A DNA stretch of 36,155 bases, from the IMG/VR virus record IMGVR_UViG_3300030708_001253, positions 1-36,155 of that record; one strand, written 5' to 3'. The position numbers and the translations under genes are program-made. Shown piece after piece: positions 1 to 36,155 of the stretch (its first letter is position 1; each line of letters opens with the position of its first letter). The stretch comes from a virus (Duplodnaviria; Caudoviricetes). The notes beneath the pieces were generated by a model, which worked only from the letters and a program-made list of their open reading frames with translations, searched no databases and was not told where the DNA came from.

Positions 1-54
1 AACCAGGAGATCAGCTTGTTCAAGAACCTCTGTTACTTGATTATATAAATCCAT
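1..54 (-). CDS. DUF6378-like protein, N-terminal fragment (runs off left edge)
   Basis: ATG at 54 overlaps the upstream stop; MDLYNQVTEVLEQADLLV resembles the family N-terminal helix. Confidence 0.6.
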   Translation of the reverse strand, partial: MDLYNQVTEVLEQADLLV

Positions 55-266
55 TATAGATCTTGTTCTCGCTTATCTAACATTTGTAAGCCAATATATT
101 TATTACCACTTTGACTTTCGTTTTTATAACCTTGTAATTTTATTGTTTCTCCTTGTTTAACATCACGAGAAACTCTTAAAGATCCATAATAATGATGCTT
201 TGCGTCAGCATCTTTGTTTGGCATAATATTTCCTTTACCTTCTTTCAATTCAAACTTTTCACTCAT
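54..266 (-). CDS. Small ssDNA-binding-like protein (DUF736-like)
   Basis: Motifs YYGSL and GYKNESQSGNKYIGL; follows the annealing protein; start at 266 overlaps upstream TGA (ATGA). Confidence 0.55.
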   Translation of the reverse strand: MSEKFELKEGKGNIMPNKDADAKHHYYGSLRVSRDVKQGETIKLQGYKNESQSGNKYIGLQMLDKREQDL

Positions 267-1009
267 ATATCCCATCCATTGTCTTTAGGTTTATTGCGAT
301 TAATTTTTTCTTCGTGATTTTTATAAACTCCTTGTAGCTGCTCGTTACTATCTATTTCATTTTTATATTTTGTATAAATAGAACGAAGTTGTCCAAGATG
401 TTTAGATCCATCAATAGCATTACTTATCATAGTAAAATCACTTAAAGATACTTCAGAGGATTGATCATTTTCGCTTATAGGAGGAATATGATTTTTATTC
501 TCCTCCGAAGTATCACTCGCATCGTTATTGTTAGTGGAATCAACAACCCTTTTGTTGATTTCCATTATTTGCATCTCATCCGCAGACGCAAATTCCGTGC
601 CTGTTAAATCTAGCATTGCTAATGCTCTACCAAGTGATGACGTTTGACAATTCTCCATTGCACTTGTTGTATTTACAGGATTTGAATCTCTAAATTCTTG
701 TGCTAGTCCACAAGCTAAAAATTTATTTTTATAAAATATTTCTGTTTTTACAATTACTGATCCAGGTATAAATTTTTCAATTAATTCACCTTTATTATTT
801 TTGTAACTAAAAACTTTTGGCTCAGTTAATTCGTAAGAAGAATGATAACTAACATCTAAACCAAAATGTTTTCTAAATATAGAATTACGATCTTTTACAT
901 AAGAATATTTTTTACCACCTCTTGTACTTACTCTTTTACTTTCTTCTATTCGCTGTGATTCAGCTATTGCATCTAATAGTTTTTTATTATCGGCAGTTTC
1001 AGTAGCCAT
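263..1009 (-). CDS. Single-strand annealing protein (ERF/Rad52-Sak-like recombinase)
   Basis: KKYSYVKDRNSIFR and SAMENCQTSSLGRALA...ASADEM motifs; lies between exonuclease and SSB-like gene. Confidence 0.65.
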   Translation of the reverse strand: MATETADNKKLLDAIAESQRIEESKRVSTRGGKKYSYVKDRNSIFRKHFGLDVSYHSSYELTEPKVFSYKNNKGELIEKFIPGSVIVKTEIFYKNKFLACGLAQEFRDSNPVNTTSAMENCQTSSLGRALAMLDLTGTEFASADEMQIMEINKRVVDSTNNNDASDTSEENKNHIPPISENDQSSEVSLSDFTMISNAIDGSKHLGQLRSIYTKYKNEIDSNEQLQGVYKNHEEKINRNKPKDNGWDI

Positions 1010-1865
1010 ATAACTCCTTTGCTTCGTTTAAATATTTATCTCCGATGTTCCACCAAAATTTTAGATTGCCATATTCATAAAAATTTGGCTCTATAACTTC
1101 AAATGGGTTTTTAAGTTTTGCAACTTCTTGTTTCTTCATACAATTAACAACTAACTCGTTGAGTGCAGCTTTATGATCTTTTTCACGAATATCATAAACT
1201 TTATGGTCTTTTGGTGTTGCTTGGACTATAAATGTTGGAATTTTGGTTGCATGATAATACATTGATGCTTGTTGCAAATGACTTTCTTCTGGCTCATCTT
1301 TTAACTCAGGAAAAAAATAACTATGTGTACCATCTTTTTTCTTTGCACCTCGTTTGCTCCATTTTGTTTTTAATTCAACAAGAGCTGTTGGAGTTTGAAT
1401 GTCTGTTCTGCCTATTATTGGAATTACTAATCGTGGATCTTCGTAACTAACATAATATTCAAAAACTATTTTTGTTCTTTTATCATCCCATTTAATACCA
1501 ATATCTTTTAAACCTAAAAAAACTTTTTTAATTGTTTCATTTATAAATTCTTTGTCGTTCTTCCATTGCATTTCATCTTTCTTATCATTCCATTCTTTGT
1601 AACCGTCATAATGAAATATTGGTCTAACCCTGCCTGATATATCAGCAGTTACACTATCTCCTGCAAGAACTCCACAACGCATTTTAGAACTACCCTTCAT
1701 CTTTCTTCTTTTTTCTTGGTTGCAATGAAGGTATTTGTAAATCCAAACATCAAGAGGTGTTGTTGCTTGTGTAGGTGAAAAATGGTCTAATCCACGATCC
1801 ATGAAGTAACTAGGTATTATTTTAGATATGTTTGAAGCTACTGTCGTTTGTGCCATCTTAGGCAT
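999..1865 (-). CDS. PD-(D/E)xK exonuclease (Cas4/RecE-like)
   Basis: HFSPTQ, GRTD, VELKT and H-x-x-Q-x-x-x-Y motifs. Confidence 0.8.
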   Translation of the reverse strand: MPKMAQTTVASNISKIIPSYFMDRGLDHFSPTQATTPLDVWIYKYLHCNQEKRRKMKGSSKMRCGVLAGDSVTADISGRVRPIFHYDGYKEWNDKKDEMQWKNDKEFINETIKKVFLGLKDIGIKWDDKRTKIVFEYYVSYEDPRLVIPIIGRTDIQTPTALVELKTKWSKRGAKKKDGTHSYFFPELKDEPEESHLQQASMYYHATKIPTFIVQATPKDHKVYDIREKDHKAALNELVVNCMKKQEVAKLKNPFEVIEPNFYEYGNLKFWWNIGDKYLNEAKELYGY

Positions 1866-2014
1866 TTATTATTATGAAAAAAATCATAAAAAAAGTAAAA
1901 ATTAATATGAAATAAAATAAAAAGTGAAAACAATGTGAAATAGATGTGAAAGTGTTGGGGAAAGATTTATGGATAAGTATTTTTGATTATTTTTTTTTGT
2001 GATAAATAATTTTT
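1866..2014. promoter_or_regulatory. Divergent early control region with phased GTGAAA repeats
   Basis: AT-rich gap between divergent operons; GTGAAA at 1924, 1935, 1946; palindrome TTATGA-N6-TCATAA at 1872-1889. Confidence 0.6.
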
Positions 2015-2332
2015 ATGAATTTTTTGGACACCGCAAAAAAATTTTCTAAAGATTGTTATTTTGTTATATGGAAAGATCCACGAGAAGGCGATGGGGTTTG
2101 GAAAACCAATTGGGATGGCAAAGCAGCTATCAATATAAATGTTGGTTGGATGGAAAAAAATCCAAATGATCCTTCTGAGTGGGTTTTATTTTGTAGCAAA
2201 GATACAGACGAGGATTGCACCGAAAGAGGAACAGAGATTTATATTCCTGAAGGTTGTATTTTATTCCGAGTCCAGGTCAACATTAGTGAAGAAGGAGAAC
2301 ACTTTGAAAGCCAAACAATTATTAAAAACTAA
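2015..2332 (+). CDS. Conserved phage hypothetical protein (W-x-D...GW...IPxGCI type)
   Basis: First ORF of the rightward operon; motif pattern common in small phage proteins. Confidence 0.7.
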   Translation: MNFLDTAKKFSKDCYFVIWKDPREGDGVWKTNWDGKAAININVGWMEKNPNDPSEWVLFCSKDTDEDCTERGTEIYIPEGCILFRVQVNISEEGEHFESQTIIKN

Positions 2333-2507
2333 AAAAGAAAAAGAAAGTGCTGAACAATTAGCACAAACATACATTCGTAATAAAGGAACGCATTACTCCG
2401 AAATTGTTAGAGAAACTGGGATTTTTTGGCAAGGTTATATTGACGATTGCCTAAAAGCTGCGGAGAATGAATGCTTGAAAAGTGGAAACTTGTTGGAAAG
2501 ATCTTAA
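2304..2507 (+). CDS. Hypothetical protein
   Basis: TTG start at 2304 preceded by GAAGGAGA; the longer 2139 start overlaps the previous gene. Confidence 0.55.
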   Translation: MKAKQLLKTKKEKESAEQLAQTYIRNKGTHYSEIVRETGIFWQGYIDDCLKAAENECLKSGNLLERS

Positions 2508-3037
2508 ACAATAAAACTTTTAGTATAGCCGATATAAAAGTCGCTTATTGGATATTAGATCATTACAACTTTAAAAAGAAAGAAGTATACCCAACGAACA
2601 GGCGGTTAGTTCAATTAACAGGTCTTACGTTACGTCAAGTCCAATACTCCACAGCCAAATTGTTAAGGCATAAGTTTGTTAATAAGTTGTTAATAAAAGG
2701 TAAAAATCACTACAAATTGACGTTTGATAAATTCCAAAACTACGAACAAACATTCACTTCAAAGCCAATTACTACGAACAAACCTTCACCTCCTACTAAA
2801 CCTATTATTAATATAGATATAAGTAAAACAATTAAGAAGTTCGCAAAGAATACTAATCCTTATTATAAGCAAGTTGTTAATAACGGTCTTAGTTACAATC
2901 AGAATATGGAAAACAAATATATTCGGTTGATGGTAAAAAGATTATCTCCTCATCGTTACAATGAATGGTTAGAAAGAGTTTCTAATAAAGATACAAAACA
3001 AGAAGCTCTCCTCTATGCAAAACACTTATGCGAATAA
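2471..3037 (+). CDS. Winged-HTH replication initiator-like protein (lambda O analogue)
   Basis: VYPTNRRLVQLTGLTLRQVQYSTAKL HTH; internal DNA direct repeats. Confidence 0.7.
   Translation: MLEKWKLVGKILNNKTFSIADIKVAYWILDHYNFKKKEVYPTNRRLVQLTGLTLRQVQYSTAKLLRHKFVNKLLIKGKNHYKLTFDKFQNYEQTFTSKPITTNKPSPPTKPIINIDISKTIKKFAKNTNPYYKQVVNNGLSYNQNMENKYIRLMVKRLSPHRYNEWLERVSNKDTKQEALLYAKHLCE
2739..2792 (+). repeat. Two 22-bp direct repeats (putative iterons/origin)
   Basis: ACTACGAACAAACATTCACTTC (2739-2760) vs ACTACGAACAAACCTTCACCTC (2771-2792), 20/22 identical, followed by an AT-rich tract. Confidence 0.7.
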
Positions 3038-3450
3038 CAGAACATGATTTAGATCAATTATATTATGATGCTTTTTTGACGGATCAACGAATGCCTAGTG
3101 CTACTCGTAAGCAAAAATTAACCTTTTGGATGGATATGAATAGGATTGATTGGTTAAATTATGGCGATAGTGAGCCAAAAATAAGCTTATCTCCTAGAAG
3201 TATATCTCGTTGGGAATTAGCATTAAAATTAATTCAATTAATTAATGATGATGAAGATCGCAAAATAATATGGTTAAGAGGTAAACGATTATCCTGGAGT
3301 AAAATCGGAAGATTAACAGCACTTGATAGACGTAAAGTTAAAAACAAATACAGCGAATTATTAATGACGATCATTGCAAGAATAAAACAAAACTTTAAAC
3401 TAAAAGAAAAAGAAAAAATATACCGACTCATTGCTCCAAAGTACGAATAA
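3028..3450 (+). CDS. DUF6362-like putative late transcription regulator
   Basis: SPRSISRWE...DRKIIWLR...SWSKIGR HTH-like C-terminus; directly upstream of terS. Confidence 0.6.
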   Translation: MRITEHDLDQLYYDAFLTDQRMPSATRKQKLTFWMDMNRIDWLNYGDSEPKISLSPRSISRWELALKLIQLINDDEDRKIIWLRGKRLSWSKIGRLTALDRRKVKNKYSELLMTIIARIKQNFKLKEKEKIYRLIAPKYE

Positions 3451-3468
3451 AAAAAATATTTTTTTTTA

Positions 3469-3506
3469 TTGACAGTTTTGACAATTTTACTCTATTTTAT
3501 TACTAG
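3469..3506 (+). promoter_or_regulatory. Candidate late promoter with tandem TTGACA
   Basis: TTGACAGTT and TTGACAATT at 3469 and 3478; only weak -10 boxes. Confidence 0.45.
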
Positions 3507-3539
3507 ACTCGAAGAAGTTTCTTTTTTTTCCAAATTATT

Positions 3540-3971
3540 ATGAATAAAGTTATAAAAGCACAAGGCAGACCGCCTAAGTTTAACCAATCAAGGAACGCAA
3601 TAAAACGAATTCTTGAAGCTCTTGCAACAGGTGAAAGCATTAGAAAAGCAATAGCAAAAGAAAATTTATCTTGGAATACATTTAGAAAATGGATGAATGA
3701 AAAACCAGAATTAAGAGAACAATACGAACAAGCAAAATCAGACGGTATTCATTACACTTTAGATGCTGTTGAAGATCAATGCAAAGATATGATTAAAGAT
3801 GCTACTGACAAAAAAGTTAATTTAAATTCAATAAAAGCTTTAGACATACTTGTTAAACATAAACAATTTTTAGCATCAAAATTAAGTCCAAAAACTTTTG
3901 GCACAGACAAACAACAATTATCATTAACAAATAATAAAGGTGAAAAATTTTCTATTGAATGGAGTAAATAA
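3540..3971 (+). CDS. terS: Terminase small subunit (Sf6/P22-like)
   Basis: GRPPKF, GESIRKAI, FRKWM...EQYEQAK, ASKLSPKTFG motifs. Confidence 0.85.
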   Translation: MNKVIKAQGRPPKFNQSRNAIKRILEALATGESIRKAIAKENLSWNTFRKWMNEKPELREQYEQAKSDGIHYTLDAVEDQCKDMIKDATDKKVNLNSIKALDILVKHKQFLASKLSPKTFGTDKQQLSLTNNKGEKFSIEWSK

Positions 3972-3972
3972 A

Positions 3973-4158
3973 ATGTTTGAAGAAGAATTATTAAATAATG
4001 ATCCTTTTGTAACTTTTTATTTAATAACAAATAATATTACTAATAAACCAGAATTGATTGCACATTTTACAAGCTTTGAGAGTGCAGGAGAAATAAAAGA
4101 ATTTGTAAAACAATTTGAATCAGAAAGAAGTATTACAACAAAACCGACAATTCATTAA
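3973..4158 (+). CDS. Hypothetical protein
   Basis: ATG just after the terS stop, preceded by GGAG. Confidence 0.6.
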   Translation: MFEEELLNNDPFVTFYLITNNITNKPELIAHFTSFESAGEIKEFVKQFESERSITTKPTIH

Positions 4159-4199
4159 TTTTTTTAAAACAATTTAAGAATTTAATCGTCTTATATTGT

Positions 4200-4325
4200 A
4201 TGAAAAAAGAAACTTACGAAGAAATAAAAGAAATTTTGTTAACTTCTCCTAGCTTTGATAAGCTAAACAAAGAAGAACAAGATAGAATTATTAAAAAATT
4301 ATATGAAATACTAAAAAATAAATAA
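4200..4325 (+). CDS. Hypothetical 41-aa protein
   Basis: Open frame MKKETYEEIKEILL...LKNK; not in the ORF track; no clear RBS. Confidence 0.4.
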   Translation: MKKETYEEIKEILLTSPSFDKLNKEEQDRIIKKLYEILKNK

Positions 4326-4338
4326 TAAATAGCCAGAT

Positions 4339-4527
4339 TTATTTCTGGCTATTTTTATAATATTTTAAGAGTTGTTTTACCCAACGAGGTATTGGCTTTC
4401 TACCGCTTAACCAAGTAGAAACTATTACACGATCAGAATTTGTTACTTGATCAAAACAAATACGGCACAAGTCCGCTTGACTAATATCAAGCGAACTCAT
4501 TATTTTTTTTAGTTCATTATGTTTCAT
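4339..4527 (-). CDS. XRE/Cro-like HTH protein
   Basis: ISQADLCR...VSTWLSGRKPIPRWV; ATGA overlap with the upstream gene. Confidence 0.75.
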   Translation of the reverse strand: MKHNELKKIMSSLDISQADLCRICFDQVTNSDRVIVSTWLSGRKPIPRWVKQLLKYYKNSQK

Positions 4528-4832
4528 TTGATTCTCTCTATTCGACAATTATCAGAAACAAAGTGAATTGGTAAAAACTTTGAATCATCATCGTTTAAAA
4601 AATAAATAACATCGTTCAAAGTTTTAAACGATCTTTGATAATCATTAGCATTAAAAATGTTATTAGGATAACCAATCCAAGATAAATTATCATCAAATAA
4701 ATTTGTTTTTTGATATTCGTCTTTCAATGTTTTTTCGGAATGAATTTGAATTAATTCATCATCATTCCAAGAAACACGGAATAAACTTGAATTGTATTCA
4801 TTTAAAGTAATTGGATCTTTTAACTCTTTCAT
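4524..4832 (-). CDS. Hypothetical protein
   Basis: Part of a tightly packed minus-strand cassette; AAGGAG RBS. Confidence 0.7.
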   Translation of the reverse strand: MKELKDPITLNEYNSSLFRVSWNDDELIQIHSEKTLKDEYQKTNLFDDNLSWIGYPNNIFNANDYQRSFKTLNDVIYFLNDDDSKFLPIHFVSDNCRIERIK

Positions 4833-4834
4833 GT

Positions 4835-5050
4835 TTACTCCTTATCTATTCTAGTTACTGTTATATTTTGTTTATTATTCAAATTAAAATTAAAACTTTC
4901 ATTATAAGTTAATAATTTTAAAATGTTGATTTGATCTAATGATAAATAACTGTGAAATTCAGCGATAAAATCCATCATATTTTGACGGACTCCATCTTTT
5001 TTATTTTCAGTATTTATCCTATAATTAATAACAATATTATCTAAGTTCAT
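4835..5050 (-). CDS. Hypothetical protein
   Basis: Cassette member with 2-nt spacing to neighbours. Confidence 0.65.
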   Translation of the reverse strand: MNLDNIVINYRINTENKKDGVRQNMMDFIAEFHSYLSLDQINILKLLTYNESFNFNLNNKQNITVTRIDKE

Positions 5051-5052
5051 AA

Positions 5053-5277
5053 TTAATCCTTAATACTAGGGTTTTTTATCACAATGAAACCATTTTCATT
5101 GAGATATTTTTTAATATCTTTGTGTTTATTATTCACAAGAAAATCAATATTGCTTGTCAAATCATTGATTTTTGATTGTTTAACCTTGTTTTGTCCGTCA
5201 AGAATATAAACAAGATTATATAAAGTTTTATGATCTGTAAGATCGAATTTAGAAATATCAATTGTTTTATTGTTCAT
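5053..5277 (-). CDS. Hypothetical protein
   Basis: Cassette member; AAGGAG RBS. Confidence 0.65.
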   Translation of the reverse strand: MNNKTIDISKFDLTDHKTLYNLVYILDGQNKVKQSKINDLTSNIDFLVNNKHKDIKKYLNENGFIVIKNPSIKD

Positions 5278-5279
5278 TA

Positions 5280-5528
5280 TTACTCCTTTATTTCTAAATG
5301 ATGAATTGGCTCACCATATTTATTAAATAAATATTCGTTCATTTCACAATGTTCAATAATATCAATTTCTTCCATATCGTAAAAATATTGATATTCTTTT
5401 ATAATGTTGCCTTGTTCATCTTCAGTTTCATAATCTAAAGGGTGTTGATCTAACCAATTAACAACCTCATTCTTTGCTTTTTGATTTAATTCGTTAAATT
5501 CATAAGCATTAACTTTTATAATTTTCAT
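5280..5528 (-). CDS. Small acidic conserved phage protein (Y-x-F-x-EL...AK / NEY-x-F type)
   Basis: AYEFNELNQKAK and EMNEYLFNKYG motifs; strongly acidic. Confidence 0.7.
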   Translation of the reverse strand: MKIIKVNAYEFNELNQKAKNEVVNWLDQHPLDYETEDEQGNIIKEYQYFYDMEEIDIIEHCEMNEYLFNKYGEPIHHLEIKE

Positions 5529-5530
5529 TG

Positions 5531-5848
5531 TTAATCCTTTGTGATAATTTCAAAGGAATTAAGCTTAGTCTTATTCCAATTGATTTTATCACCTTTTATT
5601 TTTGATTTTTTTTCATTAACGGCACACATTCGCAGTTTATCCAACTCAATATTGATTTGGATAGTTAAGCCGTTAAGAGTGCAAAAAACAGCATCTTTTT
5701 TATCAGTATTAAAACCTATTCCTTTTTGATTACTGTGTAAAAAATAATCTGTATCATCACTCATTAGCAGATAATTTAAAATAAATTGTTTATCTTCTAA
5801 ATTGATAGTTTTTAAAAAGTTAAATATTTTATCTTGTTTCATTTTCAC
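5531..5848 (-). CDS. Hypothetical protein
   Basis: GTGA overlap with the upstream ORF. Confidence 0.6.
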   Translation of the reverse strand: MKMKQDKIFNFLKTINLEDKQFILNYLLMSDDTDYFLHSNQKGIGFNTDKKDAVFCTLNGLTIQINIELDKLRMCAVNEKKSKIKGDKINWNKTKLNSFEIITKD

Positions 5849-6015
5849 TCGCTTTCATTGTTTATGATTAAATCATAACATTTGATCCAAGACATACTTA
5901 AAGCAATTAAAAAAACATTACTTATAAAAGTATGTTGAAAAATATTATAATCGGTTAGCATCCAAGCCAACATGATAGAATTGATAACTAATAATAAAAC
6001 TTTTATTTGTTTCAT
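5845..6015 (-). CDS. 56-aa membrane protein with two hydrophobic segments
   Basis: MKQIKVLLLVINSIMLAWML...NVFLIALSMSWI; AAGGAG RBS; fills the cassette gap; not in the ORF track. Confidence 0.65.
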   Translation of the reverse strand: MKQIKVLLLVINSIMLAWMLTDYNIFQHTFISNVFLIALSMSWIKCYDLIINNESE

Positions 6016-6017
6016 TG

Positions 6018-6356
6018 CTACTCCTTGTTTAAAGATTTAGTAAGATCGTCAAACCATTCTTGATCTTCTGGGTGCATATCGTCATATTGTTCTTTTAGAT
6101 CTTCATAAGATCCTTCTTTTCCTTCATAAGGTGAAGAATAAAAAGAATATAGGTTGCCTTCATCGTCAACCATTGCGACTTGATAATCTGCATTAGTTAA
6201 AAAGACATTACCGCTATGAGTATTAAAACCAACTTTGATACCTTCACTATCAAAGTCAGACGGTAAACCTTTTTTAATTGCTTTTAAAAGATCTCCTGCA
6301 ATGTCAAGTTCTCTAAAACCGAACTTTGCAAGATCTTCAGTATATACGTTATTCAT
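6018..6356 (-). CDS. Acidic conserved phage hypothetical protein
   Basis: First gene of the cassette; AAGGAGA RBS; FNTHSGNVFLTN...YQVAM motif. Confidence 0.75.
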   Translation of the reverse strand: MNNVYTEDLAKFGFRELDIAGDLLKAIKKGLPSDFDSEGIKVGFNTHSGNVFLTNADYQVAMVDDEGNLYSFYSSPYEGKEGSYEDLKEQYDDMHPEDQEWFDDLTKSLNKE

Positions 6357-6387
6357 AATATATCTCCTTGTTATTATGTTATGACTA

Positions 6388-6415
6388 ACATTAAACTATA
6401 TATAATATTAGTCAA
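6388..6415 (-). promoter_or_regulatory. Sigma70-like promoter of the inverted cassette
   Basis: TTGACT-N16-TAATGT on the minus strand upstream of the RBS at 6363-6369. Confidence 0.5.
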
Positions 6416-6724
6416 TACATAAGACGATAAAAAATTAATATTGTTTGAAAAAATGTTAAATAATTTGAAATTAAATTATATTGACCTGGCACAAGCTCAG
6501 ACGATTAAAGACAATGAAATTGAATTATTAAGGGTTGTTGATTGTTTTAATGATGGGTTACAAATTGGTAACGATAAGGATCAATATATTATTAAAAAGA
6601 AGTTGAAGAAGAACGATAGAAAGAAGAAGGATAATAATATTATTGGAGAGAATACAACGGAATTATTGGGTTAATTCGTAAGAAACATATTTTTTGATAC
6701 GGATCTTCTAAGAGTTTTTGTAAT

Positions 6725-6749
6725 AACGGTTGTGCAAACCGTTTTTTTT
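6725..6749 (+). terminator. Intrinsic terminator
   Basis: AACGGTT-GTGCA-AACCGTT followed by a T run. Confidence 0.6.
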
Positions 6750-6898
6750 AACAGAATACAGCCAAAATTGTTATATGTTGGGTAAATATTGAGTAATAAA
6801 ATAAAAAAAAGGGTTAAAATTTTTGACAACCCCCAGGTGTAAATAAATATTTATATTACAACCCATTTCAACTCAGCACAATTTTGCTTACGAATTTT

Positions 6899-7060
6899 AT
6901 GAACAAAAAAAAACCAACTAAAAATAAGCCGAAGGTAATTTCCTTTACGGACTTAGTACAAGCTTTAAACAACAAATCTAACTTTTCTGATAATTCTGGC
7001 AAAGGAGTTGTTAAAGGCAAAGATGTTTCTCGCATGAATGATTTTCTTAAACAGAAGTGA
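6899..7060 (+). CDS. Small basic hypothetical protein (53 aa)
   Basis: MNKKKPTKNKPK...; stop overlaps the GTG start of the MTase (GTGA). Confidence 0.55.
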   Translation: MNKKKPTKNKPKVISFTDLVQALNNKSNFSDNSGKGVVKGKDVSRMNDFLKQK

Positions 7061-7641
7061 AGGTGTTAATTGCCTGTGAATATTCAGGCATTGTAAGATC
7101 AGCTTTTGAAAAAAGAGGTCATAACGCATGGAGTTGTGATATTTTACCGACAGAGATACCTGGTAATCATATTCAGGATGATGTTTTAAAACATCTTGAT
7201 AAAGAATGGGATTTAATGATTGCTCATCCTCCTTGTACGCATTTAGCTGTGAGTGGAGCAAGACATTTTAAAAAAAAACAAAAAGAACAAAAAAAAGCAC
7301 TTAATTTTGTCAAAAATCTTTTGGGTGCAAATATTAAAAAAATTGCTTTAGAAAATCCTGTATCTGTAATTTCAAGTAAAATTAGAAAACCAGATCAGAT
7401 AATTCAACCGTATCAATTTGGACATGATGCAAAAAAAACAACTTGTTTATGGTTAAAAAATTTACCGAAGCTTTACCCAACCAATGAAATAAAAATTACA
7501 CCTGACATTGTTCTTTCAAGCGGAAAAAAGATGTCATTTTTTTATTATCAAACAGGACTTTTACCTTTAAGGCAAAGATGGAAAGCAAGGTCTGAATTTT
7601 GGTCTGGTATAGCTGAAGCAATGGCGGAGCAATGGAGTTAA
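7057..7641 (+). CDS. Short phage DNA (cytosine-5) methyltransferase-like protein
   Basis: VLIACEYSG, AHPPC catalytic motif, ENPV, GIAEAMAEQW. Confidence 0.8.
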   Translation: MKVLIACEYSGIVRSAFEKRGHNAWSCDILPTEIPGNHIQDDVLKHLDKEWDLMIAHPPCTHLAVSGARHFKKKQKEQKKALNFVKNLLGANIKKIALENPVSVISSKIRKPDQIIQPYQFGHDAKKTTCLWLKNLPKLYPTNEIKITPDIVLSSGKKMSFFYYQTGLLPLRQRWKARSEFWSGIAEAMAEQWS

Positions 7642-8895
7642 ATGAAAAAAATAACTATTCCATATAAGCCAAGACAACTGCAAAAGGAAATACACGAGTC
7701 ATTAAAGAGATTTAATGTTTTAGTATGCCACCGTAGATTTGGTAAAACGGTACTTTGCATCAATGAAATGATCAAAAAGTGCTTACAAAACGAGTTACCT
7801 AATCCACGATATTATTATATTTCTCCAACGTACTCTATCTCCAAGAGAAACTGTTGGGATTATTTAAAATACTATACGGATGTCCTCCCAGATGTCCAAT
7901 ACCACGAAACCGAGCTGCGATGCGATCTACCGAATGGTGGAAGAATTCAATTACTTGGTTGTGAAAGACCAGACACTTTGCGTGGTCTTTATATGGATGG
8001 ATGTGTCTTAGACGAAGTGGCTCAGATGCCACCTCGTTTATGGACAGAGATTATTCGACCATCGCTAGTTGATAGAAATGGTTGGATGATTGCTATTGGC
8101 ACTCCTGCTGGTCATAACGCATTCTATGATTTATTTGATCACGCACAGCATAATGAAACCTGGTTAGCAAAAAACTTTAAGGCAAGTGAAACAGGTATTG
8201 TACCTGAACAAGAATTAGAAGAAGCCAAGAAGTTAATGCCACCAGAAATCTATGAAGCAGAGTTTGAATGCTCGTTTGATAGTGCAGGTATCGGCTCAAT
8301 CTACGGCAAAAGCTTAAATCTGGCTGACGAACAAAACAGAGTTACCAAAGTTCCCTATGACTCCAAGCATAAAGTTAATACTTTTTGGGATTTAGGAATG
8401 GCAGATAAAACCTCTATCTGGTTTGTGCAGCAAGTAGGATCTGCAATACATTTGATTGACTACGAAGAAGATAGTGGTGAAGGTTTAGAATACTATGCAG
8501 GGATGCTCCAGGATAAAGGTTATGTGTATGACACACATTACTTTCCTCACGATGCAAGTGTTAGAGAAATAGGAACTGGAAACTCCAGGATTGAAACAGC
8601 ACAGAGTTTAGGATTAGTTACATCCATAGTACCAAAACTGTCAGTAGAAGATGGCATCAATGCGGTACGAATGATTTTATCAAGATGTTGGTTTGATCAC
8701 GAAAAAACAAAATTAGGATTAGATGCACTTCGTCAATACAGGTGGAGTACAAATGATCGAGGAGAAGTTAAGAATAGACCAGTACATGATTGGACTTCGC
8801 ATAGTGCGGATGCTTTCAGATACCTGGCGGTTGGATTAAATACATCATCAAATTGGAGTACAGAAATTAAATATCCAAGTTTAGGAATTATGTAA
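7642..8895 (+). CDS. terL: Terminase large subunit
   Basis: Walker A HRRFGKT, Walker B VLDE, GTP coupling motif, WDLG nuclease, HSADAFRY. Confidence 0.97.
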   Translation: MKKITIPYKPRQLQKEIHESLKRFNVLVCHRRFGKTVLCINEMIKKCLQNELPNPRYYYISPTYSISKRNCWDYLKYYTDVLPDVQYHETELRCDLPNGGRIQLLGCERPDTLRGLYMDGCVLDEVAQMPPRLWTEIIRPSLVDRNGWMIAIGTPAGHNAFYDLFDHAQHNETWLAKNFKASETGIVPEQELEEAKKLMPPEIYEAEFECSFDSAGIGSIYGKSLNLADEQNRVTKVPYDSKHKVNTFWDLGMADKTSIWFVQQVGSAIHLIDYEEDSGEGLEYYAGMLQDKGYVYDTHYFPHDASVREIGTGNSRIETAQSLGLVTSIVPKLSVEDGINAVRMILSRCWFDHEKTKLGLDALRQYRWSTNDRGEVKNRPVHDWTSHSADAFRYLAVGLNTSSNWSTEIKYPSLGIM

Positions 8896-10898
8896 TGGCA
8901 AAAAAAACAGATTCAGAATTATTACAAGTAATATCACAAGAGGTGCAAAACTCTTTAGGGTATTATACTTCCGATTTATCGGAACAACGACAGCAATCGC
9001 TTAAATATTATCTCGGAGAGCCATACGGCAACGAGGTTGAAGGCAGAAGTGCTGTTGTTACACAAGAGTTACTGGAAACAGTAGAGTCCGTCTTACCAAG
9101 TTTAATGCGTATGTTTACACAAAGTGATCGCATGGTAAGATTTGAAGCAACACAACCAGAAGATACGAGGTATGCAGAGAGCATTTCCAACTATTGTAAT
9201 CATATTTTTTATAAAGATAACGATGGTTTTAATGTTTTATACGATTTATTTAAAACCGCATTACTTCAAAAGAATGGTTTTTGCAAAATTTACTGGAATC
9301 CAAGCAAAGAACAGAGAAAAGAGCAGTATCAAGACCTCACAGAAATAGAATATAATTCCCTACTCCTTGATACAGAGGTTGAGATAACAAAAGTCGATGA
9401 GAAATCAAATGACGATGCTCTTTTCCCTGTAACTTATGATGTTGAGTTACAGAGAAAAACAGATTTAGGCAGAGTTAAGATAGAAAGTGTGCCACCAGAA
9501 GATATTTTGGTGTCAAAAAGAGCAACTTCTATGAAAGATTGCAATTTTATAGCTCACAGAGTGTATAAAACGAGATCTGAACTCATAAATATGGGTTATG
9601 ATGCAGAAATTGTTAATGATTTACCTGTATCTGACGAAGAAGTGTTCAATACGGAAGCTGTTACACGAAGAAGTTACGATGATGCGTCAACAGACTTAAA
9701 TGTTAGCACATTAGATCCTTCACAAGCGGTAGTAAATGTAACCGAATGCTATCTAAAAGTTGATATGGATGGCGATGGCATTGCTGAACTAAGAAAAGTT
9801 ACTGTTGGTGGCAACGGATATAACAATTACAAGCTGCTAGAGAACGAAGAAATACCTTTTATGCCAATAACAATGGTACGAGCTATTCCTATGCCGTATC
9901 GTTTCTTTGGATTAAGTTTTTACGATCTTATTGCTGACATTCAGGCAGTATCATCAACAATTTTACGAAATACACTTGATAATATGTATTTCCAAAACCA
10001 CGCAAGAACTCTTGTCGTAGATGGTCAAGCAAATTTAGATGATTTATTGACTAGCAGAGCAGGTGGAGTAGTAAGAGTTAAATCACCAAATGCTGTAACA
10101 CCAATGCAAACACCAAACTTCTTAAATGAAGGTTTGGCGATGCTTAAAAAGATTGATGAAATTAAAGAATCAAGAACTGGTGTAGCAAAACAGCAAATGG
10201 GATTGAATGCCGATACAATAAACAAATCACATACAACGGCTACATCAACAAATCAAATGATGATGGCTCAAACACAACGTATCGAACTCATTGCAAGAAA
10301 CTTTGCTGAAGGTGTAAAAGATATTTTCAAAACGATGTTTGCTATTATTTGCGAATATCAAGATCAAGAAAGATTAATTAGAATAAACAACGAGTTTGTT
10401 CCGATGAATCCTCGTGAATGGTTTAATCGTTATGATGTTACGGTACAAGTTGGACTTGGAACTGGTAATCAGGATCAGCGATTAGATGTATTGCAACGAG
10501 TTTTAGCGGTGCAAGAAAAATTATTAATGCAAGGCGGTTTGAACATGGTGAGTCCGCAAAATATATACAATACTCTTGAACAATATTTACAAAACTCAGG
10601 TTATAAAGATGCTTCACCATTCTTCAATAATCCTGCTAATGTGCCACCTCAACCAAGACAATCGAAAAAAGATCCTGCGTTGGGATTGGCAGAGCAGGAA
10701 ATACAATTACGACAACAGAAAGCTGCAGCTGAATTAGAATTAGCTAATAAAAAATTACAAATTGATTCTACATTAAAAGCAAAAAAAATGGATTTAGAAG
10801 AACAAAAATTAGCAACACAAGTTGTTAAAGATACGGATAATTTAGATATGGAAAAAGAAAAACTTGCAAGTAAAATTGTGCAACAAGGATTAAATTAA
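8895..10898 (+). CDS. Portal protein (P22-like)
   Basis: 667 aa directly after terL; YYLGEP...GRS, IELIARNFAE, C-terminal coiled coil. Confidence 0.9.
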   Translation: MAKKTDSELLQVISQEVQNSLGYYTSDLSEQRQQSLKYYLGEPYGNEVEGRSAVVTQELLETVESVLPSLMRMFTQSDRMVRFEATQPEDTRYAESISNYCNHIFYKDNDGFNVLYDLFKTALLQKNGFCKIYWNPSKEQRKEQYQDLTEIEYNSLLLDTEVEITKVDEKSNDDALFPVTYDVELQRKTDLGRVKIESVPPEDILVSKRATSMKDCNFIAHRVYKTRSELINMGYDAEIVNDLPVSDEEVFNTEAVTRRSYDDASTDLNVSTLDPSQAVVNVTECYLKVDMDGDGIAELRKVTVGGNGYNNYKLLENEEIPFMPITMVRAIPMPYRFFGLSFYDLIADIQAVSSTILRNTLDNMYFQNHARTLVVDGQANLDDLLTSRAGGVVRVKSPNAVTPMQTPNFLNEGLAMLKKIDEIKESRTGVAKQQMGLNADTINKSHTTATSTNQMMMAQTQRIELIARNFAEGVKDIFKTMFAIICEYQDQERLIRINNEFVPMNPREWFNRYDVTVQVGLGTGNQDQRLDVLQRVLAVQEKLLMQGGLNMVSPQNIYNTLEQYLQNSGYKDASPFFNNPANVPPQPRQSKKDPALGLAEQEIQLRQQKAAAELELANKKLQIDSTLKAKKMDLEEQKLATQVVKDTDNLDMEKEKLASKIVQQGLN

Positions 10899-11809
10899 TG
10901 GTTACTTTTAGTCCTTTCATGCAATCTGCTACGGCACAAGATATTATTAATAGTTATATTAATAAACCTTATCAAACACCTCCTGCAATAAATCCTATAT
11001 TTGATTTACGAGAGCCAGGTCAAGAATTTCCTCCTCTTAATCCGCCAGTACAAACAGATCCAGTTGTCGATCCTTGTCCTCCTGGTTATCAATTAATTGA
11101 TGGAGTTTGTCAGCCAATAGATCAATTTGGTGGTGATATGCCAAATGAAGTTACAGGTGGCGGTGATAATGAAAATATAGATACACGATCAGAGAGCAGA
11201 AAACTATTTGATGATATGAAAAATGATCCATCAAATATGTTTGGTGCAACAAGATTTTTAGATAAATACGAAATCGGTGAAGATGAATTTGGTAATCCAA
11301 TTTATTCTTTTGATCCAAAAAAAGGTGTTTTTCCATTTTTTGGAATGTCATTGATAGATACATTAACAGGTGGCGGAAAAAGACGAGAGGATAAATTTAA
11401 TCAAGCTATAAATACAATTTTATCACAAACACAAAATCAAGATGTATTCGGTAACTTAAATCCATTAGCTTTTGGTAAACAAAGTGGTGATATATTTACA
11501 ATGTATAATCCACAACAATATTTAGACCAAACAAAAGATGTTGTATTACAACAAACAAATCAACAACCTGTTACAATGGGTGATATGATTGGAAGTTTAA
11601 ATACAGGAACAGCATCACAGGTACAAAGTCAAGGCACAGAGCCAGTTGATGTTAGAGGAAGTTCTTTAGTAATTACTGATGATGGTGTTAGACGTAGAGA
11701 TGATACGGCATATCAATCTGCCGTTGCAAAAAATATTGCAAGAAATATTGCAAATACAGGATCGTCAGGATTTAGCACTACACTTGGTGGATTTACAAGA
11801 GGAAGATGA
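10898..11809 (+). CDS. Hypothetical virion-module protein with CPPGY..C motif
   Basis: Coupled to the portal stop; Pro/Gln-rich. Confidence 0.7.
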   Translation: MVTFSPFMQSATAQDIINSYINKPYQTPPAINPIFDLREPGQEFPPLNPPVQTDPVVDPCPPGYQLIDGVCQPIDQFGGDMPNEVTGGGDNENIDTRSESRKLFDDMKNDPSNMFGATRFLDKYEIGEDEFGNPIYSFDPKKGVFPFFGMSLIDTLTGGGKRREDKFNQAINTILSQTQNQDVFGNLNPLAFGKQSGDIFTMYNPQQYLDQTKDVVLQQTNQQPVTMGDMIGSLNTGTASQVQSQGTEPVDVRGSSLVITDDGVRRRDDTAYQSAVAKNIARNIANTGSSGFSTTLGGFTRGR

Positions 11810-12042
11810 CACCTGAACAAGAAAAACAACGAACTGAATTAGCAAAAAATATTTTAGAAAATCCTGTATTTCAAGATGCAATAAAACAAATAAAACAAGA
11901 ATTATACAGTGAGTTTTTAAATTCACCTGCACGAGATTCCGAAGGTAGAGAAAAAATTTATCTCATGGGTAAAATGTTTGATCTACTTTTAGTGAACATC
12001 AAGTCTGTGATGGAAACAGGCAAACTAAACAAAAAACAATAG
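11806..12042 (+). CDS. Conserved small head-module protein
   Basis: ILENPVF...REKIY motif; typical position before the scaffold. Confidence 0.75.
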   Translation: MTPEQEKQRTELAKNILENPVFQDAIKQIKQELYSEFLNSPARDSEGREKIYLMGKMFDLLLVNIKSVMETGKLNKKQ

Positions 12043-12050
12043 GAGTTTTT

Positions 12051-13058
12051 ATGGCAGATAATCCCCAAGCGGAATCTGTATCTAAACCAACCACAACGAT
12101 ACAGGAAACACAACAGGCATTCGCCAATCTTATCAATACTGCAAGAAGCGAAGAACAGCCAAAACCAGAAGTAAAAGAAGCTGAACAAGTCAACCTGGAA
12201 GCAGACAATGAGTTGACAGTAGATGATATTTCTGAAGAAGATTTAGTTGATAACGAAGAAACCACTACGGAAAACGAACAAGAACTTTATGAAGTTACAG
12301 TAAACGGTAATAAGCAGAAAGTCAGCTTGGATCAGTTAATGGAAGGTTACTCTAAAGGATCGGACTATACCAAAAAGACGATGGAATTAAGTGAACAACG
12401 AAGATCATTAGATACAGAGTTGAACAATTTTTCCAAAGACAAAGAAGCAGTAAAAAGAATGCGTGATGAATACGCACAAAAACTTCAGGCAGTAGAGCAA
12501 AATTTACAAACTGAAGATAACATAGATTGGGTTTCATTAGCTCAAACTGATCCTACTGAATATGCTGTCAAAAAAGCTGAACATGATCGCAAAAAAGAAT
12601 TGCAACAAAATGTACAGAAAGAAAGACAAAAATTAGCAATGGAACAGACAAAAGAGCAAGAAAAACTTTATGAAAACCATATTAAAATGGAGCGAGGTAA
12701 ATTAGTAGAAGCTTTGCCTATTTTTGGTGATGAAAAAAAAGCACCAAAACTTATGGAAGATCTTAGCAAGTTTGCAATGAAACAAGGTTATACACAGCAA
12801 GAGGTTAGCATGATTGTTGATCATCGTGCCGTTAAAACTTTGTATGATGCTTTTAAGTATAATCAATTACTTGAAAAGAAAAACTTACGAGATAAAAAAG
12901 TTAAACCACTCAATCGTGTTGTATCTTCTGAAGGTAAAAACAATACTCGATCTACCGATAAGCAAGTGCGTGTGAATGATCGCATGAAACAATTGAAAAA
13001 ATCAGGTAATGTGAAAGATGCACAAAAGGTGTTGTCTGCCATGTTATCAAACAATTAA
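12051..13058 (+). CDS. Capsid scaffolding protein
   Basis: Acidic N-terminus, V-x-VNG...GY...DYTKKT motif, coiled coil; precedes the MCP. Confidence 0.85.
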   Translation: MADNPQAESVSKPTTTIQETQQAFANLINTARSEEQPKPEVKEAEQVNLEADNELTVDDISEEDLVDNEETTTENEQELYEVTVNGNKQKVSLDQLMEGYSKGSDYTKKTMELSEQRRSLDTELNNFSKDKEAVKRMRDEYAQKLQAVEQNLQTEDNIDWVSLAQTDPTEYAVKKAEHDRKKELQQNVQKERQKLAMEQTKEQEKLYENHIKMERGKLVEALPIFGDEKKAPKLMEDLSKFAMKQGYTQQEVSMIVDHRAVKTLYDAFKYNQLLEKKNLRDKKVKPLNRVVSSEGKNNTRSTDKQVRVNDRMKQLKKSGNVKDAQKVLSAMLSNN

Positions 13059-13070
13059 TCGGAGGTTACG

Positions 13071-14051
13071 ATGGCTCAACCGAGCAACACATTTGATACC
13101 TATGATGCTGTAGGTATAAGAGAAGATTTAGCGGATGTAATTTATAATATTTCTCCAACTGAAACTCCTTTTATGACTAATGCAGCTAAAGGTACAGCTA
13201 CTAATACTCTCCATGAGTGGCAAACTGATGGATTGAGAGCAGCAGCTAACAACTTTCAAATAGAAGGTGATGATTACGGAGGAACAGCAATTAGTCCAAC
13301 GGATCGTCTTAACAATAGAACACAAATATCAGCAGAAGCAATTATCGTATCTGGCACAGATAGATCAGTTGACAATGCAGGTAGAGGTGATGAACTTGCT
13401 TATCAATTAGCCAAAGTCGGCAAAGCTCTAAAAAGAGATATGGAAGTCGGCATGGTCGGAGTTGAACAAGCAAAAGTAACAGGATCAAGTTCGGCTGCAA
13501 GAAAATCTGCATCCGTTGGAACTTGGTACGGTGGAAATATTACTGGTACTGGCGGTGCAACCGCAGCCAATAACTTTTCTAAGAACGGCTCTCCTTCTGC
13601 TACTCCAACTGGAAATGGTGCAACAGCAATTTCTGGTGGTACAAATAGAACTTACACAGAAGCTCTATTAAAAGCAGGATTACAAAAATCATACGAGTTA
13701 GGTGGAAACCCTGACACAATATTGATGAGTCCAGGTAATAAAGTATTAGCTTCAGCTTTCTCAGGAGTTGCTACACAATACAAAAACGCAGACGATATGA
13801 CAGTTATCGGTGCAGTAGATGTATATGTTTCAGATTTTGGTGAAGTAAGCTTTATCCCTGATAGACATTCACTAGACACTAGAGTTGATATTCTACAAAT
13901 GGACACTTGGGAAGTTGCATTCCTAAGACCGTTTGAAACACAAGAATTATCAAAAACAGGTGATAACGATAAAAGATTGTTATTAGCTGAGTGGACTCTT
14001 GTATGTCGTTCACCAAACGCAAACTACGGTATATTTAACTTAAACACATAA
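13071..14051 (+). CDS. Major capsid protein (SU10/DUF5309-like HK97 fold)
   Basis: REDLADVIYNISPTETPF, HEWQTD, YVSDFG, LSKTGD motifs; GGAGG RBS. Confidence 0.92.
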   Translation: MAQPSNTFDTYDAVGIREDLADVIYNISPTETPFMTNAAKGTATNTLHEWQTDGLRAAANNFQIEGDDYGGTAISPTDRLNNRTQISAEAIIVSGTDRSVDNAGRGDELAYQLAKVGKALKRDMEVGMVGVEQAKVTGSSSAARKSASVGTWYGGNITGTGGATAANNFSKNGSPSATPTGNGATAISGGTNRTYTEALLKAGLQKSYELGGNPDTILMSPGNKVLASAFSGVATQYKNADDMTVIGAVDVYVSDFGEVSFIPDRHSLDTRVDILQMDTWEVAFLRPFETQELSKTGDNDKRLLLAEWTLVCRSPNANYGIFNLNT

Positions 14052-14061
14052 TGTGTTGATT

Positions 14062-14088
14062 AGGAGCAGGTTTTTACCTGCTCCTTTT
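14062..14088 (+). terminator. Intrinsic terminator after the MCP
   Basis: AGGAGCAGGT-TTTT-ACCTGCTCCT followed by TTT. Confidence 0.85.
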
Positions 14089-14107
14089 AATTAATAGAGA
14101 GGAACAA

Positions 14108-14344
14108 ATGTCAGAAGTTTTTAAACCAGGTATAAAAAAATATTCTATGCCAAAAACAATGAATATGCACAACAGAGATCAGAACAATATGACTATCTCA
14201 CGAGGAAGTGGCAAAGCTCAAAGCAAGACAACTTCTGGTGGTGATCGTATGTTCAAGATTGGTTATAGAAGAACAGAAAATCCAGGACTATCAATGCAAG
14301 ATAGTGTTGATAAAATGATTGCAGCAGCAGTTAAAGGTGTATGA
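14108..14344 (+). CDS. Hypothetical protein
   Basis: GAGAGGA RBS; ATGA overlap with the next gene. Confidence 0.7.
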   Translation: MSEVFKPGIKKYSMPKTMNMHNRDQNNMTISRGSGKAQSKTTSGGDRMFKIGYRRTENPGLSMQDSVDKMIAAAVKGV

Positions 14345-14682
14345 CCAAAAAAATAGATTTTACTGGTAATGAACAATCACCAGTAAAAACAAAAATGCAC
14401 ATTGATAGTAGTGAAGGAAAATATCACATTGAAAACTATCAAGATGTTTCACGAATTTTAGAAAGAAATAAAATTGAAAGAAACGCAGGTGCATACAAAG
14501 TTAATGGTATGCAAGACGCAAAGATGTATAAAGTTGCATCTTTACCTTTAATAGTCGTACAACAATTAGCAAAACAAGGGATTATGACAATGAGTGGTCA
14601 GTTACAAGATCGTGAAAGATTTTTTAAATGGCTGAATGATCCTGACAATGAAAAATTTAAAATTTATCCGAAGAAAGTATAA
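14341..14682 (+). CDS. Conserved phage protein (VASxP...WLNDPDN)
   Basis: Motif typical of the gene between MCP and adaptor in this phage group. Confidence 0.75.
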   Translation: MTKKIDFTGNEQSPVKTKMHIDSSEGKYHIENYQDVSRILERNKIERNAGAYKVNGMQDAKMYKVASLPLIVVQQLAKQGIMTMSGQLQDRERFFKWLNDPDNEKFKIYPKKV

Positions 14683-15311
14683 TGGCACTAGATACATACG
14701 CAAATTTAAAAACAGAGATTGCAAGTTTCTTAAACCGTGATGATTTAACTGCACAGATTGATACTTTTATTGATTTAGCAGAAACAAGACACGCAAGAGA
14801 TTTACGCATAAGGGAAATGGAAACTGTTGATACTTCTATTACAACTGTTGCAGGTACACAATCTTATGATTTACCAACAGGATATTTAGAACTTCGATAT
14901 GCTATGTTGCAAACATCACCATACACAATGTTGCAATACATGAGTCCTGCTGATTTTTTTCGTGTGTATAATGCAGGTGAAGGAAGCGGTATGCCAGTTT
15001 ACTATACGATTGTCGGAAAAAAAATATATTTAGGACACGAGCCAGATAGTGCAAATGTTTTAGAACTTGGTTTTTTTAAAAGACCAACTGCTTTGTCAGA
15101 TTCAAACACAACAAATGATGTATTAACAGATTTTCCTGATTTGTATTTATACGGATCACTTGCAGAAACTTCTCCGTTTTTAATGCAAGATGAAAGATTG
15201 GCTGTATGGTCATCACTTTATAAAGAAGGAGTTAGAACAGCAAACGAGTCAGCACAGAGAGGTCGTGTATCGGCAGCTCCGTTGCAAATGTCAGCTAGAA
15301 GGGTTGTATGA
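14682..15311 (+). CDS. Head-tail adaptor / tail tubular protein A-like
   Basis: YANLK..IA.FLNRDDL..FI.LAE; PDLYLYGSL. Confidence 0.8.
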   Translation: MALDTYANLKTEIASFLNRDDLTAQIDTFIDLAETRHARDLRIREMETVDTSITTVAGTQSYDLPTGYLELRYAMLQTSPYTMLQYMSPADFFRVYNAGEGSGMPVYYTIVGKKIYLGHEPDSANVLELGFFKRPTALSDSNTTNDVLTDFPDLYLYGSLAETSPFLMQDERLAVWSSLYKEGVRTANESAQRGRVSAAPLQMSARRVV

Positions 15312-16795
15312 TTGAGTTTGGACAACTGTTGGCAGATTTACCAACGTTAAAAAATGGTGGAGCAACAAAAGTTGATAATGTTATTCCTTTAGCAAAAGGA
15401 TATAAAAGCATTCCTAGTTTTACTGCATTAAGCAGCACAGGATTAACTGGAACACCAGTAGGATTATTTACAAGTTTTTCTGCTTCAGGAACAACAAACT
15501 ATGCAGGTGATAATGGTAAGTTATATCAAATGGATAGCAACCTAGTCTTTCAAGACAAAAGTAAAGCAGGTGGATATAACGGATCAACAACAGCAGGTAG
15601 TAGAGATTTTTGGAGTTTTACACAATTTGGTGCAAACATCCTTGCAACAAATGGTGCAGACAATATACAAAAGTTTGAAGAAGGAACAGATACAGCTTTT
15701 TCAGATCGTGTAACATTAAAGGCAAAATATTTAGCAATCATAAGAGATTTTGTTTTTGCAGGTTATACAACAGAATCAAGTGTTGTTTACAACCAACGAG
15801 TTAAGTGGTCTGGACTAAATGATAGTTCAACCTGGACTCCTAGCCAAGCAACACAATCTGGTTTCCAAGATATTGTTGGAACACATGGATCAGTTCAAGC
15901 AATGGTTGGTGGAGAAAGTTTTGGTATTATTTTTATGGAAAGAGCTATTTATAGAGCTGACTATGTAGGTACACCATTAATTTTTAATTTTAACAAGATT
16001 GCAGATAACATTGGTGCTTTTGCTCCACGATCTGTTGCGTCTTTTGGTAATCAAATATTCTTCTTAGCACAAGATGGTTTTTATAAACTAACAGGTGGTC
16101 AGCAGCTTACACCAATTGGTAATGGTAAAGTTGATGAATTCTTTTTTAATGACATTACATCTAATCTTGAAGGTGTAACGTCAGCGATAGATCCTAACAA
16201 CAGCATTGTTGTTTGGTCATATCGTGGTGATGGTGCAACAGGTACAGATTTTATAAATAACAAATTGTTAATTTATAATTACTCTACTGATCGTTGGTCA
16301 ACAGGATCAGGTCAAGATTTAACATTTGTGCAAAGTGCATCACAAGAAGCATTTAATACTTTAGAAAGCTTAGATGTTCTTGGCACACTAGACGGATTAC
16401 CACGATCATTAGACTCGTTCTTTTATGATGAAGGAGTTATTGGTCTTGCAGGTTTTAATTCAGAAAAAAAGTTTGGTAAATTTTTAGGAGCTTCACTTTC
16501 GGCAACTGTTGATACAACAGAGTTTGAAGGTGTTGATGGTAGAAGAAGCACATTAATTAATGCAATACCAATTGTTGATGCAAATGGAGAAGATACAACA
16601 ATAACTGTTACTCCAATCCATAGACCATCACAAGCAAATGCTGTAAGTACAGGAACAGCAGTAACACAAAACACTTCTGGTAATTGTCCTATGAGAACAA
16701 CGGATCGCTACCACAGACTTCGTGTAAGTGTGAATGGCAACTTTACAAATATGTTAGGTGTTGATGTAGAAACTAGACCTGAAGGTAAAAGGTAA
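15308..16795 (+). CDS. Tail nozzle / packaged-DNA stabilisation protein (P22 gp10 / tubular B-like)
   Basis: Beta-rich 495 aa after the adaptor; RVKWS, FLAQDGFY. Confidence 0.75.
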   Translation: MIEFGQLLADLPTLKNGGATKVDNVIPLAKGYKSIPSFTALSSTGLTGTPVGLFTSFSASGTTNYAGDNGKLYQMDSNLVFQDKSKAGGYNGSTTAGSRDFWSFTQFGANILATNGADNIQKFEEGTDTAFSDRVTLKAKYLAIIRDFVFAGYTTESSVVYNQRVKWSGLNDSSTWTPSQATQSGFQDIVGTHGSVQAMVGGESFGIIFMERAIYRADYVGTPLIFNFNKIADNIGAFAPRSVASFGNQIFFLAQDGFYKLTGGQQLTPIGNGKVDEFFFNDITSNLEGVTSAIDPNNSIVVWSYRGDGATGTDFINNKLLIYNYSTDRWSTGSGQDLTFVQSASQEAFNTLESLDVLGTLDGLPRSLDSFFYDEGVIGLAGFNSEKKFGKFLGASLSATVDTTEFEGVDGRRSTLINAIPIVDANGEDTTITVTPIHRPSQANAVSTGTAVTQNTSGNCPMRTTDRYHRLRVSVNGNFTNMLGVDVETRPEGKR

Positions 16796-17121
16796 TGACA
16801 AATCAGTTTTTAAATGTGCCATTGTCAATGCCAGACAACTCGCAGCATTTACGATTAGTTAGTTCTACATTGAATAACGTAATGGATGGCAAACTAAACA
16901 GTACAGGAACAATTACACTTACTGCTAGTGCAACGTCAACAACATTGACAGATGCCAGGATTGGTGGTGATAGTGTTATTGTGTTCATGCCAATTACAGC
17001 AAACGGCAAGACAGCAGAAAATAATTTATTTGTTTCTGCAAGAGCAAGTGGATCGGCAACACTAACACACGCAAGTTCAAGTAATAACGATCAAAACTTT
17101 GCGTACATTATTATTGGATGA
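16795..17121 (+). CDS. Small tail-associated protein
   Basis: GKLNSTGTITL; Ser/Thr-rich; coupled. Confidence 0.65.
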   Translation: MTNQFLNVPLSMPDNSQHLRLVSSTLNNVMDGKLNSTGTITLTASATSTTLTDARIGGDSVIVFMPITANGKTAENNLFVSARASGSATLTHASSSNNDQNFAYIIIG

Positions 17122-17507
17122 TTGTAAAAGTACCAAAGCAAGATGTAGATTTTGTTTGGAAAGATTGTAAACCATTTTTAGAAAAAGCTTTGGATGATAC
17201 TTACAATCTTGAGGATATTTATAAAGGTATACAAAAAGATTTCTTCCAACTTTGGATAAGTTGGCAAGGTGGTGTGGAATGTGCTGTAATTACAGAAATG
17301 GCAGAGTATCCACAAAAAAAAATATTACGATACTTTCTCGCAGGAGGAAAAAATTTAGGTCATTGGTTGACCGACATACAAACGAAAATAGAAGATTTTG
17401 CAAAACGAAATGGCTGTGATGCTATTGAAGTAGCAGGTCGCAAAGGATGGATTAGAAAATTACATGGTTATAATCAACCAGTTTTTATTATTAGGAAAGA
17501 TTTATGA
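17118..17507 (+). CDS. GNAT-fold-like virion assembly protein
   Basis: QLW...AVITE..YP...GRKGW motif; typical position before ejection proteins. Confidence 0.6.
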   Translation: MIVKVPKQDVDFVWKDCKPFLEKALDDTYNLEDIYKGIQKDFFQLWISWQGGVECAVITEMAEYPQKKILRYFLAGGKNLGHWLTDIQTKIEDFAKRNGCDAIEVAGRKGWIRKLHGYNQPVFIIRKDL

Positions 17508-18334
17508 GTAAAGGTAGTAACCCACAAAACGTAACAACAACTACGGCATCAGAGCCAAGTGAATTTATAAGACCATATTTTCAACAAGCAATAGATTACG
17601 GTCAGGATTTATTTGAGTCGCAAACTCCACAATATTTTCCTGAAGCAACGTATACAGGTTTTGCTCCGCAGACAGAAACCGCTTTACAACTTGCACAAGC
17701 AAGAGCAATACAAGGTAATCCATTACTTGGATCAGCACAAACAGAAGTAAATAAAATTTTACAAGGTGATTATTTATCTCCTACTTCAAATCCATTTTTA
17801 CAAAATGTTGCACAGCAAGTAGCAGATAATGTTACAAGCCAGGTACAATCACAATTTACTAAAGCAGGTCGTTTAGGATCAGGAGCAAATCAAGAAATAC
17901 TTGCAAGAGAATTAGCAGACGCACAAAATAGATTATTTGCTGATAACTTTGCAGCAGAAAGACAAAGACAATTTGATGCTGTTCAATTAGCTCCATCTTT
18001 AGGTCAAGCTGATTACGATGATATTGCACAACTTGGACAAGTAGGTGCAGCTCGTGAAGATTTAGAAATGGCAAAATTACAAGATGCTATTGGAAGATTT
18101 GATTTTGAACAACAAAGACCATTCTTAAAACTAAGAGAATATCTTGGTACTATTGGTGCAAATGTTCCACAGACAACTTTAACTACTCAACCTGTCTTTA
18201 GAAACACAGGTGCAGGTATTTTGGGTGGTGCATTAACTGGTGGAAAAATTGCAGGTCAAATTGGCGGTAGCTCAATGTTTGGCAATCCGTTATTTGGTGC
18301 AGCCGCAGGTGGACTACTTGGAGGATTTTATTAA
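17504..18334 (+). CDS. Internal virion / DNA ejection protein
   Basis: Gln/Ala-rich with a Gly-rich hydrophobic C-terminus. Confidence 0.65.
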   Translation: MSKGSNPQNVTTTTASEPSEFIRPYFQQAIDYGQDLFESQTPQYFPEATYTGFAPQTETALQLAQARAIQGNPLLGSAQTEVNKILQGDYLSPTSNPFLQNVAQQVADNVTSQVQSQFTKAGRLGSGANQEILARELADAQNRLFADNFAAERQRQFDAVQLAPSLGQADYDDIAQLGQVGAAREDLEMAKLQDAIGRFDFEQQRPFLKLREYLGTIGANVPQTTLTTQPVFRNTGAGILGGALTGGKIAGQIGGSSMFGNPLFGAAAGGLLGGFY

Positions 18335-19962
18335 TGCAAATACCAGTTAATAGATTAACAGGTTTACCAATACCGATGCAAAAAAATGCAAAAGTATATA
18401 ATATGGGTAGATCTTTACTTGATAATATTTACGGTGCTAGTAGTGATCCTTCTATTCAAGCAAGTCCTCCTAGCCGATTTAGACCACAGATGATGGTTGG
18501 CTTTGGTCAAAATAAAACTGGATTTTCAATTCCTAGAATATTTACTAATACTGATAGATCACAATTTGTAGATCCTAATATTGATAATCCTCTTTTAAGA
18601 AATTATCCTCAATTAAGAGATCAAATAAATAATGTTTATTCACGAATACCTGAAGATCAAAGAAAATTTGTAACAGTACAAGATGGAAAAGTTGTTTTTA
18701 ATTTACCTGAAGAATTCGAATTTGGAAATCCTAACATTACAACAAATCAAACAGAAAATGTAACAAGCAACATTCCTCAATTTGATACAGAACAAGAATA
18801 TTTAAAAGCTTCTGGTTTATTAGATCAACAAAGAAAACAACCTACAACTACTACTGGTACATCACAAGATACATCTGCAAAAAAAAGAAAAGGTTTACTA
18901 GATCAATTTAAAGATTTTGTAAAATCAGATTATGGAACTGATTTTGCTATGGGTTTATTACAACAAAGCGGATATTCAACTATGCCACAAACATTAGGTC
19001 AAGCTATTGGTATGGCAGATGAGTATGCTACAAATAAAAGTCTAGCAAGAGAAGAACTAGACATTAAAAGAGAAGCTGCAAAAAAAAGTAATGTAGATAA
19101 AAAAGACTTTGCTTACATTGTAAAAAATCCTAATGACGGAAAAATCTATAATGCTTATCAAACTGATAGTGGAATTGTAGTTGATGTAAATGGTAAAGAT
19201 AAACCATTTAGAAATGATATGTTTGGCGGTGAATTACAAGCAGAAATTTCTACCGTTGGCAATTTAGGTGATACAAATATATCTGGTAATGCTTTTATTA
19301 AAATTAAAAGCGATCTTGAAACAACAGAAAATCAGTTACAAAAAATTGCACGATACATGGAAAATGTTGATTCAGCTCCACAAGGTATGGAGAAGTTGGC
19401 TACACAATTTAACACTTATATAAAAACTATTTTAGCTGACAATGATTTAAATCCACAAGAATTAAAACAGGCAATTATAGCTGGTGAGTTTCAAGGATTA
19501 ATTGGAGCAAACAGAGTAGAAGTTGTTGGTGGTGGTGTAATGACCGAACAAGATGCTGCAAGAATTATGTTAGCACTTGGTGGTGATCCTGCAAACATAG
19601 CTACTAATCCTGATGTAGTGATTGGATTGATGTCAAATATATTTGCTGAAAAATATAATACATATAAAGATGCACTAGAAACATATAACATAAATGTTAC
19701 TTCTGGTGGATTTACTAATTATCCAAAAAAAGAATTAATTAAATTTAATGATAATTTTTTAGAAACAATTAATCCTCAAAAATTATTAGAATTAGATTTA
19801 TCTGATATTCCTAATTTTTCAAAAAACCAACTTTTTAGATTATTAAGAAATAATACAGATGCAAATGGTGAAGTAATTGAAGAAAGATTTAGTGATTTAG
19901 AAATTTCGCAAATAATAGAATTGGCAAAAAAATATAACATAGAAATAGATTTAGGTGAATAA
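18334..19962 (+). CDS. Putative internal virion / ejection protein
   Basis: 542 aa, position in the ejection module. Confidence 0.55.
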   Translation: MQIPVNRLTGLPIPMQKNAKVYNMGRSLLDNIYGASSDPSIQASPPSRFRPQMMVGFGQNKTGFSIPRIFTNTDRSQFVDPNIDNPLLRNYPQLRDQINNVYSRIPEDQRKFVTVQDGKVVFNLPEEFEFGNPNITTNQTENVTSNIPQFDTEQEYLKASGLLDQQRKQPTTTTGTSQDTSAKKRKGLLDQFKDFVKSDYGTDFAMGLLQQSGYSTMPQTLGQAIGMADEYATNKSLAREELDIKREAAKKSNVDKKDFAYIVKNPNDGKIYNAYQTDSGIVVDVNGKDKPFRNDMFGGELQAEISTVGNLGDTNISGNAFIKIKSDLETTENQLQKIARYMENVDSAPQGMEKLATQFNTYIKTILADNDLNPQELKQAIIAGEFQGLIGANRVEVVGGGVMTEQDAARIMLALGGDPANIATNPDVVIGLMSNIFAEKYNTYKDALETYNINVTSGGFTNYPKKELIKFNDNFLETINPQKLLELDLSDIPNFSKNQLFRLLRNNTDANGEVIEERFSDLEISQIIELAKKYNIEIDLGE

Positions 19963-21662
19963 TGGGAAGTCTAACTGAAATATTAAATTCTTTAGAAAAA
20001 GATGTTGTAAAGAAAAATAAAAGTAGCTTCAATGTTGGTGCAGGTGAAGGTATGCTTCGTGCAGGTCTTGGTCAAGGTGTTGCTTTTGGATTTGGTGATG
20101 AATTAGAAGCACTTTACAAATCACGAACAAGAGGAACTAAATACGAAGATGAACTTGCTGATGCTAGAGCTAAAATAAAAAGATTTAGAGAAACTAATCC
20201 TACACTTGCTTATGGAAGTGAAATTGGTGGTGCAATATTACCAATGATTGCTAGTGGTGGTGCTACTGCTGTTGGTCAAGGACTTGCAAGAGCAGGTGCT
20301 AGAGGACTTAGTGGAGCTGCTATTAGGGGTACAGGTGGAGCAGTAAGTGGTGTTGGTAAAGCAATTAACTTAGCACAAACTGGTGGTATAAAAGGTGCAG
20401 CTAAATTAGGTGCTGTGCAAGGCGGTTTATATGGAGCAGGAGTTGGTGAAGATGCAGAAAGCAGAATAAAAGGTGCTGTAGGTGGTGCTGTACTAGGTGC
20501 AGGAATAGGAAAAGCTGCTGAAAAAATATTACCTAAAACAACTGATTTAGCAAAAAAATTTATAAGAGAAGGTATAGGATTGACAGGTGGTCAAACTGTT
20601 AAAGGTAGTGGATCTTTAGGTAATTTATTATATGGTATTGAAGCATCATCAACATCATTACCTGGTGTTGGAGCTGCTATTTCACAGGCAAAAACAAAAT
20701 CATTATCAGAGTTCAACAAGTTTGCAATGATAGAAGCATTAGAGCCAATATTAGATAAAGAATCAAAAAGAATTTTACAGACAAAACTTAAAAATGTAAA
20801 TGGCACAGAAGCATATAGAGTAGTTCAAGAAACATTGGATGAAGCATACAGTAAAATAATACCAGAATTAACATTAGACGCAAAGTCTATCACTTCACTT
20901 CAAGATGATTTTGTTAATATAATTGCCAAATCTGATACTGACGAAGCATCTAAAGATTTACTTTTAAAAAGAATAAAAAATTTATTTGAAGATAAAATTT
21001 CAATAGATGCAGATGGAAATAAATTTATTTCAGGTGCAGATGTAAAAAAATTGCAATCAGTATTAGGAAAAGATGCTACAAAATTTTTTAAAAAAGGTGG
21101 TTTTGACGAATATATAGGTGAAGCATTTAATGAAATGAAAAATGCTTTATCACAAAGAATTAATTTATCCGCAGGTGCAGGTGTAAAATTAAAAGACATA
21201 AATTTAGCATTTGCACAATTAAAACCAATTGGTGATGCTGTGGCAAAAGCTAATAAAACAGAAGGTATTTTTTCATCAAGACAATTATTAGATGCAATTA
21301 AACAAGCTGACTTATCTCCTGGTAGAAAAATGACAAAAACTGGTAGAAACTTAATGCTTAATACAGCAAGAGAAGGTGATGAAATTTTTGGTGATTTTGT
21401 TCCTGATAGTGGAACTGCATCAAGATTAATTGCAGGTGCTTCAGCTATATCTCCATCATTAATTGCAAGATTAATATTACCAACTTTTGCAGCACAAGGT
21501 TTGTATGGTGGATCAAGAGCATTAACAAGAGGTTTAATAAATGTGCCTTCAGTAGCAGCTTCAGGTGGTGGTAGAGTTGCTTCAGGATTATTAGGAGAAA
21601 GTGCTTTTAATATGCCACAAAATCAAATGCAAAATTTAATGAATTATAGGATGCAACAATGA
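19962..21662 (+). CDS. Putative internal virion / ejection protein
   Basis: QGVAFGFGDEL motif, Gly/Ala-rich hydrophobic stretches, PDSGTA. Confidence 0.65.
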   Translation: MGSLTEILNSLEKDVVKKNKSSFNVGAGEGMLRAGLGQGVAFGFGDELEALYKSRTRGTKYEDELADARAKIKRFRETNPTLAYGSEIGGAILPMIASGGATAVGQGLARAGARGLSGAAIRGTGGAVSGVGKAINLAQTGGIKGAAKLGAVQGGLYGAGVGEDAESRIKGAVGGAVLGAGIGKAAEKILPKTTDLAKKFIREGIGLTGGQTVKGSGSLGNLLYGIEASSTSLPGVGAAISQAKTKSLSEFNKFAMIEALEPILDKESKRILQTKLKNVNGTEAYRVVQETLDEAYSKIIPELTLDAKSITSLQDDFVNIIAKSDTDEASKDLLLKRIKNLFEDKISIDADGNKFISGADVKKLQSVLGKDATKFFKKGGFDEYIGEAFNEMKNALSQRINLSAGAGVKLKDINLAFAQLKPIGDAVAKANKTEGIFSSRQLLDAIKQADLSPGRKMTKTGRNLMLNTAREGDEIFGDFVPDSGTASRLIAGASAISPSLIARLILPTFAAQGLYGGSRALTRGLINVPSVAASGGGRVASGLLGESAFNMPQNQMQNLMNYRMQQ

Positions 21663-23476
21663 CAGTAAGTAATTATTCAACAACAGCAGCTAACAATACA
21701 ACGATTAATAGCATTAGTATTGCAGAAGGGATGCCACCTTCTAATGTCAACAATGCAATGCGTAACCAATTAAGTGATATTCGTTCTTTTTTAAATGACA
21801 AAGAATGGTTTATTGTTGGTGATCGTGATGGTGCGTGTACTTTTGCCAGAGCTTCAGGAACTTCGGTTACTGTTGCATCAACAAATGTTACAGCCGATTA
21901 TCACGCAAACAGACGAGTAAAAGTTGTTGGTGCAAATACTGGCACCTTATATGGTAAGGTTGCTTCTTCTTCTTTTTCTACAAACACAACAATTAATTTT
22001 ACTTTTGATAGTGGTACAATAAGCGGATCAGATACAAATGTTGATGTCTTTGTTGGCTCTCCATTTACTAATCCTGCAATACCAGTAATTGATGACAACA
22101 GTTTAGGTACAAGCACAGTATTACCTCCATCGCAAGGATCAGTAAAAACGTATGTAGATGCACAAATTACAGCACAAGATTTAGATTATGCAGGTGATAG
22201 TGGAACAGGTGCAGTTGATTTAGACTCACAAACTTTTACTTTGGCAGGTGGCGAAGGTATTGATACCACAGCTTCAGGTCAAACTTTAACAATAGCAGGT
22301 GAAGATGCTACTACAAGTAATAAGGGTATCGCTAGTTTTAGCTCTGATAATTTTTCTGTATCTTCTGGTGCAGTAACAATTAAAAATGGTGGAGTTGAAA
22401 ATGCCGAACTCGTAAACTCAACAGTAAATTATGGTGGTGTAAGTCTAGCTCTTGGTGGCTCAGATACTACTCCTGCATTTAATTTATCAGACGCAACAAA
22501 TTATCCAACATCATCATTAACAGGAACAATATCAAATTCTCAATTAGCAACAGGAATTGATGCTACTAAGATTGCAGATGGAAGTGTAACAAATTCTGAA
22601 TTTCAATTTATAAATACTTTATCTTCTAATGCACAAACACAGATTAACACAAAACTTACTGCATCAGATAATTTAAGTGATGTTGCAAATGCAGGTACTT
22701 CAAGAACAAATTTAGGTCTAGGAGATATTTCAACACAAGCTGCTAGTAACGTTGCAATTACAGGGGGTAGCATAACAGGTCTTGGATCACCAAGTAACAA
22801 TAGTGATGTAGCAATTAAAAGTTATGTAGATAATCTTGTAACAGGATTAAAAACAAGAATTATAGTAAGAGCTGCATCAACAGGTAATATTTCTTTATCT
22901 TCTGATTTACAAAATGGTGATACTTTAGACGGAGTAACTTTAGCAACGAATGATAAAGTTTTAATTAAAAGCCAATCAGATAATACACAAAATGGTATTT
23001 ATAAAGTTGTAGCAAGTGGCACAGCAAGTCGTGATCCTGACTTTGATACAGTTGACGAACTTGCAGGTCAGATGATCATTGTAAAAGAAGGAAGTGTAAA
23101 CGCAGACTCTTTTCATCTTTGTACTACTGATTCAGGATCAATTCCGACAGCAGCAATAACCTTTACACAGGTTACGCCTTCGTCAGGTGGCACAGTAACA
23201 CAAGTTGGCATTGCACAAGCAGGATCAGAATTTACAATATCAGGATCACCAATAACAACTTCAGGCAATATTACTTTAGGTATAGGTACTATTGCTAATA
23301 CAAAAATTTCTGGTCTAGGCACAGCATCAACAAAAGCTGTTGGTACTTCAGCAGACAATGTTGTGCAACTAGACGGATCAGCAAGATTACCTGCGGTAGA
23401 TGGTAGTCAATTAACAAACTTGCCAAGCACAGGAGCAACTAATGGTTTTGCGATTGCGATGGCAATAGCATTATAG
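21659..23476 (+). CDS. Tail fibre protein
   Basis: N-terminal AEGMPPSNVNNAMR; Ser/Thr/Gly-rich; DGVTL...QNGIY domain; LPAVDGSQLT; C-terminal FAIAMAIAL. Confidence 0.85.
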   Translation: MTVSNYSTTAANNTTINSISIAEGMPPSNVNNAMRNQLSDIRSFLNDKEWFIVGDRDGACTFARASGTSVTVASTNVTADYHANRRVKVVGANTGTLYGKVASSSFSTNTTINFTFDSGTISGSDTNVDVFVGSPFTNPAIPVIDDNSLGTSTVLPPSQGSVKTYVDAQITAQDLDYAGDSGTGAVDLDSQTFTLAGGEGIDTTASGQTLTIAGEDATTSNKGIASFSSDNFSVSSGAVTIKNGGVENAELVNSTVNYGGVSLALGGSDTTPAFNLSDATNYPTSSLTGTISNSQLATGIDATKIADGSVTNSEFQFINTLSSNAQTQINTKLTASDNLSDVANAGTSRTNLGLGDISTQAASNVAITGGSITGLGSPSNNSDVAIKSYVDNLVTGLKTRIIVRAASTGNISLSSDLQNGDTLDGVTLATNDKVLIKSQSDNTQNGIYKVVASGTASRDPDFDTVDELAGQMIIVKEGSVNADSFHLCTTDSGSIPTAAITFTQVTPSSGGTVTQVGIAQAGSEFTISGSPITTSGNITLGIGTIANTKISGLGTASTKAVGTSADNVVQLDGSARLPAVDGSQLTNLPSTGATNGFAIAMAIAL

Positions 23477-23485
23477 AGAGGAAAC

Positions 23486-23812
23486 ATGGCACAAAATTTT
23501 AGAAGATACAAAGCTAGAAATATTGGCACAAGTGCATCAACTCTTTTTACTGCAAACTCTAACGACACAATCGTTGGTATCTCATTAGCAAATGTTCATT
23601 CATCTGCAATTAATGTGAGTGTATTTATAAACGATAGTTCTAATGATTTTTATTTACTTAAATCTGCTCCAATCCCAACAGGATCGCAATTACAAGTATT
23701 AGATGGTGGTGCAAAGTTTGTTGTTCAAAGTGGCGATATTTTAAAAATACAAAGTGATACTGCATCAAGTGTAGATGCGTGGGTATCAACTGTAGATGAC
23801 ATTAGCACATAA
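23486..23812 (+). CDS. Tail-fibre-associated small protein
   Basis: MAQNFRR family; follows the AIAL-ending fibre. Confidence 0.7.
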   Translation: MAQNFRRYKARNIGTSASTLFTANSNDTIVGISLANVHSSAINVSVFINDSSNDFYLLKSAPIPTGSQLQVLDGGAKFVVQSGDILKIQSDTASSVDAWVSTVDDIST

Positions 23813-23822
23813 GAGGTAATGA

Positions 23823-24962
23823 ATGAGTTATATTGGAAATAAACCTGCTACGTCTTTCGAGACAGTTCAAAAACAAGTAAGTACAACAAATAGTGGAACA
23901 CAGATAACATTAGATAGAGCTGTTACTTCTGTTCAAGACATACTTGTAACAGTAGACGCAGTAATACAATCTTATGATAATTATTCTGTTAGTGGAACAA
24001 CACTTACACTTGGTGGCACATTAAATAATAATAGAGTAGAAATTTTGTATGTTGGTAGAACAATGCAATCAGTTGATCCAACGGATGATAGTGTATCGGC
24101 TGCTAAAATAAAAACAGATGCAGTTACCACAGCAAAAGTACAAAACGATGCTATTACAGTTGACAAACTAAATCTTATCTCAACTTCTAGTGTACCATCA
24201 TTAGAAGCTAAAGGTGATGGTAGTTCAGTTGCAGGTAAAATAAAATTGAATTGCCATGTCAATAGTCATGGAGTTACATTACAAAGTCCAGATCACTCAT
24301 CATCGCAATCCTGGACATTAAAACTTCCTGATAACTCTCCAACAGCAGATAAGTTTTTAAAAGTAAAAAGCATTACTGGAAGTGGCTCTACTGCAACAGG
24401 TCAATTAGAATTTGCAGATGCAAGTGGTGGTTTAGTTTATCTTGGTGGCTCAGAAAGTTCTAGTTCAGCTAGTGCAGTTACTTTTGATAATGTTTTTTCT
24501 TCTACTTATAGAGCTTACAAAATTATAGGAATGATTGCTCCATCAACAGATACATGGATAAAATTTAGATTAAGAGCAAGTAGTTCAGATTTAAACAACA
24601 ATCAGTACATAAATTTAGAAAGAACAAGTTATATTGATAATGGAGAAAACCAAGCACAAAATAATTATGGTAATCACACAGCTACTTATGGTGCTTTTGC
24701 ACAAGCAGATATAGATAGTGATAGTGATGCACATTATGTTGGTTTTGATTTTACTGTTTATGATCCTAATACAGATGTTTTTGCAAGGCACATGATAAGT
24801 GGAACATACACATTTAGAAATGGTGGTAGTGATAAATTATATGTAGGTATGTTTGGTCATAGTGCTACAGCAAATCAAAATGCAGATGGAATTAAATTTG
24901 AAACAAATGCAGGTACATTATCGTATCATAGCATTAGAGTATATGGAATGGTGAACTCATGA
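23823..24962 (+). CDS. Tail fibre / receptor-binding protein
   Basis: MSYIG N-terminus, AVTTAK repeats, C-terminal beta domain ending IRVYG. Confidence 0.75.
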   Translation: MSYIGNKPATSFETVQKQVSTTNSGTQITLDRAVTSVQDILVTVDAVIQSYDNYSVSGTTLTLGGTLNNNRVEILYVGRTMQSVDPTDDSVSAAKIKTDAVTTAKVQNDAITVDKLNLISTSSVPSLEAKGDGSSVAGKIKLNCHVNSHGVTLQSPDHSSSQSWTLKLPDNSPTADKFLKVKSITGSGSTATGQLEFADASGGLVYLGGSESSSSASAVTFDNVFSSTYRAYKIIGMIAPSTDTWIKFRLRASSSDLNNNQYINLERTSYIDNGENQAQNNYGNHTATYGAFAQADIDSDSDAHYVGFDFTVYDPNTDVFARHMISGTYTFRNGGSDKLYVGMFGHSATANQNADGIKFETNAGTLSYHSIRVYGMVNS

Positions 24963-25270
24963 GTGAATTAATTAATATAATAAATGGTGTGCCTACTCCT
25001 TTTACAGATGAGGAAAAAGCACAAAGAGAAAAAGATATTGCAGATTACAATAGCGATGCATCTAAACTTTCCAGAATAAAAATATTAAGACAACAATTTT
25101 TAGAACAAACTGATTGGTGGGTGTTGCGTGGCAACATGACAGATGCACAAACTCAATATAGGCAAAAGCTAAGAGATATACCTGCCAATTACGATAATTC
25201 TAAATATGATGAATTACTTGCTAGAGATGAGCAAGGTAACTTAACACATACAGTATGGGAGAAACCATAA
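24959..25270 (+). CDS. Tail fibre assembly chaperone
   Basis: LEQTDWW...YRQKLRDIP motif. Confidence 0.8.
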   Translation: MSELINIINGVPTPFTDEEKAQREKDIADYNSDASKLSRIKILRQQFLEQTDWWVLRGNMTDAQTQYRQKLRDIPANYDNSKYDELLARDEQGNLTHTVWEKP

Positions 25271-25271
25271 T

Positions 25272-25775
25272 ATGCCTTTTACAAAAATAGACGCAGCTAA
25301 TTTAGGTGGAACAACACTTCCTGCTCTTAATGGAAGTGCATTAACAAATATTAGTGCAGGTAAGATTGGTCAAGTCGTTTCAACTGCAAGGTCAGTAGAA
25401 ACATATTCAAGTTCTGATAGTTTAGTAGCAACTGGTCATATTGCAACTCTAACACCATCTGCAACATCTTCAAAAATATTAATTATTTTAGGAATGGCTA
25501 ATGCTTATGTAAATTCTGGTAACAAGGATATGAGAATAAATTATTATAGCAGCATAGGTGGTGCTTCATATTCTGATATTGGAGCAATAGGTCAATTAAG
25601 AAATGATGTTAGAACAGCTTTTGGCGGTAATCATTATTTATATTCACCAAACACCACTAGCTCTGTAGCTATTCAAACTTATTATAGTCGTGCTAATAGT
25701 GGAACAGGAACAGTATATTACATAAACACTACAAATCAATATACTAATCTTACTCTTATGGAGGTGTTAGCATGA
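25272..25775 (+). CDS. Small tail fibre / adhesin protein
   Basis: LPALNGSALT, GKIGQVV, TPSATSSKILI, TLMEV. Confidence 0.7.
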   Translation: MPFTKIDAANLGGTTLPALNGSALTNISAGKIGQVVSTARSVETYSSSDSLVATGHIATLTPSATSSKILIILGMANAYVNSGNKDMRINYYSSIGGASYSDIGAIGQLRNDVRTAFGGNHYLYSPNTTSSVAIQTYYSRANSGTGTVYYINTTNQYTNLTLMEVLA

Positions 25776-25987
25776 CTAATATGGAAAAATTTTGGAAAGC
25801 ATTATTTACATTAAAAGCTGATGTTCAAGTAAGTGGCTCTGGAGAAATTTTAACTGAAGAGGATTTCAATAATCTTGATTGGGTTATTGGTGTTGCCGAA
25901 GATGGTCAAACAGCTATTACAAGTAAAACAAATCCTCATCCTGAAATCACTTGGACATTGTTAAAAGAAGAAATGGATAAATTATGA
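25772..25987 (+). CDS. Putative tail fibre chaperone
   Basis: Small acidic ORF coupled to the adhesin gene. Confidence 0.55.
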   Translation: MTNMEKFWKALFTLKADVQVSGSGEILTEEDFNNLDWVIGVAEDGQTAITSKTNPHPEITWTLLKEEMDKL

Positions 25988-26433
25988 GTTACATAGGCAG
26001 AGATTTAAACATAGGTGATAGAAAAATTTTATCAGTAACAGGAAGTTCTCCTGCAACAAGTTATACTTTACAACATAACTCGCAAAACTTTGTACCATCG
26101 TCAGCACAAAATATTTTAGTAAGTGTAAACGGAGTTATTCAAGAGCCAGTAACAGCATATACTGTATCTGGTGCAACTTTAGACTTTAACGGAGTAAGTG
26201 TAGCAAGTTCGGACATAGATTTCATAATAGCTGAAGGACAATCAGTAGATGTTGGTACTCCTTCAGATGGTACAGTTGCAGCTAGTAAACTTTCAAGCAC
26301 ATTCTATTTAGAAAATCCTACAAGCTATACGGATCTAACAATTACAAGTGGTCGTAATGCAATGCTTGTTGGTACAGTAACAATAAATGGAACTCTTACT
26401 GTTCCTGCAAATTCAACATTGGTGGTGATATAA
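25984..26433 (+). CDS. Tail-associated protein (MSYIG paralogue)
   Basis: LVSVNGVIQEP..AYTVSG; paralogous N-terminus to 23823. Confidence 0.7.
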   Translation: MSYIGRDLNIGDRKILSVTGSSPATSYTLQHNSQNFVPSSAQNILVSVNGVIQEPVTAYTVSGATLDFNGVSVASSDIDFIIAEGQSVDVGTPSDGTVAASKLSSTFYLENPTSYTDLTITSGRNAMLVGTVTINGTLTVPANSTLVVI

Positions 26434-27014
26434 TGAGTGAAATACAAGCGAATAAACTTTCTCCTGCAAGTGGAACAGCTTTACAAGTTGGTGATAGCGG
26501 AGATACAATTACAATTCCTAGTGGAGCAACAATAACAAATTCTGGTACTGCTACTGGTTTTGGCATGAGTTCAGCAAATACTCCTATGTTTGCAATAAAA
26601 ATGAGTGGAAACTTAGACCCAAGTAATGCTACTTGGACTTTAATTCCTTTTGATTCAGAAGAAATAGATACAGATAGTGCTTACACAAATACTGCTAGTA
26701 ATTATAAATTTACAGTTCCAAGTGGAGAAGCTGGTAAATATTTTATTTATGGTCATGTTTTAATAAATTCACTTACCAATTCAGATTTTATTGCTGGTCA
26801 ACTAGGAATTTACAAAAATGGTACTCGTAGAGTTCAATCAGAAAATAATGTTAGAAATACAAGAACAAAATATCACACATTTAATGTTGCTCATGTATTT
26901 GATTTAGCAGTTGGAGATTACATTCAATTATATGGCTCAATAGATACGGATGATGGATCTGGAAGAATTAATAGTGGAGAAAATTCAGTATTTGGAGGTT
27001 TTAAATTAACATGA
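26433..27014 (+). CDS. C1q-like adhesin domain protein
   Basis: GDSGDTITIPSG; FDSEEID...FTVPSGEAGKYF...DYIQLY...FGGFKL. Confidence 0.75.
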   Translation: MSEIQANKLSPASGTALQVGDSGDTITIPSGATITNSGTATGFGMSSANTPMFAIKMSGNLDPSNATWTLIPFDSEEIDTDSAYTNTASNYKFTVPSGEAGKYFIYGHVLINSLTNSDFIAGQLGIYKNGTRRVQSENNVRNTRTKYHTFNVAHVFDLAVGDYIQLYGSIDTDDGSGRINSGENSVFGGFKLT

Positions 27015-27574
27015 GTACATTAAAAGTAGATACAATATTAAAAAGAACAGGAACAGGCACAATCACACTTGGACAATCTGGTGATACAATCGCATTAGGA
27101 TCAGGTGCTTCACAAACAGGTTTTGGTGGAGTCAACACACCACTTTTTTCTGTTAAATGTGGAACATTTAATATTTCAAATAGCACAATGACAAAGATAC
27201 AATTTGATACTGAAAGTGGTAATTTCTTTGATCCTAGCGGAGTGTTTGATACATCAAATAATAGAGTTACTCCAAGCTCAACAGGATATTATTTATTTGG
27301 TTGTGCTGTAACTATTAAAGATGTTGGTGATGGTAAAAAATTTCAAATGCAATTACGAAAAAATGGAGCGGCTTTTTTTACTGGCACAGGTCAAGCAGAC
27401 TACATGAATACAGCAGGTGTAAATGACAACCTTACAACTAATGGCACATGGCTTGTAAATCACACAACAGCTACGGATTATTACGAAATTTTTTGTTTGC
27501 ACAATAAAGGAAGCACTCAAGAAACAAGAGGTGATTTTAATAACAATTTTTGGGGTATCAAACTAATATCATAA
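27011..27574 (+). CDS. C1q-like adhesin domain protein
   Basis: GQSGDTI; FDTE...TP..TGYY...DYYEIF...FWGIKL. Confidence 0.75.
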   Translation: MSTLKVDTILKRTGTGTITLGQSGDTIALGSGASQTGFGGVNTPLFSVKCGTFNISNSTMTKIQFDTESGNFFDPSGVFDTSNNRVTPSSTGYYLFGCAVTIKDVGDGKKFQMQLRKNGAAFFTGTGQADYMNTAGVNDNLTTNGTWLVNHTTATDYYEIFCLHNKGSTQETRGDFNNNFWGIKLIS

Positions 27575-27598
27575 AACAATTTTTTAAGGAGGTGCATG

Positions 27599-27928
27599 AT
27601 GGCACAATTAAGTACAAAAATAGAAATGTATTGCACAGCTAATGGTGTAGCTTCAGTAGATTTCACAAAAGACGTTATGTTGCAAGATGATTCAGATGGT
27701 AAGGGAGCTTACATCAAAGAATGGAATCTTGGCATAGCAAAACCAACTGACGAGCAACTTGCAAGTTATGATGCAGACGCAGACAAGCAAGAGCAAAACA
27801 ATCAAATTAGAGCAACTCGTAAAGCAGAATATGGCGATATAGGAGATCAATTAGATGAAATCTATAAAGACATAGATGCGTGGAAAACAAGAATTGCAAA
27901 AGTAAAAGCAGACAACCCAAAGGTATAA
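27599..27928 (+). CDS. XkdW-like / tail fibre chaperone protein
   Basis: LQDDSDGKGAYIKEWN..KPT.EQL; EYGDIGDQLD; AAGGAGG RBS. Confidence 0.7.
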   Translation: MAQLSTKIEMYCTANGVASVDFTKDVMLQDDSDGKGAYIKEWNLGIAKPTDEQLASYDADADKQEQNNQIRATRKAEYGDIGDQLDEIYKDIDAWKTRIAKVKADNPKV

Positions 27929-27932
27929 GTAA

Positions 27933-28481
27933 ATGAGTTCTATAATTCGTGTTAATGATATTCAAGATGCAGGTGGCAACAGTATTATTTCTAGTAATGG
28001 AAGTGGTACTGTAACTGTTGGTAATACTGCTTTAAAAAATACTCCTTTAATACAAGCAGGATTTTCTAGTGCTTCTCAATCTATATCTTCTGGTACAGAC
28101 ACAGAGATAGTCTATACAACAATAACAAAAGAAACACCAAGTGGTAAATTTAGTACCTCAACAGGTAGATTTACTCCAGGTGTAACAGGTTTTTATTATG
28201 TATCTGTTTTAGCAAGAATTAATGGTGGTAATAATTCAAGTGAATTTGGAAATTTACAAATAAGACTTAATGGATCTGCTTCCACAAATGGCACACAACA
28301 AGGTGCAACTTATAGAAGATATCAAGATACTGGTGATCATAACAGTTTTGAAGTTAGTTGTATTCTTGAGTTAACAAGTGTAACAGATTACATTTCTGCA
28401 TTCATTTATCAAAATCAAGGTAGTAGTAAAACTTTAGAAGCTAATCACACAAACTTTACAGCTTACAAACTTATTACATAG
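27933..28481 (+). CDS. C1q-like adhesin domain protein
   Basis: FTPGVTGFYYV...DYISAF...FTAYKL. Confidence 0.75.
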   Translation: MSSIIRVNDIQDAGGNSIISSNGSGTVTVGNTALKNTPLIQAGFSSASQSISSGTDTEIVYTTITKETPSGKFSTSTGRFTPGVTGFYYVSVLARINGGNNSSEFGNLQIRLNGSASTNGTQQGATYRRYQDTGDHNSFEVSCILELTSVTDYISAFIYQNQGSSKTLEANHTNFTAYKLIT

Positions 28482-28490
28482 GAGTATAGA

Positions 28491-29093
28491 ATGGCATTAA
28501 CAACAGTACGAAGCACAGGCATATCAAGTTTACCAAGTATAAGCGGAGCAAACTTAACTTCCCTCAATGCAAGTAATATATCTAGTGGAACATTATCAAC
28601 AAGCAGATATGTGCAAGGTGGAATTACATCAGCTTCACAATATAGACTAACAACTGATACGACAAATAGTGGTCTTTCATCTAACATTATTGTTAATAAC
28701 TGGGAACTAAATGACACAAGTGGATATGCAAGTCTTGGCTCTCCAGTTACACAAAGCAGTGGAGTATTTACTTTTCCAAGTACAGGTATTTGGTTAGTAA
28801 AAGCTATTTTTGCTTTTTATGAAGATACAGGCGGAACAGATACAGTTGATGTATATATGTATGGAACAAGAAATAATTTTAGTAATACCAATGACCAAAT
28901 GGAAAATTTTACAACAATTTTTGATGGATACTCAAATGCTTCTGTTACAGGAGAACATCTTTATGATGTTTCAGATACATCAAATCATAAAATGAAATTT
29001 GGTGTAACTGGTTTACTAGAGGGAAATTACCTTAGAGGTAATACTAATAAAAATTCAACAAGTGTAACATTTATTAGATTGGGAGATACATGA
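28491..29093 (+). CDS. C1q-like adhesin domain protein
   Basis: GANLTSLNAS; SSGVFTFPSTGIW; TFIRLGDT. Confidence 0.75.
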   Translation: MALTTVRSTGISSLPSISGANLTSLNASNISSGTLSTSRYVQGGITSASQYRLTTDTTNSGLSSNIIVNNWELNDTSGYASLGSPVTQSSGVFTFPSTGIWLVKAIFAFYEDTGGTDTVDVYMYGTRNNFSNTNDQMENFTTIFDGYSNASVTGEHLYDVSDTSNHKMKFGVTGLLEGNYLRGNTNKNSTSVTFIRLGDT

Positions 29094-29197
29094 TTAATAC
29101 AAAACATTTTTGTGATTGCGGAAAAGAATTATATTGTAATTGTATTCCTTGTGAAGATTGCGGTGGCAACGAAGAAATGTGTACTTGTGGTAAATGA
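29090..29197 (+). CDS. 35-aa Cys-rich metallothionein-like microprotein
   Basis: MINTKHFCDCGKELYCNCIPCEDCGGNEEMCTCGK; ATGA overlaps at both ends; GGGAGA RBS. Confidence 0.75.
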   Translation: MINTKHFCDCGKELYCNCIPCEDCGGNEEMCTCGK

Positions 29198-29553
29198 AGA
29201 TTTCAGACAATACAGGTATTTCAATGCCACTCCGAAATTTGTTAAGCATACTCGGAGCAACAGCAATTGGAGTTTATGCTTACTTTGGCATAATTGAACG
29301 ATTAAATAATATAGAAACAAGAGCAACTTTATTTGAAGCAGACTTGTTAAAAGCTGCTGATCAAAAGCCAATTGATAATGAGCAATATATGTTGTTGGAG
29401 TTTTTATCAGGTCAGTTTGAAACAATAGAAGAAGAAATACAATTTATTGAATCCAATAATATTAACATCGAGTTTTTACAAAAGCAGGTATCAAAGCTGC
29501 AAACAGATGTTGAAGAATTAAAAGATAAGGTAAGAAACAATGGGAGTCATTGA
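29194..29553 (+). CDS. Membrane-anchored coiled-coil protein
   Basis: One hydrophobic segment then PIDNEQ.MLLE and a coiled coil. Confidence 0.7.
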   Translation: MKISDNTGISMPLRNLLSILGATAIGVYAYFGIIERLNNIETRATLFEADLLKAADQKPIDNEQYMLLEFLSGQFETIEEEIQFIESNNINIEFLQKQVSKLQTDVEELKDKVRNNGSH

Positions 29554-29776
29554 AACAGTTTTTGCACTTTGTATGTTTGTCAACGGATCGTTAGACGGAC
29601 ACATGATGACAGAAGGTTTATCTGGTTGTCTAAAAGCAAAAAGAGAAGCTGAAAGAAATTTAGCTGAAAATAGAACAAATGTCATTCGTTACGAATGCGG
29701 TCAGGTCAAAGCAGAATTACGACCAGATGCAGAAGGTAACATGAAAATTTATAAAATTGTAACGCACAAATATTAA
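29540..29776 (+). CDS. Conserved small Cys-containing protein
   Basis: ALCMF...LSGCLKAKREAER...YEC. Confidence 0.7.
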   Translation: MGVIETVFALCMFVNGSLDGHMMTEGLSGCLKAKREAERNLAENRTNVIRYECGQVKAELRPDAEGNMKIYKIVTHKY

Positions 29777-29785
29777 GGATAAGTT

Positions 29786-29995
29786 ATGGCAAAAGCAACT
29801 GCACAGACAAACAAGGATCTAATAAATAAATTAGATAAAGAGATCGCATTAATTAAAAAAGATATAAGTGTTATAAAATCAAATCATCTTTTTCATATTG
29901 AGAAATCAATAAAAAATATACAGATGATTATTTGGACAGTTGGATTTGCTGTGTTCACCAATCTTATTTTATTAGTTAGAAATCTATTGGTTTGA
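29786..29995 (+). CDS. Small protein with C-terminal TM helix (holin/haemolysin-like)
   Basis: IKSNHL.HIE then a hydrophobic helix. Confidence 0.6.
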   Translation: MAKATAQTNKDLINKLDKEIALIKKDISVIKSNHLFHIEKSIKNIQMIIWTVGFAVFTNLILLVRNLLV

Positions 29996-30282
29996 ATAAA
30001 AAACACCAGAAGGGTACTTCTTCTGAATTAGCTGCTGCCAAATATTTAAGCGACAAAGGTTATTATGTATTTTTTCGTTTAAGTGTTACATCACCAGTTG
30101 ACCTGGTTGCCGTTCATTCCAAAAAAAAAGAAGTATTACTTATAGACGTCAAAACAGTTTCTTTACGTTTAACAGGTAAGCATAAAGGTAAAAGAATAAA
30201 CAGGAGAGCTACACCTGAACAAAAAAAATTAGGTGTACATATTTTATATTATTATGGAAATAACAAATTTAAGCTTGATTGA
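29992..30282 (+). CDS. PD-(D/E)xK endonuclease (Hjc resolvase-like)
   Basis: KG..SEL.A..YL...GY.VF, PVDLVA, IDVKT. Confidence 0.75.
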   Translation: MNKKHQKGTSSELAAAKYLSDKGYYVFFRLSVTSPVDLVAVHSKKKEVLLIDVKTVSLRLTGKHKGKRINRRATPEQKKLGVHILYYYGNNKFKLD

Positions 30283-30703
30283 TGTTTGGAAACAACGCAT
30301 CAAAGAACACGAAGGATTTAGACTAGAGCCATACAATTTAAGTTATGGCAATGTAACAGAGTCTTTTCAAACAGGTGGCTATGGTCATAGAATTATACCT
30401 GGAGAAGAAATACCAACAACTAAAGAAGGTTGGGATAAAGTTTTTGACAAAGATTTTGAAACTGCTTTTGAAGGAGCAACAAGACTATGCCAAGATATGA
30501 AGATGCCAGATGAAAAGTTTGGTTGCTTTGTAGAACTAGCATTTTGGATTGGAGTAACTGGATTATCTAAATTTAAAAAAACTTTAGCACACGCAAAAAA
30601 TAACGAATGGAATGAATGTGCTGACGAACTTTTAAATTCTAAACTAGCAAGACAAGTGCCTGGAAGAAGCCAGGCATTAGCAAATATAATCAGAGGAGAA
30701 TAA
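30254..30703 (+). CDS. Endolysin, T4-type lysozyme (GH24)
   Basis: IKEHEGFRLEPY...TGGYGH; ELLNSK.A.QVP.R. Confidence 0.85.
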   Translation: MEITNLSLIDVWKQRIKEHEGFRLEPYNLSYGNVTESFQTGGYGHRIIPGEEIPTTKEGWDKVFDKDFETAFEGATRLCQDMKMPDEKFGCFVELAFWIGVTGLSKFKKTLAHAKNNEWNECADELLNSKLARQVPGRSQALANIIRGE

Positions 30704-30704
30704 T

Positions 30705-30815
30705 ATGTTTGATAAATTTATAGATTTTTGGACAGGATTAAAAAGATCAGTACAACTATTCCTTATGGGAGTTGGAGTGATTATCATTTTAATAATTTTA
30801 AACAGCATATTCTAG
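30705..30815 (+). CDS. 36-aa single-TM peptide in the lysis module
   Basis: GAGGAG RBS; LFLMGVGVIIILIIL hydrophobic run; not in the ORF track. Confidence 0.65.
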   Translation: MFDKFIDFWTGLKRSVQLFLMGVGVIIILIILNSIF

Positions 30816-30816
30816 T

Positions 30817-31200
30817 ATGTGGCAGTTATTAGCAAAACCATTATTAGGAGTTGTATCTGACGGAGTAAAAAGTTTTGCAGAAACAAAAAAAGCTAAAGCA
30901 GAGCAAAAGGTTTTAGAAATTAAAGCTAAATCTTCTTTAATGGAAAAAAAAATTAAAGGAGAAATTGATTGGGATATAGAAGCAATTAAAGGATCAAAAG
31001 ATTCATGGAAAGATGAATGGATTTTGGTTTTATGGAGTATTCCAATGATAATGATATGGATTCCACCTTTGCAAATATATGTTGAGTCAGGTTTTAATGC
31101 TTTAAAAAACAATGTACCTGATTGGTATTTTTGGACTTGGGGTGCAATCGTATCAGCAAGTTACGGCATCAAAGGTGCAACTAAATTTTTCAAAAGATGA
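30817..31200 (+). CDS. Holin-like membrane protein (SWKDEW family)
   Basis: DSWKDEW, two hydrophobic segments, PDWY...ASYGIKG; follows the lysozyme. Confidence 0.7.
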   Translation: MWQLLAKPLLGVVSDGVKSFAETKKAKAEQKVLEIKAKSSLMEKKIKGEIDWDIEAIKGSKDSWKDEWILVLWSIPMIMIWIPPLQIYVESGFNALKNNVPDWYFWTWGAIVSASYGIKGATKFFKR

Positions 31201-31484
31201 GAAAAGAACATAAAAGTAAAACTGGTGGTTTAACAGCAGCAGGTCGTAGGTACTTTAAAAGAAAAGAAGGTCTGAACTTAAAACCACCTGTTAAGTCTGG
31301 TGATAATCCTAGACGAGCAAGTTTCCTAGCAAGGATGGGAAATGCAAAAGGTCAGGAATACAAAGACGGAAAACCAACTCGATTGTTATTGTCATTACGC
31401 AAATGGGGAGCAAGTTCAAAAGCAGATGCAAGGAAGAAGGCAAAGGCAATCTCGAAGCGAAACAAAGCGAAGAAAAAGAGCTGA
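31197..31484 (+). CDS. DUF6321-like basic protein
   Basis: GGLTAAGR, NLKPPVKSGDNPRRASFLARM, SLRKWG. Confidence 0.75.
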   Translation: MRKEHKSKTGGLTAAGRRYFKRKEGLNLKPPVKSGDNPRRASFLARMGNAKGQEYKDGKPTRLLLSLRKWGASSKADARKKAKAISKRNKAKKKS

Positions 31485-31674
31485 ACAATACTACGAGTTA
31501 TTTCCTGAAAAGAAACCACAAGAATTACCTGGTGGTGAAAAAATGATGGATATTAAAAAAAGAAATCGTCAATGCAAAGAATGTGATCCAATTGATCTTA
31601 TTCTTAATATTGGTGATAAATGGATGTGTTTTAATTGTAAACATAGTCCGTACAGAGAGGATGAATGGATATGA
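31426..31674 (+). CDS. Small Zn-ribbon protein (start uncertain)
   Basis: CKEC...CFNC; stop overlaps the next ATG (ATGA). Confidence 0.55.
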   Translation: MQGRRQRQSRSETKRRKRAEQYYELFPEKKPQELPGGEKMMDIKKRNRQCKECDPIDLILNIGDKWMCFNCKHSPYREDEWI

Positions 31675-31900
31675 CGAAAAAAAAATCACGAGTAAACGAA
31701 GCAGGTAATTATACAAAACCTGCTATGCGTAAAAGATTATTTAATAAAATAAAAGCAGGATCGAAAGGTGGCAGACCAGGACAATGGTCTGGTCGGTGAT
31801 TTCCCCTGTGTCTTTGCACACAGGGGGGATCATTTTAAAACGAAAAGCACAAATGTTAGCCAAGCAGTATAAAGCTGCAGGTGGAGGATATAGAAACTAA
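31671..31900 (+). CDS. DUF5872 N-terminal-like basic protein interrupted by a 47-nt coding gap (bypass candidate or pseudogene)
   Basis: 31671-31796 encodes MTKKKSRVNEAGNYTKPAMRKRLFNKIKAGSKGGRPGQWSGR; 31844-31900 encodes KAQMLAKQYKAAGGGYRN in another frame. Confidence 0.8.
31797..31832 (+). other. 15-bp RNA hairpin beginning with the in-frame UGA
   Basis: TGATTTCCCCTGTGT-CTTTGC-ACACAGGGGGGATCA: 13 Watson-Crick plus 2 G-U pairs. Confidence 0.9.
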
Positions 31901-32031
31901 TGCCAAGAAGATTAAGCAAAAAACAAAAGAAGATTGATGTTGCTAGACCATTTGGAAAAATTACAGCAGCAGACTTTAAAAAATTAGGAAAGAAAAAGAA
32001 TGGCTCTAAAAAAAAGTCAAAGAAGTCTTAA
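31900..32031 (+). CDS. 43-aa Lys-rich microprotein
   Basis: MPRRLSKKQKKIDVARPFGKITAADFKKL...; TAATG overlap with the upstream stop; GGAGG RBS. Confidence 0.7.
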   Translation: MPRRLSKKQKKIDVARPFGKITAADFKKLGKKKNGSKKKSKKS

Positions 32032-32239
32032 AAATTGGACAAAGCAAAAATGGAGAACAAAGTCAGGTAAGAAAAGTAGTGAAACAGGTGAACGATATTT
32101 ACCTGAAGCTGCAATCAAATCTATGACAGCATCCGAATATGCTTCTACTACTAGAGCTAAACGTAGAGATACAAGACGAGGTAAACAACATTCTAAACAA
32201 CCAAAACGCATTGCCAAAAAAACTAGACGATTTAGGTGA
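32000..32239 (+). CDS. DUF5872-like basic protein (C-terminal domain)
   Basis: SLKNWTKQKWRTKSG...ERYLP..AI...GKQ. Confidence 0.8.
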   Translation: MALKKSQRSLKNWTKQKWRTKSGKKSSETGERYLPEAAIKSMTASEYASTTRAKRRDTRRGKQHSKQPKRIAKKTRRFR

Positions 32240-32778
32240 AGCGAACAATCACACAGGATATTTTAACCTGGTCTAAAAATTTTATTGAAAAGCCAAATAT
32301 AAATCTTGGTAACTTGCCAGTATGTCCGTTTGCCAAGAAAACTAGAGAAGAAGATAAATTAAAAATTGTAGAGATAAAAGACTCCAAAGATTTTCTCAAT
32401 GAAGTTGTTGACCAGGCAAAAAAATTTGGCAAATATGATGTTGTCATTGTTGCTTGTGCAGATCTTTACATAACAGCAGACGAATTAAACGATTATGTCC
32501 ATGCTCTTAATAAAGTCTTTGTAAGAGAAGATGTTTATTTAATCGCCAGTTATCCTGACGATGAAGAAATAGATTTCTTAGAAAGTGATGATTTTGAGCC
32601 AGACAATGAATTTTATATGGTTTTGATACAGAGCTATCAAAAGCTTGAAGATGGCAGTTCATCTTTAAGAAAAACTAACTATTACGAGCATTGGTCAAAT
32701 GATTATTTTGCAGATACCGTACTCGTAAGACAACAATACGGAGATATTCATGGCAAGAGGAATGAAGAAAAGAAGTAA
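32236..32778 (+). CDS. DUF1415-like acidic protein
   Basis: W...IE......PVCPFAK motif; YYEHW near the C-terminus. Confidence 0.6.
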   Translation: MKRTITQDILTWSKNFIEKPNINLGNLPVCPFAKKTREEDKLKIVEIKDSKDFLNEVVDQAKKFGKYDVVIVACADLYITADELNDYVHALNKVFVREDVYLIASYPDDEEIDFLESDDFEPDNEFYMVLIQSYQKLEDGSSSLRKTNYYEHWSNDYFADTVLVRQQYGDIHGKRNEEKK

Positions 32779-32857
32779 GAAAAAAGATGGTAAAATGATG
32801 TTTGGCAAAATGGTTAAAGCAAAAAAAGTTACCAAAAAAGGCAAAAAGAAAAAATAA
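32750..32857 (+). CDS. 35-aa Lys-rich microprotein
   Basis: MARGMKKRSKKKDGKMMFGKMVKAKKVTKKGKKKK (18 K/R); GGAGA RBS; TAATG overlap downstream. Confidence 0.65.
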   Translation: MARGMKKRSKKKDGKMMFGKMVKAKKVTKKGKKKK

Positions 32858-33069
32858 TGTTTAAAATTGTAGCTGTTGTATGTTTCCTGAACATTCAACC
32901 AAATACCAATCTGTGCTTGTATAATGCACAAATTGGCAGAGAGATTGAAGATTGGGAAACCTGCAATCAGCTAGTTGACGAGATCGTAGAAAGAGTGGAT
33001 CAGCCATTTAAAGATAAAGATGTGGCTGCTGCATTCTCTTGTCAATTTATTGCTTCTACTCCTATTTAA
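32857..33069 (+). CDS. Small Cys-containing protein
   Basis: Hydrophobic N-terminus and four Cys; coupled start. Confidence 0.6.
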   Translation: MFKIVAVVCFLNIQPNTNLCLYNAQIGREIEDWETCNQLVDEIVERVDQPFKDKDVAAAFSCQFIASTPI

Positions 33070-33095
33070 TTATGATATGGCTCTCCTTGTATTAG

Positions 33096-33185
33096 GGAGA
33101 GTTGGCAGAGTGGTTGAATGCACTAGTCTTGAAAACTAGCATAGATGCAAGTCTATCGAGAGTTCGAATCTCTCACTCTCCGCCA
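33096..33185 (+). tRNA. tRNA-Ser(TGA)
   Basis: Acceptor GGAGAGT/ACTCTCC, G discriminator, encoded CCA, anticodon arm CTAGT-CTTGAAA-ACTAG, long variable arm, GTTCGAATC T-loop. Confidence 0.95.
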
Positions 33186-33200
33186 CAAAAATATTTTTTT

Positions 33201-33372
33201 TATTTTCACTCTATTTTCACTCCTAGCACATAATTTTTCCCAGAATTCCTACCTCAAAAACGGTTTTCAAGACCGTATTTCACCCTTCTAATTTAACAAA
33301 ATCAAGCTATTCTCCCATATTTTCATACCTATTTATACTTCATTTTTTTTCTATTTTATGTTACTTTCACTC
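33201..33372. other. Putative attP (core 33260-33276 with arm-type repeats)
   Basis: Reverse complement of 33260-33276 is ACGGT-CTTGAAA-ACCGT, a tRNA-Ser(TGA) anticodon arm; TATTTTCACTC at 33201 and 33212, TACTTTCACTC at 33362; adjacent to the integrase. Confidence 0.65.
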
Positions 33373-33422
33373 TACATTTACACAATTAAATTTTCTTGTG
33401 TAGAGTAGATAAAGGAGTAGTT

Positions 33423-34646
33423 ATGAAAATTTGGAATGTAACACATCGTGGTAAAAAGGTTTACCAAGTTGTTATAAAATATGAAGATCCTAACGGATTA
33501 ACAAAGATAAAAAAATTCTTACATCCTAAAAGGTACATTGCTATTGAGAATGCTACTAAATGGGAAAAAGAATATAAGAATAAAACACCATCTTTGAGTG
33601 ATAATGGCTATACTATTGGTCATGTAAATACCAAACTTGAAAAAGAATGGGATAAGAGAATAGAGCTAAAACGTCTTGATGTTTTTGATCAAGAAGGTTT
33701 AGAAGAAGATACTGTTGAACGATATAAAGACAGTAGAAAAGCTTTATTTAAAATACTTGGTAATGGTGATGAAAAACAAGCAATTCACTTTCCATTGTCT
33801 AATATTACCTATGAATGGTATTCTGATTTTTTAGATGATATGTTTGCAAAGCATAAATTCTCTAAATCAAAGGCAAAAAGAGTAAGAAACTTTTTAAATA
33901 CTTTGTTGACAAAAGCAGAGCAATTAAACTGGTTTCAATCTCCACATCATAGGTATAAAGAGAAACCAACACAATATAGACCATTGCATCAACCAAGAGC
34001 AATGACACCGAAAGAAGCGAAAAAATTACTTATAAGTTTGGAAAAGACATTTAATAGTGCATTAAATCGTGATGAAATCGGTGATTATTCTGAGAATGGA
34101 TTTGCTCATAAATTTCAGGAATTGTCATTTATATTTATAATTCAATATCCAACTGGCATTCGATGGGGTGAAGCAGCAGGTTTATCTTACGAGGATTTTA
34201 ATTGGCATAACAAAACTATTACAATTAGAAATTCAAGAAATGTTAGAAATAGCAAGATAACACCAACAAAAGCTGCGAAATTGCGTGTCGCTGATGCTAT
34301 GATGGGTGAAAGAATAGTGCCAATACCGAAAAAACTAAAATATTTCTTTGACACATATACTCGTCAGAAATCTATAAAATCAGGTCATTTGTTCGATGTC
34401 GGTTATAAATACAGTTTAGATTATCTTAAATCTAAATGTGATAAACTTGGTTTTGATAGTAGTATCGTTGATACAAAGATGTTTAGACGATTTATTATAT
34501 CAGAATGGCAAAAAAGCGGAGTTGATTCAAGAACAATAGCACTTCGTGTAGGTCATAACGATACAAAGACACAAATTGGCTACGCAACCTTCTCCGATCC
34601 TAATGCACAGCAGGATATGAGCAAATTGATAGCTAGAATTTACTAA
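33423..34646 (+). CDS. int: Tyrosine recombinase / integrase
   Basis: TGIRWGE (R), PTKA (K), KMFRR, VGHND (H), TQIGYA (Y); AAGGAG RBS before ATG 33423. Confidence 0.9.
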   Translation: MKIWNVTHRGKKVYQVVIKYEDPNGLTKIKKFLHPKRYIAIENATKWEKEYKNKTPSLSDNGYTIGHVNTKLEKEWDKRIELKRLDVFDQEGLEEDTVERYKDSRKALFKILGNGDEKQAIHFPLSNITYEWYSDFLDDMFAKHKFSKSKAKRVRNFLNTLLTKAEQLNWFQSPHHRYKEKPTQYRPLHQPRAMTPKEAKKLLISLEKTFNSALNRDEIGDYSENGFAHKFQELSFIFIIQYPTGIRWGEAAGLSYEDFNWHNKTITIRNSRNVRNSKITPTKAAKLRVADAMMGERIVPIPKKLKYFFDTYTRQKSIKSGHLFDVGYKYSLDYLKSKCDKLGFDSSIVDTKMFRRFIISEWQKSGVDSRTIALRVGHNDTKTQIGYATFSDPNAQQDMSKLIARIY

Positions 34647-34654
34647 TTAACTTG

Positions 34655-34678
34655 GGAGGTCTAATCATACAGACCTCC
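34655..34678. terminator. Hairpin between convergent genes (putative terminator)
   Basis: GGAGGTCT-N8-AGACCTCC; no strong U tract. Confidence 0.5.
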
Positions 34679-34717
34679 TCCTTAAACCTCATTCTCGCTT
34701 AATTTATAGACACTTTT

Positions 34718-35071
34718 TTAGAAACATTTATGCAAATTATGGAGTTTTCGTAAATATCTTACCAAAGTTGATGCTTGTACCGTTCTTTCATTCTCCATTG
34801 ATGGATAAAGTTTTTTCACTCTAAAAGTTTTCATATCTTTATAAAAAATTAGCATTGCAGGAATTTTGCTTTGCCTAGCCAACTTCATTGTTGCCGTACA
34901 ATTTTTGTATGTTTGACCTTTGTCGTATGCGTGTTCGATCAGTAATAATGGCTGATAACATTTACTGCATACTTCAACCAGGTCTATATCAACAGCAGCT
35001 AAATTATCAATTGTTCTATGCCATTCGTTAAATGGATTACCCTTCTCAAAATAACTATATCTTGGATTCAC
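34718..35071 (-). CDS. Putative restriction-endonuclease-fold protein
   Basis: FNEWHR, DIDLVE, CxxC, PLLLIE motifs. Confidence 0.55.
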   Translation of the reverse strand: MNPRYSYFEKGNPFNEWHRTIDNLAAVDIDLVEVCSKCYQPLLLIEHAYDKGQTYKNCTATMKLARQSKIPAMLIFYKDMKTFRVKKLYPSMENERTVQASTLVRYLRKLHNLHKCF

Positions 35072-35231
35072 TTACACTTGTTGGAATGATAGATTTTAAT
35101 TTGTTTTTTAATTCAATATTTTCAACACGAAGTTTACTATTCTTATCGTATGCTTTTTCTAATTGTTTGCTGATAAATTTTAAATTAGTTTTTAATTCTT
35201 TAATTTGTTCTTCAGGATCTTGTTTAGGCAT
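35055..35231 (-). CDS. 58-aa coiled-coil protein
   Basis: MPKQDPEEQIKELK...; fills the gap in the leftward operon; not in the ORF track. Confidence 0.6.
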   Translation of the reverse strand: MPKQDPEEQIKELKTNLKFISKQLEKAYDKNSKLRVENIELKNKLKSIIPTSVSESKI

Positions 35232-35508
35232 CTTTATCTAGTAACCAAACCCTAAATCCACTTAAATTGTTGTTTTCATCTTTTATTCTGCGTGAAATAA
35301 CTTTGCCATTCATTTTTTTAGCTCTTTTCTGTAATATTTTTATAAAACTATCTACATTCTGTGGAAGCCATCTAACAGCATTGTGTTTATAAATAAATTT
35401 ATCTCTTGGAAAAAATACACTATCCCCAAAACTCATTTCTCTTACAACTCTCGTATTATTACTTTCTCGTTTTGGTTGCACAGGTATATTTTTTTCTATT
35501 TTAAGCAC
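35224..35508 (-). CDS. Conserved phage protein (IEKNIP...GDS.F...RVW), possibly DNA-binding
   Basis: Motif pattern; operon packing. Confidence 0.65.
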   Translation of the reverse strand: MLKIEKNIPVQPKRESNNTRVVREMSFGDSVFFPRDKFIYKHNAVRWLPQNVDSFIKILQKRAKKMNGKVISRRIKDENNNLSGFRVWLLDKDA

Positions 35509-35722
35509 TTATCCTTCCCTTTTCTGTAAGCTCTATACTTCTCCTGGTATTCTTTAACTTGGTTATGTACCCTCGCTTTTCTAAATAGTTGCAGCTATTG
35601 AAAACACTTGTAACATTTTTAATTTCACAACCTTTTCCTATCTCTTGTAATGTTGGAGAATAACTATTCTCATCCCAAAACTTATTGACATATTTTAATA
35701 TTTTACTTTGTCTTGGTGTCAT
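35501..35722 (-). CDS. LexA-like winged-HTH DNA-binding protein without a peptidase domain
   Basis: MTPRQ..IL...SPTLQEI......SV......LEKRGYI.....RRSIEL. Confidence 0.85.
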   Translation of the reverse strand: MTPRQSKILKYVNKFWDENSYSPTLQEIGKGCEIKNVTSVFNSCNYLEKRGYITKLKNTRRSIELTEKGRISA

Positions 35723-35919
35723 TTTCTTTTTTTTCTTTTTTTCTTTTTCTTTGTAAAAATAGGTTTATGTTTACCCATACCTTCAGGACTTAATTTTCCC
35801 ATTTGAAAACCGCCTTTTTTGACCATTGATTTAAAAATACCTTGATACATTTCTTCATTTTGTCCAACTTCAAATCCAGTTTGCAAACTTAATTCTGCAT
35901 TTTTTAATTTTACATTCAT
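35719..35919 (-). CDS. Hypothetical protein with a basic tail
   Basis: ATGA overlaps at both ends. Confidence 0.6.
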   Translation of the reverse strand: MNVKLKNAELSLQTGFEVGQNEEMYQGIFKSMVKKGGFQMGKLSPEGMGKHKPIFTKKKKKRKKRK

Positions 35920-36059
35920 GCTTTTACCTTTTTCTTTTTGTATTCAATTAGCTGCACAACTTTTTTAGAAATTTGTTTTTGTATACGAATTATTGGTAAA
36001 GGAAACTGATCCCATCCATATTTTTTACGCAATATTTTTTCAATTAAATCTGTGTTCAT
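35916..36059 (-). CDS. Hypothetical 47-aa protein
   Basis: MNTDLIEKILRKKYGWDQFP...; ATGA overlaps at both ends. Confidence 0.6.
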   Translation of the reverse strand: MNTDLIEKILRKKYGWDQFPLPIIRIQKQISKKVVQLIEYKKKKVKA

Positions 36060-36154
36060 AAATCACCATTCTTTTTCATTTGTAGTGCGTTGGTCATAGA
36101 TAGATATGCAGCTCCATCTATGTAATTATCTCTATTGTAAGTATCAGGATTAGA
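36056..36154 (-). CDS. DUF6378-like protein, C-terminal fragment
   Basis: SNPDTYNRDNYIDGAAYL matches the family D-x-x-x-D-x-x-x-Y motif. Confidence 0.6.
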   Translation of the reverse strand, partial: SNPDTYNRDNYIDGAAYLSMTNALQMKKNGDL

Positions 36155-36155
36155 T

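Follow-up and report, generated by a model that had tools for sequence, protein, structure and literature searches.

A candidate programmed translational bypass across a 47-nt insert in a small gene of a marine phage

A gene starting at position 31671 of a phage genome record raises the question of how a reading frame that is closed by a stop codon and taken up again 47 nt further on, in a different frame, could be made into one protein. The record, a 36-kb sequence with 33% GC whose 36,155 nt were analyzed as a whole and are called the window hereafter, encodes terminase, portal, capsid, lysozyme, tRNA-Ser, and integrase. The ORF from ATG 31671 (a second in-frame ATG lies at 31665) closes at 31799 with WSGR and a stop, the Arg codon CGG at 31794–31796 being followed by TGA at 31797–31799. 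This proximal half (31671–31796, 42 codons) of a PHROG 17747/DUF5872-N gene is followed by an insert in which the TGA doubles as the 5′ end of a predicted 15-bp stem-loop (31797–31832), an AU-rich spacer occupies 31833–31840, and an Arg triplet, CGA, ends the gap at 31841–31843. The distal half (31844–31900, 18 codons), with a predicted second helix and a GGGY end, lies in another frame than the proximal half, and its TAA overlaps the following ATG at 31900; all these features are on the plus strand. Deletion of the 47 nt from 31797 to 31843 gives an ORF of 60 codons. A first-pass annotation had laid out this anatomy, the coordinates of which hold, and had proposed a hop of the ribosome from CGG to CGA, a reading favored by the gaps and codons of relatives and by purifying selection acting on the distal half. 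It is probable (about 0.72) that ribosomes cross the insert by programmed translational bypassing of the T4 gene 60 type.

The arms of the hairpin (31797–31811 and 31818–31832) form 15 pairs, of which two are non-Watson–Crick, both U-G, and additional G-U pairs can extend it to 31795–31834. The hairpin contains 53% GC as against 38% in the flanking gene and 33% in the window, and it is the strongest 45-nt fold of the whole window (z −4.2; none of 200 shuffles was equally good). The plus strand folds better than the minus strand, with predicted energies of −37.9 and −30.8 kcal/mol, respectively, in line with the earlier remark on a GC-rich stem suited to plus-strand RNA. A Shine–Dalgarno-like run of six G residues (31823–31828) is located within the 3′ arm. 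The stretch upstream of the putative take-off codon (31772–31791) is unchanged in all six alleles of the 46/47-nt class; the spacer differs among alleles and is devoid of CGN triplets. CGG itself is an Arg codon nearly unused by the phage: 18 chosen genes have it at none of their 276 Arg codons, and all ORFs of at least 150 aa have it at 2 of 287.

The insert is a genuine part of the genome. Contigs from all four DNA runs, representing four studies, cross it without gaps and with 0–3 differences, and the 47-nt form is present at five metagenome loci. Misassembly, which the first-pass annotation had asked to be excluded, is ruled out by these spanning contigs and by the recurrence of the insert on many contigs. 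No Rfam family was found over the insert, and a search for further copies within the window returned the one copy only. The terminal pattern of the hairpin had eight viral matches, five of them in this gene and three in unrelated contexts without any sign of a split gene.

Relatives with a gap at the same site, a check proposed earlier, do exist. Viral and metagenome contigs were searched with gap-seeking patterns, both flanking peptides being required (91 of 118 metagenome loci were discarded as chance matches outside the family), and 115 distinct gene sequences were obtained, of which 20 have an insert and 95 are uninterrupted; the ratio is not a frequency, since the set was collected by gap-seeking patterns. 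The inserts are 4, 7, 25, 38, 46, or 47 nt long, involve both shifted frames, and sit at one codon (±1), after the Arg of the conserved WS[AG]R/KAQ junction or one codon earlier. The 47- and 46-nt types, sisters that differ by an indel in the loop, have the order CGG, UGA hairpin, CGA; the 38-nt type has GCT, UGA hairpin, GTA, and then AGA; the 25-nt type has CGA, a small hairpin, and CGT; the 7-nt type runs from CGA to CGG; and the 4-nt types run from CGA to CGC or from CGA to TGA. The codon after take-off is UGA in the 47-, 46-, and 38-nt classes and a sense codon in the 4-, 7-, and 25-nt classes, and only weak folds (−3 to −5.5 kcal/mol) are predicted for the 4- and 7-nt gaps. A hop to the last triplet restores WS[AG]RKAQ in all 11 distinct gap sequences, each of which ends in a putatively re-pairable triplet (take-off/landing pairs CGG/CGA, CGA/CGT, CGA/CGG, CGA/CGC, CGA/TGA, and GCT/GTA), so the matched codons expected from the first-pass annotation are retained; landing in CGA/TGA and GCT/GTA would need a single G-U pair, formed at the first or second codon position. 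The interrupted forms recur on many contigs: 99 for the 42-aa product of the window (P0121), 58 and 34 for close variants of it, 21 for the 41-aa form with Ala before the stop, 47 and 12 for the 4-nt TGA tail, and 17 for the 7-nt tail.

The distal half has been kept by selection, as had been predicted for a translated segment. Its pN/pS was 0.083 in the 46/47-nt class (10 pairs; pS ∼0.18), 0.093 in the 4/7/25-nt class (36 pairs; pS 0.47), and 0.20 in the 38-nt class, where the value comes from one pair only, and resembled that of the proximal half. The residues K-A-Q, which lie upstream of any restart Met, showed synonymous changes only in 20 of 20 alleles. Taken together, the low distal pN/pS and the purely synonymous variation of K-A-Q point to translation of the distal half across the gap.

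Programmed bypassing of this insert could proceed as follows. With UGA occupying the A site, the ribosome would stall on CGG, and the peptidyl-tRNA-Arg would release the rare CGG; forward sliding would be favored by the hairpin and by a stem able to close behind the ribosome; and the tRNA would re-pair at the first CGN past the stem, CGA 31841, with decoding restarting at AAA. The product would be a 60-aa protein, as in the uninterrupted sisters, and the remaining ribosomes would terminate to give a 42-aa piece without the predicted second helix.

Several signals known from bypassing were compared with the locus. CGG and CGA agree at positions 1 and 2, a two-of-three match over which the first-pass annotation had hesitated; the worry is eased by the GGG/GGA take-off/landing pairs, with their third-base latitude, that the available text on T4-type cassettes describes (10.1101/2022.08.31.505936). 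All 11 gaps end in a same-box or G-U-near triplet, and the unpaired 3′ part of every gap lacks a same-box decoy triplet, as is also stated for T4-type cassettes in that text (10.1101/2022.08.31.505936). Three pairs of the stem vary among the six alleles and pairing is kept in all six, so the expected maintenance of the stem was borne out, but covariation was not above the shuffle control (345/500). Upstream pairing is discussed as a driver of bypass in the accessible part of another report (10.1101/2024.12.09.627546). The window has a 7-bp stem 5′ of take-off, and a stem of at least 7 bp next to take-off was present in 16 of 20 insert alleles as compared to 9 of 95 uninterrupted ones, a result behind which stand two lineages. 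The 38-nt class fails this measure, the 5′ stem of the window allele did not differ significantly from synonymous recodings (p 0.18), and the difference was lost when 78 nt were considered. A mini Shine–Dalgarno spacing of 5–7 nt, that of T4, fits the 38-nt class alone, the G-run/GGA of the window ending 11–12 nt before CGA. A conserved Tyr in a basic peptide lies 28 codons before take-off, comparable to the KKYK of T4 at 30 codons, and is found in uninterrupted members too. A generic scan of the window for stop, hairpin, and matched codon returned eight rows, seven of them unsupported; as such a motif scan is rich in chance rows, the case rests on homology and selection and not on the motif.

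The insert is rare in an unbiased sample. It was absent from all 70 gene copies (80 loci) beside the partner gene PHROG 14910, the usual neighbor, which in the window lies outside the insert at 32000–32239 on the plus strand, as well as from 17 GenBank phage records; a GTDB scan for interrupted copies also returned none. Near-identical uninterrupted sisters of the window lineage (P0002, P0003, and P0005) are each represented by a single contig, and in the short-gap lineage 109 of 120 best matches are uninterrupted. In the gene tree, the inserts fall into three groups, at least three changes are forced, and none of 200 bootstraps placed them in one clade, which suggests that the inserts arose separately; a single insert clade had an AU p of 0.18 on 135 columns, so one origin stays compatible with the data. 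An Arg at position −7 was considered as a mark of insert alleles and rejected, as uninterrupted kin in the 4/7/25-nt clade have it too; within the window lineage it occurs in none of 13 uninterrupted WSGR matches, yet P0129 has it. A search for further truncated forms mostly returned internal-start calls. Two proteins of a different N-terminal lineage, P0229 and P0253 (seven contigs), carry an out-of-frame tail as in the 4-nt CGC type, which may reflect either a second origin or a transfer of the site, and P0305, a variant of the 38-nt lineage on a single contig, extends into the gap in a different frame and may be either an error or a decayed allele.

Other ways of accounting for the gap have to be weighed against bypassing. 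The insert may simply inactivate a dispensable gene, or damp it as an attenuating terminator, with a distal half that has not yet decayed. Such a reading would suit the rarity of the inserts, the possibly non-essential nature of the gene, the hairpin followed by four U residues in the window, and the shallow time depth of the 46/47-nt class (pS ∼0.18). However, it is at odds with a distal pN/pS of 0.08–0.20 at pS values of up to 0.47, and inactivating inserts would not be expected to gather at a single codon with ends that could re-pair. The terminator, an alternative raised at first pass, found no support: the site is not predicted by a terminator scan, two 46-nt alleles have an interrupted U run, and the other classes lack one; one RNA-library contig, which may be DNA, also continues through the hairpin. 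Knock-out or knock-down of this kind is considered improbable. A programmed −1 or +1 frameshift, with the insert read as extra residues, appears still less probable. The distal frame is open in five of seven insert types (47-, 46-, 25-, 7-, and one 4-nt), most gap lengths are 1 mod 3, and all short gaps start with CGA-C. The sister alleles, though, would need opposite shifts (−1 for 47 nt and +1 for 46 nt), and the −1 shift or restart at GTG 31796 that had been suggested for the window fails in the 46-nt sisters, whose distal half occupies the other frame. CGG is also unable to re-pair at TCG or GGT, the distal frame of the 38-nt gap holds two stops, and the 4-nt TGA type would stop immediately. 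Five of six variable gap codons alter the residue, as judged by eye, and an in-frame insertion at the site occurs in none of the 119 other best homologues.

Termination at UGA followed by re-initiation, giving a separate distal peptide of 15–23 aa, would be in keeping with the DUF5872 domain already being in two parts in these phages, with the G-run and subsequent in-frame ATH triplet of all long gaps, and with the in-frame TTG in the 46/47-nt loop and the ATG at KAQ-M. A G-run that directly abuts a start triplet is, however, too close for initiation, as is the case for ATH here. No start is common to all classes, Met is replaced by Leu in the 7- and 38-nt classes, and K-A-Q is conserved as protein; a split gene is accordingly rated very unlikely. 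Bypassing could also take another route, in which take-off occurs on Gly, the rare CGG being the hungry A-site codon, and landing occurs on a GGG of the 3′ arm, adding four residues. The near absence of CGG from the phage would favor this route, as would the Gly preceding Arg and the in-frame GGG in the stem of the 46/47- and 25-nt classes; but the four extra residues differ among alleles through non-synonymous changes, insertions at this point are absent from the homologues, this route does not suit the 4-, 7-, and 38-nt classes, which are led by Ala, and the Gly is present in uninterrupted sisters too, which leaves the Gly route with very little probability. Removal of the gap, either from RNA as a mini-intron or from DNA by precise excision, is the least probable of the readings. 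A CG repeat on both sides of most gaps and the strong stem are in its favor, yet the 4-nt gaps are below the size of known splicing, and we know of no splicing route that removes 4 nt. No near-identical joined contig was seen among the joints listed for four DNA and four RNA runs, a comparison in which contigs lose rare forms and RNA cover is very thin; the only RNA-library contig over the site retains the gap, which is weak evidence as it may be DNA. Neither the lack of an Rfam family over the insert nor the three of eight viral matches of the terminal pattern that lie outside the gene, in unrelated contexts with no split-gene sign, favors removal.

Why the insert, if bypassed, is kept is less certain. 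By analogy with T4, it would most likely disrupt a long target of a nuclease where the gene is most conserved; the nuclease would then have been lost or be encoded by other phages. Homing endonucleases of the HNH, HNH_3, and GIY-YIG families (PF01844, PF13392, and PF01541) were not found in the window or in four relatives, nor was any homing endonuclease found among the 48 window ORFs and 48 of the 68 listed neighboring ORFs. Damping of expression is an alternative reason, as full-length output would be lowered if some ribosomes stop at UGA. A wider proposition holds that hopping is routine and has evolved repeatedly in abundant marine phages without an adjoining homing endonuclease, that this codon is a hot spot where an upstream stem and a basic nascent peptide unseat the P-site tRNA, and that gaps of between 4 and 47 bases, whether or not a stop is present and with near-cognate landing, are skipped and kept as an expression dial; we put it forward tentatively and regard it as rather doubtful.

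With respect to the gene itself, the proximal half matches PHROG 17747 (E 8e-25), which is its family. The DUF5872 label given at first pass stood in part: Pfam DUF5872 (PF19197) was not matched directly by either half or by full-length relatives, but a fused homologue, L003, scored above the cut-off (29.6 versus 27.5 bits), with two other fused proteins just below it (one of three above). Comparison with fused homologues points to a DUF5872 split into two in these phages, and indirectly identifies the present gene as probably its N-terminal half. A structure model of an uninterrupted relative (pLDDT 85.5) has two helices (17–29 and 41–53), and the gap position corresponds to the start of the second. 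A PDB structure search with this model gave no match (best Z 3.6), and its viral structure matches were unnamed family members from which no function was gained. This small gene could be dispensable, and the ribosome-binding site of the next gene overlaps its last codons. In the fused DUF5872 lineage, six proteins (P0271, P0272, P0284, P0311, P0313, and P0314; up to 18 contigs) stop right before an invariant Trp, which may be due either to another stop-led insert or to UGA read as Trp.

The gene is part of a cluster of very basic small proteins (31197–32857) including DUF6321, PHROG 17747, PHROG 14910, and others, which sits after the lysozyme and PHROG 2524 genes and in which stop-start junctions overlap. 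Further on, the window carries tRNA-Ser(TGA) and then a tyrosine integrase (33096–34646) and a LexA-like repressor (35501–35722); the phage is likely temperate, judging from the integrase and the repressor. Two small nuclease-like ORFs are located at 29992–30282 and 34718–35071, one with a weak NERD match and the other recognized by eye. Of the 78 unrelated genomes hit by a host search with 31 nt of the phage tRNA-Ser, most belong to Selenomonas and Bacteroidota, and none was usable. The terminase is ∼50% identical to those of Pelagibacter HTVC010P-type phages and the capsid ∼41–45% identical to those of various phages, which is too distant for a host to be named.

To our knowledge, programmed bypassing has been shown at the bench in very few cases, mainly in phage T4. 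The marine locus resembles T4 gene 60 in having a putative take-off codon, a stop, a predicted stem-loop from take-off, an AU-rich spacer, and a putative landing codon matched with third-base latitude, along with a candidate 5′ stem, a gap of similar size, and a point of insertion that stays within one codon (±1) in a highly conserved motif. The likeness is one of architecture. Gene and phage group are different, take-off would be on Arg or Ala and not on Gly or Asp, the five genomes yielded no HNH, HNH_3, or GIY-YIG gene, and gap length varies between 4 and 47 nt; some gaps lack a stop after take-off, and two would need a G-U pair. The 50-nt bypass of T4 gene 60 has homologues in myovirus topoisomerase genes according to the available texts (10.1101/2022.08.31.505936; 10.1101/2024.12.09.627546; PMC7026636), and for T4-type cassettes the portion available of one of them describes a UGA in part of the cases, an insertion site that keeps to one codon ±1, and protection from a homing endonuclease (10.1101/2022.08.31.505936). 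A MobA-type cassette is not matched here, as no adjoining homing endonuclease was found, the host gene is not a topoisomerase, and the mini Shine–Dalgarno spacing in the window is off. The mitochondrial byps of Magnusiomyces are presented in the accessible text as hairpin inserts of 27–55 nt that tolerate an imperfect codon match, in 81 copies across many genes and with an unused A-site codon (10.1101/2022.08.31.505936; PMC5009743); in contrast, there is one site per genome in the present gene, and no spread of the hairpin terminal pattern was found.

The search of the open-access literature gave no report of an interruption in this gene or of bypassing in marine phages. Particular to the present case are a small, non-enzyme-like gene, no nuclease found in cis, take-off on Arg or Ala, and an allelic series of 4 to 47 nt at one codon. 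Gap lengths, A-site codons, and landing matches form a natural series within one gene of 60 codons, which is small enough for a direct test of the signals needed and of the shortest possible hop, including natural stop-hop-like cases; the available text of a 2016 review gives natural in-frame stop-hop-like cases as not known (PMC5009743).

Gaps in a terminase gene have a precedent in Streptomyces phage phiHau3, for which the accessible part of the report describes 10-nt gaps whose bypass, with a stop replacing UUA, was demonstrated in E. coli by mass spectrometry (PMC10732093). As far as that part goes, the marine gene is similar in its short gaps, the sense codon in the A site, and a proposed regulatory role, whereas the trigger in phiHau3 is UUA in the A site and here the long gaps have UGA and the short gaps no common rare A-site codon. 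Phage G004, which carries the 7-nt class, has a second gap, of 34 nt, in the terminase large subunit just before Walker B (L434:3870–3906), with the order GGC, UGA-led hairpin, AU spacer, GGC and an exact codon match. Among 80 loci with terminase relatives (L452–L531; 66 parsed and 14 unparsed), 46 were uninterrupted, 15 of the 66 parsed had UGA-led gaps of 26–34 nt in all three frames, with landing on GGY in eight and on AGC in seven, and five had longer hairpin inserts two codons upstream. The terminase gap is a strong, separate bypass candidate, and since an essential gene holds such gaps, these phages must get across them; the AGC landings suggest that near-cognate landing may be tolerated. 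Gene callers cut such genes short in marine viromes, terminases included. Further, in both G004 and G307 a long ORF ends in a stop at a comparable position and is followed by open frames (L449:3318 and, on the minus strand, L450:1476), which may be either a gene end or recoding.
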